A stretch of 64,000 nt of DNA from a virus. The position numbers and the translations under genes were made by a program. Location: the IMG/VR virus record IMGVR_UViG_3300035696_001556, positions 109,495 to 173,494 of that record. One strand, written 5' to 3'. Below the pieces are notes generated by a model. That model was not told the DNA's origin. It saw nothing but the letters and a program-made list of their open reading frames with translations, and did not search any database. This document shows positions 1 through 64,000 of this stretch, piece by piece; position 1 is the stretch's first letter; each line of letters begins with the position of its first letter.

Positions 1-1
1 C

Positions 2-487
2 GGTAAACTGAGGTTAAGAGACAAAAATGAAGCAGATCCAATTAAAGCCTCAAGCGTAGGTACCATATCTCTAAATGTTAACGATCCTGAGATTTTAAAT
101 ACACACGTATATTTAGGATTTTTAGGAGATATCAATTTTTATCAGATATCCGATTATGATTTGTGGAAGCAGTATGTTCTTGTAAAAAGAAGGTTGGGTA
201 TGTCTTGGGACCAAAGCTCCCCAGATTATTATGTGCCAGATAATTTGTATAGCTTCGGGAGTTATGAGTACACTTTGAATCTGGTTAAAAACGGTAAATT
301 CTTATACTATCTCAAGTATACTAGATTCAATGAACTGGCAACTAGCTTGAGCGAAGAAGACTTATATAATAACAAATACCTCTGGATATTTTTAAAAGCA
401 CACAGGGAGATAGGATGCGACTCAAAAGTGATAGCTCTTCAAAAAAAGATCAAGAGCGACAACCAGAAAGCCCTTCTGCTTCAGTAA
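2..487 (+). CDS. C-terminal part of a gene running in from the left edge (probably virion structural)
   Basis: The frame of ORF 161..487 is open without a stop from position 2; it lies in the structural gene cluster. Confidence 0.7.
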   Translation, partial: GKLRLRDKNEADPIKASSVGTISLNVNDPEILNTHVYLGFLGDINFYQISDYDLWKQYVLVKRRLGMSWDQSSPDYYVPDNLYSFGSYEYTLNLVKNGKFLYYLKYTRFNELATSLSEEDLYNNKYLWIFLKAHREIGCDSKVIALQKKIKSDNQKALLLQ

Positions 488-654
488 AGCAGGGAGATTC
501 CTGGGAACTTATTGATATGTCTCAACAGAAAGACCAAGCAGGAAGGTTAATGCAGAACCTTTTTGGTGAAGCATTGGCAAAACTACAGTATATGATAATG
601 AAAGATAAAAAGAAATTTGACAAATTAGTTAAGGAAAAAAGACATGTCAATTAG
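415..654 (+). CDS. small hypothetical protein (true start may be the ATG near 518)
   Basis: Fills the gap between neighbouring genes and overlaps the start of 644..2476. Confidence 0.4.
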   Translation: MRLKSDSSSKKDQERQPESPSASVKQGDSWELIDMSQQKDQAGRLMQNLFGEALAKLQYMIMKDKKKFDKLVKEKRHVN

Positions 655-2476
655 ACCTTCAATAATTTTTTCCACCATCAAGCCAAGCTTGAGCGGCGGC
701 TATCAAAATATAGGACTAGTAGATCCTGTTGTGCCTCCGTCTAATGTTTCTAATCTAGGTTTACCTATAACACCGGCCCCTAGCCAAGGACCTGGAGGAG
801 AGACTTGGAAGGAATTTTCTATAAATCTATCGTTGGGGGATGTTATATCTCCAGCTGATTTAAACAATTTCAACCAATTGCTGAAGAACATAAACTCTGT
901 AGCTCAGGGTTTGGTAGCAATAATTAAAATAATCAGACTGTTAACTTCTGATCTTCTTTCTTTAAACAGAGCTTTTAAGTTTGTAATACAGCTGATAGTG
1001 ACCCAGTTGAAATCTTTAATTCAGACTTTCTTGTCAACAGGTATATATGTGTCCGTGATACAACCAAGGCAAAGCCCACACGAGAAAGGATACTTCTTTC
1101 CTACATGGGCGGATTTCAATGAATTTAAAACGGTTCTTGTTTCTGCTTGTACGAATCCTGGTAATATAGGATCTCCTGCACAACTGGGGCCTAATGCAAC
1201 TGTAGGGGGTTTTATTATAGGAGCAACTGCAGGATCTAATGATCTTGGGGTGATAGATCAGGTAATTGAAAATTTCAAAATTATAGGCAATCTTTTTGGA
1301 TTCAAAACACCGTTTCCTGGTCCTCCAAAAAATGCTAAAGCTGTAGGAGGCCTTTTCGATACTAAACTAGGGATACAGCTGACTTGGGACAAGCCAGATT
1401 CTTTTATTTTTGGTGGTTTTAGGGTGTATAGATGTATGAATAAAGAGGGAACGTTCCCTTCAAGTTCGGATATGGATTTGATTATAGCTAATACGCCTAC
1501 AGCCAGTAATCCTAATCAATTAAGGGATTTTCAGACTATAAAAATGTTTGACAATGATGCAAGCGGCGGCACTCCATTTAACTCAGGGAAACCCTTATTT
1601 GTTCCGGTCTCATTGACGTCGGAAAGTTATTCGATAATAGATTATGATGTGGTGCAGGGAACAACCTATTACTATAGAATATTTACTGTAATAGAGAATT
1701 CTGGTCTTGCGAACGATCCTTACATGTTTCGTTTGGGTAGTCCTATGTCTTCAAACGAGGCATCTGCCACTGCTGCGGGATGTATACCTGTTTCTGAGAT
1801 ACCAACTGGGATCCTTACGACAGGAGGATCGTGGGTTAATGAAAAGGATTTAATGCTTGAATGGACATATGTGAACCTTAATAGATTTTTTGGTTCGCAG
1901 GTCGATCAACTTCTTAAAGTGATAGATAACTTTGCAGACAAGCTCATCGGATTTGTTAGTACCGGATCGGATGCTATCGACGAATTTTTGGATTTTTTCA
2001 GTGGGAAAATAAATGATTACATCAATATAGTCCAGACCATAACAAATGTCGTGAACATATTAATGAATTTCAGGATGCAGGGGTCATTATTATTCCTTGA
2101 TTTGACCAATACGCAACCGGGGGGTATCACAAACTTTGCAGATAGGATTGCACATGCTGGAGTTCAGTCCAGCACTTTCGGAACTATCCCGCCAAGTGCA
2201 AGTACAGTTTTAGCTAATAGCGGTATAACGAACACTAATGCAGGGCCTTTAACCAAACAAATGAGTGACAGTATAGGTCAGTCTCTGGATGCTTTAAAAG
2301 GGATTTATGTTGGTGTCATGGTAGTCTTCGGAACTGTTGATCCAACAGACAAACAAACTCTAAATACTATAACAGCTCCGTATTTGGAAGAATATAATGA
2401 TGTTCAGCAGCAACTTTCTGGAACCCAAGACTCCATAAATATGCTTGTAAAGATACTGTTAGGGAAGGGGACTTAA
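644..2476 (+). CDS. virion structural protein with fibronectin type III-like domain
   Basis: PGPPKNAKA..IQLTWDKP..GFRVYR..GTTYYYRIFTV is an FN3-type pattern; flanked by amphipathic helical segments. Confidence 0.6.
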   Translation: MSIRPSIIFSTIKPSLSGGYQNIGLVDPVVPPSNVSNLGLPITPAPSQGPGGETWKEFSINLSLGDVISPADLNNFNQLLKNINSVAQGLVAIIKIIRLLTSDLLSLNRAFKFVIQLIVTQLKSLIQTFLSTGIYVSVIQPRQSPHEKGYFFPTWADFNEFKTVLVSACTNPGNIGSPAQLGPNATVGGFIIGATAGSNDLGVIDQVIENFKIIGNLFGFKTPFPGPPKNAKAVGGLFDTKLGIQLTWDKPDSFIFGGFRVYRCMNKEGTFPSSSDMDLIIANTPTASNPNQLRDFQTIKMFDNDASGGTPFNSGKPLFVPVSLTSESYSIIDYDVVQGTTYYYRIFTVIENSGLANDPYMFRLGSPMSSNEASATAAGCIPVSEIPTGILTTGGSWVNEKDLMLEWTYVNLNRFFGSQVDQLLKVIDNFADKLIGFVSTGSDAIDEFLDFFSGKINDYINIVQTITNVVNILMNFRMQGSLLFLDLTNTQPGGITNFADRIAHAGVQSSTFGTIPPSASTVLANSGITNTNAGPLTKQMSDSIGQSLDALKGIYVGVMVVFGTVDPTDKQTLNTITAPYLEEYNDVQQQLSGTQDSINMLVKILLGKGT

Positions 2477-2477
2477 A

Positions 2478-2984
2478 ATGGGTGTTTTACGTGGAAACAT
2501 ATCTCAGTACTATAATAAGGATAATCCTTCTGAAATACAGGATTTATACTCCATTATAAAAAATACTGAGGATTACAGATCTAAAAAAGTCACAGACTTG
2601 AAAAATGAGCACTCTCTTATAATGAGAAGAATAACCAGACTTACGCAACAGAAAGAAGCATACATAAGAATGTCAGGTGTGCTGTCTAGTGCTGACGTTC
2701 CGGATAACATATCTGCCGTTTTCTATAATGATGATTTTGATACAGGAGATTCTGAGCTCAGCCAAAGCGAAGATATCAATAAAGTAATCTTATTGAGAAG
2801 GCCTGCGGATCCGGTTCTTACATATACCAGGGACACTATGCGTAAAAATATCCCTGAGATAGAGATAAAAATACGGGACTATGATTATCAGTTGATGAGA
2901 TTGTCTTTATTGGAAGAGAAGATAACATACTGGATATCCAATATCCTTAAAAGTGAAACGACAGCTCAACAGGCGGCAATCTAA
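2478..2984 (+). CDS. hypothetical coiled-coil protein
   Basis: 168-aa ORF tightly packed in the operon, with heptad-like stretches. Confidence 0.7.
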   Translation: MGVLRGNISQYYNKDNPSEIQDLYSIIKNTEDYRSKKVTDLKNEHSLIMRRITRLTQQKEAYIRMSGVLSSADVPDNISAVFYNDDFDTGDSELSQSEDINKVILLRRPADPVLTYTRDTMRKNIPEIEIKIRDYDYQLMRLSLLEEKITYWISNILKSETTAQQAAI

Positions 2985-2986
2985 AC

Positions 2987-4027
2987 ATGGCTACTTTTTT
3001 AGATCAATACAATCTTTTAGTTGGCATGTATCACGGATGCCACAATATTATTAAAGATTTAGATAACTTTCTAAATTTCCTTAATAAGTTGGTGGATCCA
3101 AATACTGTTGTGCCAGATTATGAGAGTCCAACCATATTCATAAAAAATCTTGACGTGTATAGAACAAGGGAGACATTACGTACGGATATAGGAAATTATT
3201 TGATTACCTATGGAGATAACCTGTCTTCTTCGTATTCCGACGCATTAGGATACTTGACTGAAATGAGAAATTATCTCGATGTTCTAGTTAAGGTTCCATA
3301 CATACAAGATTTAATGCCTTTCAAAGCTATTTTTTCTCAAAAACAGTATGATGCAAAATTGATGACTAGTTTGAGAGATCCACTGATGCAAAGTATCCGA
3401 GTTCTTTCGCAATCTAATACTTCTACAAGTAAAAGTGGGGTGGCAGTTAAGCCTACTAATGTTGATACTACCAACGCCCCAGCTTCTGCTTTAATGGCAG
3501 TAGTTAATAGTCATGTAAATAACCCTGCAGCAGCAGTCGCATTGGATCCTATAAAAAATACGGACATCCAGGCAGATGAAAAAGATATCATTGCTTCTAA
3601 AGCTCAGCAGGCGATTCAGCAAAAGAACGTTCAAGCAAATCTAGCTGATCCTACCTATGTAGGAAACTTGGTCAACACAGTTGATACAAAGAATCCTAGC
3701 TGGATTAAAACAGTCGCTGGAGCTCCAAATAGTATCAATAGTTTTGTTACTGATGCTATGGGAAGATATGTAACCAGGAATCTGGTTCTGTTCGACAGTC
3801 TGTTTGTAACGACTCCTACACAGACTCAAGATGACACCTCAGCAGCTCTAAGAGAGCAGACTAGAAAAAAATATGGAGGAGGTAATTTAGGCTTTTGTGA
3901 TGAAGTACCGGATGCCAAGAATCCAGGCCAATGGATTTTGAAAAAAAAGGCAGTTTCTCAGCAAGCTTTAGTAGCCAACCGTAACGCTTTGGCTTTAAAG
4001 ATTTTACAGTCTAATCCAAACACCTAA
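2987..4027 (+). CDS. hypothetical virion protein
   Basis: 346-aa ORF, tightly packed. Confidence 0.7.
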   Translation: MATFLDQYNLLVGMYHGCHNIIKDLDNFLNFLNKLVDPNTVVPDYESPTIFIKNLDVYRTRETLRTDIGNYLITYGDNLSSSYSDALGYLTEMRNYLDVLVKVPYIQDLMPFKAIFSQKQYDAKLMTSLRDPLMQSIRVLSQSNTSTSKSGVAVKPTNVDTTNAPASALMAVVNSHVNNPAAAVALDPIKNTDIQADEKDIIASKAQQAIQQKNVQANLADPTYVGNLVNTVDTKNPSWIKTVAGAPNSINSFVTDAMGRYVTRNLVLFDSLFVTTPTQTQDDTSAALREQTRKKYGGGNLGFCDEVPDAKNPGQWILKKKAVSQQALVANRNALALKILQSNPNT

Positions 4028-4034
4028 AAATAAG

Positions 4035-4042
4035 CTATTAAT
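4035..4042 (+). promoter_or_regulatory. putative phage late-promoter motif CTATTAAT
   Basis: Same 8-mer in intergenic gaps before structural genes at 17080 and 44880; variants CTACTAAT at 24593 and CTATAAAT at 20171. Confidence 0.5.
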
Positions 4043-4056
4043 ATTTTAATCTTTTT

Positions 4057-4791
4057 ATGTCTATAGATTTCAGAATACAAAATAAATGCGACCATGTTAT
4101 CAACTGGGAGAGAATTTCTCTCCAAGCTGACAGACGCTCTTTGGCTCCGACGTTCCCTTTAGGATCCACAGTGTCTCTGTCTGTGAGAATAAATGACGTA
4201 GTAATAAGTCCGAGTAATTACAATATAGCTCTGAACAATGACCAAACTTTGTCTCCTACTTCGACCGTTATGCTTAAAAAGAAGTGTCCGCTCTACTATC
4301 CTATAGTGGAGTTACAGTATGTGACATTAAAAGCATTCTGTCCAAAGTGTTGGGGAACAACTGTACTGGATGATTTCGTTTATGGACCAAGTAAAGATGT
4401 GGTAACCGTTCAAGATGAATTTCTGTTAATACAGACTTTTGAAAAACTCATAATTACAAGAATAAACAGCAATCCATATTACAGCTGGATAGGAACATCG
4501 ATCCATAAGCTGATAGGTAAAAAGATTACAGATATAGATTATTTCACAACAAAAATTTCTGAAGATGTTAAAAAGTGTGTAGATGATATTAAGAAAATAG
4601 AAGCACAATATGTGAGCACCGGAAGATCCGTTAGTGCTGGAGAATTGTTTGGTAATCTCTTAGAAGTTGACGTAACTCAAAGTACGACAGATCCAACCAT
4701 GCTGAACGTTTTGGTTAAATATACTGCTCAAAGTGGAAAAGCAGTAGAATATCAGCAACTTGTACAACTTTCGAAATTGAGACAGAGATAA
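4057..4791 (+). CDS. baseplate wedge protein, gp25/GpW-like C-terminal domain with CxxC
   Basis: LIQTFEKLIITRINSNPYYSWIGTSIHKLIG resembles gp25-family proteins; CPKC motif; directly precedes the baseplate J-like gene. Confidence 0.6.
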   Translation: MSIDFRIQNKCDHVINWERISLQADRRSLAPTFPLGSTVSLSVRINDVVISPSNYNIALNNDQTLSPTSTVMLKKKCPLYYPIVELQYVTLKAFCPKCWGTTVLDDFVYGPSKDVVTVQDEFLLIQTFEKLIITRINSNPYYSWIGTSIHKLIGKKITDIDYFTTKISEDVKKCVDDIKKIEAQYVSTGRSVSAGELFGNLLEVDVTQSTTDPTMLNVLVKYTAQSGKAVEYQQLVQLSKLRQR

Positions 4792-4800
4792 GAGGTAGAC

Positions 4801-7800
4801 ATGTCATACACAGGTCAACTAGGTCAGCTTCAATCGCCCACAATAGTATCTCCTATGACGAATTGGGTTCCTCAAGGAGAAACAGGTGCGAACTATGAAT
4901 ATTATTCTAGCAGCCTGACTCAACAGATATTAGGATCTCTTCCGGTACCACTGAGTGTACCAAACAACGTCTCGTTGGCGGTATTGTATAGCTATACTAT
5001 CACCAGGAACGGTTCCATCTCCATTCCTACTCCTTATAGTCAAGTTGGTACTACCACTGGTGCCACCAATCCTGCATTGGAAGATGTACCTTGGTCTTTC
5101 AACACGGTAAGCTATGGAACTGTTCCTATTACCTATTACATTACACTATTAGAAGGAGATATACTTACAATATCTTTTATATCCAGAGATCTTTCTGGTC
5201 AGTATTTAGACAGTAATCCTTCTGAGGTTGTAGTTAATATAGTCAGTATAAATGAAATCAATACTTCTGCTAGTATCCCTTCAGGTATCCAATTGAAATT
5301 ATTTAAAGACAATATGAAAATACTTATACCAAAAAGTAGTCTTTTAGTAAGTTCAAATAGTGATTTCCTTGGGTGTAACTTCTATATAAGCTTGAGCCCT
5401 GGTGGTGGTACAAACGGATACCAGTTAATGAATGACACTTATGTGAGTACCACGGATGACTCAGAACTTGTAGAAACTATCGTGACCCTCTCTGATGTGA
5501 CCAGTGAAGCCGACAGTACCACCACTGAAACCAAACAGACTCAACAGGTGCCAACAGAGTATTACACTTTTTCCGTTAATAAAACAGTCCTGACAAATCT
5601 TGTTAATGATGGTGTGATAAGCAACGTCTTTTTGTCGGATAATGTTTCTATAAATCAAGACATAGTTTTTTACTATGTCACAACTTCTGCAGCATACGAT
5701 AGAACCTTAAATACCGCTGTAGAAAGTTCTTATTCTCTGGAATTGAATGGAAAGTTTTTACAATATAGCACAGATTTCACAGGTCTTCCTTCTCGTACAA
5801 GACAAGACATTTTGTTAAGCGTGGTACAAAGATTGACAACAAACAATAACTTGGTTAATGTAGTTACAGGTCAAGTTATAAGAGATGTCATCGATCCTGT
5901 GACGGATATGTTTTCAAAATTTTATGTTATAGAAGACTTTGTTTTCAGATGCAACTCTATTGACTGTCTGCTCTATTTTGATGATACAAATGGAGATGGT
6001 ATCAGTGATCCGGTCGCTACCAGTCCACTGAAAACAGCCTTAGCAGATGCTTTGGGGATAACAGATTATACTGTTCTGCAATCTTTAATAGATCAGCAGT
6101 TTGATAAACAGGGTGCTAATTTTGAGATGGCAAGAAAAGCAGCCACGAATTCCCAGGGAAGCGTTGTGATTTTCACTACTAAAAAACCAGTTAGTGATTT
6201 GTCCATACCAGACGGTACTGTAGTTACCTATCCTGGAGACTTGAATTTAAACATACAGCCGCAAACTTATACGGTCATCGGTGATCATACCATGGAAGCA
6301 GCCACGATAACTAATTATTATAATCCTAGTAAACAGAGATATGAGCTGCCAGCTTCTATTACGGCTGTTACTGCAGGGTCTATTGGAAATGTCCCTTCGG
6401 GATCAATAACGATAATAACTGGTGTAGATTCCTCTCTTTCTGTGGAAAATGATGTACCTACTGATTACGGTACTGATTTGGAGATAAACAGTAGCTACGG
6501 TGCTCGTATAAAGATGGCACGTCCATCTTTCGACGCTGGAACAAAACCTGGATACACCGCTACGACATATGGAGTCCCAGGAGTACAGGAAGCAATAATC
6601 CAAGCAGCTGGCGATCCATTGATGATAAGAGACTATGATCCAACTACTGGACAGCATATCGGGGGAAAAGTTGATATTTATGTCAGGGGAACAAATGAGA
6701 CTCAGATTATAGATCAAGTAGCTTTTAAATTTGATTATCCTACTGATGTTCTCGGGAACAAAATAGGTGAAATATTCTATGTTACAGACGCATCGGAATT
6801 CAGGATTAAGACGACGAATTCTAAAGTAACGGCTACCAGTCCAATCGTTATCGTAAGTAGAGTTCACAATACTACCAGAAATGCAGACTATGATTTGTCT
6901 GATCTGGTTATAGCAACCGATACTTTGCTTTTAAGCACTACAAGTCCTCGGAATGTAAGCATAGGCATGGCTACCTTGGATGTGATAGAGGTCGATTATG
7001 AATATATGAGTTCCAATGTATTACCTTTGGAAAATCAACCTGTCATAGAGCTTATCTCTGTGTCAGACAGTGGTGGTAATACAATAGATCCTTCTCTATA
7101 TCAGATAGTGAAATCAGAAGATCCTTTGAAGACGGGTAATTCCTCAATATCCACCGATGGTATAGAGTTCCTGTTTAGTTCAGCCGATCAGCTCGCAGAA
7201 GCCATAACACTTACAAATGAACAACACGTCATACGGGTAAACTTACCGGCACAGTTAAACTATAAAGGAGTTATACTCAACACAATAGTCGTGCAATCTC
7301 AGGATTTATCGACAACATACAAGAACAATATCGACTATACCATAACTTTGGGAAATCAAACAGAATTTACATATATAAATATCAAGCCAAACGGCATGAT
7401 ACGTTCTGGATTTACGGTTTCTGTGAGCTATGAAGCAAGTCAGAACTTCTTTGTAGCATACACCTATGATAGTCTCATAAACCAAGTACAGACGCAGATA
7501 AATAATATGAAGCATGCATGTGCTGATGTGATTGTTAAAGAAGCAGTAGAAAATATGGTTGATTTAAGTTTTACTGTGACCAGGGATTTAAGTGTGGCGA
7601 CAACTAACAACGGTACTCAGACAGATGATGAGATGGCTCTAATATCTCGTATACAAACTGCAGTCTTCAATGCAGTAGCTGGGCTACAAATGGGGCAGAC
7701 TTTAAAACAGAGTTTCCTTTTAAAAACGATAATGGAAGTATCTGGGGTAGATTCCGTGGAAACTCCCTTCTCTATTATGATGAAAAGAGCTGGATCATAT

Positions 7801-8211
7801 ATCCCAATGGATAACTTGGGAACAGTATCTTTCGAAGTCTTCCAAAACTCAAGTAATAGTAATGGCGTAGTTTCTTATCAGAGTATCGATCCAGTGTTAA
7901 CATACAGTACCACAGATGGTGGTGGTCCAAGTAATCTTTTCAGGGCTGTCTATGAAAACATGATAGAGTTGAACTTGGTATCTGATCCTACCTTAGTATC
8001 CGGAGGACCAGGTAGAGCCGCTATCACGGCAGATGGAAGGATAACGGTCAGTACAACGGATGGCAGTCCTCCGCAAACAAAAAGTTATACAGCTGCTTAT
8101 TATGTGGCTTATCCGACAGGAGTTACCTATACTGAGGATTTAACGACGGATGAAATAGAATATCTAAATGTGGACAGTCTGAGTTTTCAAGGAATAGACT
8201 TTACAAATTAA
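4801..8211 (+). CDS. baseplate J / gp6-like wedge protein
   Basis: GANFEMARKAATNSQGSVVIF..IPDGTVV..ITAVTAGSIGNVPSGSI..GTDLE..VPGVQEA..GGKVDIYV matches the baseplate-J motif order. Confidence 0.8.
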   Translation: MSYTGQLGQLQSPTIVSPMTNWVPQGETGANYEYYSSSLTQQILGSLPVPLSVPNNVSLAVLYSYTITRNGSISIPTPYSQVGTTTGATNPALEDVPWSFNTVSYGTVPITYYITLLEGDILTISFISRDLSGQYLDSNPSEVVVNIVSINEINTSASIPSGIQLKLFKDNMKILIPKSSLLVSSNSDFLGCNFYISLSPGGGTNGYQLMNDTYVSTTDDSELVETIVTLSDVTSEADSTTTETKQTQQVPTEYYTFSVNKTVLTNLVNDGVISNVFLSDNVSINQDIVFYYVTTSAAYDRTLNTAVESSYSLELNGKFLQYSTDFTGLPSRTRQDILLSVVQRLTTNNNLVNVVTGQVIRDVIDPVTDMFSKFYVIEDFVFRCNSIDCLLYFDDTNGDGISDPVATSPLKTALADALGITDYTVLQSLIDQQFDKQGANFEMARKAATNSQGSVVIFTTKKPVSDLSIPDGTVVTYPGDLNLNIQPQTYTVIGDHTMEAATITNYYNPSKQRYELPASITAVTAGSIGNVPSGSITIITGVDSSLSVENDVPTDYGTDLEINSSYGARIKMARPSFDAGTKPGYTATTYGVPGVQEAIIQAAGDPLMIRDYDPTTGQHIGGKVDIYVRGTNETQIIDQVAFKFDYPTDVLGNKIGEIFYVTDASEFRIKTTNSKVTATSPIVIVSRVHNTTRNADYDLSDLVIATDTLLLSTTSPRNVSIGMATLDVIEVDYEYMSSNVLPLENQPVIELISVSDSGGNTIDPSLYQIVKSEDPLKTGNSSISTDGIEFLFSSADQLAEAITLTNEQHVIRVNLPAQLNYKGVILNTIVVQSQDLSTTYKNNIDYTITLGNQTEFTYINIKPNGMIRSGFTVSVSYEASQNFFVAYTYDSLINQVQTQINNMKHACADVIVKEAVENMVDLSFTVTRDLSVATTNNGTQTDDEMALISRIQTAVFNAVAGLQMGQTLKQSFLLKTIMEVSGVDSVETPFSIMMKRAGSYIPMDNLGTVSFEVFQNSSNSNGVVSYQSIDPVLTYSTTDGGGPSNLFRAVYENMIELNLVSDPTLVSGGPGRAAITADGRITVSTTDGSPPQTKSYTAAYYVAYPTGVTYTEDLTTDEIEYLNVDSLSFQGIDFTN

Positions 8212-8223
8212 GAGAGGTTTTAA

Positions 8224-11200
8224 ATGTCTCCAAGTGTAGAACCTAACAGCGCAAGCATTTACGAAAATCTGAATTACGCTTATGACAAGGTAGTTTTCAA
8301 TCCAGGGAATCCTCCTCTTGGCAGTGAATTGAACACGCTTCAGGAGCAACTGGAGATACTCACACAGAAAACTGCCGGGAGCATGCCGTCAGGTTGGTTA
8401 AGCTACAGGCCGTTTTATACTTCGGCTACTTTGTCTAATAGCTTCTATACGCAAGATCCTTCTCAGCCAATACCCGAAGTAGCTATGGTAAATGGTTGGC
8501 CTATTTTTGTTACCAATACTAATACTGATTTATCTCAAATTAATCAGATAAACCTCAATGACTTTGAACTGAAATCAGGATCAAGAGTTGATGGAGTCGT
8601 CTTGGAAGTGTGGAGATCGCTATTAACTCCACAGGATACTAACGTTGCTTCGAAGCCTACGAATGTGAGCCAAGTAAGTACTATCTACTCAATATACATG
8701 TATGACGAAGATCTCGGATGGGCAGTTGGTGACAGAGGAACTATCCTTAAGACAGTCAATGGAGGACTTAACTGGAACTCAATACAGACACCTATTTCCG
8801 TTCTTTTTACCAGAGTTCAGTTTTTTGATCAGTCTTTGGGTTATGCCGTAGGTCAAAATGGATATGTAATCAAGACCACTAACGGAGGAGACTCCTGGTA
8901 TCTTCTTACTTCCGTTGTAAACGATAATCTTAATGATCTGGCTGTTATAGACCAGAACACTATTATCGCGGTCGGAGATAACGGAACAGTAATAAAGTCA
9001 ATAGACGGTACCAATTTTAATCTCATTGAAAGTACTTCTGGTGTTACCGCCAATTTAAATGCAGTACATTTTTATGATGACAGAATAGGCTGGGCTGCGG
9101 GTGACAACGGAACTTTCCTCATCACGATAAATGAAGGACAATCCTGGCAGTCACAAACTGTCATAGATGCCAGTACCAATACCGTTGTAACCACAAATCT
9201 GACTTCTATATCTTTCTTCAATTTGAATGATGGACTGGTAGTTGGAGAGAATGGCACTATCCTTAAGACGACAGATGGTGGATACCACTTTGTCAACATG
9301 TCAGGTAGAATCTACAACGGAACAGCATATCAAACTATAAACCAACTGCGTCCTGGTTTGGACAATGACATCAATCGTGTTTTTGTAAGAAGGGAATTCG
9401 CAAATAATTTCAATATCAGTGTTTATCCAGCTTCCATAGGAACATTTACGAATATCATTTACAGCATATCTCCTTCTAACTATCCTGATTCATTGGTTCT
9501 TCAGTGGCAGGGGGCTTTGGATGGAAGAAATTATATAAAGACACTTGATCTGGACGATTACGATACTGCAGATGATTTAGCTACAGCTGTTAATCAGATA
9601 CAGAGTCCATACTCTCCTACTGATGTAAGCTACCCAGATAATCTGAGAAAAACAACCAGAGTGTTTATAATGACAGTAGACTACGCAAATGCTGTTAAAC
9701 CTTCTGATTTTCGTCCAGCAAGCGGTTCGATCTCTTCTACCGGTACAACAGTAATAAGTTTCTCCGTGGAAGATAAAGCTTGGATCGTAGGTAATGATGG
9801 TCTTGTGGCCAGTACTAATAACAGTGGATCTAAGTGGTCACTAATCACAAATAATTATGGATTCGATCTATATGATGTTAACATGCAGGCCAACAATTAC
9901 GGGTGGGTAGTTGGATCTGCTGGCAGTATCCTTTTATATGATCCGACAAATATCCCAACTAATTTTGCACTGCAAAATACCGATCTTCCTCTTAAATCAA
10001 AAGGAAGAATATTCCCTGAAGGAAACATCCTTTCACAGTCTGATAGTTTCCTTAACGATAATATGATCGATCCAAATGTCGGAGTGGAAACTACAGACAG
10101 AGTCCAGATACAATATGCTATAAGAGTACTCGAGGGAGTAGATCCTTTCACATATCCTGAAGGTGGGCTAGGGGCAGAATACGTTTACAGTCTGGGTCCA
10201 AATGCTACGGGGCAGGACGCGGGTAGTTACACTTTTGAAAATATGGGAGATCAAAACGGAGATTACGGACTTTGGAGAGCTCGTTGCAGGAACACTTATG
10301 ATGGATGGTCTTGGGCTATCCCTATGTTTTTTGTTGCACGCAGAAATTCTTCACCGTTTGATCCAGATACGAATATCAACGGGTCGACTATCTATAACCT
10401 CAATGCTATAAGACCGGACGGACTGACGTACGAACAAATAACAGATGATGATATAACTGATTTGAGAAAGAAGATAAATATCCAATCTTATACGGCTCTG
10501 TTCGAAAAGAATTTTGATAAGCTTCTCGGCAACAGATTACAGACCAAACTGAGTGAGCAAGATACAAAAGGTACTCAGTATGGGACTAACATCCTTTCTG
10601 CAGATACATATGTAGGTACAGCCGCTTTAGGGAACCTAATAGCCGGAGATGTAACTTCCGAGGCCGTCTTGGAATCTTTTGTAAAAATACTTAATCCAAA
10701 TGGCGCAACCCCTTTAACGGATGCTGATTGGACTGTAGGGCCTACTATAAACTGCATCTACATGACTGATCCTGCTTATCATTCAGTCATAAGTTACATA
10801 AACGGTGCAGCAACTTCCCAGGTCATACCAGGATATTTTGAGGGATTAGGAACCAACACCATAAAATTCGATATTGGAAATTATACTCCTGCTCCAGGTG
10901 AACAGTACTTGATGACAGTTTGGAGAATAAACTATTCGAATAACGGTTTGACAAATATCCCGAATGAACCTCTAGGTATTTCGTATGTTCCTTCAACTGA
11001 GGATACGAGCATATTTTACCGTGGTATAAATGCTAATACAGTGAGTCAGATCATAGAATACCTCACAGCAAATGTTCCAGGTTATAACGACTATGCTATT
11101 TTCTATTCTGCTAAAACTGTTGGAACAACTGCGGCTGATATAAACCTTTACCAAAGTTCGGACATCTATGATCAGACTACTGATGGGTATAGTCAATCTT

Positions 11201-12615
11201 TGCAGCAATTCTCTGGGCAGCAATATAGAGGATCACTCGTGGAGTATCATTATTTCTTTCAGACAACGGCATTTGTTAAGAAATTTTCGGTGCCTAAGAG
11301 CATTAACAATTATGGAGTTCTTAATGTAAAAAGCGTGGCAAATGCCGTGAATGGTACGCAGTATCTGATAAATTCTGATTATAGCACCTGGATGAATGTG
11401 TGGAGTGAGAACCAGTTATCAGACCTTACTTACGACAACGGAAGCATAGAAGTTTTCTTGGATCCTTCTTTTTCGATACCTAGTGGTGTTATAGTAGAAG
11501 TGATTTTAGAAGTTGTTCCTTCTAATATAGATCTCAATATAACAACCACCAACACCGGCCCCAATATCCAAGCGTATCGTGCTCCTTTCACCAGCAATTT
11601 CAATGTAGGTTCAAAAGGAGTGAGCGGGTTTTATAAATCCGTTCTATATGAAGCTAATCCAGCTCTCATTACAAATAATAACATAACTGTAGATTTGACT
11701 CAGACACAAGCAGATCTGGATCTCAAGAATGCTATTATTCTTGGAATAAGCTCATACAGTACCAGAAACTTGACATATCAATCTTATGTGTGGTTCCAGT
11801 CGAGTCTACCGAATGCAGGACCTTACTACTACACTGTGCCAGTAACTCTTACGACAGGTTTAGGAACAAGTACGGTTGTCATAACAATACCTCAAGGTAC
11901 TTGGGTGGGTAGCTTTTATGTTCCTATGTTGGTGCAACAGACAGCTTTTGGAACTGTTTCGGACAATTCTGAAGCATATGTCTTCTACAAATATCGTCCG
12001 TATCAGACAGTAGGAAACCTTCCACCACAGCTGACTGTGGAGGTTTTAGTAAGTTCGGATTTCCTATATATCTCTAATTTGGGTACAGGTGGAAGTAATG
12101 CTATCCCAAAGGATCCTTACGAGAATCCTATAGAGCATATCCCAGTAAATGATACAACTTTTGTTAACGACAATATGTTTACGAATATTGACGATTTGGA
12201 TTTCACAAATTTCAGTATTCCAAACGGTTTAGCAAAGATGCCTGCTATTGTATCAAGAAAACTTGGAGAAGACATCATATTCAGTGTCCCAAATAATGTA
12301 GGGGATAATCTTGGAAGGACATTCTATACGGTTTGCTCTGATAATTTCAGGTTCCAAGCTGAGGCTTTAAAGCAGGCTGTTCCTAGAAAAGTATTTCTTC
12401 CTATGGTTGGAAGAATAAGAAATGATGTAACAAGCCCGTTCGTAAGGGGAGAGATAGTTCTTATTATCTTCTCCAAAGTATTCAAGGCACGTGTCGAGAA
12501 TGAAACCGGGTATTTTGTAGATACTAATGTCGAATATTCTCCTGGATACTTTGAGGAAGCAGACACAGCCATTGCGATATATAGACTTAGTAATTTCCCA
12601 ACTGTGCGGATGTAA
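8224..12615 (+). CDS. large baseplate/tail protein with inserted YCF48/BNR-type beta-propeller
   Basis: Repeats of GWAVGDRGTILKTxNGGxxW (Asp-box propeller blades); N-terminal VVFNPGNPPLGSELNTLQ motif typical of large-phage baseplate proteins; paralogous to 26224..29463. Confidence 0.7.
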   Translation: MSPSVEPNSASIYENLNYAYDKVVFNPGNPPLGSELNTLQEQLEILTQKTAGSMPSGWLSYRPFYTSATLSNSFYTQDPSQPIPEVAMVNGWPIFVTNTNTDLSQINQINLNDFELKSGSRVDGVVLEVWRSLLTPQDTNVASKPTNVSQVSTIYSIYMYDEDLGWAVGDRGTILKTVNGGLNWNSIQTPISVLFTRVQFFDQSLGYAVGQNGYVIKTTNGGDSWYLLTSVVNDNLNDLAVIDQNTIIAVGDNGTVIKSIDGTNFNLIESTSGVTANLNAVHFYDDRIGWAAGDNGTFLITINEGQSWQSQTVIDASTNTVVTTNLTSISFFNLNDGLVVGENGTILKTTDGGYHFVNMSGRIYNGTAYQTINQLRPGLDNDINRVFVRREFANNFNISVYPASIGTFTNIIYSISPSNYPDSLVLQWQGALDGRNYIKTLDLDDYDTADDLATAVNQIQSPYSPTDVSYPDNLRKTTRVFIMTVDYANAVKPSDFRPASGSISSTGTTVISFSVEDKAWIVGNDGLVASTNNSGSKWSLITNNYGFDLYDVNMQANNYGWVVGSAGSILLYDPTNIPTNFALQNTDLPLKSKGRIFPEGNILSQSDSFLNDNMIDPNVGVETTDRVQIQYAIRVLEGVDPFTYPEGGLGAEYVYSLGPNATGQDAGSYTFENMGDQNGDYGLWRARCRNTYDGWSWAIPMFFVARRNSSPFDPDTNINGSTIYNLNAIRPDGLTYEQITDDDITDLRKKINIQSYTALFEKNFDKLLGNRLQTKLSEQDTKGTQYGTNILSADTYVGTAALGNLIAGDVTSEAVLESFVKILNPNGATPLTDADWTVGPTINCIYMTDPAYHSVISYINGAATSQVIPGYFEGLGTNTIKFDIGNYTPAPGEQYLMTVWRINYSNNGLTNIPNEPLGISYVPSTEDTSIFYRGINANTVSQIIEYLTANVPGYNDYAIFYSAKTVGTTAADINLYQSSDIYDQTTDGYSQSLQQFSGQQYRGSLVEYHYFFQTTAFVKKFSVPKSINNYGVLNVKSVANAVNGTQYLINSDYSTWMNVWSENQLSDLTYDNGSIEVFLDPSFSIPSGVIVEVILEVVPSNIDLNITTTNTGPNIQAYRAPFTSNFNVGSKGVSGFYKSVLYEANPALITNNNITVDLTQTQADLDLKNAIILGISSYSTRNLTYQSYVWFQSSLPNAGPYYYTVPVTLTTGLGTSTVVITIPQGTWVGSFYVPMLVQQTAFGTVSDNSEAYVFYKYRPYQTVGNLPPQLTVEVLVSSDFLYISNLGTGGSNAIPKDPYENPIEHIPVNDTTFVNDNMFTNIDDLDFTNFSIPNGLAKMPAIVSRKLGEDIIFSVPNNVGDNLGRTFYTVCSDNFRFQAEALKQAVPRKVFLPMVGRIRNDVTSPFVRGEIVLIIFSKVFKARVENETGYFVDTNVEYSPGYFEEADTAIAIYRLSNFPTVRM

Positions 12616-12619
12616 TTAG

Positions 12620-13780
12620 ATGCTTTCTCAGAACTCTAAAAGCAACAATATAAGAACTTCGTTTGTTGGGAGCGGACTGACAGGAGTTCAGACTTATGCT
12701 CAGGCACAACAGTACTCTGTTGACCTGGGAACAATACTGTACAATAACTCCTTCAAGAGTTTGAACAGCCTTGTCATTCCTTTAAAAGATCAAACCTTTT
12801 TTGATCTGCCCCAGGACAAGGGAAAGTATGCTGTCATAAATGTTTATTATGATGCCGAGAATGGTAATTTTGTATTCGATGAAATTTATTTGGGATATAA
12901 ATATGTAGAAAAGCTATCTGCTCCAGCGTTATACAATGTAATACCTCTAGCTCAGTTTACGCTTCAGGAGAGCCAAGGAAGTTATATAGTAGTAAGTTAC
13001 AATGAATATTCCCAGATGGCGACTTTCTCCATAACGGATACTTTTATTCAGGGAGATACTGGGATAAAAGCTGCCCCTGGGGAGACTGGTCCAGAAGGAA
13101 TAACGGGTTTATTTGGCTCGTGGGGTTGGACTGGTGTCAACGGAGTGACAGGAGATCAGGGTTTAACTGGATTATCAGCAACGGGTATAAACGGATTACA
13201 GGGAGAAACAGGGGTATATGTAGATAAAACTGTTTTACTGTATCACAAATTTAAAACAGCAGATGCTAAACAAACGGATTATTCTTTCTATGAAAGAGAC
13301 TGCATCTATCAATACACTGGTCCTAATGCTAATCCTAATTATACAGGAACTTATGGAGTTTCTGGAAGTCCATTGTCCTATTATTATCTAGAATCTGGTG
13401 TTGTGGACTATTGTCACGAGGTTGTCTATGGAGGAGGTTTATCGCAGTACATAAGAAATGAGTTTGTAGAATTTGGAGTGTCTGGGTCTCAGTTTGGAGT
13501 AACAGGAACACTAAGTGCCTGGATAAAATTAACTGAAAAGCCTATTGCAGGCTTTACTGGCACTCTAGATTCCATTAATCCTATGATAGTTCATTTTCAT
13601 GACACCTCAACTCAGCAGCCTACCTCATGGACTTGGTGGATGGATTATCTCGGACAGTCGGTTGTTCTTAATATGCAAAATCCAATATATGCCTTTCCAG
13701 TTACAGGGATGCACATAGTTAAACTGAGAGCGACTAATCTTAATGGTTATTCTGAAATATGCCATTTTGTTAATTTGTAA
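12620..13780 (+). CDS. collagen-like repeat fibre protein with C-terminal PKD domain
   Basis: GxT-rich Gly-X-Y run (GETGPEGITGLFG..); PIAGFTG..HFHDTS..PTSWTW..NPIYAF..IVKLRATN is PKD-like. Confidence 0.7.
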   Translation: MLSQNSKSNNIRTSFVGSGLTGVQTYAQAQQYSVDLGTILYNNSFKSLNSLVIPLKDQTFFDLPQDKGKYAVINVYYDAENGNFVFDEIYLGYKYVEKLSAPALYNVIPLAQFTLQESQGSYIVVSYNEYSQMATFSITDTFIQGDTGIKAAPGETGPEGITGLFGSWGWTGVNGVTGDQGLTGLSATGINGLQGETGVYVDKTVLLYHKFKTADAKQTDYSFYERDCIYQYTGPNANPNYTGTYGVSGSPLSYYYLESGVVDYCHEVVYGGGLSQYIRNEFVEFGVSGSQFGVTGTLSAWIKLTEKPIAGFTGTLDSINPMIVHFHDTSTQQPTSWTWWMDYLGQSVVLNMQNPIYAFPVTGMHIVKLRATNLNGYSEICHFVNL

Positions 13781-13788
13781 TAAAAAAT

Positions 13789-16413
13789 ATGACAACGCAA
13801 AAAATATTTCTAACTGATACTTCCTTGACGTCATGGTCTGGTGTTGCCACGGATGGCTCTGATATCACAGTTGAGTGTATTGGTGGTGGTGCTGGTGCTG
13901 GAAAAGGAACCGGTAGCGTTGCTACGTGGTGTGCAGGAGGTGGCGGAGAATATGCTAAGAAAATACTTTCATATGTATCTGGCACTCCCGTACCTGTACA
14001 TGTTGGTAAAGGTGGACTAGGTGTTCCCATCACAACAGAAGAACAAGATGTTGGCCTTGATGGTGAAGCAACTACATTTAACACTACTGCCGTCGTTGCA
14101 AATGGTGGTCAAGCAATAGGTCCTGGTGGTACCGGAGGCTCTGGAGATTTGCTTTATAATGGAGGTGCTGGTGGCACTACCACGACAACGCATTTAGCAG
14201 GTGGAGCAGGAGGAGGTGGGGCAGCAGGTCCATTAGGTCCAGGAGCAAATGGTGGTATCTCTTACAACGGTGATTATAGTGGAGGTAGCGGAGGTGGAGG
14301 TAATGGAGGAGGTACTGCCGGTGCTGATGGTTCATCTGGTGGAGGACTTGGTTATGGTGGTTATAATGCTGAAACAACAGGTAGGGGAATGCCAAATGAC
14401 TCTGGATCCGACACTCTACTGATTAATGGGACACTGGGTGGCGGAGGTGGTGGCGGAGCAGGCTATGCTAGTGATGGAGGAAATGGTGGTCCAGGAACAG
14501 AATGGGATAACTCTCACGGTAGTGGTGGAGGCGGTGCTGGAACAATATATATCCCAACATTAGATGATCCTCACGGAAATCAAATAGCAGGTAATGGTGG
14601 ACTTTATGGGGGCGGTGGTGGCCAATGTGCATGGAATGTTTCGGGACGTGGACAGGGTGGAAACGGTTCACAAGGGATAATTGTAATCACCTATAATCTC
14701 CCTGTACCTCCTTCCATAACCACACAACCAATAAATCAAACAGTGATAGCTCCTACAACCGCGACATTTATGGTTGTAGCAGCTGGTACTGGGACATTAT
14801 CTTACCAATGGTATAAAAACTCGTCACTAATCCCTAGTGCTAATTTGAGTTCCTACACGACACCACCTACAAGTTCAGGAGATAGTGGAGCTGTATTCTA
14901 TTGCGTAGTAAATAGTACTTATGGGACTGCCACATCAACCAATGCAACACTTACTGTACTACCTCCTCTAACAGCAGTCGATTTTACATTGTCCCCACAA
15001 GAAGGATTCAGTCCTTTAACTATAATTTTTACTGCAAGCTGTACAGGCACCCCCACATATCTTAAATGGATATTTGGAGATGGTACTTCTGTAGATACTC
15101 CTCTTCAGTCTATTATTTCACACACGTACGATACACCAGGTATATATTCTCCAACTCTCATAGGTTCAGATGGTACAAATACGTTTACAGAAACTAAAGA
15201 TAATTATATTATAGTCAATCAGTCCTACATCGAATCAGAAAATAGCATTGTACAATCATACTGTTCTCTTCCTTATAAAAATTGGGAATTTTATGTAGAT
15301 CCACAAATGCATTTAGTATTTGTTTTAGGACAATACAGTTATAGATCAAATTTGCCTGTTATTAATGTCGGAGAATGGACACTAGCTGAGTTTCATGCTG
15401 GTCAGAATAATATGTATGTGTCTACCGTTGCAACCGGAAGACAGCTTATACCTAGTTATCAGGTTTTTACGGGGTATGAGATTTATAGCGAAAATGAACT
15501 AATAATAGCAAAAAACACGTCCATGAAAATAGATGAATTGAGAGTGGTAGCAGTAGAAGAGGATCTAACAGATTATTTTAATTCCCTGATAGGACGCGTT
15601 TATTATCTTCGGGAGACCCCTTTATCGGTAATACAACCAGAGATTAAATTGTCTGGAATGTTTAGCTGTATAGGGTGGGTTAGAAGTCTTGTTGTACCAG
15701 ATGGTGATGTCCTAATACCGTTGACTATATCGGATCCTTATGGAAATGTTATAGGAGTCGATTCGGCAATAAGAATAGAGATCTTGAAAGACGGCTCTGA
15801 CTACAGGTTGCAGTATTTAGGGTCTCAATCTCAGTCTATTAATAAAACTTTAAAAATAAATGTCAATGATGGCAACTGGCATTTTCTTGGCTATGAGTGT
15901 GACGACAATGGTAACATGACTTTTTATGTCGATGCTATGATCGTGCCAGCACAAGATGGGTTAGATTCGTATGGCTTACCTTACTCTGTAGCCAAATCTA
16001 CCACTCCGCGTGTCGGAGGGGGAGATGTGTGGCTACCGTATCTTTATGAGTCTGGACAAGTAATATACCAGTATAATTGGAGGTTTGGAAAAAATTTCAA
16101 TCTTGGTCAATCTTGGATACAACAGTTAATGATAAAAGACCAACAAGCTCTACAAACAGCTTTTTCGAGCAATGCGATCAGTGTTGACCCAGCAATTCAA
16201 GCTATTTATTCTGAGATGTTGGCCTCGAAAGTACTGTCAACTTTGGATACAGCTTTAGATCCGTCTAATCCAGAAAGTATAATGGGTTTGACTGGTACTG
16301 TTGGCGTAGCATATGCTTCGCCTGGCTTAAGTACAAGTTCAATGGCTTATGTATCATCTTTTCAAAATGGTGGTTTCACTCACTCAAATGGACCTGATAT
16401 TATTTTCAGTTAA
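13789..16413 (+). CDS. glycine-rich tail-fibre/adhesin protein with Ig-like, PKD and LamG-like domains
   Basis: Gly-rich GGGGG repeats; PPSITTQPINQTV..LSYQWYKN..FYCVV (Ig); WIFGDG..HTYDTPGIY (PKD); NDGNWHFL..MTFYVD (LamG). Confidence 0.75.
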   Translation: MTTQKIFLTDTSLTSWSGVATDGSDITVECIGGGAGAGKGTGSVATWCAGGGGEYAKKILSYVSGTPVPVHVGKGGLGVPITTEEQDVGLDGEATTFNTTAVVANGGQAIGPGGTGGSGDLLYNGGAGGTTTTTHLAGGAGGGGAAGPLGPGANGGISYNGDYSGGSGGGGNGGGTAGADGSSGGGLGYGGYNAETTGRGMPNDSGSDTLLINGTLGGGGGGGAGYASDGGNGGPGTEWDNSHGSGGGGAGTIYIPTLDDPHGNQIAGNGGLYGGGGGQCAWNVSGRGQGGNGSQGIIVITYNLPVPPSITTQPINQTVIAPTTATFMVVAAGTGTLSYQWYKNSSLIPSANLSSYTTPPTSSGDSGAVFYCVVNSTYGTATSTNATLTVLPPLTAVDFTLSPQEGFSPLTIIFTASCTGTPTYLKWIFGDGTSVDTPLQSIISHTYDTPGIYSPTLIGSDGTNTFTETKDNYIIVNQSYIESENSIVQSYCSLPYKNWEFYVDPQMHLVFVLGQYSYRSNLPVINVGEWTLAEFHAGQNNMYVSTVATGRQLIPSYQVFTGYEIYSENELIIAKNTSMKIDELRVVAVEEDLTDYFNSLIGRVYYLRETPLSVIQPEIKLSGMFSCIGWVRSLVVPDGDVLIPLTISDPYGNVIGVDSAIRIEILKDGSDYRLQYLGSQSQSINKTLKINVNDGNWHFLGYECDDNGNMTFYVDAMIVPAQDGLDSYGLPYSVAKSTTPRVGGGDVWLPYLYESGQVIYQYNWRFGKNFNLGQSWIQQLMIKDQQALQTAFSSNAISVDPAIQAIYSEMLASKVLSTLDTALDPSNPESIMGLTGTVGVAYASPGLSTSSMAYVSSFQNGGFTHSNGPDIIFS

Positions 16414-16421
16414 GGCAATGT

Positions 16422-17069
16422 ATGCTGAACACAAAAAATAATACGTTTAATGTCAGAATCCAAAGCAACATCGCGGATTATACCGTTGTTATAGATTCCG
16501 GATCGTTGGTTATTGACAACAAGTGGATCGATTTTAAAGGTGTGCTTTTTAATATAAAACAATATTTAAGAAACGCAGTCACGGGAAGCAGAGTAAGGTT
16601 TTTTACCAACGTTAATTATGCGGGATATCTAGTACTTGGTATCGATGTAACTGGAGCTCTGATAGTTTTGGAAGGGGCACAAGTTTCATACACTACTCTG
16701 GCTTCAGTCCCTATTCCACCTGTTTTTAGTATGGTCCCGATAGCGGGGATAGTGGTAATTCAGGATGGTTCAAATAATCTGATCGATGGAATAAATCCCA
16801 TAACCGATAGTAATGTCATTTTCTATTCGGGTATGGGAAACACACTTGACAAAAATCAAAAAGGGATAATGGGTTTTGATAGTAATATACTTGGCGACAC
16901 AGGTCTCTGTGGACAGACTGGATATCCTGGATTAGACGGAGACACAGGCCTGCAAGGTTTGCCAGGGATTGTTGGACCTGTAGGTTTTGGTTTTACAGGT
17001 CTGCAGGGATCCCAAGGACTTACAGGAATAAATTGGGACATAGCCGTTGGCTTTAATATTCTGTTATAA
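16422..17069 (+). CDS. collagen-like repeat virion protein
   Basis: C-terminal Gly-X-Y run (GDTGLCGQTGYPGLDGDTG..); N-terminal domain paralogous to 17112..18110. Confidence 0.7.
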   Translation: MLNTKNNTFNVRIQSNIADYTVVIDSGSLVIDNKWIDFKGVLFNIKQYLRNAVTGSRVRFFTNVNYAGYLVLGIDVTGALIVLEGAQVSYTTLASVPIPPVFSMVPIAGIVVIQDGSNNLIDGINPITDSNVIFYSGMGNTLDKNQKGIMGFDSNILGDTGLCGQTGYPGLDGDTGLQGLPGIVGPVGFGFTGLQGSQGLTGINWDIAVGFNILL

Positions 17070-17079
17070 AACCGATATT

Positions 17080-17087
17080 CTATTAAT
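17080..17087 (+). promoter_or_regulatory. putative late-promoter motif CTATTAAT
   Basis: Recurrent intergenic motif before structural genes. Confidence 0.5.
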
Positions 17088-17111
17088 TTTTTATCTCATT
17101 TAAAGGCTAGC

Positions 17112-18110
17112 ATGTCTCTCATCACTAGAATAAATCAGCCTTTTGCATCGTTAACCAAAGATAGTGCTATCCAAGGAAATAGTATTGTCTTTATCAAAGG
17201 TGGCTCTACCATAATAAATGGTAATTGGTTGCAGTTTAATGACCTTAGGATAGACGTACAGGCGCTGGTAGAAAGTTACATAAGTCAGCAAGCAACTAGG
17301 ATTTTTAATACAGTAAACGGGATTTTGTATGTAGTTATAACTCTCAATCAAAGTAGTAAGTTAGAGGTGATACCAAGTATCTCTTTAAACCAGACAACGA
17401 CAGGGAGTGTAAAAGTTTTCAGTTCCTTGTCTGGAAGATTGCCACTGATGCTGGTTACCCTGCAACAGGACGGATCAAATGATTTATCCAGTATCATACC
17501 TATTACAGCTGATGCTATAGAAGTCTACAAAGGTTATGGAAATTTTACATTAATAGGGCAACAAGGAGAGACTGGTCCTCAAGGAGATACAGGGATACAG
17601 AACGGAATAGGACTAACTGGATTAAATGGACTAATAGGTGAACAAGGAATAACAGGTTGTATAGGATCAATAGGAGAAAACGGAGTACTAGGAGCGACAG
17701 GATTGGAAGGACAGGTTGGTGTTTCCATACCCAGAGAGGTATTCATAATACCCGTTAATCCTATAGCTAATTTCGTTGGAGTTCCCTTATCTGTAGATCA
17801 AAGTGTAGGGGTTGCTTTTACTAATCTGTCATTGGGTGATTGGAATAGCCTACTATGGGATTTTGGGGATGGATCAACTTCTACAGATAGTTCCAATCCT
17901 ATAATTCACGCATATGATAATGTTGGTGTTTATACAGTTACCCTTTATTTATACGGTGTAGGTAACAATAGCAGTTCGACTGGAAATTCACCTTTTACTG
18001 TTATTGAACCTTATGACGTTCAGGATACGATAGATCCAAATAATCCATATGGCACTTGGACAACTGTAATAGGAAATGTTAATGTCACACAGAATTCAGT
18101 AGTTCCTTAA
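17112..18110 (+). CDS. collagen-like repeat protein with PKD domain
   Basis: Gly-X-Y run followed by PIANF..FTNLS..WDFGDG..NPIIHAY..GVYTVTL. Confidence 0.75.
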   Translation: MSLITRINQPFASLTKDSAIQGNSIVFIKGGSTIINGNWLQFNDLRIDVQALVESYISQQATRIFNTVNGILYVVITLNQSSKLEVIPSISLNQTTTGSVKVFSSLSGRLPLMLVTLQQDGSNDLSSIIPITADAIEVYKGYGNFTLIGQQGETGPQGDTGIQNGIGLTGLNGLIGEQGITGCIGSIGENGVLGATGLEGQVGVSIPREVFIIPVNPIANFVGVPLSVDQSVGVAFTNLSLGDWNSLLWDFGDGSTSTDSSNPIIHAYDNVGVYTVTLYLYGVGNNSSSTGNSPFTVIEPYDVQDTIDPNNPYGTWTTVIGNVNVTQNSVVP

Positions 18111-18122
18111 TAAAGGAGATTT

Positions 18123-19286
18123 TTGATGTCAGAAACTGGAGCATTAAAGCACATCATTCAAATAAACGACCTGAGAAGTAATTTAGAGCAAGGCTTAACT
18201 GGAGCTGGTCTTACTGAACTAAAAGCTAATCAGATAGCAATAGCTTTAGGAACAACAGGCCCTTCTCCCGTTTATCGACTTTTGTTCAGAGACAGTGTTG
18301 GAGGTCCTCATGATGTCGCTAATTTAACTGATATTGGAGCTGGTCCTGCTGGAGCAACTGGAGTTCTTGGATCTACGGGTCTTAAGGGAGCAACTGGAGC
18401 ACAAGGAGTAACAGGACTTTCCGGTGTTGGTGGCGGTGGAGGTGTTACTGGAAGTGGAGTCAGCACTCAAGTAGCTGTTTGGACTGCTAATGGGTCTATT
18501 GGTGGATTTAATGGATTTATTTATACAGGAGGTTCTTATTCTCCAATTTTATCTTTAGTAAATGGGGAAACCGGTGGGACAACTGTACTTAATTTTGTTG
18601 ATGAAGATAGCCAAATTTCTTCAGAAGGTAGCTTTGACCTTAATTCAGGTGGAGATTTTAATTATTCAACAACTGATCCAACAGGAAATTTTAACATTAC
18701 CTTGGATCCTGAAGGAACTGGGAGTTTTTATTTACATTGTCAGGTAGCTTCTTTCTCACTCAGTCCAAGTGGAGGAGCAGGAAGCTATACTCTTAACTTT
18801 TCTGCTGGAACTACACTTGTTGCCAAATTTGAAGGGGGTTCCGGTTTAGATCAGGTATGGTCTGCAGGAGCAAATAATGACAATCTTATAATAGCATCTG
18901 GCGGAAGTTTTGAGCTACAGGCAAATTCAAACATTTTTTTACGGGCATCTTATTCTGTTGAAGAAGGAGTTTATAATGATAGTAATTTATATATAATGAA
19001 TTTTATTGGGTCAAGTTTTTCTCCCCCTTCAGCGGATGTGGCTGGAAGTATACAAATGTCAGCTGTTGGAGATCTTAATATTTTTTCTGGATTAGGCGCT
19101 GATGATGAGCGTACAATTAACATGTATTGTTATACTTCTGGTGGCTCAACTATAAAGTTATTAACTCTTTCTCCAAATTTTAATGGAAGTGGAACAGTTT
19201 TTATATATAGTCTTCCTAGTGACTCTGGAGGACTTACAACTGGGGCACTGTATAATTCAAGTGGTACATTAAAAATTAAATCTTAA
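18123..19286 (+). CDS. collagen-like repeat tail-fibre protein
   Basis: GAGPAGATGVLGSTGLKGATG run; C-terminal LPSDSGGLTTGALYNSSGTLKI is typical of fibre tips; RBS AAGGAG, ATG at 18126. Confidence 0.65.
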   Translation: MMSETGALKHIIQINDLRSNLEQGLTGAGLTELKANQIAIALGTTGPSPVYRLLFRDSVGGPHDVANLTDIGAGPAGATGVLGSTGLKGATGAQGVTGLSGVGGGGGVTGSGVSTQVAVWTANGSIGGFNGFIYTGGSYSPILSLVNGETGGTTVLNFVDEDSQISSEGSFDLNSGGDFNYSTTDPTGNFNITLDPEGTGSFYLHCQVASFSLSPSGGAGSYTLNFSAGTTLVAKFEGGSGLDQVWSAGANNDNLIIASGGSFELQANSNIFLRASYSVEEGVYNDSNLYIMNFIGSSFSPPSADVAGSIQMSAVGDLNIFSGLGADDERTINMYCYTSGGSTIKLLTLSPNFNGSGTVFIYSLPSDSGGLTTGALYNSSGTLKIKS

Positions 19287-19308
19287 ATAATATTAAAAAG
19301 GAGATAAA

Positions 19309-20169
19309 ATGAAGTTAAATGTAAGCATCATTTATCCGAATCATGGCCAGGTTTCTTATATAACAAAAAAAAGTGTAAATGATTTAGTCAAATCCAAAAT
19401 AGCTGAGATAACCGTAAAAATGACGCAAGGAAGCAACTTACCTTCAGCTAGGAATAATGCAATTAATTATAGCAAAAGTTTTGAGATATACCAAAAATTA
19501 GAAAATTTTGATTATATGCTTATGCTTGATTCTGATATGGGATTTGTTCCAGAAGATATTCAGAAATTGATTAATCATAATAGGGATATTATAAGCGCAG
19601 CCTATCAAAGAAGAGAAAACCTTGACATCATATGTGCGGGATATTGGAAGGATAATGTTGGTGGTATTAATGATACAGAAAGATTTATATCTTGGTCCGA
19701 AAAAGAATTGAAAAAAGTTGATTGGATTGGGGCAGGATGTCTGCTCATTAAACGGGAAGCTTTAGAGAAAATGGAATATCCTTGGTTTAGAGCGGAGTTA
19801 ATAAAATTTAAAAAAGATGATAAGGATGTCCAAATTATTACGAGTGATGATTTTGGTTTTTGTAAAAACGCAAAAAAACACAATTTAGATGTATATGTTG
19901 ATTGTTCTTGTAAAGTTGAGCATTTGTCCATGAATACTGGTACCATTGTATCTGATTTGCCTTTAGATGTTCGTAAAAATGTGGTTGAAGAAGAAATGAA
20001 AAAACTTGAAATAGAGATATATCGTGTAGCCTTAAAAGTAGAGGCAGTTAAAAATGTACCTGGTATAACAGATGACTCAACAAAAAAACTTGATGCCTTG
20101 AAATCTTTGAAGTCAGTCTATCTCAAAGAGATGGAAAAATTACAGAGAATAAATGTACATTCTTTTTAA
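19309..20169 (+). CDS. glycosyltransferase family 2-like protein
   Basis: ARNNAI..DYMLMLDSD (DxD)..VDWIGAGCLLIKREALEK..PWF..SDDFGFC..VYVD..KVEH. Confidence 0.85.
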   Translation: MKLNVSIIYPNHGQVSYITKKSVNDLVKSKIAEITVKMTQGSNLPSARNNAINYSKSFEIYQKLENFDYMLMLDSDMGFVPEDIQKLINHNRDIISAAYQRRENLDIICAGYWKDNVGGINDTERFISWSEKELKKVDWIGAGCLLIKREALEKMEYPWFRAELIKFKKDDKDVQIITSDDFGFCKNAKKHNLDVYVDCSCKVEHLSMNTGTIVSDLPLDVRKNVVEEEMKKLEIEIYRVALKVEAVKNVPGITDDSTKKLDALKSLKSVYLKEMEKLQRINVHSF

Positions 20170-20283
20170 CCTATAAATAAGAAAAAATTATGATTGAAAC
20201 CACTTGCTACAACTCAGAAACAGTTGAATAATATTAACAGTTTGTTAGCACAACTGTCCTAAATAGACAGAAAGATAAATAAA

Positions 20284-23200
20284 ATGGCAGATGTGACTTC
20301 AGAATCTCTTGCTCAACAGGAGCTAAACGGTAGAAAGAGGTTTGATACAGGGATAGAGTTTGAAAAAATAATCTCTAACCTATCTCGAACCATCCAGGAT
20401 CGTTTGATTATAAATCTGCCTAGCAACTACCCTCAAGATCGCAATACCAATCTAGCAGAGCTTTACAGAGCCTTTTCCGAGGAGTTTGCCCGTCTACAAT
20501 CTTCTTTGTCCGATGTTAACGCCGATCAATATCACGATACGACAAGATATCAATACCTCTATGAGATCCTAGGGGATACTCTCTTCCTTGATGATAACGC
20601 GATAAATAACAACATTTCGGATGTAGCGTACAGACAGTTCCTGATAACTGTTAGGAATGCATACTATGGCGGAAGCAGAACAGCTAATATCGAAAGTGCT
20701 GTGTCAGATATCTTGGGTGTCCCGGTAGTCCTAAAAGAGCTATATCTGGAAGCGAGAAAAAGTAGCTCTTCGTACACAGTCAAAGATTCTAACAAGATGT
20801 TTTTTGACGTGCTCATGGATTACGTTTCTTCATCATCTTCCATAGGGCAGATCCTGCAAAGTTTAGCTTTTTTCTTAAGTCTTATTAAACCAGGACACAC
20901 GCTCTATGATACTCGCCTAGTATGGAAAGACGCTATATCACATGACAGAGCATGCACTCCTGTTTATACAGCGGGAATGACATCAGGTACGTTTTATGGT
21001 GTAGATAAAATAGGCATGGTGACTTCTGTTATAAGTAGTTTATACTATTTCCCTAGCCCTATCCCCGATGTAAGTCAAAGATGGATAGAGGGTACTGTAG
21101 TCTCTGTAGACTCCAACAAAAGTATAGTCTATGCCCAGGATCTTCAGAGCAATAATTTAATCTTAGTAGTCGTAACAAATTCTCAGTTATATGAGAGAAC
21201 TCAAGACGAAGAAGATGAAATAATAGATACTCCGATTACTATAGATGATCTACCTGTTGGGGGAAGTATAAAATTTTATGCTACTCAAGATAGTCCAACT
21301 AGTTCTGGAGTAATAAAATCAAATTGGCTGTATACGGATGTGATTGTATCAATCGACCCTTCATTAGAGATAATAAATCTTAAATCTGGTGGAATTTTAG
21401 TTTATAACTCTGATGCTTTGATCTATACAAGAGACAGCGAAGGGGAATACAGAATATTAGTTACGGATCTGCTACCTGGATACACAATAGTGTTTAAAGG
21501 TACTCTGTACACTGAATCATTTAATTTTTACAACGTCCCAACAGAAGTCCAAGAAAATATCTACAAACAATATGATCCTGAAATAATAAGAAAGCCTTAT
21601 TTCCAGGATAACGTAAAGAAAGTCCTTGAGACAAGAGACGGTCTACCTATAGGCCCTGCAGTCGTAATGATCGATGGAGTAGCGACATCGGTATATGTAA
21701 ATGGAAAATTTTATGAAAGAGCAAACTCAGTAAATTATCAGAGCACCGAAATCTATAGATACAGTCTCTACATAAACAATGTCTATACCGATCAGTTTTC
21801 TATCCAAGCTCCTAATCCTGAGATAACAATAGATGAAGCAAAAGCTATATTTATTTCGCGTGGGGATACAGGACTAGAGACAAATCCTTATACGATAGAT
21901 GTAAGTACGACTGCTCAATTGCTTGAATCAACTGATAGCCCTACAGTCCAGGCAATAGGAATAGGAGCAACAGGTCAAACCGAGGCTTGTGACAGAAGAG
22001 CCGAATGCCATCTGATCCCTTATTATGAAGATAATAGAAAATATTATGAGTATCCAGACGTTGAGTTGACTTCAGGTTTTATTCATACCCCATACATACC
22101 TCCTATAGGTAGCCCAACAGGACTTAATCTTCCCGCATATTTTAATATATCTCAAGACCCTAACACATACCAGATGCCGCTACTCCCTATTTTGAATAGT
22201 ATAGGTACACCGGCATCTCCTGGTGATTTAACAGTATACGTAAATGGCTTGAAAGTTGTTGATGCTGTAAGTAGCGTTGATCCTTGGACAGGAGGGGTTG
22301 GCCTAAATTTTCTTCCCCCAGCTAACTCACTTATCAGAATCGATTATTATTACTCAGGGAGATACCCCCTTGCGCAATATTATATCGAAAGAATAGGAGA
22401 GGTACAATCGTCGCAACGACTACAATGGCCTTACCCACTAACGGCTACTGGGATGTATGGTGGCGCACAAGATTTTCAGGTAGATCTATATCCTATTTTA
22501 AATCAACAGGGAGAACTTGCCTGCCCTTCAGATATAGAAACCTTTGTAGGGGATCCAGGGGCTACGGGTATCATCGTAAACAACATAGGTGATTATACCC
22601 TTGTTACAAATTCTAGCCTAGCTGGAGTAGCAGGTGGTGATACACTAATAGTGAACTCCCAGGATATCTTTGAGAATACTCTCATTTATTCAATCGTCGG
22701 GATAACAGGTACAAACGATATCATAGTTGATAGGGCGTTCCCGCTAGATATAACTTTAGCCACACCTACTTTTGAAACCATAAGATTCACAGGAGTTACA
22801 GGGGCTGTAGATCAAATAAGACCGCTTTTAGGTCACATCCATACAGCCATTACAGGAGCGGTAGGTTCCTATATCAAGTTTGATTATTATTTCACGAACT
22901 TCAATAGGACATATACAATGGTCCCTGATGTCTGGGGAGCTACTGGCTTTAAAGGATATCCAGGGATTACTGGTTTTTATACGGATCAAGGACATACCCC
23001 TGATACTTTCTACGGAAATTATAGCGGATTTACCCTTGTCCCTGACCAAGGTCTTACTGGATATGTAAATCCAATATTCGAATTCGGGCAGGTAGCCAAA
23101 ACAGGATATCGTTACAGGGCTTTCAATCTTTCCAACAGTTCTGTATTAAATTCTAGAGATACTTTAGTCCTTGATGGATATACTAAAGAAGATGGAAGAG

Positions 23201-24588
23201 CGTCTTGGAAGAATAATCACAATGTCCTGGATCAATATAGCCTTCTGTTTAGCCCGGAATATCTAACTGACACAAGTCAAAGTATAGTTTTGAATGATAA
23301 ATATCTACAAAACAATTTGGATCCTGTTACCAAGCTATACCCCGGTACGCCTCCTTTTGTTCAGACATACAGCGATGATGGGCATTATGTAGATAACAAC
23401 CTTCCGCAGGAACAGAACACATATCAAGAGCCTTCTCAGGCATCGTACGATTTAAACGCAGGATTTACTATAGTAGGAACCGATACTTCTGGTTTAGTAG
23501 ATTATCAACCTGTATGCGAATATGAAAAAAACAGACGGATAAGACTGTACTCTGGATTGAAGATGGTAGAGACAGGTTATACAGGGTTCCAAGGGCCTCT
23601 GACTTCTATTACAGAGGGACAGAGATCGCTACCATTTAGGATGCTTTTTATAGATCAATATTATCCAGATAGAGAACAAAGACTGAATGACTATTTGGAT
23701 TATATAAATAGAGTCCCAGAGGAGTTGAAGAGCGGGGTCCTTAAAACCTTAAAAAATTCAAAGATTGTAAAACGGGTAGAAGGTAATTGGCTGTCTCTTA
23801 GAACAGGCGACATGCTGACTATACAAAATGTTCCGTACAACGGATCAATATTGGATATAGTCTACACTGTTCTGAATGTTATAGACTATGAAACTGTAGA
23901 ACTGACGACAACATTCAAGCAAGTTTCTGGGGAATATAATTATGAATTGACCAGAGATACCGTTTACAATGTGGATGTCTATCTTAATAAAGTAACAAGG
24001 GCGATATCAGTTACCGGTATAAATACATTACAAAGCCTAGGTGCTGTAGGTTTAGTTGGTATCCCAGAATATGGAGAGACAGGTTTATATAGCGAAATGA
24101 CTTTCCCTGATCCTGGTCTTGAGCCCTATCCTAGGAGTCCTGACAATCCCGATATTACTAGTCTACCTACAGGCGATAGAACTATCCTTCTGCATCATGA
24201 GACTGGGTTGGGGCCAACTGATACTAGATACATACCTCTTATCAGTGAGATAATAGGTGGTGAAGGAAGTTCTGTGTTTTATACTGGTATGTATCCAGGA
24301 TACACTGGATCATACACCGGCCCAAGTGGAGCCTTGAACTTAGGGTTGACTGGGCCTACTTGTGATAATGTTCCAACAGTGGTAGAAGGCGATGACAAGT
24401 ATTTCATACCTTCTGGCTATTCAGGGATTTTCTGGGCGTACAGTGAATCTGAATACCGTATTAATTGGAGAAACTGGGACATGGGTTTGATGATAATACA
24501 CAATCCAGGTGGGATAGTGGGTCTAAGTGGATCTGAGGGAATCATAGGAATAACAGGTACAACAGAGTGGGGAATCAAATTAGTCTAA
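20284..24588 (+). CDS. giant baseplate wedge protein (P2 gpI / gp7-like N-terminus)
   Basis: LPSNY..YRQFLITVRNAYYGGS..IESAVSDILG..LIKPGHT matches tail protein I-type N-termini; internal repeat PLLPILNSIG/LYPILNQQG. Confidence 0.6.
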   Translation: MADVTSESLAQQELNGRKRFDTGIEFEKIISNLSRTIQDRLIINLPSNYPQDRNTNLAELYRAFSEEFARLQSSLSDVNADQYHDTTRYQYLYEILGDTLFLDDNAINNNISDVAYRQFLITVRNAYYGGSRTANIESAVSDILGVPVVLKELYLEARKSSSSYTVKDSNKMFFDVLMDYVSSSSSIGQILQSLAFFLSLIKPGHTLYDTRLVWKDAISHDRACTPVYTAGMTSGTFYGVDKIGMVTSVISSLYYFPSPIPDVSQRWIEGTVVSVDSNKSIVYAQDLQSNNLILVVVTNSQLYERTQDEEDEIIDTPITIDDLPVGGSIKFYATQDSPTSSGVIKSNWLYTDVIVSIDPSLEIINLKSGGILVYNSDALIYTRDSEGEYRILVTDLLPGYTIVFKGTLYTESFNFYNVPTEVQENIYKQYDPEIIRKPYFQDNVKKVLETRDGLPIGPAVVMIDGVATSVYVNGKFYERANSVNYQSTEIYRYSLYINNVYTDQFSIQAPNPEITIDEAKAIFISRGDTGLETNPYTIDVSTTAQLLESTDSPTVQAIGIGATGQTEACDRRAECHLIPYYEDNRKYYEYPDVELTSGFIHTPYIPPIGSPTGLNLPAYFNISQDPNTYQMPLLPILNSIGTPASPGDLTVYVNGLKVVDAVSSVDPWTGGVGLNFLPPANSLIRIDYYYSGRYPLAQYYIERIGEVQSSQRLQWPYPLTATGMYGGAQDFQVDLYPILNQQGELACPSDIETFVGDPGATGIIVNNIGDYTLVTNSSLAGVAGGDTLIVNSQDIFENTLIYSIVGITGTNDIIVDRAFPLDITLATPTFETIRFTGVTGAVDQIRPLLGHIHTAITGAVGSYIKFDYYFTNFNRTYTMVPDVWGATGFKGYPGITGFYTDQGHTPDTFYGNYSGFTLVPDQGLTGYVNPIFEFGQVAKTGYRYRAFNLSNSSVLNSRDTLVLDGYTKEDGRASWKNNHNVLDQYSLLFSPEYLTDTSQSIVLNDKYLQNNLDPVTKLYPGTPPFVQTYSDDGHYVDNNLPQEQNTYQEPSQASYDLNAGFTIVGTDTSGLVDYQPVCEYEKNRRIRLYSGLKMVETGYTGFQGPLTSITEGQRSLPFRMLFIDQYYPDREQRLNDYLDYINRVPEELKSGVLKTLKNSKIVKRVEGNWLSLRTGDMLTIQNVPYNGSILDIVYTVLNVIDYETVELTTTFKQVSGEYNYELTRDTVYNVDVYLNKVTRAISVTGINTLQSLGAVGLVGIPEYGETGLYSEMTFPDPGLEPYPRSPDNPDITSLPTGDRTILLHHETGLGPTDTRYIPLISEIIGGEGSSVFYTGMYPGYTGSYTGPSGALNLGLTGPTCDNVPTVVEGDDKYFIPSGYSGIFWAYSESEYRINWRNWDMGLMIIHNPGGIVGLSGSEGIIGITGTTEWGIKLV

Positions 24589-24592
24589 TACT

Positions 24593-24600
24593 CTACTAAT
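24593..24600 (+). promoter_or_regulatory. putative late-promoter variant CTACTAAT
   Basis: One mismatch to CTATTAAT, followed by a T run as at 17080. Confidence 0.4.
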
Positions 24601-24647
24601 TTTTTATCCTATATAGGGCTACTATTTAATAGTTTAAGGAGATTTAT

Positions 24648-25223
24648 ATGTTTAAGGAGTTCTTAGCTAAAGGGTTGCAGCAGCTTCTTTATTTTTTTAC
24701 GGGGATAAGATACCAAGAAGAAGCAAAGAAATTAAAAGGTGAACTGTTTTTGTTTTTGAAAGAGAACGGTAAGATAATAAAAACTATCCACCAATCCAAC
24801 ATCATAGTGAATACCGCCTCTATATTGATAGCTCGTTTGCTTAAGGACAACACCGAACCTGCAGCTGGTATATCATATTTGGCTGTAGGAAGTGGAAATG
24901 ACAACTGGGATCCTTTTGATCCCCCAGCCCCAACTACCTCGCAATGCCTCTTAGAAAATGAATTATTTAGAACTAATATATCTGCTTCTACTTTCGTAGA
25001 CCCACAAACAGCAGAACCTACATCAGTGGCCACAAACATAGTTGACTATGCAACCAGCTTTTCAGAAGCACAAGCTGTAGGTCCGATAATGGAATTGGCT
25101 TTGTTCGGTGGCGAAGCTACTTCCACCATAAATACAGGTACGATGATAAATTGGAGGACATTTCCCGTTATAAACAAGACAAACGCAATGACATTGACGA
25201 TTATTTTCCGTATCACAGCATAA
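24648..25223 (+). CDS. tail-collar / fibre-attachment baseplate protein
   Basis: NIIVN..ISYLAVGSG..LENELFR..IMELALF..FPVINKT..LTIIFRIT is a phage tail-collar-fibre-like pattern. Confidence 0.65.
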   Translation: MFKEFLAKGLQQLLYFFTGIRYQEEAKKLKGELFLFLKENGKIIKTIHQSNIIVNTASILIARLLKDNTEPAAGISYLAVGSGNDNWDPFDPPAPTTSQCLLENELFRTNISASTFVDPQTAEPTSVATNIVDYATSFSEAQAVGPIMELALFGGEATSTINTGTMINWRTFPVINKTNAMTLTIIFRITA

Positions 25224-25235
25224 AGGTTTTCACGG

Positions 25236-26222
25236 ATGAAACAGATCATAAAGAGATGCTCCAATATCGGAGCCGATGTACTAGGCTTTATCAAAGTCGG
25301 CGGAGACTCTTTAGCCATTATTGAAAAGAATAATGAGATTAAGGGAGTACTTAACGGTTGTGAGATCTTCAAGACTAGTAATTTTAGAGATGACATGAAT
25401 AACATAGTCTGTGTATTTGGAGACCTAGCTAAGAATTTGTACAATAAAAATAAGCCAGAGGATTTTACCATCTACAAAGAACATTGGGCTAGCGATAAAC
25501 ATTCAATGGGAGGAGTCCTTGATCTTGTACTTTCCAATTTGAAAAAAGAGGCTAAGGTAACACTAAAAGTAAGAGCAAAAGAATCCTCTATAAACTTCGA
25601 TCCATCTTTAAAATATGGAAGCAAAATAGATCCTAGCATCCTGAACAAGAATGTGAATGTTTTTAGTCTTAAACTAAACAATGCGGGTTTGGTTCTTCAA
25701 AATTTTTTACGGTGTGCTTCGGTATTAACAAGATGTAAATTAGAGAACAAAGACCCTGTCTGGGGAGAGAAAGAGATTTCTAGTTACATAAGTGATATCA
25801 GGGGAAAAATAGCCTCGAACGATTCTGAGATAGGTAAGCTTGATTTTTATAAAGAGATGATTGAAAAAACGGCTAGTAAAATACATTTAAAACTTTCCTC
25901 AGAGCTTTTCAAAAAAAATTCAGAGGAAAGAAAGATCTTAGGTGGCGTGCTGATTCCCGAGTTGATCGACAACTATGAAGGATTTAAAAAGTTAGCTACT
26001 TCTGTTGTTTTTGCTGCGGCTCCTTTAGCGTGCGTGGACGATATGTTCAGAAAATATACAAACTATCCCGCTAGCTGGTTTATATCGGACGATGTTTTGA
26101 TCGGTCTTAATGACGGATATGCTTTTTTGATAAATTTTATGCAGGAACTTCCTAGAATAGAAACAAACGCAATTATACCGTTAGATGTGTACGGTACTCA
26201 AATCCTAAACAAAGGCAGATAA
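25236..26222 (+). CDS. hypothetical protein
   Basis: 328-aa ORF within the operon; charged composition unlike the neighbouring beta-rich proteins. Confidence 0.7.
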   Translation: MKQIIKRCSNIGADVLGFIKVGGDSLAIIEKNNEIKGVLNGCEIFKTSNFRDDMNNIVCVFGDLAKNLYNKNKPEDFTIYKEHWASDKHSMGGVLDLVLSNLKKEAKVTLKVRAKESSINFDPSLKYGSKIDPSILNKNVNVFSLKLNNAGLVLQNFLRCASVLTRCKLENKDPVWGEKEISSYISDIRGKIASNDSEIGKLDFYKEMIEKTASKIHLKLSSELFKKNSEERKILGGVLIPELIDNYEGFKKLATSVVFAAAPLACVDDMFRKYTNYPASWFISDDVLIGLNDGYAFLINFMQELPRIETNAIIPLDVYGTQILNKGR

Positions 26223-26223
26223 A

Positions 26224-29200
26224 ATGTCAGATTATTTTGGACCCGGACAGCCTAGAGTTTTAGACGTCTCCGATAGAAGTCTGGATCAGGTCGTATTCCA
26301 ACAGACACGTCCTCCTCTCACTTCCGAGTGGAATTTAATAAATCAGATAGGTGATTTTAAATCACAGCAAAATATCCAGACGAGTTTGCCTTCTGGATGG
26401 CTTAAAGTAGGGACTGTCCAAGACATAGGTGTTACTGGTATATCTACTTCTGAAGCTTCAGCCCGTAGTGGACAGGTTCTAACATCTCTAACATACGGAT
26501 CAAATAATTTCAAACTTATTTGTAGAGACACAACGAATGTTGCTGTAATAAATGGATGGCCTTTTGTTGTACAAACCAACCTTGGCATTACAGATATTAT
26601 AATGCAGTTGCCCGGTTTTACCAGTTTATACAGATATGATGTCATATTTTTGGAAGTATGGAAAAAACTGGTAAGTTACACGGATCTTTTGTATACTTAT
26701 GGAAATGTTGATGCTGGGGCTTTCCCTGATAATGAGATTCTATGGAGTGCGGTGGGAGCTGAAAGTACTAAGAGAGTTCAATTGCAATATAGGATTAGGA
26801 CATCTCCTAATAGTAATCCAACTGGATGGGTTTGGAACACCTCTTCATATCCAGATGGTTTAGGACAATCTGATGTTTATGCCGTAGGAGGAAATCCAGA
26901 TGGGTCGTATACCAGTTATTCTTTTACGAATGCCGGGGAACAAGACATAGGCCTTTACATAGCTGGAGACGGTAGCTCAACGGCCCAAACAGAACTTAAT
27001 ACCGTAGATGGATATGTTTATGCTATACCTATGTTCATGATATACAGACGGGGTTATACTCCTTTAGTACCGTTTTCATACAACAATATTTTTAGTAGTT
27101 CTATTTTATCTACTTCTGGATCAGGGTCAGATCGTCCAGATGGTAAGTACGCCGATATTGTATACAAAGACGATATAGTGGACTTAAGACATCAAATTGT
27201 TACTTCTGGTAAAGATCTAGAAGGTATCCTTCAGGAGAGCTTCAGAAAGCTAGCAACTAATCAGTTGAGTACTACTTTGGGTCAAGGTTTTACTAACGGA
27301 CATGCAATGACGCCTTGCCCAGGTGGATCAAATTTATTTAAATTAGAACAGATACAGGGGAGCATACACAACATAGGACAAGGTTGTGCGACTGGTGATT
27401 TCAAAAGAAGAGCCTACTGTAATGCCCAGCTTATCTCCGATCATAATGTTTTTGTAGTTCCACCGTTGCCTAATCCTAATGTTCCAACTGAATGGGGCTA
27501 TGGTACCATTCCTGTATCTTCTTTTTTTTCCAGCCCTATAGGAGAGATTATTTCCATAGATGGTGTGTATTTTATAGATGATGGAGTCGGAGACTCAGGA
27601 GCGGCTGTTAATGTTATATACAGCAACCCAACAGAAATAGTTTTACAGCCTGCTAGTATACCTCCAGTAACTAGATCTACTTCCTCTTGTAAATTGTACA
27701 TAGAATTTACTTTTCAATACTATGCACAACCGGCAGGATTTTTTGATGTCCCTAAAAAATTCTATGAGATCAGCAACAATGTTTATCAACCTATTGCCAC
27801 AAGGGATCAAACTATTCCAGTACGTTTTGCTAATGGAGGATCTTTTATAGCAGGATCTACTCAGGATTATGTAAAATATCAAGGTGGCAACTATACTGAA
27901 AACTATGCTTTCGGACACGAATACTATTATTACATTTCCAACTCTGGCTCATCCAATTTTTCCATCACATGTCCGAATGGGATGTATAACAATTATACCA
28001 TTTTGGGAGTTAAAACTGTCCAAACTCAAATAGGTCCAATTGGCAGCGGAGTATATGGAAACCCTGTTGATTTTACAGTAACCAGAACTGTTGTCTCTGG
28101 GACTGTAACCTACGCAATAGGAACAACCGTGATAGCTCCTGCAGACTTTTTGATTACGTTATACACAGGTACTAAGTTTTTTGAGATGTCTAAGCAAGGT
28201 AGAGGTATAATAGATATCTACGAAATGATGCTTATCTCTGCCAGCAGGGACACGAACGGTAACTATAGGCTGGATACTGGGGATCCCAGTAAACCTATAA
28301 TAGCCATAGCCACCTATACGGGCTATAGCCCTCCTTATGTAATAGGTACTGCATATGTATATGACGGAGTAACGGGATCTATGATACCAGTCTTCCTGGC
28401 AGGGGGAGTCTCGCAAATAAATGACTATCTACCTGTTTTAAATAACAGTGAATATCAGGAAGGACTATTACCGACTCGTTTGTGGCTCAGTGCTCCAAAT
28501 ACACTAAATCCCACTATATTAGTCCCAGTTTTGGTGCATAGCTACGTGGCGTCTTCAGAATCAGCTTATAGCTTTTACTATAATTTCAATCCTTATCAAG
28601 GCCTGCTTACGTCCTCAAGTACTGAAAAAGGTAAGATTGAAAAAGAAGGTCCTGCTATAGTGACTTCTGAAGGTTCAGGGATAGTAAATAACTTTACTGT
28701 AAATCCCAGTGCAACTGATAGTGCAGCATCCATTACACAGACACAGAGAACGGTCACACAGTCAGGTAGCAACATGTTATCTTGGACAACATATGTCAAG
28801 CCTGGGGACTATTTCAGTATCTCTTCTCCTTATTATTACAGAATAATAAGTGTAGATTCTGATACACAGCTGACTTTAGCTGAATTATATGTCGAAGTTA
28901 CTGCAGTAGCACAGCAGTATTCTATTGTGAGATTAGACATTCCTAATAGCAACGTCTCCAATACTATGGATATAATGCCTTCGTCAGATGCTACGGATTA
29001 TAATGGGTTGGGCTCTGAATTTTCTATAGCTTCTGGTGGGGTATTAGGAACTTTAATAGAAATAAAAGAAAAAGTAGCGTTACAAGATCCTTTAGATACC
29101 ATAGTAAACGATTTTCAATTAGGATTGAATCTGCCACCAGTTAACAGAGGAAGAGTTTACTTCCGTTTAACAGATGGAGAAAATGATTTCATTAAACTGG

Positions 29201-29463
29201 GAGTTTTAACTCCTTACATCAAATACGGCAACATAACTTGGAGCACTGCGCAAGGGTACAAAAAAGTATATCAGGCATACCTGTATAATCAAGCGTACTA
29301 TGATGGGATCAATTATCGTGATCTGACTGGTAGAGCTTATTTGCTTGTCGTATCAAGCGAGACTAATCAAGGACAACAAGAAATACTGTTAAATGGATTT
29401 TCAAAACAGGATGCTGTTGACATATTTGAATTAGTTGGAAGACCTATCATAAAAACAATTTAA
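26224..29463 (+). CDS. large baseplate/tail protein, paralog of 8224..12615
   Basis: Shared blocks VVFQQTRPPLTSEWN, PSGWL, INGWP, LEVW, ESTKRVQLQY, YAIPMF, RPDG..DDIVDLR. Confidence 0.7.
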   Translation: MSDYFGPGQPRVLDVSDRSLDQVVFQQTRPPLTSEWNLINQIGDFKSQQNIQTSLPSGWLKVGTVQDIGVTGISTSEASARSGQVLTSLTYGSNNFKLICRDTTNVAVINGWPFVVQTNLGITDIIMQLPGFTSLYRYDVIFLEVWKKLVSYTDLLYTYGNVDAGAFPDNEILWSAVGAESTKRVQLQYRIRTSPNSNPTGWVWNTSSYPDGLGQSDVYAVGGNPDGSYTSYSFTNAGEQDIGLYIAGDGSSTAQTELNTVDGYVYAIPMFMIYRRGYTPLVPFSYNNIFSSSILSTSGSGSDRPDGKYADIVYKDDIVDLRHQIVTSGKDLEGILQESFRKLATNQLSTTLGQGFTNGHAMTPCPGGSNLFKLEQIQGSIHNIGQGCATGDFKRRAYCNAQLISDHNVFVVPPLPNPNVPTEWGYGTIPVSSFFSSPIGEIISIDGVYFIDDGVGDSGAAVNVIYSNPTEIVLQPASIPPVTRSTSSCKLYIEFTFQYYAQPAGFFDVPKKFYEISNNVYQPIATRDQTIPVRFANGGSFIAGSTQDYVKYQGGNYTENYAFGHEYYYYISNSGSSNFSITCPNGMYNNYTILGVKTVQTQIGPIGSGVYGNPVDFTVTRTVVSGTVTYAIGTTVIAPADFLITLYTGTKFFEMSKQGRGIIDIYEMMLISASRDTNGNYRLDTGDPSKPIIAIATYTGYSPPYVIGTAYVYDGVTGSMIPVFLAGGVSQINDYLPVLNNSEYQEGLLPTRLWLSAPNTLNPTILVPVLVHSYVASSESAYSFYYNFNPYQGLLTSSSTEKGKIEKEGPAIVTSEGSGIVNNFTVNPSATDSAASITQTQRTVTQSGSNMLSWTTYVKPGDYFSISSPYYYRIISVDSDTQLTLAELYVEVTAVAQQYSIVRLDIPNSNVSNTMDIMPSSDATDYNGLGSEFSIASGGVLGTLIEIKEKVALQDPLDTIVNDFQLGLNLPPVNRGRVYFRLTDGENDFIKLGVLTPYIKYGNITWSTAQGYKKVYQAYLYNQAYYDGINYRDLTGRAYLLVVSSETNQGQQEILLNGFSKQDAVDIFELVGRPIIKTI

Positions 29464-29487
29464 GTGCAACTTTAGAAGGGCACTACT

Positions 29488-29805
29488 ATGAGTGGAGAAA
29501 TTTTAAAAACGGCAATCGATTTGGCTGGAGAACCAAAGAAAAACGGAAATGGCTATGGAAATGGGAACGGAAAAAGATGGCAGTTAATCAGAGATGTCCT
29601 TCTTAGTGGAACGTTTTTGTTCTGTATAGGGATATTGTGGCAGACTTCAGCTTTCGTCACTAAAGTAGATGATTTTATGGCTCTGCAGAAAGATGAATGG
29701 ATTAAGATGGATGTAAGGGTAAAAGTTGCAGAAAATGACCTACAAGTTCTGAAAGAATGGAAGGTGGCTCGTACTCAGCAGCCTTTCAGCGATAAAAAGG
29801 AATAA
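29488..29805 (+). CDS. small single-pass membrane protein with coiled coil (holin-like candidate)
   Basis: One hydrophobic segment VLLSGTFLFCIGILWQTSAFV; located at the end of the structural block. Confidence 0.5.
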   Translation: MSGEILKTAIDLAGEPKKNGNGYGNGNGKRWQLIRDVLLSGTFLFCIGILWQTSAFVTKVDDFMALQKDEWIKMDVRVKVAENDLQVLKEWKVARTQQPFSDKKE

Positions 29806-29807
29806 TA

Positions 29808-31100
29808 ATGTCTATTTCTAAGAGATCTGTGACTAATGTTTTAAGGAAGGTGTATGCTATTGATCCTTTAGGTAAACAGGACATGCCCAAGGAGCAAACA
29901 CCTGTGAAAACAGAAGTTCCTCCTCAAGCGCCAGAAACTCTACAGATAATGAATCGTATTTTCTTTTATGATGCCGATCCAAATAAGAAGATTTCTTTTT
30001 CCAATCTCAATGACATCTTGACTGGGACGGACGATAATGATAAACAGGAGCTTTTAAATAATCTTAAAGGTGGAAATACTGCAGATTTTCATGCGGACTA
30101 TTTCAAATGGAGAGCACTATTCGTTAAGGCTGTGTCCCAAAAGGATCAAACAAAAGTGGTCGTTTATAGATTCGATCTGAATCCATGGGGAACCAAAGCT
30201 TCGGGTGGAGACATGATTAAAACCAATGTGGCAGGTTTTAATCCACCATCTCCAGACGATGTAGCGAAGGATACTAACTATAAACTTTTTGCCACCATCA
30301 ATGAAATCCCTGACATGGTAAGTCTGAGCCAGGGTCCTGAGGCTATTTACAGTACGGATAGGGTTTCAGATCAGTTTTCAACCAGACTACTTAGTGCCAG
30401 AGCTGAAACTACAGTCGCAAAGAAAATGAATTATGATAATTTCAAGACAAATATATTCGCGTATTTTCGCATTTGGGTACCGATCAATGTTAACGAGCTA
30501 AGAAACGTCGATGGATCAAAACCAACCACGGATCAACTACCACTGGGGCTTCAAAGAAGCTCACCGGGACACTATAAAGGTGGTGGAGATTTCTTTAAGA
30601 AATTTGTGACAGCTGGTAAATATAATGTTGGAGAAAAGATGGAGGCACCTGTGACTAGCCCAGTAGAACAGCAACCTGAAAAAATTCAAGAAAAAGCTCC
30701 CGAGTTCACACCAGTGACCAAAGAGGCTAATCTTGTTGAGATAAAAGAAGACAAAGGCAGAGGCGTAATGCACTATACCGGAAGCTACGACATCATGCAG
30801 AAGCTTGTTGAAGCGCAACATAAAAAAATGAAAATAAGGAAAGAAGCATTGGCACAAGCGGGACAGGGAGGAACAGTTTTTCGTCCTCCAAAAGTTAATA
30901 CACCGGTACCTATAGGCAATGTTCAAGAAACAAAAAAGGTAGTGGTGCCGTTGTTAAATGCCTCTAAAAAATTAGAGACACTTATGAAAGGTCTACCTGG
31001 ATCTGGAGTTCAACAAACATCTCAAGCAGTTACGGTAGGTACTGGAATGGGGGTACAGAGCTCAGTAAAAAGCGTTCTAAAAAAATATTTTGGTTCCTAA
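29808..31100 (+). CDS. hypothetical protein
   Basis: 430-aa ORF; similar motifs at both termini (SVTNVLRKVY / SVKSVLKKYF). Confidence 0.7.
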   Translation: MSISKRSVTNVLRKVYAIDPLGKQDMPKEQTPVKTEVPPQAPETLQIMNRIFFYDADPNKKISFSNLNDILTGTDDNDKQELLNNLKGGNTADFHADYFKWRALFVKAVSQKDQTKVVVYRFDLNPWGTKASGGDMIKTNVAGFNPPSPDDVAKDTNYKLFATINEIPDMVSLSQGPEAIYSTDRVSDQFSTRLLSARAETTVAKKMNYDNFKTNIFAYFRIWVPINVNELRNVDGSKPTTDQLPLGLQRSSPGHYKGGGDFFKKFVTAGKYNVGEKMEAPVTSPVEQQPEKIQEKAPEFTPVTKEANLVEIKEDKGRGVMHYTGSYDIMQKLVEAQHKKMKIRKEALAQAGQGGTVFRPPKVNTPVPIGNVQETKKVVVPLLNASKKLETLMKGLPGSGVQQTSQAVTVGTGMGVQSSVKSVLKKYFGS

Positions 31101-31185
31101 AAGCCCACTTTAATTTCTAGTGCCTGCGTTAGTATATTATATATAATAGGTACATCATATTTACTTTTTTAAAAGATAAGATTTC

Positions 31186-32949
31186 ATGGGCGGATACAGT
31201 CTCGTACCTTCAAACTACGAATTCCTAAAGAAACTCCGGGCTAGTAAAACAGCTACCTTGAAGCCTTGTTCCTTCTTAAAAGAATCCACACAACTGAGAT
31301 ACTATCAGGTTGTAGGCGCTACAAATTTAATGTGCCTCAGCCGTATGATACTGGGCGATTCTGTGGGTTTAGGTAAGACCTGCGAGCTAATCGCCGCCTA
31401 TGCTTTCTTGTTACAAAAAGATCCCACTCTTAAACTTCTTGTTGTAACTCCCAACTCAGCCATGGATCAGTGGGCTGAGGAGTTCGAGAAGTTCTCAAAA
31501 GACATTAAAGTTCATGTTATGTCCAATGAATTTGGTAAACTTAAAGGCCAAAACAAATGTGCCCATGTAGCCTATTTGAAAAAAAGAGGAATCCCGTACA
31601 ATAAAATTACCGGTTTTGACGCGAGAAAAATGCAGTATGATTACGTTAAAGCCCACGTCCTAATAACAAGCTATTTTACTGTTCAAGAGGATTATACTTT
31701 TTTAATACAGAATAGATCCCCAAATTATATGGTAGCTTGGGACGAGTGTCAGGCATTCAAATCAAGAACAACAAAAACACACTTTGGAGCTAGTAAAATA
31801 TCTGAAAAAGCCGTCCGAGTTTATGGGCTGAGCGCCACCGTCATAAAAAACAGACTCGAGGAGGCTTACAATATTTTCCGTATTATAGTCCCAGGATTAT
31901 TTGGAAGCGTGGCCAGGTTCCATAGAAATTTTGTTAAACTAAAGAAGATGAAAAAGAAACCAGGCAGCAAAAAAAGATTTTACACCATAATAACCGGATA
32001 TAAAAATCTTAAAGATTTCAGAACTACCATTGAGCCATATTTTCTTATACGTAAAACAAAAGATGTGGCCAAAGAACTCCCTGCTATCATTTCTAAAAAA
32101 GTAGTTTTGGAGATGACGGAACCGCAAGCAGTCCTCTATAAATTGGCTTTGAACGGATATATCTACCAACAAAGGGTCAAAACTAAATACTTTGAATTCA
32201 GGGATTACTATGATAAACTGCTTACGCCTTCAGAAAAAGATGTGACCGACCTAGAGAAGTTAAGTAAAGCCTACAGTGAGTCTCTTACCGAAGACGGAAT
32301 GTTAAAAAATAAACTGGCGGCTCTGTCCTTTTGTCAGCTTGTCTCTAATGGACCGCAATGGTTAGATAAAACAGAGCCTGGAGAAAGTTCTAAAGAAACC
32401 GAGTTTAAACGCATATTTGATCAGGAGTTACGTGCAGAGAAGACGATAGTATTTACACGGTTTAAATCCGGCATCCCACGGTTAGCAACTATCCTGGATG
32501 AGTTGGAGATCAAATACACGATGATAACAGGGGATGTTATAAAAGAGGATAGAAAGAGTGCCCGTTTGGATTTTCAGAACCTCACAAACAAAATACCGGT
32601 CATATTTATTACATCAGCTGGATCTGCTGCTTTAAATCTCCAAGCCGCCAATGTTATATTATTCTATGACACTCCGTGGAGCTATGGGGATTTGTATCAA
32701 ACAATAGGCCGTGCGCAGAGGATAGGAAGCATCCATCCTCACGTTCATATTATTCATATGGTGAATAAAAAAACGATAGACGAGCATGTTTTAGATATCT
32801 TGGAGAGTAAGAAACAACTCATTACGGAAGTAGTGGGAGATATAGCAGAAGGTGCCATAGAATTTACAGGAAAAGATTCCATAATTTTTAAAGAAGACGA
32901 GAGCTCCATTGATGCTCTCTTCAAGTCAGTTTTTAAAAAAGCAGCTTAA
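31186..32949 (+). CDS. SNF2-family (SF2) helicase/ATPase
   Basis: LRYYQ, LGDSVGLGKT, WDECQ, LSATVIKNRLEE, ALNLQAANVILFYDTPW, QTIGRAQRIG. Confidence 0.92.
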   Translation: MGGYSLVPSNYEFLKKLRASKTATLKPCSFLKESTQLRYYQVVGATNLMCLSRMILGDSVGLGKTCELIAAYAFLLQKDPTLKLLVVTPNSAMDQWAEEFEKFSKDIKVHVMSNEFGKLKGQNKCAHVAYLKKRGIPYNKITGFDARKMQYDYVKAHVLITSYFTVQEDYTFLIQNRSPNYMVAWDECQAFKSRTTKTHFGASKISEKAVRVYGLSATVIKNRLEEAYNIFRIIVPGLFGSVARFHRNFVKLKKMKKKPGSKKRFYTIITGYKNLKDFRTTIEPYFLIRKTKDVAKELPAIISKKVVLEMTEPQAVLYKLALNGYIYQQRVKTKYFEFRDYYDKLLTPSEKDVTDLEKLSKAYSESLTEDGMLKNKLAALSFCQLVSNGPQWLDKTEPGESSKETEFKRIFDQELRAEKTIVFTRFKSGIPRLATILDELEIKYTMITGDVIKEDRKSARLDFQNLTNKIPVIFITSAGSAALNLQAANVILFYDTPWSYGDLYQTIGRAQRIGSIHPHVHIIHMVNKKTIDEHVLDILESKKQLITEVVGDIAEGAIEFTGKDSIIFKEDESSIDALFKSVFKKAA

Positions 32950-32987
32950 CTTTTAAAAGTTGCAGTATTTTAGAAAAAGCGACTCTA

Positions 32988-33725
32988 ATGGAAAACAAAA
33001 AAGTTTGCCCCTATTGCGGCAATTCGGGTCAGATAAAATTCATATCCGCGAACAGAAAAAGCATTGCTGTAGACAAGTACAACAAACCGCTAGTGGAGTA
33101 CAGTTATTATACTTGCCCCTGTGTTAACAATAAGGTAATCAGTGAGACCTACAATAAACTTTCTGGAACACCGGACGTAACCCTTGCAGAAGCCATTTAT
33201 GCAGGAAAATTCGCTGGATTCAGGAACCTCGTTATCCACGGCAGCGAAGAAAAATTTCTATTCCTTGTAAAAGCCACAATGCTCCTTCATGCGAACTATC
33301 ATCGAACTTTTGAAATTCTAAACGGTATAGAGCTCGTACAGAAATATTATGTTGAACAGCGTCCTGGAACTTTCAGAAGTTTGTCCGATCTCGAAGCCAA
33401 AGATCTGTTGATATTTTTGTTTGATGCAGCTCCAGAAAATAAAGTGCAAAATACGACTGTTTTTGAAGTAATAAAAAACAGATTGCGCATGAACAGTCTT
33501 GAAAAACGCTTGAAAAAAGAAGAAGTTTATCGACCCACTTGGGTCTATACCACATCACAGGAATCTATAACAAAAAGTAAAGAATACTCCAGTGATGCGG
33601 GGCAACTTCTTAAAACTCATTTTACATGGTTGAATTTAGAAGATTATGACACACCTTTTAAAGCTGCGGGGCCTGAGTCATTGCAGAAGAGATCCGCAGC
33701 TCAAGACATCACGGGAGATATTTAA
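32988..33725 (+). CDS. zinc-binding DnaC/DnaI-like helicase-loader homolog with degenerate P-loop
   Basis: CPYC..CPC zinc site, NLVIHG strand, DLLIF Walker-B-like strand, EVIKNRL..PTWVYT; directly upstream of DnaB; no GKT. Confidence 0.5.
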   Translation: MENKKVCPYCGNSGQIKFISANRKSIAVDKYNKPLVEYSYYTCPCVNNKVISETYNKLSGTPDVTLAEAIYAGKFAGFRNLVIHGSEEKFLFLVKATMLLHANYHRTFEILNGIELVQKYYVEQRPGTFRSLSDLEAKDLLIFLFDAAPENKVQNTTVFEVIKNRLRMNSLEKRLKKEEVYRPTWVYTTSQESITKSKEYSSDAGQLLKTHFTWLNLEDYDTPFKAAGPESLQKRSAAQDITGDI

Positions 33726-35282
33726 ATGCTTGATATAGCAATAATTTTCCGATCAATAATAAACTTCAAAGATGCTGCCGGACAGGAAACGATCTCACAG
33801 CCCAATCTTGTGAAGAATTTCAGAGCATTACAGGAACACGTTCCTGATCCCCCAGAAGAAAAAGCATACCAAATTCTATACCACTATATTTTGGATCATG
33901 TCAGGACTTGTGACACTTCTGATGACTACGAGCTTCCTTCGTATGAGCTGATTAAAAAATGGTTTGAAGAAAACGGGGATAAAGAGGTTGAGGCTATATT
34001 ATCTGTTTTGGAGAAAATAAGAGTACAACAGCCATACATAGGTCAAGATTATCGGAAGATCTTGAAGCAGTACAAACAAGAGGTAGATTTACTTAAGCTT
34101 GAGCAGATTCTTGTTACTGCTGAAAAAATCGCCAAGATAGGGCTAAGAGAAAGTAAAGCCAAAAATGCGCCGTTGCTGAAAGGTATCCCAGACGCTATAG
34201 ACTACTTTGCCAGGCAGTCAAGATATCTGAGGCAAAATGTTTTTGGACTGAAGTTAGAATCACAGATAGTAAGCCAGGAGGATGTTACAGAAATGAAAAC
34301 AGATTATGAAAAAGTAAAAAAAGACCCTATAGAAGTTTTAGGTATCTATACGGGACTTGATTCAATAGATACTGTGTGTAAAGGTTTGAAAAACACAGAG
34401 CTAATGCTTGTAACAGCTTTTACCTCTCATGGAAAGACTACGTTTGTAATGCATGTTGCATACAAAGCAATCATATCCGGATTCAATAGCGCAGTGATTA
34501 CCCTGGAGCAATCCTTCAAGGAGATACGCCAACAGATTTATGTGAAGCATACCTGTAATCCTAAATTCAGTCAAGAACCTTATAGCATTAAGCATCCGGA
34601 ATTTTCAAAATACATAGGAAATATAGCTTTGGAAGACATTATCTATGGTAATTTGGATGAAAAGGAACAAGCGTTTTTTGATGCAGTCTGCACTGATCTA
34701 ATTGAGACCCCCGGTTATGGTAAGCTTTATCTGTGGCAACCCCCAAAGGCTCAGATCACTGTGGCGGATATAGAGTTCAAGCTTATGCAGATCCAGCAAG
34801 AGCTGAAGGCTACAGGCAGAGATCTGGAGTTTGCAGTTATAGATTATATCAGTCTTTTGGGGTTGCCGGTTGAGGAAAGGACTAAAGATCCCAATGAAAA
34901 TCAGAACACCATCATAAAACAGCTTAAGAGGATGTGTTTAACTTTCAATAATGGAAAAGGGATAAGGATATTGTCTCCGTTTCAGGCAAGCAGAAAAGGA
35001 TATGAGGAAGCCATAGAGCATGACGGTATATACAGCTTAACGGCTTTGTCAAATGCCCATGAAGCAGAACGATCTTCAGATGTTGTGATAGCTCTATTTG
35101 TGGACAAAGATGGCAGAAACGAAGGAAAAACAAAATTCAGTTGTTTGAAAAACAGAAGACACAGGTTCTTTAATCCTTTCAATGCGATATTGAGTCATAA
35201 ATCTTTCACCTATACGGAAAGCAATTTTGATCCAGGTCTGGAAGCAGTAGCAGCAGCCGAACAAATTCAAAGTATCATATGA
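33726..35282 (+). CDS. dnaB: DnaB-like replicative helicase
   Basis: GIYTGLDSID..L..ELMLVTAFTSHGKT, ITLEQ, VIDYISLL, Q..R, AERSSDVVI, KNR. Confidence 0.85.
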   Translation: MLDIAIIFRSIINFKDAAGQETISQPNLVKNFRALQEHVPDPPEEKAYQILYHYILDHVRTCDTSDDYELPSYELIKKWFEENGDKEVEAILSVLEKIRVQQPYIGQDYRKILKQYKQEVDLLKLEQILVTAEKIAKIGLRESKAKNAPLLKGIPDAIDYFARQSRYLRQNVFGLKLESQIVSQEDVTEMKTDYEKVKKDPIEVLGIYTGLDSIDTVCKGLKNTELMLVTAFTSHGKTTFVMHVAYKAIISGFNSAVITLEQSFKEIRQQIYVKHTCNPKFSQEPYSIKHPEFSKYIGNIALEDIIYGNLDEKEQAFFDAVCTDLIETPGYGKLYLWQPPKAQITVADIEFKLMQIQQELKATGRDLEFAVIDYISLLGLPVEERTKDPNENQNTIIKQLKRMCLTFNNGKGIRILSPFQASRKGYEEAIEHDGIYSLTALSNAHEAERSSDVVIALFVDKDGRNEGKTKFSCLKNRRHRFFNPFNAILSHKSFTYTESNFDPGLEAVAAAEQIQSII

Positions 35283-35833
35283 AAGACCTTCAAAGTTTAA
35301 AGGAACACATTAAAAAATATGTTACTCTCGGAGATCTACTTCGAAATGAAGGAAAATTACTTTACAACCTTGATGAAGAACAGATCCATTGCCCTTTTCA
35401 TGGAGAAGACAGAAGAAAAAGCGCACGGTATTACAAAAGTACCGATGACATATACTGCTGGAAATGTAAAAAAATATGGGACATCTTCTCCTATCTTCAA
35501 CAGAGCAAAGGGATCTCATTAGGAGAAGCCATAAACAGTCTTGTACAGACGTACAGGATAGATATTTCATCTGTCCCAGAGCAGATGGAAGTACTTATAA
35601 AGGGAGTAACTGGGACACAAAGAATAGAGATAGATCGTAAAAAGGTTTTCTTAATGCAAGTGTATGACTATCTCATAGGGATAAGGGATAAAGTAGATTT
35701 TGAAAAATTCAGGAAGCTGGCATTTTCATATATGATTCTAAAATGTTCCATAACGGATGAAAAATTCACGGAAGCTTCAGGGAAACTCAACGAAGCCCTG
35801 ATCCGAGTAACGAAAGAAATTAACAATGGCTGA
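35279..35833 (+). CDS. stand-alone CHC2 zinc-finger (DnaG primase N-terminal domain) protein
   Basis: CPFHGEDRRKSA..YCWKC..DIFSYLQQSKGISLGEAI; no TOPRIM domain. Confidence 0.8.
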   Translation: MKDLQSLKEHIKKYVTLGDLLRNEGKLLYNLDEEQIHCPFHGEDRRKSARYYKSTDDIYCWKCKKIWDIFSYLQQSKGISLGEAINSLVQTYRIDISSVPEQMEVLIKGVTGTQRIEIDRKKVFLMQVYDYLIGIRDKVDFEKFRKLAFSYMILKCSITDEKFTEASGKLNEALIRVTKEINNG

Positions 35834-38417
35834 AGATTTTTCACTGATAACGCCACAACTTGATCCCTTCGTAAAATCCGATGTAAAACATATCTTCGAG
35901 GAGATGCCGTGGATGAAGGGTAAGAGTATCATTCTATTGCACAAGAAATTGGATATTGAAAACTACATAAACAAACTTATAAAACAAGGGATCGCTGCGT
36001 GTGACGTTGAAACCACCGGTCTGAATACTCGATTAAGTCCAGAAGGCATGCCATATGCTACCCTTGTAGGGTTGTGTTTAGCGGCCAGCAAGGATGATGG
36101 AGTCTATATCCCCATAGCCCATAAGAAGGGCGAAAAGTTGGATTCTGAATTAAATGTCCCTCTTGATTTTATACTGGGAGAACTTAAACGTCTTGCTGCA
36201 AACTGTGTCCTTATATTTCATAACGTTAAATATGACGGTGCCGTGCTCAGAAATTACGGTATTTATATAGGTGGGGAATCCTGCGACGAGACAATGTACG
36301 AAGACACTCTTATTATGGCAGTAATCCAGGATGCTTCAAGAAAGGATAACAGATTAAAACACCTTGCAAAAGTCTTACTACAGAGAGAAATGCTGGAAAT
36401 AAAAGGGCTCGGTGTTACCGTTTCAAGTGATGACATTGTAGCGTTTGATGAGGTCCCTCCGGAAAAAGCAGTTTATTATGGAGCTGCAGACGCTATGAAT
36501 ACTTTTTATTTGTATGAATATTTCAAGGCGCTCATAGATAAACAGGATCCAGATAAAAGGCAAGGGCCATGGGGTATTTATAAGATAGAGAAAAAGTGTA
36601 TGTTTGTTACGATGGAGATGGAACGAAATTATGTACGTTTGGATATAGATTATTTAAAGAAAGTAAAAGAAGACCTTGAAGCAAGGAGTGCCGAGTGTGT
36701 ACGCAAAGTGTGGGATGCTGCAGGACGACAGTTTGATGTGGCAAGCCCTAAACAGCTGGGTACTGTTTTATTCGATGAGCTGAAAATACCGTATCCGATA
36801 AAAGAGAAAACCAAAACAGAAGGTTATGTAACATCTGAGTTCGTCCTTGGAAAAATAGCGGATAAGCACCCAATAGTTAATCGTATCCTCGATTATAGAG
36901 GATATCAGAAAAGCCTGACTACTTACATAGACAATCTTCTACTCAATGCAGATGAGAATAATGAAGTTAAATTTGAATTAAATCAGACGAGGGCAGATAC
37001 TGGAAGGTACTCAGCCACTGGAGGGCAGGGGTTAAAAAAGGATGGATATTGCGGGGTAGAGTGCCAAAATCTTCCAAGAACCAATAAAAAAGACCCTAAA
37101 GCGGTAGATATCAGAAAAGCTCTGATAGCCCGTCCAGGATTTAAAATAGTAACTCTTGACTACAGTGGTGAGGAACTTCGTGTAGCTGCTAACTTTTCTA
37201 AGGAAGAAAAGTGGATAAATGAGTTTCTACACGGGACTGGAGACTTGCATACTATCACGACACAGATTATATTTAATAAAACCGAAGTCTCTAAAGATGA
37301 AAGAAATTTGGGAAAAACCTTGAACTTCACCGTTTTGTACGGGGGAGGCCCTGGGACCTTCGCAGGAAGAGCTAATATACCTTTCGATCAAGCCAAGAAA
37401 TTCATCTATAATTTCTTCAAGCAGTATACAGGCATTGAGAGGTGGGTCAAATATGAGGCGAAAATATCTAGGAAAAGAGGTTATGCCAAGACTGCTTTAG
37501 GCCGAAGAAGACCCTTGACTGACTTCTACAATTCCCCAGAAAAAGAAGTCCAGAAAAAAGGTGACCGTTGTGCGGTCAACACGGCAATCCAAGGATCAAG
37601 CGCTGACATAATAAAGATAGCTCTACATAGGGTTTCAAAGTGGATACGAGAGCAAGGACTACAAGACAAGATAAGAATGCTAATACCTATCCACGATGAA
37701 ATAGTATATGAAATAAAAAATGATGGCTCGGAAGAAGAGACAGCAGCTTTCGGGCATTACATCGAAGAAATAGCCAAAATAATGATCATAGATGACATCC
37801 CTACCAAGCTAGGCTGGCCTGTTCATCTGGCAGTCGACGCAGAATACGGAGATTCTTTCTCCATTGATCATGATTATTTCAAAGAAAAAGAAGCGGCTAA
37901 AAAAAACATGGCCGCTGTCCCTGTTTCTAAAAACGATTCAACCAAGGAGGTTCAGCAGCCGAAACAAGAGACCCCAGTTACTTACGCAGAAAATTCAAAT
38001 GATGTTAGTGTTGTGACGATACAGCATTCTTCAGTGCAGAACAAGGGATATCAATTCGAGGCAAAGATACGTAGTCAGATTTTAGGAGAAGATGACTTAC
38101 GTTTAGCAAAAGAGATTTTATTAAAAAGGGTCCAGGAAGAAGCCAGAGAGATAGATAAAGAGGTTTCTGACAACCCAACTTTGAAAACTTTGATAGATGA
38201 AAAAAATTACCTCACTTGGACGATATCCAACTTCGACACTGTCGTAGCCAAGCAGATAGCCGTCATTATTGGTATCCTCGAGAATTTTACGGACATGTAC
38301 TCGGGGCCTAAATGTCACATAAAACTGACAAGTAAAGATGGTGAAGTCTTGTACACAAGCCCAAACAAGGTCTCTGCAGATGCCTTTGTATCTCTATGCT
38401 TATGGCTTAACATTTAA
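35826..38417 (+). CDS. polA: family A DNA polymerase (3'-5' exonuclease + polymerase, no 5' nuclease)
   Basis: DVETTG, FHNVKYD, YGAAD, TGRYS, DYSGEELR, RNLGKTLNFTVLYG, NTAIQGSSAD, IHDEIV. Confidence 0.95.
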   Translation: MAEDFSLITPQLDPFVKSDVKHIFEEMPWMKGKSIILLHKKLDIENYINKLIKQGIAACDVETTGLNTRLSPEGMPYATLVGLCLAASKDDGVYIPIAHKKGEKLDSELNVPLDFILGELKRLAANCVLIFHNVKYDGAVLRNYGIYIGGESCDETMYEDTLIMAVIQDASRKDNRLKHLAKVLLQREMLEIKGLGVTVSSDDIVAFDEVPPEKAVYYGAADAMNTFYLYEYFKALIDKQDPDKRQGPWGIYKIEKKCMFVTMEMERNYVRLDIDYLKKVKEDLEARSAECVRKVWDAAGRQFDVASPKQLGTVLFDELKIPYPIKEKTKTEGYVTSEFVLGKIADKHPIVNRILDYRGYQKSLTTYIDNLLLNADENNEVKFELNQTRADTGRYSATGGQGLKKDGYCGVECQNLPRTNKKDPKAVDIRKALIARPGFKIVTLDYSGEELRVAANFSKEEKWINEFLHGTGDLHTITTQIIFNKTEVSKDERNLGKTLNFTVLYGGGPGTFAGRANIPFDQAKKFIYNFFKQYTGIERWVKYEAKISRKRGYAKTALGRRRPLTDFYNSPEKEVQKKGDRCAVNTAIQGSSADIIKIALHRVSKWIREQGLQDKIRMLIPIHDEIVYEIKNDGSEEETAAFGHYIEEIAKIMIIDDIPTKLGWPVHLAVDAEYGDSFSIDHDYFKEKEAAKKNMAAVPVSKNDSTKEVQQPKQETPVTYAENSNDVSVVTIQHSSVQNKGYQFEAKIRSQILGEDDLRLAKEILLKRVQEEAREIDKEVSDNPTLKTLIDEKNYLTWTISNFDTVVAKQIAVIIGILENFTDMYSGPKCHIKLTSKDGEVLYTSPNKVSADAFVSLCLWLNI

Positions 38418-38434
38418 AGCCTGGAGGTCCTTTT

Positions 38435-39187
38435 ATGGTCGTTGTGAAAACGGTCGAAGAATTCCAGAGAGAGAATGAAAACGAGTTAAAATCTTTTCTC
38501 TCTCACAAGACGGGTATAATAGATCAAGAAATTATCAACGATACTATTCAAGATTTTTATCTCCGTCTCATGCAAACGAAAGCTCTGGAGGGTTTTGATG
38601 AAACCAGAGCGCCAACAGACGAGCAGAACATGCTGAATTACGAGCGTTGGGTCTGCAATAATTTCTGTTGGTTCCTGCCCCTTATGCGTAAAAAGAATTA
38701 CACGCAAGTACTTAAGCTCAAGGTCCTTTCTGAGAAAGAGCGTAGAAAAAGAGAAGATTATATTCGGAAGTACGGGGAAGAATTCATAGATGAAGAAGAT
38801 CCAAGTTATGAGACTTTAAGATTTTATTCGGAGATATCCGTAAAAAAGCCTCAGTCAACGGAATCGGTCAGCATTTATGATGTCGTGAATCCAGCTTCCA
38901 AGAATAATCCGTATAAAATAAATCCGGATTATGACGCTTCTATTGTTGAGCAGGACGATGAAGATGTCCTTGTTAAAAGTTTGAATGCTTTTTTCAGGCA
39001 TGTACAAAAAGTCCTACCCGAAAAGAAAGCTCGACAGATCATCCTCTATATGAAATACCGTAAAGAGGGTTTGAACAATGTTGACATAGCTATAATTTTG
39101 GGTGTGTCGAATAACATGGTCAAGTTCATAAAACGTGACGCTCGTGCGATGTACAAAAAATGGACCAAGGAACTAGTGATAGCCTGA
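38435..39187 (+). CDS. phage sigma-70-like transcription factor
   Basis: Region-2-like NDTIQDFYLRL and region-4 HTH EGLNNVDIAIILGVSNNMVK. Confidence 0.65.
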   Translation: MVVVKTVEEFQRENENELKSFLSHKTGIIDQEIINDTIQDFYLRLMQTKALEGFDETRAPTDEQNMLNYERWVCNNFCWFLPLMRKKNYTQVLKLKVLSEKERRKREDYIRKYGEEFIDEEDPSYETLRFYSEISVKKPQSTESVSIYDVVNPASKNNPYKINPDYDASIVEQDDEDVLVKSLNAFFRHVQKVLPEKKARQIILYMKYRKEGLNNVDIAIILGVSNNMVKFIKRDARAMYKKWTKELVIA

Positions 39188-39366
39188 ACAAAGTTTCCTA
39201 TGCTGAAGTCGTTGAAGAAGTAAAAAGATTGCAGGGTCTCCTTTTAATGTATAAAAATGGAGACCCCCTTTTACCTTCAGATTTTAACTACAGGAACACG
39301 CTGTTCGCTTTAAGGCACTACAAGCTCAAACTGTCGTGCTGGAAAAAATCAGAAAGGAATTCTTAA
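39160..39366 (+). CDS. small hypothetical protein
   Basis: Fills the gap; its stop overlaps the next ATG (TAATG at 39364-39368). Confidence 0.5.
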   Translation: MDQGTSDSLNKVSYAEVVEEVKRLQGLLLMYKNGDPLLPSDFNYRNTLFALRHYKLKLSCWKKSERNS

Positions 39367-40682
39367 TGAAAGATAAAGAAAGAGATATAAATGTTAGATT
39401 AGAGGGAGCCCAAGAAGACATTGACATCACTATAGAAGGTGTCCTTGCAGGTTCTATAAAAGAAGCATATCCTATACCGGATCATGAACCAGAATATTTG
39501 GATCAACCACCGAGCACGCATCTCACTGCTAAAAAGGATAAGCTCGAGATAAATCTTATTGACAACACAAAAAAAGAAGAAGTCAAAAAAGATCCAAAGA
39601 CCATGGCTGAAGATGCCATATCCCTTGCCGGTAGACTGGAAACCTGGAATGGATCGTGCAGGGACCTTTTTCTTGATTTAAGGACGATTACTTTTACAGC
39701 AACGGATGAAGATATGTTCATAGAATGCAATGACAAGGATTATTATCCAAAACCCCTTTATTTCAAAACTGATCCACAGAAACCTAAGGATCCGAAGACA
39801 GTGCAGGCACAAAAGCAATTTTGCAAACAGATAGGGATCCCTCATAGTTTTTTCATGAATAACCGGCCACAGCTTAAGATGGATATAGTTAAAACATGGC
39901 AAGCTGGACTTGGAGCAGACAAGGATAAAGGTCGAGGGATAGTCCGATTCAGGGAGTCGCCAGATTACTGCGTACTACGTGCAATCGTACCGGAGACCTA
40001 TGCCCTCATACAGAACTATGAGATTATCAGAACAATAAACGACACTTTTATAAAAGTAGATGGTTTCAGAACAATAAACGACACTTTTATAAAAGTAGAT
40101 GGTTCTAACCCCAATGTCTTGGAATTCGCCTATGGAGACGAAAGGGATGATCTTACTCTACATGCCCGATATCTGTCAGGCCAGAAGTTCCAGATTTTAG
40201 ATTCGGATGTTTGTGTAGGGTTCTCGGTTATAGCATCTGAACTAGGAGCCAGCCCACTTATCGTTGAGGCTTTGTTACACCATATCCAAAGCAGGACAGC
40301 GTTCATAGCTTCTTATGGTGCCGAGTCTTTTTTAACGGCTAAATATGAAGGCATACAGCCTCAAGAGATCAAAGAGCTCTTCCCTAAACTTATAGAGCGT
40401 ATTACCCAGGAAATTCCTGAAATGAAGGCCCGTATAGAAAATTTGAGGGGCACGATAGATCCAGAAGAAACCTGTGAAATAATAGCTTCTTGGAAAGGTT
40501 TACCTTCAAAGTTTCAAAGAGCTCTCTTCCATGAAGTAAGTACCTGTCCTGATGATATGAAGACTATGTGGGATTTTGCAAGGCACATGTCTTTAATAGC
40601 CAAAGATTTTGATTCTTTAAAGAGACTTCAGATAGAGCGAGCGGCAGGTCAATACCTTAATTTGATGTTTAGTAAACAATAG
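39366..40682 (+). CDS. DUF932-like phage protein
   Basis: AQKQFCKQIGIP..F..VLRAIVPETY..IQNYEII..GFSVIASELGASPLIV; ATG 39366 has RBS AAAGGA. Confidence 0.55.
   Translation: MKDKERDINVRLEGAQEDIDITIEGVLAGSIKEAYPIPDHEPEYLDQPPSTHLTAKKDKLEINLIDNTKKEEVKKDPKTMAEDAISLAGRLETWNGSCRDLFLDLRTITFTATDEDMFIECNDKDYYPKPLYFKTDPQKPKDPKTVQAQKQFCKQIGIPHSFFMNNRPQLKMDIVKTWQAGLGADKDKGRGIVRFRESPDYCVLRAIVPETYALIQNYEIIRTINDTFIKVDGFRTINDTFIKVDGSNPNVLEFAYGDERDDLTLHARYLSGQKFQILDSDVCVGFSVIASELGASPLIVEALLHHIQSRTAFIASYGAESFLTAKYEGIQPQEIKELFPKLIERITQEIPEMKARIENLRGTIDPEETCEIIASWKGLPSKFQRALFHEVSTCPDDMKTMWDFARHMSLIAKDFDSLKRLQIERAAGQYLNLMFSKQ
40027..40104 (+). repeat. exact in-frame 39-bp tandem duplication
   Basis: TCAGAACAATAAACGACACTTTTATAAAAGTAGATGGTT twice, giving RTINDTFIKVDG twice. 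Confidence 0.95.
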
Positions 40683-40691
40683 GAGGATTAT

Positions 40692-41072
40692 ATGCTTAAG
40701 AAAACTTCAAAGCTCACGAGAACATACTTAAGCAGCGATGTTTTTGTCGACAGAGATATAACATGGGAAGAACTTAATAGAGCAATGTCACAATTAGGTT
40801 CAGGCCGATCAGACCCTGAAAAGTCATCAATTGCCTTAAAAGATTCGAAAGGAAAAGTACAGATATTCAAACCAGGATCAATGAAGAATTTTATGAAATT
40901 TCTTCATGCAGCTTGGTGCGAGATGCCGTCTAAAAAGGAGACAAAAGAAAGAGAAACAAAAATAAGAATTGGGACAGTTTATGCTTATAAAGGATCGAGA
41001 CAGCTTGAAGGTAAGCCATATGATGATGAAAACTGGACTATAGAAATACATACACGAGTTCCAAAATTTTAA
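40692..41072 (+). CDS. hypothetical protein
   Basis: RBS AGGAGG; 126 aa. Confidence 0.75.
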   Translation: MLKKTSKLTRTYLSSDVFVDRDITWEELNRAMSQLGSGRSDPEKSSIALKDSKGKVQIFKPGSMKNFMKFLHAAWCEMPSKKETKERETKIRIGTVYAYKGSRQLEGKPYDDENWTIEIHTRVPKF

Positions 41073-41122
41073 GTGGGATTATTGAAAAATGTTAACAAAC
41101 AGAAAAATTGAAAGGAATAGCT

Positions 41123-41773
41123 ATGGATGGAACTGCACAATTCAGATGTAGCTGTGGTAAAGAATATGTCTTTGAAGTCACTTCTCAAACTATGCAAGAA
41201 AAACTGGATGAAGATTACAGCCTCAAAGCCACGACGGAAGTAAAAATTGAAAAAGGAAATGAAGCTAAAAAACAATCTAAAAAAAGAGTTTTAGATTTGT
41301 TAAATAAAGCTCTGGGCAGTATTAATCATCCTGAGAAACGAGAAGAGTCTCAAGATTTAGTAGAGATGGCCATGATGGAAATGGAGTCTTTATATAGAGA
41401 GGATCCAGATCAGACAAACTCTACGAAAAATAAAAAAGAAGTAGATGACTGTCTTAACTGTAGAGATTTCGGTAAAGGACCTATAGAACTCTGCGGAGAG
41501 TGCGGTCCCTATCATCATTTTCGTTTTTGGTCTCCAAAAGTAAATGATAAAAAGGAGTGCGAAGACGGAATGAAATATCTACTTCAAGATTTGAGTGATT
41601 TGCTCCTTGATGAAGTTTCGAATATTACAGCTGAAATTGTAGAATACAGCTTAGAAACTCTTAACAGGATAAGAGATAAATTAATTGCATTTAGAAAGTT
41701 GGCCAAAGATAATAAGTACAAATATGACGAAGCTATAGACAGATTTATTGAGACTAAAATGTGGGAGCGTTAA
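41123..41773 (+). CDS. hypothetical Cys-containing protein
   Basis: CSCG and CLNC..CGEC motifs; RBS AAAGGA before ATG 41123. Confidence 0.7.
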   Translation: MDGTAQFRCSCGKEYVFEVTSQTMQEKLDEDYSLKATTEVKIEKGNEAKKQSKKRVLDLLNKALGSINHPEKREESQDLVEMAMMEMESLYREDPDQTNSTKNKKEVDDCLNCRDFGKGPIELCGECGPYHHFRFWSPKVNDKKECEDGMKYLLQDLSDLLLDEVSNITAEIVEYSLETLNRIRDKLIAFRKLAKDNKYKYDEAIDRFIETKMWER

Positions 41774-41774
41774 A

Positions 41775-42290
41775 ATGACTGAGGACAAAAAAGTTCTGCC
41801 GTTGGATCAGGTACTGGATAATAATAATTTTATGCTACTTGTCCACGAGGTGATTAAGACAAGAGAAGCTTTGCCTGATGGTAGATCTTTTTCATATAAG
41901 GAAGTCAAGTTTCCTTTCAATGGTAAGGTCATCTATGTGATGGGAAGGCACGTCCCTTTAGAGAGCGTATACTCCCACGGTAAAAGTAATTGCAAGACAT
42001 GTTCCGGTAAGGGTTACTATTTTACTAATTTAAGTAAGAAACAGTTTCCTGATCCGAGCGCCTTTCTTGTTCAGGAAGATGCGCTTCCGAAAGATCTTAC
42101 TCCCATTGAACAGGAAAAATGGAAAAAGGAAGAAGAAGCAAAGCCAACTTGGAGAGTACTAACGATCTGTATGTGTGCGGTGAAAGATGCCCATAGAAAA
42201 AATGCCCACCTGCTGAGCAACGAAAACCACAACATCTGGATGACTTTGGATTATGAAATAAAAGATCTTGAACCAGAGCCTTCAAAATAG
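41775..42290 (+). CDS. hypothetical zinc-binding protein
   Basis: CKTCSGKG..CMC. Confidence 0.7.
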   Translation: MTEDKKVLPLDQVLDNNNFMLLVHEVIKTREALPDGRSFSYKEVKFPFNGKVIYVMGRHVPLESVYSHGKSNCKTCSGKGYYFTNLSKKQFPDPSAFLVQEDALPKDLTPIEQEKWKKEEEAKPTWRVLTICMCAVKDAHRKNAHLLSNENHNIWMTLDYEIKDLEPEPSK

Positions 42291-42316
42291 TATATTAAGT
42301 ACAGAGGAGATAGATT

Positions 42317-42796
42317 ATGGAAGAAAAGTTCACCTTCTTTTGGTCGGGCGTTTTCAGTCAATGGCACCCCAGTTTATTTCAAATAGATGGAGTATACTAC
42401 AATACAGCGGAACAGTTTATGATGGCAGAGAAAGCCCGTCTATTTGGAGATCTAGAAACCTTAGCTAAAATTATGTCTGCAGCAGATCCCCGAGAACAAA
42501 AAGCTTATGGCCGAGAAGTCAAAGGATTTATCAAAGAAAAGTGGGACGCTATAGCAAGAGATGTTGTTCTCAGAGGCAGCATAGCCAAGTACGAACAAAA
42601 TCCAAATCTGTTGAAAGAGTTAATGGCCACAGAAGGAACGACTCTTGTTGAGGCAAGTCCGGAAGATAGAATATGGGGGATAGGGCTTCGAAAGAATGAC
42701 TCAAGGGCTAAATCACGGGATACATGGCTCGGGACTAACTGGCTTGGACAGTGCCTAACAGAAGCCAGAGAGATACTAAAAAAGAAAGCAAACTAA
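42317..42796 (+). CDS. NADAR (YbiA/DUF1768) family N-glycosidase
   Basis: FSQWHPS..TAEQFMMAEKARLFGD..KAYGREV..KYEQN..LVEASPEDRIWGIG..GTNWLG. Confidence 0.93.
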   Translation: MEEKFTFFWSGVFSQWHPSLFQIDGVYYNTAEQFMMAEKARLFGDLETLAKIMSAADPREQKAYGREVKGFIKEKWDAIARDVVLRGSIAKYEQNPNLLKELMATEGTTLVEASPEDRIWGIGLRKNDSRAKSRDTWLGTNWLGQCLTEAREILKKKAN

Positions 42797-42806
42797 AGGA
42801 ACATTT

Positions 42807-44852
42807 ATGGCTATCTCCGCATCTTTAAGAGAGAAAATCGAAAAGCTTAAAGCTTGCGATGAAGGCTATTATAGTGGTAAGGGTGAGTCAGACCTGACAG
42901 ATGAACAGTACGATCTCCTTAAAGATTATGTCATCCGTGAACTCCCGCCCGATAGCCCCGAATTAAAAGAACTACTGGCAAAAGTCGGGCATAAAGTAAG
43001 CACTGGATGGAAAAAAGAGCGCCATGTAATAGCCATGGGCTCACAGAACAAGGTTAGCAATATCCCAGCCATAGAAGCATGGTATAAAGATGCCCTGGCT
43101 AAACTTAACTTGAAGAGTCCTCCTGCTTTCGTCCTGCAACATAAAGTCGACGGATTCTCGTTGGAAACTGCATACGAGCAGGGAAAACTCACCAAAGGCG
43201 TCACACGAGGAGACGGTGTAACGGGGCAGAACATTACGCCTAATGTCAAGAAATTCCGGTTCGTGCCTAATCTTTTGTCCGTTAAAAAGAATGTGATCGT
43301 AAGGGGAGAAGGCCATTTTTCAAAAGGAGGCTTCCAGAAAATACAACCTTTTGTGACGCAAGAAAGAGGAAAGCCGTATAAAAATGCCCGTAATGCTGCT
43401 TCTGGGGTTAGTACAAGATTTGACGGAAAATATTGTGAGTATATACAGGTACTTGCATATGATGTTAACGCAAATGTGAAAACCGAAACTGAAAAAATAG
43501 ATATTATAAAGAAACTTGGTTTTAAACCGGTCCAAACCTATCCTTGCAAAGATTTGAAAGAAATCCTTAAAATCTATCAAGATTACAAAGATGGTCTGCG
43601 TGAAAAACTTGACTATGAAATTGATGGATTAGTTTTGAAGTTGAATAGTATCGAACTTCAGGAAAGAATGGGAACGACCCATAGTAGACCTGACGGCCAG
43701 ATCGCCCTCAAGTTTAATTCGGATCAAGCTGTCACCACCCTCAAAGATATAGTGATCCGAGTTGGAAGAACTGGCAAATTGACTCCTGTAGGTATCCTCG
43801 AACCTGTCGATTTGATGGGGTCTACGATAACCAGAGCAAGCCTTCATAATTTTGCTTATATCGAAGCGAACTTCCTCAGCCCTGGCGCTGAAGTGGTAAT
43901 CGAAAAGAAAGGTGATATCATCCCTCAGGTCGTAGATATAATGACTCCAGGAAAAGGATACACCAAGCCTACCAAGTGCCCTTCCTGTGGTGGTCCTCTC
44001 ATCTGGGACGATGTTAATCTATGGTGTGAGAACGACAACTGCCGTGATCGGGAAGTAAGCCGTATCCTCTATTGGGTGCAGAGTATCGACATGAAAGGTT
44101 TTTCAAGAAGTTTTGTAGAAAAGTTGTGGGATAAAGGCAAGATCAAAAAAGTTTCGGATCTGTATACTTTGAGTCCGGACGACCTAGCCGTAATAGATGG
44201 ATTAGGCGCTAAAACAATTAAATCATTCTTCGAAGTCCTAGACAGTACGAAGGAGATGTACTTGGAGCAGTTTATTACCGCTTTGGGTATCCCAGGGGCA
44301 TCTAAGGGGACAGCAGAAGATCTAGTCAAAAATTTCAAGGATTGGGAGTCCATTCTTAAAGTTAAACCGGATGACATGCTCAAGATACCTGGATATGCCA
44401 AGATTTCTTCAGAAACGGTATGCTCAGGAATCGCCGAAATTAAAGATATGGCAGCAGAGCTTCTGAAGGTGATAAAGATCAAGGCCAAGAAGAAAGGATC
44501 GCTTACAGGGCTATCCTTATGCGTTACAGGGTCTATGGAGAGTATGTCCCGCAAGGAGTTCGAGAACTTGGTAGTGGCCGAAGGAGGATCGTTTAAATCG
44601 AGCATCTCAGTGGGGCTGAACTATCTGGTCACCAACACCCCTGACTCAGGGTCTGACAAGAATTCAAAGGTGTTATACCTGAACAAGAAAATGGATCAGG
44701 ATGGGACCCCAGGAAAGAAGATTAAGATTATTACAGAAAAAGAATTTTTGAAATTAGCCAACATAGAGCCTAAGAAGGCAGATTCAAATAAATCCTCAAA
44801 AGCAGACTCCCCCGATATCGAGTTGGAATTCGAGCCCCTTTTTAAGCAATAA
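42807..44852 (+). CDS. ligA: NAD-dependent DNA ligase
   Basis: KVDG adenylation motif, TRGDGVTG, VRGE, NARNAASG, IDGLVLK, GRTGKLTP, C4 zinc finger, HhH, BRCT. Confidence 0.95.
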   Translation: MAISASLREKIEKLKACDEGYYSGKGESDLTDEQYDLLKDYVIRELPPDSPELKELLAKVGHKVSTGWKKERHVIAMGSQNKVSNIPAIEAWYKDALAKLNLKSPPAFVLQHKVDGFSLETAYEQGKLTKGVTRGDGVTGQNITPNVKKFRFVPNLLSVKKNVIVRGEGHFSKGGFQKIQPFVTQERGKPYKNARNAASGVSTRFDGKYCEYIQVLAYDVNANVKTETEKIDIIKKLGFKPVQTYPCKDLKEILKIYQDYKDGLREKLDYEIDGLVLKLNSIELQERMGTTHSRPDGQIALKFNSDQAVTTLKDIVIRVGRTGKLTPVGILEPVDLMGSTITRASLHNFAYIEANFLSPGAEVVIEKKGDIIPQVVDIMTPGKGYTKPTKCPSCGGPLIWDDVNLWCENDNCRDREVSRILYWVQSIDMKGFSRSFVEKLWDKGKIKKVSDLYTLSPDDLAVIDGLGAKTIKSFFEVLDSTKEMYLEQFITALGIPGASKGTAEDLVKNFKDWESILKVKPDDMLKIPGYAKISSETVCSGIAEIKDMAAELLKVIKIKAKKKGSLTGLSLCVTGSMESMSRKEFENLVVAEGGSFKSSISVGLNYLVTNTPDSGSDKNSKVLYLNKKMDQDGTPGKKIKIITEKEFLKLANIEPKKADSNKSSKADSPDIELEFEPLFKQ

Positions 44853-44879
44853 AAATCTGTTCGTTCTCCCCCTAATTAT

Positions 44880-44887
44880 CTATTAAT
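44880..44887 (+). promoter_or_regulatory. putative late-promoter motif CTATTAAT
   Basis: Precedes the displaced fibre-like gene at 44937. Confidence 0.5.
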
Positions 44888-44936
44888 AAAAAATGTTAAG
44901 AGATAGAATACCATTTAATTGTTAGGAGAATAACAG

Positions 44937-46583
44937 ATGGCTACCAATCCTCTTCATTCTACTGTTGGCCCGGAAGACTATATCTCGCCATATTCAGATA
45001 TTAATTACTCCAAGGGACCAAAAATACTTTACGGTAACCCAGATGTAATGACAGTTGTGTTGAATGACTCACAGGGAGATAGTGACGATGAGTGGGGCAA
45101 TACGGAAGAAATCGCTTTAAGGATGATTATAGATGAAGCCATTTCTTCGCATCAGACAGTTTTTGGATGGTCAGGCATAGTTGGTTTGCAAGGTCAGATG
45201 GCCTATCTTTTAACATTTTTTGTTAACTACGATCCCGCTTTTAATCTGGCTAATACTTCACAGGTGATTTTCACTATAGGTACCACACAGTTGTCAAACG
45301 GACAGCTCTCATTAGGCACATCAGCGCTTCTTAATTCCGCTGGACTCTCCTTGAGCAACGGGTCACTTACAATTCAAAGTCCTTCTGCAGGGATTGCAAA
45401 TATTACCACTAAAACAGGCACATCTATAAGTGAACTAAGTTTAGTTGCAGATCCAACCAATCCTTATTTAATTATTTCTCTAAATGCAACAGAATATTAT
45501 TTTAGTCCAACTGGTTTTTCACTACCAGGATTGGCTTTTTCTGCCGGTAGTGGATCATTCAATACCCTTGCCGGTGGAGCCATGAGCGGGATCTCTTTAG
45601 CTCTTACGGGAAATTTAACTTTCCCCACAAGTACTTCAGCACCATATGTGGCTACTGCTCTAAGTAACTATATTTTTGGTAATGCAGGAGGCGCATCGGA
45701 TAGCGGAGATCAGTTAGTACTAACCTCTAATGATATACGATTTTTTATAAAAACTCCTAATCCAATCACCACTTATGCTAACAATTTGGTATTGTCTTAT
45801 ACTCATGGACCTCTGTCCCCCTATCCAATTAGTGCTAATTTTTCTTCGTTTGTGAGTATATCTAACGATTTAAGTCTTACCGCTATCAATGGTACTGCTG
45901 TTATTAATTTTCTGTCTTCTAATACAAGTACTTTAACGGTGTCTTATGTCGGCGGAAATACTGTTTGGAACATCACAGGAGCCCAAGTATTTTATTTCCT
46001 TGGAGATTCGGGTAATCCTGCTGATGGAGTTTCTTTATTTTCATATGCTAAAGGTCAAGGTCCGGGAGCAGGTATAGGTTTTGTTGGTTATGATTCAAGC
46101 GGAACCACGCTGTTAGATATGTCCATGTTTTTAGGATCTGGATCAATACCAACTACACAATACGGTTTAGTTCTAGAAAACACTACGTCAAGTAATTTCA
46201 TTCTTAGTAAAATGTCTATGTATGTCACGGATCAATCGAGGAGTGCGACAGGATTTGTAAGCTTGGATGCAGTTAACGGTATTAGCACAGGTCAAACTCC
46301 TATTTTATGGAAAACTTATGATATTACTGGTATATCATGGCCTGGCCCTGCTACAGGTTTTGTAGTGGATTTACCTAATGAAACTGTAGCTGTAAATAAA
46401 GTCTGTGGATTAAGTGTTACCGTTTTAAACAGTGGTGGTGGAGTTTATTCACCGGGGTCCAATACATATTCTGTATACTATTTCTATAATGTTGCTCATA
46501 GCTGTTTTTCTTTATCTTTTGATATCACAGGTCCTTCCATTGACACAGTTACTGTTAACGCAGTGATTTTTTATACTGTTTAA
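44937..46583 (+). CDS. tail-fibre / receptor-binding-like virion protein
   Basis: S/T/G/N-rich beta composition like the structural module; late motif upstream; followed by a fibre-associated small protein. Confidence 0.5.
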   Translation: MATNPLHSTVGPEDYISPYSDINYSKGPKILYGNPDVMTVVLNDSQGDSDDEWGNTEEIALRMIIDEAISSHQTVFGWSGIVGLQGQMAYLLTFFVNYDPAFNLANTSQVIFTIGTTQLSNGQLSLGTSALLNSAGLSLSNGSLTIQSPSAGIANITTKTGTSISELSLVADPTNPYLIISLNATEYYFSPTGFSLPGLAFSAGSGSFNTLAGGAMSGISLALTGNLTFPTSTSAPYVATALSNYIFGNAGGASDSGDQLVLTSNDIRFFIKTPNPITTYANNLVLSYTHGPLSPYPISANFSSFVSISNDLSLTAINGTAVINFLSSNTSTLTVSYVGGNTVWNITGAQVFYFLGDSGNPADGVSLFSYAKGQGPGAGIGFVGYDSSGTTLLDMSMFLGSGSIPTTQYGLVLENTTSSNFILSKMSMYVTDQSRSATGFVSLDAVNGISTGQTPILWKTYDITGISWPGPATGFVVDLPNETVAVNKVCGLSVTVLNSGGGVYSPGSNTYSVYYFYNVAHSCFSLSFDITGPSIDTVTVNAVIFYTV

Positions 46584-46649
46584 TTTGAAAGCATTTAAAC
46601 TTTAAATTTTCAACTACATGATATTATATTTATATAACGAGGAGATAAT

Positions 46650-47075
46650 ATGAAATTGTCAAATCTTCAGATCATGAACCCGCAGTTTGTCCCTGCTCTT
46701 GAAAAGCTTCTCAAGAAAGAGATGCCTATTTCTACATGTGAGGCTCTTGCTGTGGCTATAACGGAGATAGAAAAGCAGGGTGCCCTACTTCAGAAAGTCC
46801 GCAACGCTTTAATTGATAAATACCTTGAGAAAGACGATAAGGGTAAACCGATAGTCATAAATGGCAACCAACCCAAATACAAGAACCCGGAAGCTCAACA
46901 GCAGTTTATGAAAGAATTAGGTGTACTCCTTCAGGAAAGTTTTGAAGTTTCTTTTGATAAAAAAATAGACATATCTGAAGATGAAATTATGAGTGCCCAG
47001 GAGTACATGCTGGTAAGAGATTTGGTAAATATCACGAAAAAAACAACAGGTGCCCTTGACATTTCTAGTAAATAG
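46650..47075 (+). CDS. DUF1617-like phage protein (commonly downstream of fibre genes)
   Basis: MKLSNLQI..LEKLLKKEMP..RNALIDKYLEKDDKGKP..FMKELGVLL pattern. Confidence 0.55.
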   Translation: MKLSNLQIMNPQFVPALEKLLKKEMPISTCEALAVAITEIEKQGALLQKVRNALIDKYLEKDDKGKPIVINGNQPKYKNPEAQQQFMKELGVLLQESFEVSFDKKIDISEDEIMSAQEYMLVRDLVNITKKTTGALDISSK

Positions 47076-47084
47076 TCATATATT
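47056..47084 (+). promoter_or_regulatory. sigma70-type promoter TTGACA-17-TATATT
   Basis: Consensus -35; same architecture as the promoter at 51976. Confidence 0.8.
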
Positions 47085-47085
47085 T

Positions 47086-47335
47086 GGTAAGGCTTGTGTA
47101 GCAGGAAAAACAAAAGCAGACTAAACCGGTGGCGGAACCGGGCAGGCAAGCTACCTCTGTTGAAAGCAACAAGGCATAAGTGCTGAAAAACAAAACGCCA
47201 TGGAAGTTTAATAAGGCTCTTCCTAAACTGCTACACTAGATAACATTCAGAACCGAACATGCAGGTTAGCGCATGTGCAGAAAGATCCTACTGCGAAAAG
47301 ATGGGTCACAACCGGCTGACCGTAAAACGTTGCCA
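47086..47335 (+). ncRNA. candidate structured leader / ncRNA
   Basis: GTGTAGCAG (47096-47104) pairs with CTGCTACAC (47228-47236), enclosing several hairpins; more hairpins downstream; lies between the promoter and the RBS of ATG 47355. Confidence 0.5.
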
Positions 47336-47354
47336 AAAAAGAAGGAGTCCAACC

Positions 47355-48395
47355 ATGGACACTGCTACAGATTCTTCCACGTCTCTTTCTACTGTCGAAG
47401 GCCGCATCAGAAAAGCGGCAGAAGTTCTCAAAGCAGATTATAGTGATTTTCAAGAGCTTCTCAAAGAGCAAATTGGTGTTGAACCGAATGACGAGGGGCT
47501 ACGACTACTCAATGCTCAAACCACCACAGAACAAGTAATAATAGAAACCCTCAAAGGCTGTTATCTTCCTGTAAAAAATTCTGAAAAGCTAATGCTGGAA
47601 TCTTCAAAAACTTCTTTAAGCCTTCCTGCTGTTGCGGCTATCCTAAAGGGTAGAAATCCTTTTGCTACAGTGCAGGATGCACTTGATAAGTCTTACAAAA
47701 CAGATACCACCGCAAAAGTCGAGAAAGATTCCTCTATCGAAGGAAATGTAATCGCCCACCAGTTTGTTGAACTCGCCAGAGGTCTCCGTGATCCCAAGGG
47801 CATGAAAGATAGAGAATTGCTGGAGCTCTATGACAAAGAGCGCGATTATGAAATTGAACAGGAGTTGCATCGTAGGGCAAATTTCCAGCATTTCGTTGTT
47901 CTCAAGCCTGGTCAAGAGGGTAAAACCCAGAAGGCTATCGATATCGAAATGAGCTTGGACCTGCTTAAAAGATCACGCCGGATAGTCAATCCCACTTTAG
48001 TCCGCCAAGGGGATATATTCGTAAATGTCTATCGGGTTACAGAGCTCAATCCAGAAGATCAGATTTTTGAGATCTGTCCGTTCTGCGGCGAGATCATGTA
48101 TGACAATTATTGTGAACGTTGTGGTGCAGATTTCGGTGGTACTGGGGATGATGAAAAAGCTTTCATCAAGCTCATAAGTGAGAAGGAAAGCTTTGACAAA
48201 AACTCTATGTCAGACCGCAAGGCAGTACTTGCAAGTGCAAGTAAAGGTCTTATGGATCTTCGTATAACATGGCCAAAAGTTAATAAAAAGTACGAAGAGC
48301 TTAAGATGCTTGGAGAGCTTCCAAAGCTTAGGAAGAGCCGTTCTCTTCCGTATTCTAAGCCAGCTGATCCATTTCACACCAAAGATAAGATTTAA
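47355..48395 (+). CDS. hypothetical protein with C4 zinc ribbon
   Basis: RBS AAGGAG before ATG 47355; CPFCGE..CERCG. Confidence 0.75.
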   Translation: MDTATDSSTSLSTVEGRIRKAAEVLKADYSDFQELLKEQIGVEPNDEGLRLLNAQTTTEQVIIETLKGCYLPVKNSEKLMLESSKTSLSLPAVAAILKGRNPFATVQDALDKSYKTDTTAKVEKDSSIEGNVIAHQFVELARGLRDPKGMKDRELLELYDKERDYEIEQELHRRANFQHFVVLKPGQEGKTQKAIDIEMSLDLLKRSRRIVNPTLVRQGDIFVNVYRVTELNPEDQIFEICPFCGEIMYDNYCERCGADFGGTGDDEKAFIKLISEKESFDKNSMSDRKAVLASASKGLMDLRITWPKVNKKYEELKMLGELPKLRKSRSLPYSKPADPFHTKDKI

Positions 48396-48414
48396 ATAAT
48401 ATGTTTCGAGAATA

Positions 48415-48442
48415 GGGGGCTCTTAGATCTCCAGGAGCCCCC
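48415..48442 (+). terminator. GC-rich intergenic hairpin (no U tract)
   Basis: GGGGGCTC..GAGCCCCC. Confidence 0.4.
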
Positions 48443-48465
48443 ACTCTACCTGAAAGGATCTTCTT

Positions 48466-48726
48466 ATGCCTAATGAAAATCTTGACTTTAAATTTTTTAG
48501 ATGCCAAGAATATTATTTTATAACTCCTGCTAGAAATCTGTGCAAGATATATGAAATCATAGAACTTAATGCTACAGGGACTGAACTATGTAGTTATTTT
48601 AGTCAACATGTACCTTATGAATACGCTGTAACTGATGAAGCAAATAAAAAAGACAAAGAAAAATTTTATCTAGGCGCTACTTTTGTGGAAGCTGCAGCGA
48701 AATTCATGAGTCTCACGAAGAAATAA
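48466..48726 (+). CDS. hypothetical protein
   Basis: RBS AAAGGA; 86 aa. Confidence 0.65.
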   Translation: MPNENLDFKFFRCQEYYFITPARNLCKIYEIIELNATGTELCSYFSQHVPYEYAVTDEANKKDKEKFYLGATFVEAAAKFMSLTKK

Positions 48727-48748
48727 CATTATATCAAAGGCGGACAAG

Positions 48749-50059
48749 ATGTATAGAGATGTTTTAGGTTTTTCAATATCGCCCTTTATGCAAAGGGTCA
48801 TGAATATACATGGATTTTTTGGTTCAATCATGCGTACAGGAAAGAAATCGGAAGACAGCAGTAACAAACTTCCTCCCGGAGTACCGATCCCGGTTTTACC
48901 AGTAGACTATTTGAAAGTTCGTCCAGATAGTTGGATAGGGGGCGAAGGAGCATATGTAGTTCCCGTTGACTCAGATTGGGGACTCTGGTTCAACTTCACC
49001 ATGAATAATCCTTTTAACACAGCAGTCCTTCCTTCTATAAAAGGCATGAATCCTCTTACGGGGCAGCGTGTGAGTGGGTATGATCTTGAAGAGTATCAAG
49101 ACAAATGTCCTGTACATAACAAACCCTTCAGCAAAGGTAATCTTTGTACGGAGTGTGGTTTCAAATGGCCCTATCAGAACTATCTTGCGCATCCTGGAAA
49201 ACTTTGGGTCGACGGATTTAGGACTCCGGATGGTAACGTACGCCAGTTTTATTTTACAGAAGAGATGGCGAAATCTATCCCAGAGCTGGTAATTGGTAAA
49301 GAAGATACAGTCCCAGCATTTGGATTTTGCTTCTACAAACTCAAGGAGTATGACGGGCATTTTGAAGAAGGAAAGTACGTCAAAAACGAATTTCCAATAA
49401 ATCCTCGCTCACAATATAGCTCTTATTGTGGAGGTAGTATAGGAATAGGTACTTCTTGTGCTTCTAGTATGTTTTATTCCCCAAGTCTGAGCACTGATTT
49501 TCTTGCTAAGCCAGCAGATATGGCCAGTAGAAGTGCCCGTTACCGTAAAGGACTAGCAGGACCAAGGAAATTCTCTACTGGAGGATCAATGCTACACATT
49601 TCTGGTGTATCTTTGGACTCAGTATCTTTTAAAACTGATTTGGCGGATGCAGACAGTTCTACAAAGGCATCTTATCTGTCAGCTAGTAATACAGCCTCAA
49701 TAGAGAGTGCTTCTAATGGAACTACTCTTAATTTTAGTTCGAGTGCAGATGGTGGAGCTTCGTATGAAAATACTTTGATAGGAGATGATGAGAAAGGCAC
49801 AGATATTTTACGTGAATATGAAAGTCCTTTACGTAAATCCGCAGAGGTGGGCATCGGAGCAGGAGCAAAAATAAAACAAGCTTTTGCAAAAAGCAGTAAG
49901 TCTTTAGAAGACTGGGAGAAGAAACCGGCAGGAGTTATCAGACTGTACTTTGTCTTCCAGGAAGAATTTGAAAGATATGCTGCAGCAGGTTTTAACAATC
50001 TCGAAGGAAATGAAACAGGATACCTTGAAGGTCTCCCAGTAGGAGGATCCCATGAATAA
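48749..50059 (+). CDS. hypothetical protein with zinc ribbon and Ser/Gly-rich linker, coupled to the vWA gene
   Basis: CPVH..CTEC, WVDGF..VRQF, C-terminal GIGAGAKIKQ; overlaps the start of the vWA ORF. Confidence 0.75.
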   Translation: MYRDVLGFSISPFMQRVMNIHGFFGSIMRTGKKSEDSSNKLPPGVPIPVLPVDYLKVRPDSWIGGEGAYVVPVDSDWGLWFNFTMNNPFNTAVLPSIKGMNPLTGQRVSGYDLEEYQDKCPVHNKPFSKGNLCTECGFKWPYQNYLAHPGKLWVDGFRTPDGNVRQFYFTEEMAKSIPELVIGKEDTVPAFGFCFYKLKEYDGHFEEGKYVKNEFPINPRSQYSSYCGGSIGIGTSCASSMFYSPSLSTDFLAKPADMASRSARYRKGLAGPRKFSTGGSMLHISGVSLDSVSFKTDLADADSSTKASYLSASNTASIESASNGTTLNFSSSADGGASYENTLIGDDEKGTDILREYESPLRKSAEVGIGAGAKIKQAFAKSSKSLEDWEKKPAGVIRLYFVFQEEFERYAAAGFNNLEGNETGYLEGLPVGGSHE

Positions 50060-50762
50060 GGTAGATTTATTATTTATATGTGATATAACGGGATCTATGG
50101 GTAGCCTCATAGATGATGCCAAAAAAAGAATGAAAGATATCTTGAGCAAGCTCTCTTCAGAATTCAATGTGGATACCCAAGTAGGTTTGTCTCTCTATCG
50201 TGATCACGTATCTCAGGGGGACCCTTTTACCGTGGTTACTTTTGATCTCATGCCTATAGATAAGATCCAAGAAAAAATAGATCAGATATTCGTTGATGGG
50301 GGTGGCGACTGGCAAGAAGCAGTCCTCGATGGAATTATTGAAGGAGTTTCCAATATGTCTTGGAGAAAAGAATCCAAGCGGATTGCTTTTCTCATAGGTG
50401 ACGCTCCCCCACATGGTATGGATGAAGATACTTTTTGCTGTACTTGTGGAAAAACTTGGGGGGACGCTATCCAGGTAGCTGAAGAGAAATGTGTGCCTAT
50501 TTATTCAATACCTTTGGATGATAAAGAAGAAGTGAGGAGTTCTTTTAGGACTCTTTCTACTTTTACCGGAGGGTTGTTAATTGAAGCTGATAATGCCTTG
50601 GATGCTGTTCTGGAAACACTCAGGGATCAGTTCGGAGAGTTAAATTTAGGCTCCAGAGTATTAGATCTACTTTCAAAAGATATATCGGCAGAAGAGATTT
50701 GTAAGATGCTTAACATTACTCGGGAAAAGTTATCTGAACTTGAAACAAAAACAACAGCATAA
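50052..50762 (+). CDS. vWA domain protein with C-terminal HTH-like tail
   Basis: MIDAS DITGSM, YRDH, GGGDWQEA, IGDAPPH. Confidence 0.88.
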   Translation: MNKVDLLFICDITGSMGSLIDDAKKRMKDILSKLSSEFNVDTQVGLSLYRDHVSQGDPFTVVTFDLMPIDKIQEKIDQIFVDGGGDWQEAVLDGIIEGVSNMSWRKESKRIAFLIGDAPPHGMDEDTFCCTCGKTWGDAIQVAEEKCVPIYSIPLDDKEEVRSSFRTLSTFTGGLLIEADNALDAVLETLRDQFGELNLGSRVLDLLSKDISAEEICKMLNITREKLSELETKTTA

Positions 50763-50777
50763 AAAGGAGATAATATC

Positions 50778-51419
50778 ATGCCTAGAAAAAACCATACCGA
50801 AATAGTCTGTATCATTGACCGTTCTGGTTCCATGGAAAGCATACGGAGCGATGCTATAGGTGGATTCAATGCGTTCATAGAGGAACAGAAGAAAATTCCA
50901 GGCACTGCCTCTGTGTCTCTCGTACTTTTTGACAATGAATACGAGACGCCGTACATAAATAAAGACATTAAGCAGATCGAAGGTTTAACGGATAAAACTT
51001 TCGTGCCTCGTGGAGGTACTGCTCTTTTTGATGCTGTAGGAAAAACTATTAACAGTACGTCAGCAAAAATAGCCTCCATGAAAAAAGAGGATCGCCCAGA
51101 GAAGGTAGTCGTTTGTATTCTTACAGACGGCGAGGAGAATAGCTCAAAAGAGTTTACCGGGGATCAGATAAAAGTCATGATTGATAATCAAAAAGGCCAA
51201 TCTCAATGGAGCTTTATCTTTCTAGCAGCTAATCAGGATGCTTTTGCAACTGCCTCTACGTTCTTTTCCTCTGCGTTTTTTAGTCCGCAACTAAGTGCAG
51301 ATAGCTTGGCTGTATGTAGTTTTGCTGCAACCGAAGATGGTACAGCCAGAGCCTTTGCTGACATGGGTAAAGCAACAACCCGTTTCAGAAGTAATGTTAA
51401 AAATAAAGATGCTAAATAG
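50778..51419 (+). CDS. vWA domain protein
   Basis: MIDAS DRSGSM, PRGGTALFDA, ILTDGEENSS, WSFIFLAAN. Confidence 0.9.
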   Translation: MPRKNHTEIVCIIDRSGSMESIRSDAIGGFNAFIEEQKKIPGTASVSLVLFDNEYETPYINKDIKQIEGLTDKTFVPRGGTALFDAVGKTINSTSAKIASMKKEDRPEKVVVCILTDGEENSSKEFTGDQIKVMIDNQKGQSQWSFIFLAANQDAFATASTFFSSAFFSPQLSADSLAVCSFAATEDGTARAFADMGKATTRFRSNVKNKDAK

Positions 51420-51430
51420 AAGGGAAGTTT

Positions 51431-51655
51431 ATGGGAAGAATGACGGTGAAAAAAGCAAAAAGACTCCTTGCTGAAGCAGGATTGCCTACCGACATAAACG
51501 TCGTGATAACCAATAGCAACGGCATCTCACAGGGTTACTATCCGAATGGGATTTATCCAGGAGCTTGGCATACTTTCGACCATGCCGGATTCTGGAGAAT
51601 GGTTTTGGCTGATCCTCAGCATTGTTTACCGCCTAAGGCATCTAAAAAAACTTAA
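51431..51655 (+). CDS. small hypothetical protein
   Basis: RBS AGGGA; 74 aa. Confidence 0.6.
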   Translation: MGRMTVKKAKRLLAEAGLPTDINVVITNSNGISQGYYPNGIYPGAWHTFDHAGFWRMVLADPQHCLPPKASKKT

Positions 51656-51666
51656 AGGAGAAAAAT

Positions 51667-51951
51667 ATGAATAAAGGATGGATTTGTCCGAAATGCGGTT
51701 CTGTTTATGCTCCGTGGGTAGAGAAGTGTGAAAAATGTTGTGGTGCATACAAGAGTTGGCCAGCTTATCCTGTTCCTGTAGATCCTGGTAATACTACTCC
51801 TAGTATATTCCCTCAGCCAGGAAATGTTCCTTGGCCTGGATATCCTCATCCGTATGTGGGAGATCCATTACCTGGTCAGATTCCATCGTCGATTATTTAT
51901 GGACCACCACCGTCGACTACTTATGGTCCAATATCCATGTGTAGGAATTAA
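51667..51951 (+). CDS. small zinc-ribbon, proline-rich phage protein
   Basis: GWICPKCGSVYAPWVEKC; RBS AAGGAG. Confidence 0.7.
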   Translation: MNKGWICPKCGSVYAPWVEKCEKCCGAYKSWPAYPVPVDPGNTTPSIFPQPGNVPWPGYPHPYVGDPLPGQIPSSIIYGPPPSTTYGPISMCRN

Positions 51952-51975
51952 AAATATTCTGATTAATAAAAAAAC

Positions 51976-52004
51976 TTGACATTTTTCTTAAATCAGTGTA
52001 TATT
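51976..52004 (+). promoter_or_regulatory. sigma70-type promoter TTGACA-17-TATATT driving the ncRNA array
   Basis: Consensus -35 at 51976-51981 and -10 at 51999-52004; A-rich upstream element. Confidence 0.85.
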
Positions 52005-52057
52005 TAGTTTCAGCAGAAGAGGCAATCTCGTTTAACTAGGTCAGTCGCCCGTTCTTT

Positions 52058-52281
52058 GAAATAGTCGGTTTGCTCACATCGTGTGGCTTACATTATTATA
52101 GCAAGTAATAACACGATACTCAGTGCTCCCTGCAAATAGCAGGGGTGCAAGAGTGTCACACGCATGGAAGCCTACCGCCGTTTTATAGTGTCAACCCTAA
52201 AGTTGAAGTTATAAAATTTTAGAGCCTAAGGCGGCAAGGTTTTCATGCAAAGCAGCACAACTCGAGCAGGCCGATTGTTTC
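52058..52281 (+). ncRNA. Y-RNA-like unit 1 (multi-hairpin, non-tRNA cargo)
   Basis: 18-bp closing stem 52058-52075/52264-52281; scaffold motifs present; three internal hairpin domains. Confidence 0.8.
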
Positions 52282-52326
52282 TTTAAAACCGGAATACTGT
52301 ACCTCGTTTCAATAAGAATGATCTTT

Positions 52327-52457
52327 GAAATAGTCGGATTACTCGCATCGTCAGGCTTACATTCTATCACAGGGACAGAACGATGCTTCTACACCTGGCC
52401 GTGGGCTGGGTAAGTAGAGGCATCAAAGCATGACAACTTGAGTAGTCTGATTGTTTC
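52327..52457 (+). ncRNA. Y-RNA-like unit 2 (long-hairpin cargo)
   Basis: 18-bp closing stem 52327-52344/52440-52457; cargo GATGCTTCTAC-ACCTGGCC..GGCTGGGT-GTAGAGGCATC. Confidence 0.8.
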
Positions 52458-52523
52458 TTTAAAATAGAAATGCACCCCATCGTTCCCTGCGGGATGGTGG
52501 TAAGAAATTTGATCTTTGAAATC

Positions 52524-52674
52524 TGAGTCTTTGCTCGTACTGTTGAGGCATACATAGCTTTTTCAGCTCGTTTGGTCGAGCAATTTCCATATATTTCCAT
52601 ATAAGGAATAGGTAGCTGGTTCAAATCCGGCAGAAAGCACCAAAAATTGCATTGACGACTTGGGCAAAGACTCA
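52524..52674 (+). ncRNA. Y-RNA-like unit 3 carrying a linear tRNA-like domain (52557-52642) ending in ACCA
   Basis: 13-bp closing stem; acceptor GCTTTTT/AGAAAGC, D arm GCTC..GAGC, T arm GCTGG-TTCAAAT-CCGGC; 10-nt duplication in the anticodon arm. Confidence 0.85.
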
Positions 52675-52703
52675 CTTTTTAAAATAAATTCTTTGAAATA
52701 ACG

Positions 52704-52843
52704 TTTGGATTTTACGACCACTGTAGAGGCGTACATTGTGATTAGCTCAATTGGTAGAGCAATCGCTATTAAGCGATGGGTTCCGGAGTTCAAATCTCCG
52801 GACACATAAAATGACCGCATCAACGACTTTCGTAAAGTCCAAA
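52704..52843 (+). ncRNA. Y-RNA-like unit 4 carrying a degenerate linear tRNA-like domain (about 52736-52807)
   Basis: 14-bp closing stem; TAGCTCAATTGGTAGAGC D arm, ATCGC/GCGAT arm with 6-nt loop, CGGAG-TTCAAAT-CTCCG T arm; weak acceptor, no CCA. Confidence 0.85.
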
Positions 52844-52861
52844 TTTTTTAAAATCGATCTT

Positions 52862-53019
52862 TGAAATATTCGTGCTCGTACTGCCAGGGCATACATTTAG
52901 TTCGTTGGTTCAAATCCAACTATCTTCGCCAAACTGAAGATGTAGACCAGTGGTTAGGTCAATAGATCGCAAATCTATCATTAAAAATCTGCAATGACGA
53001 CTTGAGCACGGATGTTTCA
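52862..53019 (+). ncRNA. Y-RNA-like unit 5 carrying a circularly permuted tRNA (52899-52978)
   Basis: 16-bp closing stem; order is T arm, 3' acceptor TATCTTC-G-CCA, AACT linker, 5' acceptor GAAGATG, D arm, anticodon arm (GCA). Confidence 0.85.
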
Positions 53020-53039
53020 CCTTTACAAATAGTTCTTTG

Positions 53040-53211
53040 ACAGTGAGCAGAATGAGGTCACACTCCCACTATTGGGGCATACATATTTCGAGGTTCGACT
53101 CCTCATCCCCCGATTACCGGGGGAAAGTCCTACGGTAGGACACTTGTATTCGGAACAAGCAAGAAAAAAATTGCATCGATGACTTGAGTGTGATCTCTTT
53201 CGACTCACTGT
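53040..53211 (+). ncRNA. Y-RNA-like unit 6 carrying a circularly permuted tRNA (53090-53159)
   Basis: Interrupted 8+12-bp closing stem; GAGG-TTCGACT-CCTC, TCCCCCG-ATTAC-CGGGGGA, GTCC-TACGGTA-GGAC, CTTGT-ATTCGGA-ACAAG (TCG). Confidence 0.85.
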
Positions 53212-53224
53212 AAAAATAAAAAGG

Positions 53225-53256
53225 ATACCGGGGCAAACGTCTCGGTATTTTTTTTT
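53225..53256 (+). terminator. intrinsic terminator closing the ncRNA array
   Basis: ATACCGGGGC-AAAC-GTCTCGGTAT followed by a run of T. Confidence 0.85.
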
Positions 53257-53268
53257 GTAAAAAGTTCT

Positions 53269-53296
53269 TTAACATCGTTATGTCAAAAAGTATATT
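53269..53296 (+). promoter_or_regulatory. putative promoter TTAACA-16-TATATT for the Ubl / Ro60-like genes
   Basis: Same TATATT -10 as the other promoters in the window; 38 nt upstream of the Ubl ATG. Confidence 0.5.
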
Positions 53297-53334
53297 ATTA
53301 TAGTCGACGATAAACCGTTAACCAGGAGGTAGCC

Positions 53335-53622
53335 ATGAACGCAGTTACGAACCAAACCGTAGTCCACGTCCATTTCGACGGACGTTCCGATGACATCCCT
53401 CTGGATGTCCTTTTTCCTGTGACCCCGCCTGAGCTCTCTGCAGAGTTCGAGCGTAATGCCAGCGGTGTAGCCGCAGCAGGGTCCGCCTTCGTTCGTACAG
53501 TCAAAGAAGGTCTTGCAAATCATTACGACCGTCCGGTCAATGAGTTTGCGGACTACATCGTTGACTTCACCGAGAACCAGAACATCACGGTTCGTCCGAA
53601 GGCCGAGTTCGGTTCGAAGTAG
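53335..53622 (+). CDS. putative ubiquitin-like (beta-grasp) protein with C-terminal Gly-Ser-Lys
   Basis: 95 aa; strand-strand-helix-strand-strand pattern VHVHFDGRSDDI..VKEGLANHY..YIVD..ITVRPKAEFG; RBS AGGAGG; E1 and JAB genes nearby. Confidence 0.6.
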   Translation: MNAVTNQTVVHVHFDGRSDDIPLDVLFPVTPPELSAEFERNASGVAAAGSAFVRTVKEGLANHYDRPVNEFADYIVDFTENQNITVRPKAEFGSK

Positions 53623-53650
53623 AGTGATCGCTCTCTTTGGTCTTTTAACT

Positions 53651-53672
53651 GGGGTACTTACAAGAGTGCCCC
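53651..53672 (+). terminator. intergenic hairpin after the Ubl gene (attenuator or stabiliser)
   Basis: GGGGTACT..AGTGCCCC. Confidence 0.4.
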
Positions 53673-53706
53673 TTCATATCCATATAATATAACAAAGGAT
53701 ACCGCC

Positions 53707-55281
53707 ATGAATCAGCAACAGCGTCAGCCTACCCAGGAAGAAGACATCCGCCTGAAAATGTTAAATAGCTTTATGACTTGTCCCCACAGGGACACGGTAG
53801 AGCTAAACAAACTTCATGCTGAGTTGCAGGAAAAAGATCCTTTGTTCTATGTGCATCTTGCAGCATGGTATCAGAGGCACGGAGATCTCCGTGACCACAA
53901 AGAGATTTTCTCAGCACGTCTTATTACCGACATCTATCTGCCAAACAGAGAGGCCGGTCTTGCCCTCTTCCAGAAGCATCCTTTCTTCCTGAAGTTCAAG
54001 ATTTTCAACTTCATCAAGGGAAAAGATGTTAAGATACGTACGAAGACCGGTAAGAAAATCGTCGTCGAAATTAAAAACAAAAAGAAAACAGTCGACGAGG
54101 TCAAGATCGACAAAAAACATGTCGGACTTGACAAAAATATCCCTTCTTCTTTCTTAACCGAACTGTCACGGTACCTAAACTGGCTGGAAGCGAATCCGGA
54201 GCAGTTTGATACCGTAGCCATGAGGAATGCTTCGGATCTGAAGGCTCTTTATGTTAATCTCAGATTCAAGCATTCGAAGAGGACCAATGATATCCTCTTT
54301 GAGAAAAAGTATCCGAAGAATAGCAAAATGGCTTCTTTCAAAGCGATTATCGAAGCCAAAGATCCCACCAAGCAAGCTGAGATGATCGTAAAGGAGAAGA
54401 TCCCTTTTACGACTGCTATTGGTCTGGTCGAAGACCCGACCCCAGCTGTTTGGGTAGCACTTATCGATGCAATGAGTCCCCAGGAAGCCATTAACCACGT
54501 GGCCACCTTTGAGGAAAAAGGTCTTTTGGATAACGTGGCTACCAAAGACCTTATTATGAAGAAGCTCAAGAAAGCGGAGACGACCAAGACTGTTTCGGCT
54601 CTTAAATCTAAAGCAGCCACAGCTACGGGTCGTATCAAGAACGAAGAAGTCGTAAAACAGATGGATAACATCGCTGACAAGCAAATTAAAAAAGGCGGTG
54701 TTATCAGGGTTTCTACGGCTATCTGTGTCGATAAATCAGGTTCCATGACTAGGGCTATTCAGGTGGGCAAGAATGTCGCGGCTCTGGTTTCTGGAGCTAC
54801 GGAAGCACCGTTGCATGTGTTTGCTTTTGATCAAATGGTTTATCCAATAGTCTCCAGGGAACAAACTCTTACGGGATGGGAAGCGGCTTTCAGGCCTATT
54901 ATCGCCAATGGTAGGACCTGCATGAGTTCTTGTGCGGACTACCTTATCAAAAAGAACATCCTGGTGGAGCAGTTTGTCTTCATTACGGATGAAGGGGAAA
55001 CGGATTCTCCTACTTTTGCCTCCAAGTACCTGGAATACAAAACAAAATTTAATACCTCTCCGCATGTCGTTATTGTTCATGTCGAGGGAGGCGAGAGGTC
55101 GAGCACTTTGTTCTCGGATCGATTAAAGCAAGCAGGGATCGAGTTTGACACCTACACGCCGAAAGAAGCGGACTACTATTCTCTACCGGGGTTGATCCCA
55201 CTTCTCGCTCGGAAGACCAAACTCGATCTTCTTTACGAGATCATGGATACTCCTTTACCGGCAAGAAAAGTGTATGCTTAA
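53707..55281 (+). CDS. Ro60/TROVE-like protein: helical N-terminal domain plus C-terminal vWA domain
   Basis: 524 aa; DPLFYVHLAAWY..DLRD resembles TROVE N-termini; MIDAS DKSGSM..GRTC..FITDEGE; adjacent to Y-RNA-like array. Confidence 0.7.
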   Translation: MNQQQRQPTQEEDIRLKMLNSFMTCPHRDTVELNKLHAELQEKDPLFYVHLAAWYQRHGDLRDHKEIFSARLITDIYLPNREAGLALFQKHPFFLKFKIFNFIKGKDVKIRTKTGKKIVVEIKNKKKTVDEVKIDKKHVGLDKNIPSSFLTELSRYLNWLEANPEQFDTVAMRNASDLKALYVNLRFKHSKRTNDILFEKKYPKNSKMASFKAIIEAKDPTKQAEMIVKEKIPFTTAIGLVEDPTPAVWVALIDAMSPQEAINHVATFEEKGLLDNVATKDLIMKKLKKAETTKTVSALKSKAATATGRIKNEEVVKQMDNIADKQIKKGGVIRVSTAICVDKSGSMTRAIQVGKNVAALVSGATEAPLHVFAFDQMVYPIVSREQTLTGWEAAFRPIIANGRTCMSSCADYLIKKNILVEQFVFITDEGETDSPTFASKYLEYKTKFNTSPHVVIVHVEGGERSSTLFSDRLKQAGIEFDTYTPKEADYYSLPGLIPLLARKTKLDLLYEIMDTPLPARKVYA

Positions 55282-55313
55282 GAAGATAGGCCACTGGTTG
55301 TATGTAACCATAT

Positions 55314-55341
55314 TTGGGGCATCACTGCCCCAATTTGGTTT
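55314..55341 (+). terminator. probable intrinsic terminator
   Basis: TTGGGGCA-TCAC-TGCCCCAA followed by TTTGGTTT. Confidence 0.55.
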
Positions 55342-55437
55342 ATCTATTTGCTTTCTTCTTGGTGTAGGTTATTCGATTTACTGGACGGTTGAAGGTATAT
55401 CCTGGATAACGAGGCACATACATATTTTGATTCAGTG

Positions 55438-55551
55438 AAATTGTGTGAGGTAGTTCCAAATATTAATTTGGCTCTCGCTGATTCCTTTATGATGGGTGGG
55501 ATAAGGCGAGATTTTAAATAGGTACTCAATCCTATCTACCTCACATAATTT
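55438..55551 (+). ncRNA. candidate four-way-junction RNA
   Basis: 16-bp closing stem AAATTGTGTGAGGTAG/CTACCTCACATAATTT enclosing three hairpins, in an intergenic gap. Confidence 0.5.
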
Positions 55552-55566
55552 TTGAAGGGATAGATT

Positions 55567-55767
55567 ATGTGGTGTGCTGTCTGCAACAAAGATCTTGTGA
55601 AATGTGTCTGTCCAGATATAGAAGAGCGACTTACTTCTCTTGCAGGGACTCCTGCTGCTCCCGCTGCTGCAATGAATCTAATGAGGCGAATGGCGACACA
55701 AGACAAAGACAGTAAAGCTGTACCAAAACTACTTCTTAAAAAGACAACTAAAAGAAAAAGGAGATAA
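55567..55767 (+). CDS. small Cys-rich protein
   Basis: CAVC..CVCP; basic tail. Confidence 0.6.
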   Translation: MWCAVCNKDLVKCVCPDIEERLTSLAGTPAAPAAAMNLMRRMATQDKDSKAVPKLLLKKTTKRKRR

Positions 55768-55770
55768 TTT

Positions 55771-56037
55771 ATGGGTTCAGGCACAGTTTATATGTACGGG
55801 ATGTTCCCTGCTAGGTTTAAGAAAAAGAAAGCACAATTACCTCCTGAGCAGAAACCCAAAGATACGCCCATATCTTATGATGACGTGGTCAGCAAACTGC
55901 TCGATCACATAGAGGCCATGTGTGATTCTCCCGATACTCCACCGAAACTAAAGGTAGAGTCTATCCAAAAGATGCTCTCTGATTTTCGAAGAGGAGATTG
56001 GGAAGACTGGCTGATTCCTCCTAAGAAAGAGGAATAA
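55771..56037 (+). CDS. hypothetical protein
   Basis: RBS AGGAG; 88 aa. Confidence 0.65.
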   Translation: MGSGTVYMYGMFPARFKKKKAQLPPEQKPKDTPISYDDVVSKLLDHIEAMCDSPDTPPKLKVESIQKMLSDFRRGDWEDWLIPPKKEE

Positions 56038-56041
56038 TAAA

Positions 56042-56893
56042 ATGAGCGACGATGTCTTAGAAATCATCCGTAAATTAGGTGAAACCGAAAACTCCCTCTC
56101 CAAGAGGGAATTCATTTCTCCGGTATACAAAAACAAATATGTAGTCACTCGAATAGATAAGATAGCCTACACATTCTCAATTCCCGAAAGTAAACCTGGG
56201 TGGTACAGGTTTCGTCCTGTAAATCGCAAAAAAGCGAAAATACTTGGCCCAAGTAGCTTCCAGGATACAGAGATTTATCAGAAATTACTTGAAAAAGTGA
56301 GGATAGTTTTAGTGCAAAGAGATGGGGATGTTTTCTACGGGGTGCCTTTTAAGACTAATCAACAAGGTTTGGACATTAAGATCCTCTATCCTGTCTATTT
56401 GGTTCTGGATGATATGGTACAAGATTTCGATGAGATTATCTGTCGCTACGATGGGGCTAATCTTTGGTATCAAGCCGTTGAAGCCAATAATGACCAAGCC
56501 AAGGTCAACTATCTTCGTGAGAGTTTGAAAGCTGCTGCCCTTCCCAAAAAACTAGCCTACTCGGGTTTACGCTTCGAAGACAAAATGGCTTATGCCATCC
56601 GGTGTGAAATTGATAAGAAAGTCCTGGAAAGAAATAAAGAATATCGTCTCAAGCATGCCGTAGAGCACGCTGGGGGTATCTTTAAATCTTTCACGGAAAA
56701 AGGGGATCATTTTAATGTGTCGTACGAAGTCGATGGAGAAAAATATACTTCCACTATCGCTAAAAACGATGAGCTGAAAGTATTGACTGCTGGGATCTGT
56801 CTGCAGAGTCAAGATCAAAAGTTTGATCTTACAAGTCTTATAAGCGTTATCCGTGAGGGGCAGCACAGGGATCTCATTCACCGTACAAGGTAA
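56042..56893 (+). CDS. putative divergent E2-like conjugating protein
   Basis: C-terminal helix, beta-meander, AGICL, then DLTSLISVI helix recalls the UBC G-x-I-C-L catalytic region; lacks HPN; context of Ubl, E1 and JAB. Confidence 0.45.
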   Translation: MSDDVLEIIRKLGETENSLSKREFISPVYKNKYVVTRIDKIAYTFSIPESKPGWYRFRPVNRKKAKILGPSSFQDTEIYQKLLEKVRIVLVQRDGDVFYGVPFKTNQQGLDIKILYPVYLVLDDMVQDFDEIICRYDGANLWYQAVEANNDQAKVNYLRESLKAAALPKKLAYSGLRFEDKMAYAIRCEIDKKVLERNKEYRLKHAVEHAGGIFKSFTEKGDHFNVSYEVDGEKYTSTIAKNDELKVLTAGICLQSQDQKFDLTSLISVIREGQHRDLIHRTR

Positions 56894-56904
56894 AGGGGTA
56901 CAAT

Positions 56905-57120
56905 ATGAATTGCCCACTAGCTCCGCGCTATGAAAGATTCAATTTTAAGGATTGTGTCACGGGCTATGAGGAGTGCAGAGAAGATAAGTGTAACTTCTAT
57001 AATGTTGCTCGTAAGAGATGCATTTTTGTGACTATGGCGGAAGACATTGAACAGATTAAAGTGTCAAATGCAGCCATAAATACGGATTTAACAACGAAAC
57101 CTCATCCGTCTGTATTGTGA
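56905..57120 (+). CDS. small Cys-rich protein
   Basis: CPL..C..C..C..C pattern. Confidence 0.6.
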   Translation: MNCPLAPRYERFNFKDCVTGYEECREDKCNFYNVARKRCIFVTMAEDIEQIKVSNAAINTDLTTKPHPSVL

Positions 57121-57317
57121 ATGAAGCCATGACTGTGAGCGATCAAATACAAGAAATTAGAACCAAATGCATGCTACAGACCAAATGCAAAAAATGTACC
57201 ATGCGCGGTATTTTTTCTTGTAAGTTTAGAAAGAATTGCAGACCATGGCAGTGGGATCTGAATAAAATTAGAGCGTGGTTACAAGAGCCAAAGGAGTACT
57301 CAGGTGACAAAAAATAA
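57117..57317 (+). CDS. small Cys-rich protein
   Basis: C..CKKC..C..CRPWQW; GTGA start/stop overlap. Confidence 0.55.
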   Translation: MNEAMTVSDQIQEIRTKCMLQTKCKKCTMRGIFSCKFRKNCRPWQWDLNKIRAWLQEPKEYSGDKK

Positions 57318-57759
57318 ACTGAAAAACAAACAGCGTGGTCTTCAGAAACTGTTTGACAGTTTCCCTACCCATATATCGCTTGCCAATCATGATGAAGGGT
57401 GGGCCATTAGACCGAAGGCAATGCAAAAAAGATTTAAAAAAATATGGGGTCAGGAACAAACTCCTAGTCTTTATTTTCCCATTATTATTCAATGGTCCGA
57501 AAAAGGTCGAGGTTTTGGAGAGTATGCTTTTTGGCAGCTTGACGGACAAATATTTTGTAACAATGGGTGTGATTCAAAGGAAACTATAAAAAGGATACTA
57601 TGTCAAATGGTCGATCAGGCTATTTTTATGGATCCTTCGGATGGAGAAAAGGTCAATCCAGAACATCGGAAACTGATAAACCGAGAAAGACTCTTGTTCT
57701 GTGCTGCGATTAAACAAGAACAAGAAAAGTCAGAAAGCAAGAAATCACACAATAACTAA
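57304..57759 (+). CDS. hypothetical phage protein
   Basis: 151 aa; WSEKGRGFGEYAF. Confidence 0.65.
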   Translation: MTKNKLKNKQRGLQKLFDSFPTHISLANHDEGWAIRPKAMQKRFKKIWGQEQTPSLYFPIIIQWSEKGRGFGEYAFWQLDGQIFCNNGCDSKETIKRILCQMVDQAIFMDPSDGEKVNPEHRKLINRERLLFCAAIKQEQEKSESKKSHNN

Positions 57760-57833
57760 AAGAGAAAGAAACTATATTAAAAAACACATGATAAAATATA
57801 ATAAAAATACAAAAGTTATTGGAGTATAAAAAC

Positions 57834-59888
57834 ATGAAGTTGATTATAGTTGAATCTCCGGCCAAAATAAGAACTATCCAAGGATTCTTGGGTGGTGAAT
57901 ATAAATTAGCTGCGAGTATGGGGCATATTTATAGGATTATTCCAAAAGATAGCTCTATAGATATAAAAAATAACTATGAACCAACATATGAGGTTATCCC
58001 TGAAAAGACTAAAGTTGTTAGTGAGTTGAAATTGACAGCAAAAAAAGCAGAAATTATTTATATAGCTAGTGATCCAGACAGAGAAGGTGAGGCTATAGGA
58101 TACGACATTTTACATAGAGTTTTAAAAGATGTTAAATGTCCTATAAAACGTATTACTTTTAATTCTATTACAAAATCTGCTGTACTTGCAGCTTTAAAAA
58201 ATCCTAGAGATATAGATTTAAATCTATACCATGCTCAACAAGCTAGGTCTGTATTAGATATGCTCGTGGGTTTTAGGGTATCAAGAGTATTGTTTTCTAA
58301 GATAATGCGAGGTTTATCAGCCGGAAGAGTCCAATCTATAGGCTTAGAACTTATAGTGAATCGTCAAAAAGAAATAGATGCTTTTATTAAAGAAGAGTAT
58401 TGGGATATTGTTGGAAAATTTCAAACAAAAGATCATAAGAGCTTCACTGCTATGTATAATAGTAAAGAGAAGCTCACTAATGGGGAACAAACTAAAAAAA
58501 TAGCTGCTGATATAGAAAAAGAGCCTAAATGGGAAATAGAGTCTATTAATAAAGACACTAAATCCAGAAGTCCTACACCCCTATTTCATACCTCATCTCT
58601 TCAACAATTTTGTTATTCAGCCTGGGGTTGGGATAATAAAAAAACCATGAGTGTGGCACAGAAGTTGTATGAAGGTTTTCCTGTAGGGAATAATCCTAGT
58701 ACAGGATTAATATCTTATATGAGAACAGATTCTTTTAATATAGATCCTGAATCTCTTAAAAATGTAAGGGATATGATTCAAAACAAATATGGCTCTACTT
58801 ATATATCTAGTACTCCAAGATACTATAAATCTAAAAACAAAGCTGAACAATCTGGACATACAGGTATATTATGCCCTCATTTAGACTATACCCCTTCTAT
58901 AGTTAAAACCAGTATACCAGTAGATGAGGCTAAACTTTATGAAGCTATTTATAATAGATTTGTAGCATGCCAAATGTCTGATGCTACATTTGATACATCT
59001 AAAGTTACTATTAAATCGGGGAGTGCTAAACATATTTTTACAGCTAATGGTCAGACTATGAAATTTGATGGATACCTTAAAGTCTGGATATATTCTACAG
59101 CTAAGGAAGAAGTACTTCCAGTATTAAAAGAAAAAGAAGAAGTTTTTTTAGAATCTTTAGATCCACAACAACACTGGACTCAGGGTCCTCCAAGAATGAA
59201 TCCCGCATCATTGACAAAAGAAATGGAGGCTTCTGGAGTTGGAAGACCTTCCACCTACGTTTCCGTAATAGAAACTATAAAGAAAAGACAGTACGCTGAG
59301 ATAGTTGACAAAGCATTTGTCCCTACAGATCTTGGTAAAAAAGTGTGCGCTTTTCTAATACCTAACTTTCCTGAGCTTATGGATGTAGAGTATACTGCAA
59401 GAATTGAAGATCAGCTTGACGATTGTGCAGAAGGCAAGATTGTGTGGTATAAAGTAGTAGATGAATTTTACAAAGAATTAAAAAAAAGACTGGTAGCTTC
59501 TAAAGATGCTCCTTCTATGCGCACTAACGAAGCCACCACTATTCTTTGCCCTACTTGTGGCAAATATAATCTTGTTAAAAAAAATGGTAGATACGGAAAC
59601 TTCTATGGATGCGCTGGATATGCCGACAAAAAGAAATGTAAAGCTACATTTAAAATAGGACCGGATGGGCAACCCATTATCGCTCCTGTTGTGGAGAAAG
59701 TATATTTAGAAGGTGTGAAATGTGACAAGTGTGGTAAAAAGATTGTTGCTAGAAAATCTAAAAGAACCGGAAAAGAATTCTATGCTTGTAGTGGTTTTCC
59801 AAAATGTAAAAGATTATTTGATGCAGGAGGTAATCACTTAGAGTTTAAAAAGAAATTTTATAATAAAAAAACCAACCAAAATGCTTAA
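57834..59888 (+). CDS. topA: type IA DNA topoisomerase I
   Basis: LIIVESPAK, ASMGH, ASDPDREGEAI, SAGRVQ, GLISYMRTDS (catalytic Tyr), GVGRPSTY, two C4 zinc ribbons; RBS GGAG before ATG 57834. Confidence 0.95.
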   Translation: MKLIIVESPAKIRTIQGFLGGEYKLAASMGHIYRIIPKDSSIDIKNNYEPTYEVIPEKTKVVSELKLTAKKAEIIYIASDPDREGEAIGYDILHRVLKDVKCPIKRITFNSITKSAVLAALKNPRDIDLNLYHAQQARSVLDMLVGFRVSRVLFSKIMRGLSAGRVQSIGLELIVNRQKEIDAFIKEEYWDIVGKFQTKDHKSFTAMYNSKEKLTNGEQTKKIAADIEKEPKWEIESINKDTKSRSPTPLFHTSSLQQFCYSAWGWDNKKTMSVAQKLYEGFPVGNNPSTGLISYMRTDSFNIDPESLKNVRDMIQNKYGSTYISSTPRYYKSKNKAEQSGHTGILCPHLDYTPSIVKTSIPVDEAKLYEAIYNRFVACQMSDATFDTSKVTIKSGSAKHIFTANGQTMKFDGYLKVWIYSTAKEEVLPVLKEKEEVFLESLDPQQHWTQGPPRMNPASLTKEMEASGVGRPSTYVSVIETIKKRQYAEIVDKAFVPTDLGKKVCAFLIPNFPELMDVEYTARIEDQLDDCAEGKIVWYKVVDEFYKELKKRLVASKDAPSMRTNEATTILCPTCGKYNLVKKNGRYGNFYGCAGYADKKKCKATFKIGPDGQPIIAPVVEKVYLEGVKCDKCGKKIVARKSKRTGKEFYACSGFPKCKRLFDAGGNHLEFKKKFYNKKTNQNA

Positions 59889-60723
59889 ACCTGTTATAAA
59901 AAATGGTAAAATTTTAAAATCTTTGGTTATTAAAATTTGTGATAGCTGTGGTAAAGAACTCGTAACAGATACCTATACAGCTAAAACTCAACGAAAGCAT
60001 AGATCTCATAACAATGATAAGGATTTTTGTTGGGGGTGTTCTCAAAAAAATAGAGTAATGCCAAAAGGAGAAAACTATGGAAATTTTATACACGGAATTA
60101 GTAATCAGGGTTATAGGAGAGTTACAGTGGATGGAGTACGTCAACAAGAGCACAAATACATATACGGTCTGAGTATAGGTAGAAAATTAGAAAATCAGGA
60201 ACAGGTTCATCATATAGATTTTAATAAATTAAACAACAACATAGAGAATCTTTACCTATGTAAGTCCCTTTCGGAGAATTTTAAATTAAACGTATCTATG
60301 CAAAAGTGTGGTTTTATTTTTTTGAATAAAAGAATATGGTTTGACTACAAAAAGAAAGTATATTCTTTAAATAAAAGTAATGTACCAGACATCAAAGAGC
60401 CCGTTGTTCTTTTACCCGCTTATGCTAAAAAACTTTATGTTAAGAAAAGCAGGGACACATTCTATGTCATGTACTTAAGAAAAAGACATGATTGGCAAAG
60501 ATATCACATTGCTGTAATGGAGGCCTTCATAGGTAGAAAATTTAAAAAAGGGGAAGGTGTTCACCACATAAATGGGAATACTTTGGATAATTCAATAAGA
60601 AATCTGTGTTTAGTAACAAATGCAGAGCATCAAAACGCACATAAATCTTTGTTGGCCTGCGCAGCAGAGCTGTTTAGAAGAGGTTTATTAACTTTCTCAA
60701 ATGGAGAGTACAAGTGTGGATAA
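59881..60723 (+). CDS. HNH homing endonuclease with two HNH domains
   Basis: EH..GRKL..VHHIDFNKLNNNIENL and YH..GRKF..VHHINGNTLDNSIRNL..H; N-terminal CxxC..CxxC. Confidence 0.85.
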   Translation: MLKPVIKNGKILKSLVIKICDSCGKELVTDTYTAKTQRKHRSHNNDKDFCWGCSQKNRVMPKGENYGNFIHGISNQGYRRVTVDGVRQQEHKYIYGLSIGRKLENQEQVHHIDFNKLNNNIENLYLCKSLSENFKLNVSMQKCGFIFLNKRIWFDYKKKVYSLNKSNVPDIKEPVVLLPAYAKKLYVKKSRDTFYVMYLRKRHDWQRYHIAVMEAFIGRKFKKGEGVHHINGNTLDNSIRNLCLVTNAEHQNAHKSLLACAAELFRRGLLTFSNGEYKCG

Positions 60724-61171
60724 AAGCATAATGGAAACTGAAGAAAAAGAAGAAGTTGTTCAGGAAGGTTTTACTGAGGAAGTCTGGTTCCTTTATGGTA
60801 TCAGGATCTTAAACTTTTTCTTTGGTTTCACTGTTTATCAGAACAAAGGAGAAGTGGCTTACGTAACCTTTGACTGGAAGAAAGCTTTCTCGTTTCTCCC
60901 TTTCATCAAAGACGCCAACAAATTCCTTATTGGGTTCTATCACACGCACCCGGGCGGTGACCCTGCTCCTAGCGGCACGGATACTTCTACGATGGGCACA
61001 TGGGTAAAAGCAATGGGAAAACCTATGCTAGCAGGAATTAAAAGCGGTAACCGTCAGAAATGCTATCTCTACAAGAGAGTCGCACCCAGATCCTCCGACA
61101 TAAAGTATAAGAGGATAAGCTCTACCTGGAACGGTAAGCTGTTTTGCGGTATATATACGGAGGGAAAATAA
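60701..61171 (+). CDS. JAB/MPN+ (Mov34) metallopeptidase
   Basis: Upstream EE plus JAMM motif GFYHTHPGGDPAPSGTD (HxH-x7-S-x2-D). Confidence 0.85.
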   Translation: MESTSVDKSIMETEEKEEVVQEGFTEEVWFLYGIRILNFFFGFTVYQNKGEVAYVTFDWKKAFSFLPFIKDANKFLIGFYHTHPGGDPAPSGTDTSTMGTWVKAMGKPMLAGIKSGNRQKCYLYKRVAPRSSDIKYKRISSTWNGKLFCGIYTEGK

Positions 61172-61220
61172 AGTTGTTGGATTCGTAGTTATTAAAAAGT
61201 ATATTAGTGCAGGAGGCATC

Positions 61221-61865
61221 GTGAACACACTCGTCCATGAAGAAGTCTACCGAGGAAAAAAGCTCCTCGATAAAATGGCTGTACAGCACCTAATAGTGTG
61301 TGGCTGCGGAGCAGTAGGCTCGAATCTTATCGATAATGCTGTACGACAGGGGTTCAAGAAGATAACGGTAATCGACTTCGACCGTATAGAGGACCACAAT
61401 AGACACACCCAGGTGTGGGATAAAAGACTCGTTGGATCCCTTAAGGCTGCGGCTATCAAAAACTATGTCTTTAACGTTATGAGCGATGCGAATGTAGAGG
61501 CTGTTACCAAGAAACTGGATGAGACCAATATCAAAAAGCTTTTCGTAACAGGAGGTATCGTTGTAGACGGGTTTGATAACTCTGCCAGCAGGAAGCTTGT
61601 TACCTCCTACTGTAAAGAGCATAAGATCACTTGTCTTCACGTAGGTCTTTATAAAGACTATGCTGAAATCATTTGGAACGAATACTACAAGCCGCCAGAG
61701 CCCTCTACGGCTGCGGATGTCTGTGAGTATCCCTTGGCCAGGAATGTCATTCTTATGGCTACTGCAGTGGCTACAGACGTCCTTATCAGGTATTTGGCCT
61801 CCGGAGTAAAAGAATGTTACATGATAACACTTAAGGATTTTAAGATCACGAAGATGGAAAGATAG
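61221..61865 (+). CDS. ThiF/E1-like ubiquitin-activating adenylyltransferase
   Basis: GCGAVGS, IDFDRIEDHNRHTQ, KA, VDGFDN..R; candidate thioester Cys in DVCEYP; GTG start with RBS AGGAGG. Confidence 0.9.
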   Translation: MNTLVHEEVYRGKKLLDKMAVQHLIVCGCGAVGSNLIDNAVRQGFKKITVIDFDRIEDHNRHTQVWDKRLVGSLKAAAIKNYVFNVMSDANVEAVTKKLDETNIKKLFVTGGIVVDGFDNSASRKLVTSYCKEHKITCLHVGLYKDYAEIIWNEYYKPPEPSTAADVCEYPLARNVILMATAVATDVLIRYLASGVKECYMITLKDFKITKMER

Positions 61866-61866
61866 C

Positions 61867-62628
61867 ATGCGTTGTCCTAATTGCGCTACAGACATATCTG
61901 AGACTCAAGGTTATGTAAAGCTCGTTGATGAGATGAATGAGGCCTTGAATTTTTTGGAAGGACACCCAGCACTTGGAGGTGGCACTGTTTTCACCATTAA
62001 CGATCTTTTGTGGTATTCTGTGCAAGAAGTTTGTAAGAGAGGCTACTGCAGGCTATGCAAAGGTGAAATAGATCTACACTACACTCCAGAGAACTACAAA
62101 AAATATAAAGAACTCTTTGATGAGGAAATTAAACAGATAGAGCCAGGACTTAAAACTTTTGCCAGGATAAGTGTTCCATATGCGGATCATTTTGGAGAGC
62201 CTTGGAAATTTGATCATGTAGAATATTGGGGAGAACTTTCTATCGTTATATTTCGTGGGATGAATTTTGACAAGTACTATGACATTAGAAATTGGGAAAG
62301 GCTCCAAGGCGTAGAAGCAAGTAGCCGCTCTTTTGAAGAACTTATTATTAACATAGCCGATGAGGTTAAGAAACTTTTTGGTAATTTTTCGGAGGAAAAT
62401 TTTCTCACAGAAAAAGAAAAAGAAAATCACAGGGCTGAGAATCCCTTCTTTTTTGTTAAATGCAAAGACAAACCGAACTGCAGTCAGATGAAACATAACA
62501 GAAGCTATATGATGGTTACAGATGCGGAGATAAATCGAAGGTGGTTTAAATGGTTTGTGAAGACTCCTTACGGTAAGAAAAACTGGGCAGAAACATATAA
62601 AGAGGCACTATCTTGGAAAGACAAATAG
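61867..62628 (+). CDS. hypothetical protein with N-terminal CxxC
   Basis: 253 aa; starts 1 nt after the E1 stop. Confidence 0.7.
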   Translation: MRCPNCATDISETQGYVKLVDEMNEALNFLEGHPALGGGTVFTINDLLWYSVQEVCKRGYCRLCKGEIDLHYTPENYKKYKELFDEEIKQIEPGLKTFARISVPYADHFGEPWKFDHVEYWGELSIVIFRGMNFDKYYDIRNWERLQGVEASSRSFEELIINIADEVKKLFGNFSEENFLTEKEKENHRAENPFFFVKCKDKPNCSQMKHNRSYMMVTDAEINRRWFKWFVKTPYGKKNWAETYKEALSWKDK

Positions 62629-62849
62629 AAGGTATATCTATGATAGATCATTTTTTAGAAATAACTAAACTGTCAAAGTATGTACCAACCCAAAAAGAAA
62701 AAGAAGATAACATATCTCACATAAAGAAAATAACTAGCACTCTTCCTGGAAAGTTATATGGTTTAAAAATTAAACCATGCAAGAAAAATGGGATAATAAT
62801 GTACAGCGTGCAGTTTAAATTTTTACCTTATCTACCACCATATTTTTAA
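62613..62849 (+). CDS. small hypothetical protein
   Basis: Fills the gap; probable ATG near 62640. Confidence 0.45.
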   Translation: MERQIEGISMIDHFLEITKLSKYVPTQKEKEDNISHIKKITSTLPGKLYGLKIKPCKKNGIIMYSVQFKFLPYLPPYF

Positions 62850-62872
62850 ACAAAAATTGAAAGGAAAGAAAA

Positions 62873-63082
62873 ATGAGTGTAAACTGGACCCCATCAGGGA
62901 AAACCATTCCTGTTGCAGAGTATAGGTCAATGGTTTCATGGCGTGAAAGTAAACGCTATCGGGAAATCACTGGTTTTGGAAATGAGACTGAGTTGAAGAA
63001 GATAGTTAAGTCTTTCAATCCAAAGCCAGAAGTGGCTATTGAGGAAGGAAAGGCTGGATCCAATAATGAAAAAACAAAATAA
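62873..63082 (+). CDS. small hypothetical protein
   Basis: RBS AAAGGA. Confidence 0.55.
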   Translation: MSVNWTPSGKTIPVAEYRSMVSWRESKRYREITGFGNETELKKIVKSFNPKPEVAIEEGKAGSNNEKTK

Positions 63083-63299
63083 AGCAGATAGCCTGGAAGA
63101 TCGCAAACTTCAACACAAGATTCGGACAAAAACAATGCTGACTCGCCGTCATATTGTTTCCCCATTCTATGTCAGGATTTCAGATAACCCTGTATCTAAA
63201 ACGAAGGAAGTAGGTGACGGAGGAGTGGTTGTTGATTTTGATAAAGAAGGCATGATCGTAGGCGTTGAGTTTCTCGTTAGCGCAACATTAGAAATTTGA
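63039..63299 (+). CDS. DUF2283-like small protein
   Basis: YVRISDNPVSKTKEVGDGGVVVDFDKEGMIVGVEF. Confidence 0.65.
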   Translation: MRKERLDPIMKKQNKADSLEDRKLQHKIRTKTMLTRRHIVSPFYVRISDNPVSKTKEVGDGGVVVDFDKEGMIVGVEFLVSATLEI

Positions 63300-63360
63300 G
63301 TTATGATACTCTGTTAATGTCCTTTCTAATACAGGAAAAGCATTAACAGAGAGGTATTAA

Positions 63361-63639
63361 GTGGAGCGCAAAGAACACAATGAGATCGCAGCAATTTGTA
63401 GAGATGCACTCATCGAGAAAAAGATTGAGATTAAAAAACTTCCAGTGATACCGTGGGACAATATTGTCTTCACTTTTTGTGAGGGATTAGACGGAACTGA
63501 GCTGGATGAAAAACGCATAGCAGACATGTTTATAGCGGTCGTGAGGCAGGACAAGAGGATACAAGCTATCCTGACGCCGGAAGAAAAAGAGCTAATAGAC
63601 AAGAATAGTGACTTGGTTGAAGAAAAAAAGCATTCTTGA
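63361..63639 (+). CDS. hypothetical protein
   Basis: GTG start with RBS GAGGT. Confidence 0.6.
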   Translation: MERKEHNEIAAICRDALIEKKIEIKKLPVIPWDNIVFTFCEGLDGTELDEKRIADMFIAVVRQDKRIQAILTPEEKELIDKNSDLVEEKKHS

Positions 63640-63649
63640 TTTGATTTAT

Positions 63650-64000
63650 GATCCCGTGAGCGAGAAAGCCCACGGCTTTAGCCGTGGGATGAAAGCGAAC
63701 AATATCGTTTGACTATTTTATAACTAAGTATATATTTAATAAGGCTTAGTTCTCTGGTTCTTTCAAAGCTGAAAACGCTGGTTAGAACCCACTAGAAAAA
63801 GAGAATTTTAAGCTTAAAAAATCTCCTTGCTTCAGAGTCACTTAACAGGGAAGTGACAACCTTTAAATAAGGCCTGATTCGGAGAAACTCCCAAAAATTT
63901 CTGTTAAAACCCAGACTCGGATTAGAGTCTGTTGAGTAGCCTACGCATTTGCTGTAAGGCATCTGCGAGGGCTAGGACTCATAGAAGCCTTCGACTTTAG
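63650..64000. mobile_element. ORF-less IS200/IS605-family derivative or element end (runs off the window)
   Basis: Subterminal-type hairpin AAGCCCACGGCTTTAGCCGTGGGATG (63666-63691) and a second related end AGAAGCCTTCGACTTTAG (63983-64000), with no ORF between. Confidence 0.65.

What the first reader, a model, noticed from the sequence alone, without database searches (positions are those of the whole stretch)
51976..61865. Candidate new system: modular Y-RNA-like array + Ro60/TROVE-like protein + ubiquitin-like cascade (Ubl, E2-like, JAB, E1) in a phage
Seen in sequence: a dedicated transcript of six scaffolded ncRNAs (52053-53211), then a 95-aa protein ending RPKAEFG-SK, a 524-aa helical+vWA protein with intact MIDAS, a protein with a C-terminal AGICL motif (56042), an intact JAMM peptidase (60701) and an E1/ThiF enzyme (61221). 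Established: Ro60/Rsr is a TROVE+vWA ring of similar size, and bacterial Y RNAs lie next to its gene, combining a Ro-binding stem with a tRNA-mimic module; E1-E2-JAB-Ubl sets form bacterial ubiquitin-like conjugation systems. Inference: the phage builds a family of Ro-like RNPs programmed by interchangeable RNA cargoes and links them to Ubl conjugation. The RNP could act as an RNA-guided adaptor or decoy that captures tRNA-binding host factors (for example anticodon nucleases) for Ubl tagging, or be the Ubl substrate itself. I know of no description of this combination.
Basis: partly seen in the sequence, partly recalled or inferred. Interest (0 to 1): 0.97.

Follow-up and report, generated by a model that had tools for sequence, protein, structure and literature searches.

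The report
Ro60-like RNA particle plus ubiquitin-like module
A huge phage carries a conserved gene set, also found in bacterial chromosomes, that joins six tRNA-shaped small RNAs and a Ro60-type RNA-binding ring protein to a small ubiquitin-like protein with its activating and trimming enzymes; I found no paper describing this link between an RNA particle and protein-tagging machinery.

Summary
At 52053-53211, six RNA units share a covarying two-strand handle around variable cargo. Two cargoes are tRNA-like, two are circularly permuted tRNA mimics and two are not tRNA-like. The 524-aa protein folds as Ro60 (TROVE ring plus vWA with intact MIDAS). The 95-aa protein ends in an invariant Gly, and a model places that tail in the ATP site of the ThiF-type E1 (score 0.90, best control 0.01). 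The JAMM motif is intact.

The order Ubl, Ro60-like, p283, JAB, E1, with the RNA array beside it, recurs in all 13 related viral loci. It also occurs, without JAB, in bacterial chromosomes such as Dictyobacter. The topoisomerase and HNH genes that split the set in this window are local insertions.

The E2 call is not established. The front of p283 is OB-like. Its C-terminal part has a helix, four strands, an invariant Cys loop and a helix, but gave no UBC match. The anti-nuclease decoy idea is untested.

This scan has met the same module several times on other DNA. Full-text searches found no paper that links Ro60 to Ubl machinery.

The parts
51976..52004 (+). sigma-70-like promoter of the RNA array (TTGACA-17-TATATT)
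   Evidence: 11 of 12 positions, the best match in the scanned region
52053..52281 (+). RNA unit 1: handle plus non-tRNA cargo of three hairpins
52322..52457 (+). RNA unit 2: handle plus a long irregular hairpin as cargo
52513..52683 (+). RNA unit 3: handle plus a linear tRNA-like cargo with an ACCA end and an over-long anticodon stem
   Evidence: ARAGORN calls it only at a lowered threshold.
52690..52852 (+). RNA unit 4: handle plus a tRNA-like cargo with a 6-nt anticodon loop
   Evidence: Rfam tRNA 36.1 bits at 52736-52808. Standard ARAGORN run finds no tRNA.
52858..53019 (+). RNA unit 5: handle plus a circularly permuted tRNA mimic. Order: T arm, acceptor stem closed by G-CCA-AACU, D arm, anticodon arm GCA.
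   Evidence: (tRNA 31.9 bits at 52936-53025)
53034..53211 (+). RNA unit 6: handle plus a circularly permuted tRNA mimic with a closed acceptor stem, no CCA, and anticodon loop UCG
53218..53255 (+). terminator-like hairpin followed by U9, ending the RNA transcript
   Evidence: -19.8 kcal/mol, z = -6.2
53269..53296 (+). promoter-like site ahead of the protein genes
   Evidence: 10 of 12 positions
53335..53622 (+). p95, a ubiquitin-like protein. G93 is invariant and is followed by an SK extension.
53651..53672 (+). hairpin in the leader of the Ro60-like gene, flanked by AACUG and UUCAU. It resembles a closed half-handle and could be an autoregulatory site (weak inference).
   Evidence: z = -3.3. 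Similar elements occur in L001, L012 and L013.
53707..55281 (+). divergent Ro60 (TROVE ring plus vWA/MIDAS) with a Lys-rich beta-hairpin insert at residues 104-141
56042..56893 (+). p283: N-terminal helix, two OB-like beta-barrels, and a C-terminal helix / four-strand / Cys253-loop / helix domain. It is always encoded with the E1.
57819..59888 (+). type IA topoisomerase, a lineage-specific insertion into the cassette
   Evidence: It is absent from the contiguous cassettes of L036, L014, L016 and L018.
59881..60723 (+). HNH endonuclease, a lineage-specific insertion
60701..61171 (+). JAMM/MPN+ metallopeptidase
61221..61865 (+). minimal ThiF-type E1 adenylyltransferase (214 aa)
50052..50762 (+). 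small vWA protein, a recurrent accessory gene of the module. A second vWA gene lies at 50778-51419.

Best explanation
This is one conserved functional module, not two neighbouring ones.

(1) RNA array. A dedicated transcript yields six Y-RNA-like RNAs. In each, the 5' and 3' ends pair into a conserved handle. From the base upward the handle has a long variable stem P1, an internal loop (5' nYAYn opposite 3' RACUY), a stem P2 of about 9 positions with one non-Watson-Crick pair and two conserved G-C pairs, and an unpaired UACA. The handle clamps interchangeable cargo, mostly tRNA-shaped.

(2) Ro60-like protein. The divergent Ro60 ring protein most likely binds this handle and so forms a family of ribonucleoprotein particles that display tRNA mimics. 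This step is inferred.

(3) Ubl activation. JAMM trims the SK extension from p95 to expose Gly93. The ThiF-type E1 then adenylates Gly93. The genes, motifs and a predicted complex support this step. The chemistry is inferred.

(4) Transfer. The activated Ubl then passes to a target inside or recruited by the particle. The best candidate for acceptor or transfer protein is p283. It is always encoded with the E1 and pairs RNA-binding-type OB-like barrels with an invariant cysteine loop. This step is the weakest.

Because the module also sits in bacterial chromosomes, its basic role is probably Ubl-controlled RNA surveillance or repair of tRNA-like substrates. In the phage it would protect or manage the tRNA pool during infection.
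For: Fold:
- The AF2 model of the 524-aa protein has pLDDT 83.8. The top 12 PDB matches are all Ro60 over the full length (E from 2e-10 to 4e-7, TM about 0.6). They include Deinococcus Rsr and Thermus phage phiLo Ro60.
- The MIDAS residues are invariant.

RNA:
- I curated 61 non-redundant handles from 22 loci. Strands from the same unit pair at 6.77 of 7 positions in P1 and 7.75 of 9 in P2. Strands from different units pair at 3.95 and 5.30. Most positions show several Watson-Crick pair types.
- Arrays lie beside the Ro60-like gene in phage and bacterial loci.
- Sister arrays give sub-threshold YrlA matches (31.9 bits, E = 1.3e-4, full model length).

Linkage:
- The order p95, Ro, p283, JAB, E1 on one strand is kept in 13 of 13 viral loci as far as the flanks reach. 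The genes are contiguous in L014, L016, L018, L015 and L036.
- In 301 sampled Chloroflexota genomes, p283 occurs in 11, the Ro60-like gene in 10 and both in 9, always within about 4 kb (Fisher p = 1e-14).

Ubl:
- The C-terminus ..VRPxxx(F/Y/W)G is conserved with an invariant Gly.
- Extensions beyond the Gly occur only where JAB is present: 8 of 11 loci with JAB against 0 of 4 complete loci without it (p = 0.026).
- Four genomes that lack JAB in the cassette have no copy of this JAB family anywhere.
- In the E1 dimer plus p95 model, ipSAE is 0.90 against 0.01 for the best of three controls. That mark was reached by 58 of 80 solved complexes and 2 of 110 mismatched pairs. The runs agree in at least 93% of their contacts, and the partner pLDDT is at least 81. 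Tail residues 87-93 touch the E1 G-loop (28, 30-33) and the DGFDN motif (117-121). ThiF-ThiS and MoeB-MoaD complexes are solved, so the pass may partly reflect that likeness.
Against: - No binding or chemistry is measured.
- The handle lacks the GNCGAA motif of known bacterial Y RNAs, and no window unit reaches any Rfam Y RNA model.
- The protein misses Pfam TROVE.
- p283 has no detectable E2/UBC relationship. Its OB matches are weak (VIA Z at most 6.2; best Foldseek E 7e-5, TM under 0.2).
- The best named matches of the E1 are short sulfur-carrier ThiF enzymes.
- In relatives some cargoes are good tRNAs (50-69 bits). The handle could therefore also be a pre-tRNA leader-trailer element.
- The handle statistics come from a finder that itself required pairing, and many loci are related.
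Confidence: 0.6

Rival explanations
1. Sulfur-carrier reading. p95, E1 and JAB form a ThiS/TtuB/CysO-type sulfur relay. The Ubl is adenylated and thiocarboxylated, and it donates sulfur to thiolate the tRNA-like RNAs or to make a cofactor. There is no protein tagging.
For: The best NCBIfam matches of the E1 are 200-215-aa ThiF sulfur-carrier adenylyltransferases (3.8e-25). Established knowledge: JAMM trimming of carrier C-termini is known from the CysO/Mec+ and QbsE/QbsD pathways, and TtuB/TtuC thiolate tRNA. The RNAs have a tRNA shape.
Against: All ThiF matches fall far below the curated cut-offs. No rhodanese, cysteine desulfurase or PP-loop thiouridylase is encoded in any cassette examined. 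The p283 model shows no Rossmann-like ATPase fold.
Confidence: 0.15
2. Pre-tRNA cassette reading. The handle is a leader-trailer stem for the expression, protection or processing of phage tRNAs. The Ro60-like protein is a pre-tRNA chaperone, and the odd cargoes in this window are decayed tRNA genes.
For: In the relatives L001 and L036 the handle encloses tRNAs that score 49-69 bits, some with CCA ends. Unit 3 here keeps its ACCA end.
Against: ARAGORN calls none of the six window cargoes as a tRNA. Units 5 and 6 and the Dictyobacter chromosomal RNAs are permuted with closed acceptor stems. This architecture is kept with unrelated stem sequences. Several of the tRNAs carry A34 anticodons that are rare in bacteria. 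This reading leaves the obligate Ubl linkage unexplained.
Confidence: 0.15
3. First reader's model. The particle is a bait that captures host tRNA-targeting defence nucleases and marks them with the Ubl through p283 acting as an RNA-guided E2.
For: The cargoes present anticodon arms. p283 joins OB-like barrels to an invariant Cys in a G-I-C-L loop that follows a four-strand meander. The module is common in huge phages.
Against: No E2 family or fold match was found. The same module sits between housekeeping genes in bacterial chromosomes without phage genes. No target is known.
Confidence: 0.1

Closest known systems
Bacterial and phage Ro60 (Rsr) with Y RNAs: Salmonella/Mycobacterium YrlA (Rfam RF02553), Deinococcus Yrn1-Rsr-PNPase, Thermus phage phiLo Ro60 with Yrl1/Yrl2 (PMC4201824, PMC12135203)
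   Same: The protein is a ring-shaped TROVE plus vWA protein encoded next to its small RNAs. The RNAs have a terminal stem plus a tRNA-mimic module in the order T arm, closed acceptor stem, D arm. Phage-encoded examples are known.
   Different: The protein misses Pfam TROVE and carries a Lys-rich hairpin insert. The handle motif (RACUY, nYAYn, UACA) replaces the GNCGAA motif. The RNAs form arrays of up to six or more units with swappable cargo, some of it linear tRNAs. A Ubl-E1(-JAB)-p283 set is always co-encoded, which is not reported for any Ro60 locus.
E2-less prokaryotic Ubl systems: archaeal SAMP/UbaA/HvJAMM1 and Thermus TtuB/TtuC with a JAMM peptidase
   Same: Both have a small Ubl with a C-terminal Gly, a ThiF-type E1, a JAMM peptidase and no recognisable canonical E2. 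The nearest named match of the JAB is a desampylase (3.1e-7). TtuB also serves in tRNA modification.
   Different: All matches lie below the family cut-offs. The E1 is shorter (214 aa) and has no CxxC zinc pairs or rhodanese domain. The set is tied to an RNA particle and to the p283 family.
Bacterial defence Ubl cascades (Bil; CBASS Cap2/Cap3; 6A-MBL)
   Same: They combine E1, JAB and Ubl logic. PADLOC E1-E2 models match the E1 core (2.4e-13).
   Different: Only the adenylation core matches. There is no fused or separate E2 domain, and no other component of those systems is present. The module is carried by phages as well as bacteria.

Membership tests
Ro60 / TROVE-vWA | HEAT-repeat toroid followed by a vWA domain | tested here: met
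   Foldseek: the top 12 PDB matches are all Ro60 over the full length, E from 2e-10 to 4e-7
Ro60 / TROVE-vWA | Sequence match to Pfam TROVE (PF05731) | tested here: not met
   No Pfam family at E <= 0.01. The profile against PDB TROVE chains is only marginal (E = 0.05).
Ro60 / TROVE-vWA | Intact MIDAS (DxSxS...T...D) | tested here: met
   D342, S344, S346, T404 and D428 are invariant in 38 homologs
Ro60 / TROVE-vWA | Binds an adjacent Y RNA | not testable with these tools
   Only adjacency is shown: the RNA array lies beside the gene in phage and bacterial loci
YrlA / bacterial Y RNA (RF02553) | Covariance-model match at the gathering score | tested here: not met
   No YrlA or Y_RNA match in the window even at E <= 10. 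Sister arrays score 31.9 and 29.9 bits against the gathering score of 69.
YrlA / bacterial Y RNA (RF02553) | Terminal stem plus a tRNA-like module ordered T arm, closed acceptor stem, D arm | tested here: met
   Units 5 and 6, compared with the description in PMC4201824
YrlA / bacterial Y RNA (RF02553) | GNCGAA(N)G motif near the 5' end | tested here: not met
   The 5' strands read CTCACATCG, CTCGTACTG and CTCCCACTA
Ubiquitin-like protein | Conserved C-terminal Gly used for activation | tested here: met
   G93 is invariant and is followed by 0-4 residues
Ubiquitin-like protein | Beta-grasp fold | not tested
No Pfam Ubl family matches.
Ubiquitin-like protein | Engaged by a cognate E1 | tested here: inconclusive
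   The model supports binding but does not show it. ipSAE is 0.90 against 0.01 for the best control. That mark was reached by 58 of 80 solved complexes and 2 of 110 mismatched pairs.
E1 / ThiF | ThiF adenylation domain with GxGxxG, an Arg finger and DxxDN | tested here: met
   Pfam ThiF scores 98.4 bits against the cut-off of 28.1. The motifs are invariant.
JAMM / MPN+ | E...HxH...S..D metal site | tested here: met
   E26, H81, H83, S91 and D94 are invariant. Prok-JAB scores 26.3 bits against the cut-off of 25.
E2 / UBC | UBC fold | tested here: inconclusive
   The C-terminal 178-275 has a helix / four strands / Cys loop / helix topology. No UBC chain appears in the listed rows. The best related match is an RWD domain at Z 4.7, rmsd 3.6 A over 70 residues. 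The domain was not folded alone.
E2 / UBC | HPN motif upstream of the catalytic Cys, and a sequence match to UQ_con or Prok-E2 | tested here: not met
   No HPN motif is conserved. No such Pfam or PADLOC match appears even at E <= 10.
E2 / UBC | Invariant cysteine | tested here: met
   C253 is invariant in 60 sequences that are about 30% identical to the window's p283

The most novel reading that the evidence does not exclude
The activated Ubl is not, or not only, put on proteins. Like an aminoacyl-adenylate, p95-AMP could be transferred, directly or through the Cys of p283, onto the RNA itself, for example onto the CCA-type 3' end or a ribose of the tRNA-shaped cargo. Alternatively, p283 could be an RNA-guided E2 that tags whatever protein the tRNA mimic captures. 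Either case would be an RNA-programmed ubiquitin-like modification system shared by bacteria and huge phages.
Probability: 0.08. Interest if true: 0.97.

Novelty: new variant of a known kind. Interest (0 to 1): 0.85.

Why it matters
Ro60-Y RNA particles and prokaryotic ubiquitin-like systems are each known, but the biological roles of both are poorly understood. This module ties them together in a tightly conserved unit found in bacteria and in huge phages.

It offers a tractable model for two questions: what the tRNA-like part of Y RNAs is for, and what bacterial Ubl systems without a canonical E2 act on.

It also adds three items that no Rfam or Pfam model matched at its threshold here:
- an RNA handle that can carry swappable cargo;
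- a large protein family, p283, with 857 representatives at 50% clustering and no Pfam, NCBIfam, PADLOC or PHROG match;
- a divergent Ro60 clade.

If the Ubl turns out to act on the RNA particle or through it, that would be a new way of coupling RNA recognition to covalent tagging.

Tried and rejected
- megablast of the region against phage records found nothing.
- Pfam, PHROGs, PADLOC and NCBIfam gave nothing for p95, the Ro60-like protein or p283.
- The p283 profile against PDB sequences gave only noise.
- Foldseek (PDB and BFVD) and VIA-wide on p283 gave only weak OB, S1, CSD and Mpa-type matches and no UBC row.
- I tried to collect Prok-E2_B sequences for a profile-profile test. None was found in 201 Chloroflexota genomes or in the controls, so the test was dropped.
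- A fixed-geometry handle finder missed 4 of the 6 window units. The relaxed version finds 5 of 6 but also gives 24 hits on reversed control sequence, against 78 hits on the real sequence. Stray hits were removed by position.
- Coincidental adjacency of two modules was rejected on synteny and co-occurrence.
- A phage-only anti-defence origin was rejected because chromosomal copies lie among housekeeping genes.
- The hairpins ahead of the Ro60-like gene that resemble half-handles occur in only some loci. I keep them as a weak lead.
Full report
**Context.** The window is the last 64 kb of a 173,494-nt IMG/VR virus record that CheckV rates 37% complete. Upstream genes encode a family A DNA polymerase, a DnaB-type helicase, an NAD-dependent ligase and an SNF2 helicase. 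The closest relatives of the genes studied here sit on viral contigs of 130-595 kb. This is therefore a huge phage. The promoter and Shine-Dalgarno signals are of the bacterial type.

**The RNA array.**
- A strong promoter-like site (51976-52004) precedes six tandem units, which end at a hairpin followed by U9 (53218-53255, z = -6.2).
- Each unit opens with TCTTTGA(A/C)A. Six of the eight window matches lie in the array, against 2.85 expected for the whole window.
- Minimum-free-energy folds pair the two ends of every unit into the same handle. The handle has a long variable stem P1, then an internal loop (5' nYAYn opposite 3' RACUY). Next comes a P2 stem of about 9 positions with one non-Watson-Crick pair, usually G-A, and two conserved G-C pairs. 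It ends in an unpaired UACA, followed by the cargo.
- The cargo differs from unit to unit. Units 1 and 2 carry hairpins. Unit 3 carries a linear tRNA-like body with an ACCA end but an over-long anticodon stem. Unit 4 carries a tRNA-like body with a 6-nt anticodon loop.
- Units 5 and 6 carry circularly permuted tRNA mimics in the order T arm, closed acceptor stem, D arm, anticodon arm. In unit 5 the loop that closes the acceptor stem still reads G-CCA-AACU.
- ARAGORN finds no tRNA in the window or in the whole 173-kb record. Rfam reports only two weak tRNA matches and no Y RNA family.

**Is the handle real?**
- A pattern-plus-pairing search over 22 loci gave 78 hits, against 24 on reversed control sequence. 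After I removed strays by position, 61 distinct handles remained.
- Strands from the same unit pair at 6.77 of 7 positions in P1 and 7.75 of 9 in P2. Strands from different units pair at 3.95 and 5.30.
- Most positions show three or four Watson-Crick pair types, while RACUY, UACA and the G-C pairs stay constant.
- The finder itself demands pairing and many loci are related, so these numbers show compensation but are not an unbiased test.
- In the 595-kb phage LR756511 the same motif also appears in a second form. P1 is closed into a hairpin and the handle is inserted within tRNA-like bodies. The handle therefore behaves as a portable module.

**The Ro60-like protein.**
- The 524-aa protein has no Pfam or PHROG match but at least 885 homologs.
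- A profile of 38 homologs finds TROVE proteins in the PDB only marginally (E = 0.05).
- The AF2 model (pLDDT 83.8) matches Ro60 structures over its full length. All top 12 matches are Ro60, including Xenopus Ro, Deinococcus Rsr and Thermus phage phiLo Ro60 (E from 2e-10 to 4e-7).
- The MIDAS residues are invariant.
- A 38-residue stretch holding a beta-hairpin (104-141) carries 14 Lys/Arg residues and is absent from the bacterial relatives.

**The ubiquitin-like part.**
- p95 homologs share ..NGNITVRPxxx(F/Y/W)G with an invariant Gly followed by 0-4 residues.
- The JAB protein keeps the full JAMM site.
- The E1 is a 214-aa ThiF domain with all nucleotide-binding motifs and four invariant cysteines, but no CxxC pairs.
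- Its best named relatives are short ThiF enzymes, and the best match of the JAB is a desampylase. All these matches fall below the curated cut-offs.
- A predicted complex of the E1 dimer with p95 residues 1-93 passed. ipSAE is 0.90 against 0.01 for the best control. That mark was reached by 58 of 80 solved complexes and 2 of 110 mismatched pairs. The runs agree in at least 93% of their contacts, and the partner pLDDT is at least 81.
- In that model the p95 tail (87-93) lies against the G-loop and the DGFDN motif of the E1. ThiF-ThiS and MoeB-MoaD complexes are solved, so part of this pass may reflect that likeness.
- C-terminal extensions of p95 occur only in loci that encode JAB: 8 of 11 with JAB against 0 of 4 complete cassettes without it (p = 0.026).
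- Four bacterial genomes with JAB-less cassettes have no member of this JAB family anywhere. This pattern fits a trimming role for JAB.

**p283.**
- The family is large, with 857 representatives at 50% clustering, and has no Pfam, NCBIfam, PADLOC or PHROG match.
- The model is confident (pLDDT 95.5). It has an N-terminal helix, two beta-barrels, a long helix, a four-strand meander, a loop with the invariant G251-x-C253, and a final helix.
- Structure searches give only weak OB-type matches: RNase II CSD/S1 at 7e-5, Mpa inter-domain at Z 6.2, IF1A, S17 and CSD at Z about 5. For the C-terminal part the best related match is an RWD domain at Z 4.7.
- No UBC chain appears and no HPN motif is conserved. 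The E2 assignment is therefore a reasonable topological guess, not a finding.

**Linkage.**
- The five genes keep the order p95, Ro60-like, p283, JAB, E1 on one strand in all 13 viral loci as far as the flanks reach.
- They are contiguous in L014, L016, L018, L015 and in the 76%-identical relative L036.
- In this window the set is split by small ORFs, a topoisomerase gene and an HNH gene. In the 84%-identical relative L034 it is split by a TnpB gene and the topoisomerase gene. These are local insertions.
- The module also occurs in cellular genomes, for example the 5.6-Mb contig of Dictyobacter alpinus. There the order is p95 (ending ..YG), handle RNAs with permuted tRNA mimics, Ro60-like, HAD, vWA, p283, E1. 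The flanking genes are housekeeping genes.
- In 301 sampled Chloroflexota genomes, p283 occurs in 11, the Ro60-like gene in 10 and both in 9, always within about 4 kb (p = 1e-14).
- A small vWA protein (50052-50762 here) is a frequent extra member.

**Relation to Y RNAs.**
- Chen et al. describe YrlA as a terminal stem with a GNCGAA motif plus a tRNA-like domain ordered V, T, closed acceptor stem, D (PMC4201824).
- Units 5 and 6 have this order, but the handle has a different motif.
- Sister arrays in L034 and L036 hold units that match Rfam YrlA below threshold (31.9 bits over the full model, E = 1.3e-4; and 29.9 bits).
- Arrays of close relatives keep the six-unit layout but differ in cargo. 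Some relatives carry real-looking tRNAs, several with unusual A34 anticodons.

**What is known.**
- Phage Ro60 proteins with Y-like RNAs are published. One source is a jumbo-phage survey (PMC7824862). Another reports phiLo Ro60, which binds Yrl1 and Yrl2 and host PNPase (PMC12135203).
- Asgard-virus work lists Ro60 and ThiF genes in one virus without connecting them.
- Full-text searches found no paper that links Ro60 or TROVE with Ubl, E1 or JAB genes.
- Earlier follow-ups in this scan reached the same module on other DNA at least seven times. One of them was later marked 'part of it fell' without detail. For that reason I keep the OB, E2 and 'undescribed' statements cautious.

**Verdict.**
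The reading as a Ro60-like/Y-like RNA particle coupled to a Ubl activation set is well supported by fold, covariation, synteny and co-occurrence.
- The transfer step, the target and the biological role remain inferred.
- Rivals that remain open are a sulfur-carrier role for the Ubl and a pre-tRNA role for the handle.

Noticed in passing
window 52053-53042 (six sites); also L034, L036, L012, L019: TCTTTGA(A/C)A precedes every RNA unit here and in the sister arrays. From memory it resembles rRNA-operon boxA antitermination elements. Such an element could keep transcription running through the terminator-like outer stems.
   Followed up: partly
window 57819-60723; L034 10622-11952 and 14778-16820: The conserved cassette has been invaded by mobile or accessory genes. 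Here these are a type IA topoisomerase and an HNH endonuclease whose end overlaps the JAB start. In the 84%-identical relative they are an RHH plus TnpB (Cas12f-like) pair and the same topoisomerase.
   Followed up: partly
window 48749-51419: A 436-aa protein with no family match is conserved upstream of the module in six related loci. It is followed by two small vWA proteins. The first vWA family recurs inside bacterial versions of the cassette.
   Followed up: partly
L036 17517-17927; L019 16861-17209: Related huge phages encode tmRNA genes a few kb downstream of the E1 gene.
   Followed up: no
L001 3795-7300: In the 595-kb phage LR756511 the handle also occurs as a closed hairpin inserted within tRNA-like genes. 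About 15 copies are spread over 3.5 kb, interleaved with small ORFs and the Ubl gene.
   Followed up: partly
L036 14435-17182: Downstream of the cassette the relative carries flavoprotein/DFP (CoaBC-like) and cytidylyltransferase-like genes. This suggests phage-encoded coenzyme A pathway steps.
   Followed up: no
window 53651-53672; L001 7944-7968; L012 and L013 leaders: A hairpin flanked by AACUY and YYNAY, which looks like a closed half-handle, sits just upstream of the Ro60-like start codon in several loci. It could be an autoregulatory binding site.
   Followed up: partly

What the first reader, a model, noticed from the sequence alone, without database searches (positions are those of the whole stretch)
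52053..53211. Six-unit ncRNA array with a conserved, covarying scaffold and swappable cargo
Each unit has a 13-20-bp outer stem of differing sequence, a small internal loop with 3' ACTY, a 4-6-bp helix, a G-A juxtaposition, a 3-bp helix and an unpaired ACAT. The 5'/3' strands are: U1 GTGT-G-GCT/AGC-A-GCAC; U2 GTCA-G-GCT/AGC-A-TGAC; U3 TGTTGA-G-GCA/TGC-A-TTGACG; U4 TGTAGA-G-GCG/CGC-A-TCAACG; U5 TGCCAG-G-GCA/TGC-A-ATGACG; U6 TATTGG-G-GCA/TGC-A-TCGATG. Compensatory changes (GCT/AGC, GCA/TGC, GCG/CGC) and many G-U pairs indicate selection on plus-strand RNA structure. The invariant loop nucleotides suggest a protein-binding site. It does not match the classical Y-RNA bulged-helix sequence as I recall it, so this may be a new class of Ro-associated RNA.
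Basis: seen in the sequence. Interest (0 to 1): 0.93.

Follow-up and report, generated by a model that had tools for sequence, protein, structure and literature searches.

The report
Phage Ro60-partner RNAs with tRNA mimics
A huge phage encodes six small RNAs in a row that share one conserved 'handle' but carry different tRNA look-alikes or other hairpins, next to a very divergent relative of the RNA-binding ring protein Ro60; they are most likely an uncatalogued kind of Y RNA, found beside the same protein in many phages and some bacteria.

Summary
Observation confirmed. Six 131-224-nt units lie between a sigma70-like promoter and a terminator, each closing a stem / internal loop (3' ACUY) / helix / UACA handle. 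At least 188 non-redundant units from 70 loci share it, with compensatory changes at all 23 modelled pairs. It tracks one protein family whose predicted fold is Ro60 (TROVE-vWA, TM about 0.6) although Pfam misses it. Corrections: the G-A pair is clade-specific (76 G-A, 95 A-U/U-A); 'swappable' means evolutionary modularity, not shown active swapping; the handle lacks the Y-RNA GNCGAA motif and scores below Rfam YrlA and Y_RNA, but shares ACUUG and YUAC positions with the YrlA consensus, so it may be a diverged Y-RNA module. Four window units carry tRNA mimics (two linear, two circularly permuted); relatives add further permutations, and one carries 23S rRNA sarcin-ricin and L11-binding elements. 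A ubiquitin-like gene set travels with it. Best reading: trans-acting Y-RNA-like tethers or decoys for a divergent Ro60. Binding and expression are untested. No description found in searchable papers; this scan has noted what appears to be the same family on other genomes several times. New variant of a known kind.

The parts
51976..52004 (+). sigma70-like promoter (TTGACA-17-TATATT) ahead of the array
   Evidence: 11 of 12 consensus matches; similar site ahead of arrays in L002 and L022; consensus match only
52053..52061 (+). TCTTTGAAA boxA-like word, repeated at 52322, 52513, 52690, 52858 and (TCTTTGACA) 53034, one before each unit
   Evidence: 6 of the 7 + strand occurrences in the 173-kb contig are here; before 20/22 units of the closest clade but only 40/166 others; the boxA reading is from memory and note e1-5653475
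52058..52281 (+). Unit 1 (224 nt): handle plus three non-tRNA hairpins (cargo 52089-52250)
   Evidence: CM 38.7 bits although not in the training set
52327..52457 (+). Unit 2 (131 nt): handle plus two non-tRNA hairpins (cargo 52358-52426)
52524..52674 (+). Unit 3 (151 nt): handle plus linear tRNA mimic 52557-52642 ending in ACCA, with an irregular anticodon arm
52703..52844 (+). Unit 4 (142 nt): handle plus linear tRNA mimic 52736-52808, 6-nt anticodon loop, mismatched acceptor, no CCA
   Evidence: Rfam tRNA 36.1 bits; not called by ARAGORN
52862..53019 (+). Unit 5 (158 nt): handle plus tRNA circularly permuted at the variable loop (T arm, acceptor closed by a loop holding G-CCA at 52928-52931, D arm, anticodon arm)
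53040..53211 (+). Unit 6 (core 53054-53197): handle plus a second variable-loop-permuted tRNA mimic, closed acceptor without CCA
53225..53256 (+). Terminator-like hairpin followed by a T run
   Evidence: seen in sequence, -19.8 kcal/mol; conserved after arrays in L002, L004, L022; not listed by the scan
53335..53622 (+). 95-aa ubiquitin-like (beta-grasp) protein with conserved C-terminal (F/Y)G
   Evidence: AlphaFold pLDDT 74; structural matches mostly beta-grasp domains but Z at most 4.9; homologue in 87 of 112 Ro loci; G93 invariant
53707..55281 (+). 524-aa divergent Ro60/Rsr-like protein (helical ring plus vWA with intact MIDAS), proposed partner
   Evidence: AlphaFold pLDDT 86; Foldseek top 13 all Ro60/Rsr, E 6e-10 to 3e-7, TM 0.50-0.63; profile hits phage Ro60 9L5Y/9KOP, E 0.013; no Pfam TROVE
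56042..56893 (+). 283-aa protein of unknown family that travels with the Ro gene
   Evidence: homologue in 80 of 112 loci; no Pfam or Atlas hit
60701..61865 (+). JAB peptidase (60701-61171) and ThiF/E1-like enzyme (61221-61865)
   Evidence: Pfam Prok-JAB 7e-6, ThiF 5e-28; in 50 and 41 of 112 loci

Best explanation
The array encodes six trans-acting Y-RNA-like RNAs. One precursor runs from the promoter at 51976 to the terminator at 53225 and is cut in the A/U-rich spacers into 131-224-nt units (inferred). [quoted passage not shown] The far end displays a mimic of the translation apparatus, mostly the tRNA elbow in several wirings (shown), and so tethers or titrates tRNA/rRNA-recognising host proteins such as nucleases, PNPase or repair enzymes (inferred). 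I put about 0.8 on 'Ro-bound Y-RNA analogue' and about 0.5 on the phage using it mainly to blunt or repair host attack on tRNA and ribosomes rather than for RNA decay.
For: Covariation: 87.3% of cells paired against 57.8 +/- 0.9 shuffled and 34-41% slid, all 23 pairs with two-sided changes; chosen on unpaired motifs only, 67/70 units still pair at least 8/10 against a mean of 6.15 for swapped partners. Linkage: in five 91-100% complete phage genomes outside the training set all 12 hits lie within about 3 kb of the Ro gene; 696 kb of other viral loci gave hits only on two Ro-bearing contigs; 14 kin phage records without Ro had none, and 2 of 4 with a distant Ro-like gene had hits within about 5 kb of it. 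Trans action: one clade has the array on the strand opposite to Ro, and one genome has a second cluster inside a tRNA array 230 kb away. The partner folds like Ro60. Cargo: 73 linear and 32 permuted tRNA mimics among 188 units; 64 anticodon-like loops keep U33 (51), purine 37 (62) and A38 (54) but show 32 different triplets, 18 with A34. One relative carries a sarcin-ricin-loop sequence plus 23S H42-44 (Rfam LSU 44.7 bits) just before a Tpt1/KptA gene. Known Y RNAs are modular, end-paired, Ro-adjacent and polycistronic (PMC4201824; 10.1101/312249); phage Ro60-Yrl dampens host PNPase (PMC12135203).
Against: The GNCGAAN0-1G motif thought to mediate Rsr binding is absent (0/6 window units, 3/188 overall). 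The N-terminal RNA-binding half of the protein did not align with a canonical Rsr at sequence level, so contact residues could not be compared. No RtcB, PNPase or RNA ligase link was established for this contig, which is only about 37% complete. Most Ro-negative kin records are fragments (7-55% complete). U1 and U2 cargo match nothing known. Family counts include related sequences and a few probable false positives.
Confidence: 0.78

Rival explanations
1. The handle is a processing or storage precursor: the stems are cut (RNase III/P-like) to release working tRNAs, and Ro acts only as chaperone.
For: rRNA-leader-like boxA word before each window unit; 32 of 73 linear cargos keep CCA near their end; U3 ends in ACCA and U5 keeps G-CCA in the acceptor loop; some relatives score 50-66 bits as tRNA; M. 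smegmatis YrlA is cut by RNase P and gains CCA (PMC4201824).
Against: ARAGORN calls none; U4 has a 6-nt loop and mismatched acceptor; many cargos lack an acceptor, are closed loops or are not tRNA-like; 18/64 anticodons start with A, rare in bacterial tRNAs (own knowledge); real tRNA genes beside handle units in G012 have no handle.
Confidence: 0.1
2. The handle is bound by another gene product of the conserved cassette (the 283-aa protein, the Ubl or E1) or by a host protein, not by the Ro-like ring.
For: Ubl and the 283-aa gene co-occur in 87 and 80 of 112 loci; the canonical Ro motif is missing.
Against: Handle variants also sit near a more distant Ro-like subfamily; Ro60 folds are known binders of end-paired RNA stems; the handle echoes the YrlA consensus. 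Loci were collected through Ro, so linkage alone cannot single it out.
Confidence: 0.08
3. Cis-acting leader, attenuator or DNA-level repeat (mobile element, recombination cassette) for the downstream operon.
For: Usually directly upstream of the Ubl-Ro genes on the same strand (160 of 177 units within 3 kb).
Against: A terminator and a second promoter-like site separate array and genes; opposite-strand and remote clusters exist; G-U outnumbers A-C 20:3 in the window (partly built into the scan) and + strand folds are always stronger; outer stems differ in sequence between units.
Confidence: 0.04

Closest known systems
Bacterial and mycobacteriophage YrlA/YrlB Y RNAs with Rsr (Rfam RF02553; PMC4201824; bioRxiv 10.1101/312249)
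   Same: Beside a Ro60-fold gene; end-paired stem plus effector module; tRNA-elbow mimicry; polycistronic; conserved UA after the inner helix and ACUUG on the 3' loop strand in the Rfam consensus; some relatives have the same T-acceptor-D module (31-46 bits on model positions 23-85).
   Different: No GNCGAA motif; both strands of the handle conserved; no YrlA hit in this genome and the new model does not hit the ET08 YrlA locus; up to six or more units with several tRNA wirings plus non-tRNA and rRNA-like cargo; partner is 11-14% identical to solved Ro60s and missed by Pfam; neighbours are Ubl/E1/JAB instead of RtcB/RtcA.
Deinococcus Yrn1/Yrn2 and animal Y RNAs (Rfam RF00019)
   Same: Long terminal stem with both strands conserved; Yrn1 has D-anticodon-T order like U3/U4; several RNAs upstream of rsr (PMC4201824).
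   Different: No RF00019 match at the units; no GGUCCGA bulged helix.
Thermus phage phiLo Ro60 with Yrl1/Yrl2 (PMC12135203; PDB 9KOP, 9L5Y)
   Same: Phage-encoded Ro60 ring with upstream RNAs; nearest solved sequence.
   Different: Two short CGAA-motif RNAs; 13-14% identity; no array of tRNA mimics or Ubl cassette described.
Nidhogg Asgard-archaeal viruses (bioRxiv 10.1101/2021.07.29.454249)
   Same: Viral Ro60 and ThiF/E1 genes in one genome.
   Different: A recognisable TROVE protein; no RNA partner or operon described; relation to this clade not tested.

Membership tests
Y RNA (functional class) | Encoded near a Ro60 orthologue | tested here: met
Y RNA (functional class) | Long stem formed by pairing of 5' and 3' ends | tested here: met
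Y RNA (functional class) | Variable distal effector module, tRNA-like in at least one RNA of the locus | tested here: met
Y RNA (functional class) | 5' Ro-binding motif GNCGAAN0-1G / GGUCCGA | tested here: not met
   0 of 6 window units, 3 of 188 family units
Y RNA (functional class) | Expressed and bound by the Ro60 protein | not testable with these tools
YrlA (RF02553) | Full-length match above gathering score 69 | tested here: not met
   no hit in G000 or the region; relatives reach at most 46 bits, cargo only; the divergent control ET08 YrlA also scores only 37.4, so the threshold is strict
YrlA (RF02553) | tRNA permuted at the anticodon stem (stem-T-acceptor-D-stem) | tested here: not met
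   window U5/U6 are permuted at the variable loop and keep their own anticodon arm; U3/U4 are linear; some relatives do have the YrlA wiring
YrlA (RF02553) | Conserved (Y)UA(Y) after the inner helix and 3' ACUUG in the consensus | tested here: inconclusive
   present at equivalent positions, but short, and ET08 YrlA itself lacks the 3' ACUUG
Y_RNA (RF00019) | Covariance-model match | tested here: not met
tRNA genes | Intact cloverleaf with free 7-bp acceptor and 7-nt anticodon loop | tested here: not met
   ARAGORN none; Rfam tRNA only 36 and 32 bits
Ro60/Rsr (partner protein) | Helical TROVE ring plus vWA domain fold | tested here: met
Ro60/Rsr (partner protein) | MIDAS motif | tested here: met
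   D342, S344, S346, T404, D428 invariant in 117 sequences
Ro60/Rsr (partner protein) | Pfam TROVE (PF05731) sequence match | tested here: not met
Ro60/Rsr (partner protein) | Conserved Y-RNA-contact residues | tested here: inconclusive
   only the C-terminal half aligned with ET08 Rsr

The most novel reading that the evidence does not exclude
The array is a modular bait library: the Ro ring displays mimics of each translation target that host defences attack (tRNA anticodon loop, elbow, CCA end, and in a relative the sarcin-ricin loop plus GTPase centre), captures the attacking protein or factor, and the linked Ubl-E1-JAB set tags the captured protein or the particle. That would be an RNA-addressed protein-tagging system with no described precedent.
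Probability: 0.2. Interest if true: 0.92.

Novelty: new variant of a known kind. Interest (0 to 1): 0.7.

Why it matters
What the tRNA-like module of bacterial Y RNAs does, and which proteins it recruits, is an open question (PMC4201824; 10.1101/312249). This family gives a natural experiment: one constant handle, at least five wirings of a tRNA, and non-tRNA and rRNA-like cargo, so the shared surface (the elbow) and the dispensable ones can be read off and tested. It also shows a large Ro60 clade (435 clusters at 50% identity with E below 1e-30) that Pfam misses, with its own RNA recognition code and a linked ubiquitin-like gene set, in jumbo phages and in bacterial chromosomes such as Dictyobacter alpinus.

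Tried and rejected
Rfam at gathering and E-value level on the window: only tRNA; other hits were far below threshold. Ro + Ubl complex prediction gave 'no answer', score 0.02; it is no evidence either way. The 283-aa gene could not be placed, so I do not call it an E2. U1/U2 cargo against a 23S rRNA: no similarity above the antisense control (one search used the wrong strand and was redone). Short pattern scans of viral contigs were almost all chance matches. Kink-turn considered and dropped: a single G-A, often replaced by U-A or A-U. G-A as a Ro co-evolving marker dropped: G-A and U-A mix within single arrays. Four attempts to read key papers failed because they are not held (Sim et al. 2020 review, Burroughs and Aravind 2016 twice, Sim and Wolin 2018), so the novelty claim rests on ten searches of an incomplete library; large motif catalogues outside Rfam were not checked.

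Full report
Setting. The window is the end of a 173,494-bp IMG/VR virus record estimated 37% complete; it encodes a major head protein whose closest relatives include 380-470-kb genomes, so it is a jumbo tailed phage. The host is unknown.

Observation. The six units are real and as described. They span 52058-52281, 52327-52457, 52524-52674, 52703-52844, 52862-53019 and 53054-53197 (to 53040-53211 with the extended stem). Each has an outer stem P1 of 12-18 contiguous pairs and unrelated sequence, a 4x4 internal loop with 3' ACUY, a 4-6-bp P2 (one mismatch in U4, two in U5), G opposite A, a 3-bp P3 and UACAU before the cargo. Folding z-scores are -5.1 to -9.0 and the + strand is always the more stable. 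A promoter-like site at 51976-52004 (11/12) and a hairpin plus T run at 53225-53256 bracket the array; a second promoter-like site at 53269 precedes the genes. A TCTTTGA(A/C)A word precedes every unit and is otherwise rare in the contig.

The neighbour. The 524-aa ORF at 53707 has no Pfam TROVE hit, but a profile of 117 homologues finds phage Ro60 (E 0.013) and its AlphaFold model (pLDDT 86) matches Ro60/Rsr structures in the top 13 Foldseek rows, TM 0.50-0.63 at 11-14% identity. MIDAS residues are invariant. The clade is large and carries a conserved gene set: a beta-grasp-like small protein with C-terminal (F/Y)G in 87 of 112 loci, an unplaced 283-aa protein in 80, JAB in 50 and E1 in 41.

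The family. Loci gathered through the protein hold the same handle. On 63 aligned units 87.3% of cells pair, against 57.8% shuffled and 34-41% slid; all 23 pairs show two-sided changes. Those units were picked partly by pairing, so I repeated the test choosing units by unpaired motifs only: 67 of 70 pair at least 8/10 in P1 with their own partner, against a mean of 6.15 when partners are swapped. A covariance model extends the family to more distant phages and to bacterial records (Chloroflexota including Dictyobacter alpinus, Myxococcota, Acidobacteriota); 37 of the 38 distant hits keep UAC and ACUY without any motif filter. A relaxed scan gives 188 non-redundant units in 70 loci, a few probably false. 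Family-wide constants are ACUY (followed by G in 150), UACA, a Watson-Crick P3 and a purine-pyrimidine pair four steps into P1 (175 of 188 G-C or A-U). The G-A is not constant: 76 G-A, 49 A-U, 46 U-A, mixed within arrays. The boxA-like word is clade-limited.

Linkage and mode. In five nearly complete phage genomes outside the training set all 12 hits lie within about 3 kb of the Ro gene. In five more, 9 of 11 hits do; the other two belong to a three-unit cluster inside a tRNA array 230 kb away in a genome that has Ro. 696 kb of unrelated viral loci gave hits only on two Ro-bearing contigs. Among 18 kin phage records, 14 without Ro (mostly fragments) had no hit; 2 of 4 with a distant Ro-like gene had handle-like units about 5 kb from it. 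One clade transcribes the array away from the Ro gene. Together this indicates trans-acting RNAs tied to the Ro clade, not a leader.

Cargo. U3 and U4 carry linear tRNA mimics, U5 and U6 tRNAs permuted at the variable loop, U1 and U2 other hairpins. Relatives add YrlA-type permutation at the anticodon stem, permutation before the D arm, and acceptor-less D-anticodon-T forms; 20 of 70 loci hold both linear and permuted forms. Anticodon-like loops keep tRNA loop shape but not a consistent triplet. Handles within an array are more alike across cargo classes (0.68) than handles with the same cargo class between arrays (0.58), and U3 and U5 share a near-identical handle with different wiring, while orthologous units in the close relative L002 keep their cargo type. 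So cargo is modular over evolutionary time; active swapping is not shown. After note e1-5378739 mentioned rRNA-like cargo in a related setting, I found one unit of this family (L098:10053-10308) with a sarcin-ricin-loop sequence and 23S H42-44 (Rfam LSU 44.7 bits, E 1.6e-12), directly before a Tpt1/KptA gene. U1/U2 cargo shows no 23S likeness.

Mechanism. Shown computationally: structure, modularity, linkage, Ro fold. Inferred: one precursor is processed to units; the handle binds the Ro ring; the distal mimic engages tRNA- or rRNA-recognising proteins. Precedent: Y RNA tethers Rsr to PNPase (PMC4201824), phage Ro60-Yrl dampens host PNPase (PMC12135203), and YrlA was proposed as a competitive inhibitor of an anticodon nuclease (PMC7790460). 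The breadth of mimics favours a tether or decoy for translation-targeting host factors, at about even odds against RNA decay or repair roles. The role of the Ubl set is open.

Comparison. It works like a Y RNA, but fails the sequence tests for YrlA and Y_RNA, and the new model ignores the ET08 YrlA locus. The Rfam YrlA consensus does have ACUUG on the 3' loop strand and CUAC after the inner helix, and YrlA's UA is conserved (10.1101/312249); ET08 YrlA lacks that ACUUG. Common origin is therefore plausible (about 0.5), not shown.

Novelty. Ten literature searches found no description of this handle, these arrays or the coupling to Ubl/E1/JAB; several key reviews were unavailable. Earlier notes of this scan describe what appears to be the same family on other genomes; they are not independent evidence. 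Verdict: real, uncatalogued, a new variant of the Ro60-Y RNA kind; interest 0.70.

Noticed in passing
L098:10053-10308 (+): Handle unit whose cargo holds a sarcin-ricin-loop sequence (10093) and the 23S L11-binding/GTPase centre H42-44 (10172-10254, Rfam LSU 44.7 bits); next gene is a Tpt1/KptA RNA 2'-phosphotransferase.
   Followed up: partly
L211:6720-7295 (-) (G012): Three handle units interleaved with ordinary tRNA genes, 230 kb from that genome's Ro gene.
   Followed up: partly
window:52477-52500: A 10-bp stand-alone hairpin between units 2 and 3, also present in L002; possible processing or pause signal.
   Followed up: no
window:53335-53622 and 70 homologues: The small beta-grasp-like protein ends in a conserved (F/Y)G followed by 0-4 extra residues, which would need trimming by the JAB peptidase before E1 activation.
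   Followed up: partly
window:47259-51419: 378-aa, 436-aa and two vWA genes upstream; the first two recur before the array in 8 and 16 related loci and a vWA gene near Ro in 7.
   Followed up: no
L008:3530, L024:473, L026:3315, L029:142, L042:894, L058:3133, L111:553: A recurring non-tRNA cargo: a short A/U hairpin followed by a GC-rich GCCGGGCC...GCCCGGCA-type hairpin; no known match.
   Followed up: no
L013, L039, L065, L071, L078, L080, L101: The anticodon-like loop CUAUUAA (AUU triplet, A34) recurs in distant arrays.
   Followed up: no
L002:5100-5340: An insertion with inverted ends resembling an IS200/IS605-type end interrupts the array between the fifth and sixth units (resemblance from memory).
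   Followed up: no
window:54022-54123 (Ro residues 106-139): A lysine-rich beta-hairpin inserted in the helical ring; about 40 residues in this phage clade but about 8 in several distant, mostly bacterial homologues.
   Followed up: no
L293-L295 (G023, G025): A more distant Ro-like subfamily (open frames of about 500-660 aa, 53-65 bits) in kin phages has nearby units with a shorter handle that keeps UACA and, in G023, ACUC.
   Followed up: partly

What the first reader, a model, noticed from the sequence alone, without database searches (positions are those of the whole stretch)
52899..52978. Circularly permuted tRNA with CCA retained inside the acceptor-closing loop (unit 5)
The order is variable loop AGTTC, T arm GTTGG-TTCAAAT-CCAAC, 3' acceptor TATCTTC, discriminator G, CCA (52929-52931), a 4-nt linker AACT, 5' acceptor GAAGATG, TA, D arm GACC-AGTGGTTA-GGTC, A, and anticodon arm ATAGA-TCGCAAA-TCTAT (GCA, with C instead of U at position 33). 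All four arms are present, broken at position 43/44 and hung on the scaffold. Known YrlA RNAs have T-acceptor-D order but replace the anticodon arm with the Ro stem; here the anticodon arm is kept. Permuted tRNA genes are established in some algae and archaea. Inference: this is either an end-less, non-chargeable tRNA mimic or a precursor in which cutting the linker exposes a real CCA end on a two-piece RNA.
Basis: partly seen in the sequence, partly recalled or inferred. Interest (0 to 1): 0.88.

Follow-up and report, generated by a model that had tools for sequence, protein, structure and literature searches.

The report
Permuted tRNA mimic on phage Y-RNA
These 80 bases are a complete tRNA look-alike written in rotated order, carried on one of six small RNA genes beside a hidden Ro60-type protein in a huge phage; it is a new variant of the known bacterial "Y RNA" tRNA mimics, not a working tRNA gene.

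Summary
Joining 52936-52978 to 52899-52931 gives a 76-nt cloverleaf that ARAGORN calls tRNA-Cys(GCA) with a CCA end. In native order no tRNA is called. A covariance model built only from 19 similar modules of other phage contigs finds 52899-52978 full length (68.8 bits, E about 1e-14).

The module sits in unit 5 of six tandem scaffolded RNA genes (52050-53225), which have one promoter and one terminator. They lie upstream of a 524-aa protein with no Pfam hit whose predicted structure matches Ro60/Rsr over its whole length.

I found 55 distinct scaffold-flanked permuted modules next to homologues of this protein. Of these, 42 keep a 5-bp/7-nt anticodon arm, 9 start the acceptor loop with NCCA and 9 more with NCC. 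In the closest relative the scaffold is about 98% identical and the module about 60%, with 8 compensatory double changes across all four helices and GCCA kept.

The best reading is a YrlA-like tRNA-mimic effector module of a phage Y-like RNA. C33 and G73 argue against decoding. Whether RNase P opens the loop, as in M. smegmatis YrlA, is open. The Rfam YrlA model and the CGAA motif are not met, so this is a new variant of a known kind. The scan noted the same class before on other phage DNA.

The parts
51976..52004 (+). Promoter-like site (TTGACA, 17 nt, TATATT) ahead of the six-unit RNA array
   Evidence: 11 of 12 consensus matches, the best site in the region. A consensus match only.
52050..53225 (+). 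Array of six tandem scaffolded small-RNA genes; unit 5 is about 52855-53025
   Evidence: GGCNTACAT cores at 52085, 52354, 52547, 52728, 52888 and 53076; repeat families; each unit folds into a long outer stem that encloses a variable module.
52862..52878 (+). Unit 5 outer stem, 5' strand; pairs with 53003-53019 (17 bp)
   Evidence: MFE equals centroid. Identical in the relative L023.
52879..52896 (+). Unit 5 conserved 'handle', 5' side: small internal loop, short helices, GGCAUACAU
   Evidence: A TACA motif lies just upstream of 55 of 58 permuted modules in related loci. Its role as the Ro60-homologue binding site is inferred.
52899..52903 (+). tRNA positions 44-48 (AGUUC); C48 can form the Levitt pair with G15
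52904..52920 (+). T arm, 5 bp with loop UUCAAAU
   Evidence: covariation.
52921..52927 (+). 3' strand of the acceptor stem (positions 66-72)
   Evidence: Seven pairs with 52936-52942, one of them G-U. Two double compensatory changes against L023.
52928..52931 (+). Discriminator G73 and encoded CCA, inside the acceptor-closing loop
   Evidence: GCCA is kept in the L023 orthologue. NCCA starts the loop in 9 of 55 related modules, against about 0.9 expected.
52932..52935 (+). 4-nt linker AACU; U at -1 before the 5' acceptor strand (candidate RNase P site between 52935 and 52936)
   Evidence: U(-1) occurs in 7 of 8 distinct NCCA loops (counted from the listing). Cleavage is inferred, not shown.
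52936..52942 (+). 5' strand of the acceptor stem (positions 1-7)
52945..52960 (+). D arm, 4 bp with loop AGUGGUUA containing G18G19
52962..52978 (+). Anticodon arm, 5 bp with 7-nt loop UCGCAAA (GCA; C33 instead of U33)
   Evidence: Three double compensatory changes against L023. All 5 pairs of this helix covary in A2. 42 of 55 related modules have such an arm.
52979..53002 (+). A-rich 3' linker and 3' side of the conserved handle (..AAAAAUCUGCAAUGACGACU)
   Evidence: 35 of 36 bases identical to L023.
53003..53019 (+). Unit 5 outer stem, 3' strand
53225..53256 (+). Terminator-like hairpin (AUACCG...CGGUAU) followed by a run of nine T, after unit 6
   Evidence: Read from the sequence. The simple scan did not list it, because the stem has an imperfect middle.
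53335..53622 (+). Conserved 95-aa protein between the array and the Ro60 homologue
   Evidence: ORF. A 94-95-aa gene lies in the same place in L023, L025, L027 and others. No Pfam hit.
53707..55281 (+). Divergent Ro60/Rsr homologue (helical ring plus vWA domain), 524 aa
   Evidence: No Pfam or PDB sequence hit. The AF2 model (pLDDT 82) matches human and Xenopus Ro60, D. radiodurans Rsr and phage phiLo Ro60 over its full length, TM about 0.6, E 1e-9 to 1e-10. More than 885 homologues, many on 100-570-kb phage contigs.

Best explanation
Unit 5 is a gene for a Y-RNA-like small RNA of a huge phage. Its two ends pair into a 17-bp stem followed by a conserved 'handle'. I infer that the handle is bound by the neighbouring Ro60-type ring protein. 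The variable effector module is a complete tRNA mimic with T arm, acceptor stem, D arm and anticodon arm. Its order is circularly permuted, so the handle enters at the variable-loop position (43/44) and the acceptor stem is closed by the loop GCCAAACU. The module keeps the tRNA elbow and core tertiary pairs but has C33 and G73, so it is not a decoding tRNA-Cys. By analogy with YrlA, it most likely presents a tRNA shape to a tRNA-binding factor and thereby tethers that factor to the Ro60 ring. The sequence probably arose from a tandem tRNA pair: the 3' half of copy 1 with its CCA, a 4-nt spacer, then the 5' half of copy 2. Shown here: the anatomy, its recurrence and covariation, and the Ro60 fold of the neighbour. 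Inferred: Ro60 binding, the tethering role, and any cleavage of the loop.
For: Re-permuted sequence is called tRNA-Cys by ARAGORN; nothing is called in native order. The leave-out covariance model R1, built from 19 modules of other contigs, hits 52899-52978 at 68.8 bits, E about 1e-14, full length, and unit 6 at 55.6 bits. These are the only two hits in the 173-kb record. No chance hits in 200 simulated windows. Eleven modules show 94.8% paired cells, and 19 of 21 pairs have changes on both sides, including all 5 pairs of the anticodon stem. The orthologous slot in L023 has a scaffold about 98% identical, a module about 60% identical, 8 double compensatory changes and GCCA kept. 55 distinct scaffold-flanked permuted modules lie beside homologues of the same protein, 42 of them with an anticodon arm. 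46 of 58 re-permuted modules are called tRNA by ARAGORN, against 0 of 120 in native order. The neighbour has the Ro60 fold. Sister loci get significant but sub-threshold hits to Rfam YrlA (L108 46.6 bits, L104 40.5 bits full length). Published YrlA is described as a circularly permuted tRNA-like domain with a closed acceptor stem, bound by Rsr (PMC4201824; 10.1101/312249). A phage Ro60 binds phage-encoded Y-like RNAs (PMC12135203).
Against: The Rfam YrlA model gives no hit on this unit even at E<=10. The CGAA / GNCGAAN0-1G motif of known Ro60-binding modules is absent from the whole array. The protein is Ro60-like only by predicted fold, at 11-16% identity. The modules in the covariation set were picked with a pairing descriptor, so those counts lean towards the structure; the leave-out model and the scaffold-defined orthologue reduce this bias but do not remove it. 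The near-identical scaffold with a very different module could reflect cassette replacement rather than stepwise compensatory evolution.
Confidence: 0.8

Rival explanations
1. Precursor of a two-piece RNA. Host RNase P cuts between U52935 and G52936, and 3' exonucleases trim AACU back to the encoded CCA. The two halves stay held together by the acceptor stem and the scaffold, giving a nicked full tRNA with a free CCA end on the Ro60 particle. This refines the best explanation rather than excluding it.
For: The acceptor stem has 7 bp; Chen et al. name that length as the reason M. smegmatis YrlA, unlike other YrlAs, is cut by RNase P and then gains CCA in vivo (PMC4201824). The loop carries G73-CCA, and U(-1) occurs in 7 of 8 distinct NCCA loops (listing); U(-1) and RCCA are known recognition features of bacterial RNase P (my own knowledge). 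NCCA or NCC starts 18 of 55 loops, against about 3.4 expected for CC. GCCA is conserved in the L023 orthologue while the stems changed. In some loci NCCA is followed by a 25-35-nt hairpin, like a trailer or spacer.
Against: Most family members (37 of 55) close the acceptor stem with other loops, many of them GNRA or UUCG tetraloops, which argues that a closed hairpin is the usual functional state. CCA and U(-1) could simply be inherited from a tandem tRNA ancestor. An 8-nt closed loop may be a poor RNase P substrate. No end data exist.
Confidence: 0.25
2. A genuine permuted tRNA gene. The scaffold is removed, positions 43 and 44 are ligated, and the acceptor loop is opened to give a functional tRNA-Cys, as for the permuted tRNA genes of Cyanidioschyzon merolae.
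For: All four arms and the CCA are present, and ARAGORN accepts the re-permuted sequence. The order, 3' half then 5' half with a short joining sequence, is that of algal permuted tRNA genes (my own knowledge).
Against: It has C33 instead of the near-universal U33, and G73 where bacterial CysRS needs U73 (my own knowledge). The same scaffold slot in L023 holds a UCA-anticodon module, so decoding identity is not conserved. Sister units have 6-nt or duplicated anticodon loops. Units 1 and 2 share the same scaffold with non-tRNA cargo. No RtcB, Rnl2 or CCA-adding enzyme was found in the 173-kb fragment, although that fragment is only 37% of the genome. I did not see a bulge-helix-bulge motif at the junction.
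Confidence: 0.03
3. A decoy or bait for tRNA-directed host defence or phage offence, such as anticodon nucleases or tRNA-modifying enzymes. The retained anticodon arm would be the functional surface, with the Ro60 ring capturing or handing over the bound enzyme or cleaved RNA. This is compatible with the best explanation and specifies the partner.
For: The anticodon arm is kept in 42 of 55 modules, mostly with tRNA-like 7-nt loops. The 'anticodons' are diverse and rich in Asn, Lys, Ile, Tyr, Ser and stop types. Ro60/TROVE proteins in jumbo phages have been discussed among RNA-repair and conflict systems (PMC7824862).
Against: Purely circumstantial. No nuclease or repair gene was identified beside the array. 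Unit 5 itself has C33, which weakens its mimicry of an anticodon loop.
Confidence: 0.15
4. A decaying remnant of two tandem tRNA genes, with no function of its own.
For: A T arm, acceptor 3' strand, CCA, short spacer, acceptor 5' strand and D arm is exactly what a tRNA-tRNA junction looks like. One model hit in L022 is such a junction of apparent true tRNAs with no scaffold. Chen et al. warn of this false positive.
Against: No 5' half precedes the T arm and no 3' half follows the anticodon arm. Instead there is a conserved handle and a 17-bp closing stem. The architecture recurs in 55 modules, with compensatory changes. The array has its own promoter and terminator.
Confidence: 0.03

Closest known systems
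YrlA of Salmonella Typhimurium (Y RNA-like A, Rfam RF02553; crystal structure of the tRNA-like domain, 10.1101/312249)
   Same: Encoded beside a Ro60-type gene. The ends pair into a stem. The effector module has T arm, closed acceptor-like hairpin and D arm in that order, with tRNA core tertiary nucleotides. It is described in print as resembling a circularly permuted tRNA.
   Different: YrlA has no anticodon loop; its anticodon-stem equivalent runs on into the Ro60-binding module. Here a separate 5-bp/7-nt anticodon hairpin is kept and the scaffold enters at position 43/44. YrlA has a 6-bp acceptor stem without CCA. This RNA lacks the CGAA motif and does not match the Rfam model.
YrlA of Mycobacterium smegmatis (PMC4201824)
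   Same: A 7-bp acceptor stem in a permuted tRNA-like module. The closing loop is cut by RNase P in vitro and in vivo, and the 5' piece ends in CCA, giving a two-piece Rsr-bound RNA. This is the direct precedent for the 'precursor' reading.
   Different: In M. smegmatis the terminal CA is added after cleavage; here the full GCCA is encoded. No anticodon arm is described there. Cleavage of unit 5 is untested.
Yrn1 of Deinococcus radiodurans (PMC4201824)
   Same: A Y RNA that can be modelled with an 'anticodon arm' (5-bp stem) in addition to a T arm.
   Different: In Yrn1 the arm lies between the T- and D-like elements (non-permuted orientation), its loop has 6 nt, the D arm is doubtful and there is no acceptor stem with CCA. 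It resembles units 3 and 4 of this array more than unit 5.
Thermus phage phiLo Ro60 with Yrl1 and Yrl2 (PMC12135203; PDB 9KOP, 9L5Y)
   Same: A phage-encoded Ro60 homologue with Y-like RNAs encoded just upstream. The protein is among the fold matches of the window's protein.
   Different: The phiLo Yrls were identified by the CGAA motif and a stem-bulge-stem shape; no tRNA-like module is reported. Here there are six RNAs, no CGAA motif, and tRNA-like cargo.
Circularly permuted tRNA genes of Cyanidioschyzon merolae and some archaea; two-piece tmRNA from permuted ssrA genes in alpha-proteobacteria (my own knowledge, not checked here)
   Same: The 3' half is encoded before the 5' half, with the acceptor ends joined by a short sequence. 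Permuted ssrA shows that a permuted gene can yield a two-piece RNA with a tRNA-like CCA end.
   Different: Those yield functional tRNAs or tmRNA through defined processing. Here the break at 43/44 carries a conserved protein-binding-type scaffold, decoding features are degenerate, and the partner gene is Ro60-like.

Membership tests
YrlA / bacterial and phage Y RNAs | Encoded next to a Ro60/Rsr (TROVE ring plus vWA) gene | tested here: met
   The 524-aa protein 690 bp downstream has the Ro60 fold by AF2 plus Foldseek. It is not detectable by Pfam or by PDB sequence search.
YrlA / bacterial and phage Y RNAs | Match to the Rfam RF02553 covariance model at the gathering score (69 bits) | tested here: not met
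   No YrlA hit in 51500-53400 even at E<=10, and none in the 173-kb record. Sister loci reach 31-47 bits, significant but below the cut-off.
YrlA / bacterial and phage Y RNAs | Effector module ordered T arm, closed acceptor-like hairpin, D arm, with tRNA core tertiary nucleotides | tested here: met
YrlA / bacterial and phage Y RNAs | No anticodon loop: the anticodon-stem equivalent continues into the Ro60-binding stem | tested here: not met
   A separate anticodon hairpin lies at 52962-52978, supported by covariation and by the tRNA and R1 models.
YrlA / bacterial and phage Y RNAs | GNCGAAN0-1G (CGAA) motif in the Ro60-binding module | tested here: not met
   No CGAA anywhere in 52040-53230. 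A different conserved handle is present (GGCNUACAU ... UGCANUGAYGACUUG).
YrlA / bacterial and phage Y RNAs | Bound by Ro60/Rsr in vivo | not testable with these tools
   Needs co-immunoprecipitation or EMSA.
Canonical tRNA gene | Contiguous cloverleaf found by tRNA detectors in genomic order | tested here: not met
   ARAGORN makes 0 calls in the window. The Rfam tRNA model aligns only the 5' half, with a spurious T arm and 3' acceptor strand. A cloverleaf appears only after re-permutation.
Canonical tRNA gene | Decoding-competent anticodon loop (U33) and identity elements for its anticodon (U73 for Cys) | tested here: not met
   C33 and G73. The requirement for U33 and U73 rests on my own knowledge.
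Permuted tRNA genes (C. merolae type) | 3' half upstream of 5' half in one transcript, with the acceptor ends joined by a short intervening sequence | tested here: met
Permuted tRNA genes (C. merolae type) | Processing through a circular intermediate to a contiguous functional tRNA | not testable with these tools
   No read data were available. Degenerate decoding features and a swapped anticodon in the orthologue argue against it.

The most novel reading that the evidence does not exclude
A subclass of these phage Y-like RNAs, unit 5 included, may be opened by RNase P in the acceptor loop. That would give a Ro60-tethered, nicked but complete tRNA with a genuine CCA end and an anticodon arm. 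Such an RNA could engage tRNA enzymes, possibly even be aminoacylated, or act as bait for anticodon-directed nucleases in phage-host conflict. The family would also be a living record of how YrlA-type mimics arose from tandem tRNA genes.
Probability: 0.2. Interest if true: 0.85.

Novelty: new variant of a known kind. Interest (0 to 1): 0.6.

Why it matters
Y RNAs that mimic tRNA are known, but the published ones lack an anticodon arm and mostly lack a CCA end, and their effector partner is still unidentified. This phage family keeps the whole tRNA (elbow, anticodon arm and, in about a sixth of members, an encoded NCCA) on a handle that standard RNA and protein models miss. Three consequences follow.

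- It widens the Ro60/Y-RNA system to a large clade of huge phages whose Ro60 is invisible to Pfam.
[quoted passage not shown] Here the acceptor hairpin is plainly the 3' acceptor strand, CCA, a spacer and the 5' acceptor strand.
- It offers natural variants (closed tetraloop versus NCCA loop, with or without an anticodon arm) for testing which tRNA surface the unknown effector reads, and whether RNase P processing is part of the mechanism.

Tried and rejected
- **Phage BLAST of 52000-55300:** this gave only a 59-nt match of unit 4 to Proteus-phage tRNA-Lys and nothing for unit 5.
- **Scaffold pattern in viral contigs:** the exact pattern CTCGTACTG-N3-6-GGCATACAT found three chance matches inside coding sequence and no new arrays.
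- **Closest Ro60 homologues (P0003-P0005):** their contigs were too short or had no DNA available, so only L023 and L025 gave orthologous arrays.
- **RNA-processing genes in the 173-kb record:** searches for RtcB, Rnl2-type ligase and CCA-adding enzyme found none. The record is about 37% complete, so this is uninformative.
- **Closing helix at the module base:** I tested whether the U-rich 5' linker and A-rich 3' linker form a conserved helix. Complementarity is only weak (mean -1.0 against -0.5 kcal/mol with mismatched partners, p about 0.01), so I do not claim that helix.
- **Reviews:** the papers by Sim and Wolin and by Burroughs and Aravind were not held.
- **Readings considered and rejected:**
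  - Chance.
  - A junction of two real tRNA genes: the flanks are scaffold, not tRNA halves.
  - A functional tRNA-Cys: C33, G73, and a different anticodon in the orthologue.

Full report
**Observation.**
- Positions 44-48, AGTTC: 52899-52903.
- T arm: 52904-52920.
- 3' acceptor strand TATCTTC: 52921-52927.
- G73: 52928. CCA: 52929-52931. Linker AACT: 52932-52935.
- 5' acceptor strand GAAGATG: 52936-52942.
- D arm: 52945-52960.
- Anticodon arm ATAGA-TCGCAAA-TCTAT: 52962-52978, with C at position 33.

ARAGORN finds no tRNA in the native window. When 52936-52978 is placed before 52899-52931, it calls a 76-nt tRNA-Cys(GCA) with a CCA end and a regular cloverleaf. U8, A14, G15 with C48, G18G19, A21, A26 and the T-loop T54-T55-C56-A58 are all present. 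The Rfam tRNA model scores the 5' half (acceptor strand, D arm, anticodon arm) at 31.9 bits, above its gathering score.

**More than chance.** A strict descriptor was used: T arm, then a 7-position acceptor hairpin, 2 nt, a D arm, 1 nt, and a 5-bp/7-nt anticodon arm. It hits only this site on both strands of the window and hit nothing in 200 simulated windows. The whole unit (52862-53021) folds with all four arms in both the MFE and centroid structures, z = -5.4.

**Context.** The module is the cargo of unit 5 in six tandem units spanning 52050-53225.
- Each unit has a long outer stem of its own sequence, a small internal loop, short helices and a conserved GGCNUACAU on the 5' side. The 3' side carries an A-rich stretch followed by ..UGCANUGAYGACUUG.
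- A strong promoter-like site lies at 51976-52004. A hairpin followed by a run of nine T lies at 53225-53256.
- Downstream come a conserved 95-aa ORF and a 524-aa ORF (53707-55281).
- The 524-aa protein has no Pfam or PDB sequence match. Its AlphaFold model (pLDDT 82) matches human and Xenopus Ro60, D. radiodurans Rsr and Thermus phage phiLo Ro60 over its full length (TM about 0.6, E 1e-9 to 1e-10). It is therefore a divergent Ro60, a helical ring plus a vWA domain.
- It has more than 885 homologues, many on phage contigs of 100-570 kb.
- The window lies in a 173-kb virus record estimated to be 37% complete.

**Recurrence.** The regions upstream of the homologues carry the same handle and clusters of T loops.
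- Eleven hand-parsed permuted modules align in register. Of their cells, 94.8% are paired, and 19 of 21 pairs show changes on both sides, including all five pairs of the anticodon stem. Slid controls drop to 36-48% paired. These sequences were chosen with a pairing descriptor, so the counts are biased towards the structure.
- To offset that bias I built a covariance model (R1) from 19 modules of other contigs, excluding this window and its nearest relative. R1 finds 52899-52978 full length at 68.8 bits (E about 1e-14) and unit 6 at 55.6 bits. These are the only two matches in the 173-kb record.
- Across 98 sources R1 gives 120 matches. After removing duplicates and requiring a complete acceptor hairpin, 58 modules remain, of which 55 are flanked by the handle motif. 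Of those 55, 42 have a 5-bp/7-nt anticodon arm.
- ARAGORN of the 58 re-permuted modules tRNA, with many different anticodons. It of 120 in native order.

**A test independent of my descriptor.** L023 (Ro60 84% identical) has, in the same scaffold slot, a unit whose scaffold is about 98% identical to unit 5 but whose module is only about 60% identical.
- That module again reads T arm, 7-bp acceptor stem, GCCA, a 5-nt linker, D arm and anticodon arm.
- It carries 8 double compensatory changes: 2 in the T stem, 2 in the acceptor stem, 1 in the D stem and 3 in the anticodon stem.
- Its 'anticodon' is different (UCA).
- Either the helices are under selection or whole cassettes are exchanged. In both cases the four-arm architecture with GCCA is what is preserved, not a decoding identity.

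**The CCA.**
- Among the 55 scaffold-flanked modules, 9 acceptor loops start with NCCA and 9 more with NCC. About 0.9 and 3.4 would be expected by chance.
- Many of the other 37 are GNRA or UUCG tetraloops.
- In 7 of 8 distinct NCCA loops the base before the 5' acceptor strand is U (listing).
- In some loci NCCA is followed by a 25-35-nt hairpin.
- Non-permuted modules in the same arrays often end in NCCA before the A-rich linker, so the CCA travels with the acceptor strand, not with the scaffold.
- Retention of CCA is therefore a recurrent minority state. It fits descent from tandem tRNA genes that encode CCA. One true tRNA-tRNA junction of that kind appears in L022.
- It is also compatible with processing of a subclass.

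**Comparison with the literature.**
- Chen et al. 2014 (PMC4201824) showed that YrlA RNAs next to Rsr mimic the T arm, acceptor stem and D arm of tRNA.
- They also showed that M. smegmatis YrlA, the one with a 7-bp acceptor stem, is cut by RNase P. Its 5' piece then acquires CCA, and both pieces are recovered with Rsr.
- Wang et al. 2018 (10.1101/312249) solved the YrlA tRNA-like domain. [quoted passage not shown]
- They also relay the idea that YrlA came from dimeric tRNA transcripts, with the acceptor-like stem derived from the spacer.
- Phage Ro60 binding phage Y-like RNAs is shown for Thermus phage phiLo, where the RNAs were recognised by a CGAA motif (PMC12135203).

**How unit 5 compares.** It shares the gene neighbourhood, the permuted order and the tRNA core with YrlA. 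It differs in four ways:
- It keeps a separate anticodon hairpin, so the scaffold enters at 43/44, the variable-arm position, instead of replacing the anticodon arm.
- It encodes GCCA in the loop.
- It has no CGAA motif.
- It does not match Rfam YrlA.

Three-arm and some four-arm units in sister loci do get significant sub-threshold YrlA scores (31-47 bits). That ties the family to YrlA as a distant relative. I therefore class unit 5 as a new variant of a known kind, not a listed member.

**Mechanism.** The best-supported reading (0.8) is a tRNA-mimic effector module on a Y-like RNA. I infer that the conserved handle is held by the Ro60 homologue and that the tRNA shape recruits a tRNA-binding partner to the ring.
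- Decoding is unlikely. C33 replaces U33, and G73 replaces the U73 that CysRS needs (my own knowledge). The orthologous slot carries another anticodon, and sister units have 6-nt or duplicated anticodon loops.
- Whether the GCCAAACU loop is cut between 52935 and 52936 and trimmed to CCA is open (0.25). The 7-bp stem, RCCA, U(-1) and the M. smegmatis precedent speak for it. The predominance of other loops, many of them tetraloops, in the family speaks against it being general.
- A decoy or bait role for the anticodon arm in phage-host conflict is possible but only circumstantial.
- A true permuted tRNA gene and a dead tRNA-dimer remnant are each unlikely (0.03).

**Limits.** The proposed helix between the U-rich and A-rich linkers is weak. 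Several reviews could not be read. Earlier notes of this scan describe the same kind of object on this window (unit 6, the array) and on other phage genomes. I used them as leads only and tested the unit-5 claims independently.

Noticed in passing
window 52557-52642 (unit 3) and 52736-52808 (unit 4): These two units carry tRNA-like modules in normal order. Unit 3 ends in ACCA and has a 10-nt tandem duplication (ATTTCCATAT twice) in its anticodon arm. Unit 4 scores 36.1 bits with Rfam tRNA, has a 6-nt anticodon loop, and is 87% identical over 59 nt to tRNA-Lys genes of Proteus phages.
   Followed up: partly
window 52855-53030 versus L023:2266-2440: The scaffold is about 98% identical while the tRNA-like cargo is only about 60% identical and has a different anticodon (GCA versus UCA). 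This looks like cassette exchange or very fast module evolution inside a fixed handle.
   Followed up: partly
L066:1729-1835(-), L102:357-467(-), L102:128-238(-), L031:2329-2429: Permuted modules in which the acceptor loop is NCCA followed by a 25-35-nt hairpin, ending in GAT, GAC or CGT before the 5' acceptor strand. The arrangement resembles a trailer or spacer that could be excised.
   Followed up: no
L005:3486-3565, L007:3478-3557, L055:1608-1684, L084:2415-2491, L094:180-258: These modules have a class-II-type D arm (GCCGAGYGGTT.AAGGC), and two of them have a GCU (Ser) anticodon. The scaffold sits where the long variable arm of such tRNAs would be. This hints that some modules arose by opening a tRNA-Ser-type variable arm.
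   Followed up: no
58 re-permuted modules: The 'anticodons' are diverse but rich in Asn, Lys, Ile, Tyr and Ser. They also include stop-codon readers (UCA three times; UUA on two near-identical contigs, L065 and L066).
   Followed up: no
window 53335-53622; also L023:3121-3405, L025:3149-3436, L027:288-572: A 94-95-aa protein with no family match always lies between the RNA array and the Ro60 homologue. Prok-JAB and ThiF/E1 genes follow downstream in L025, L027 and the contig of P0004.
   Followed up: no
window 50052-50762 and 50778-51419: Two adjacent vWA-domain proteins lie just upstream of the RNA array. The same arrangement is seen in L025.
   Followed up: no
L023:5295-6452 and L024:2482-3639: A Cas12f1-like TnpB (PF07282) gene with a small RHH gene is inserted right after the Ro60 homologue in the closest relative. 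It is absent at that place in the window.
   Followed up: no
window 52053, 52322, 52513, 52690, 52858 (and the TCTTTGACA variant at about 53034): TCTTTGAAAT precedes each unit, and a similar TTCTTTAACA overlaps the -35 of the promoter-like site at 53269. Its role (processing site, promoter element or antitermination box) is unknown.
   Followed up: no
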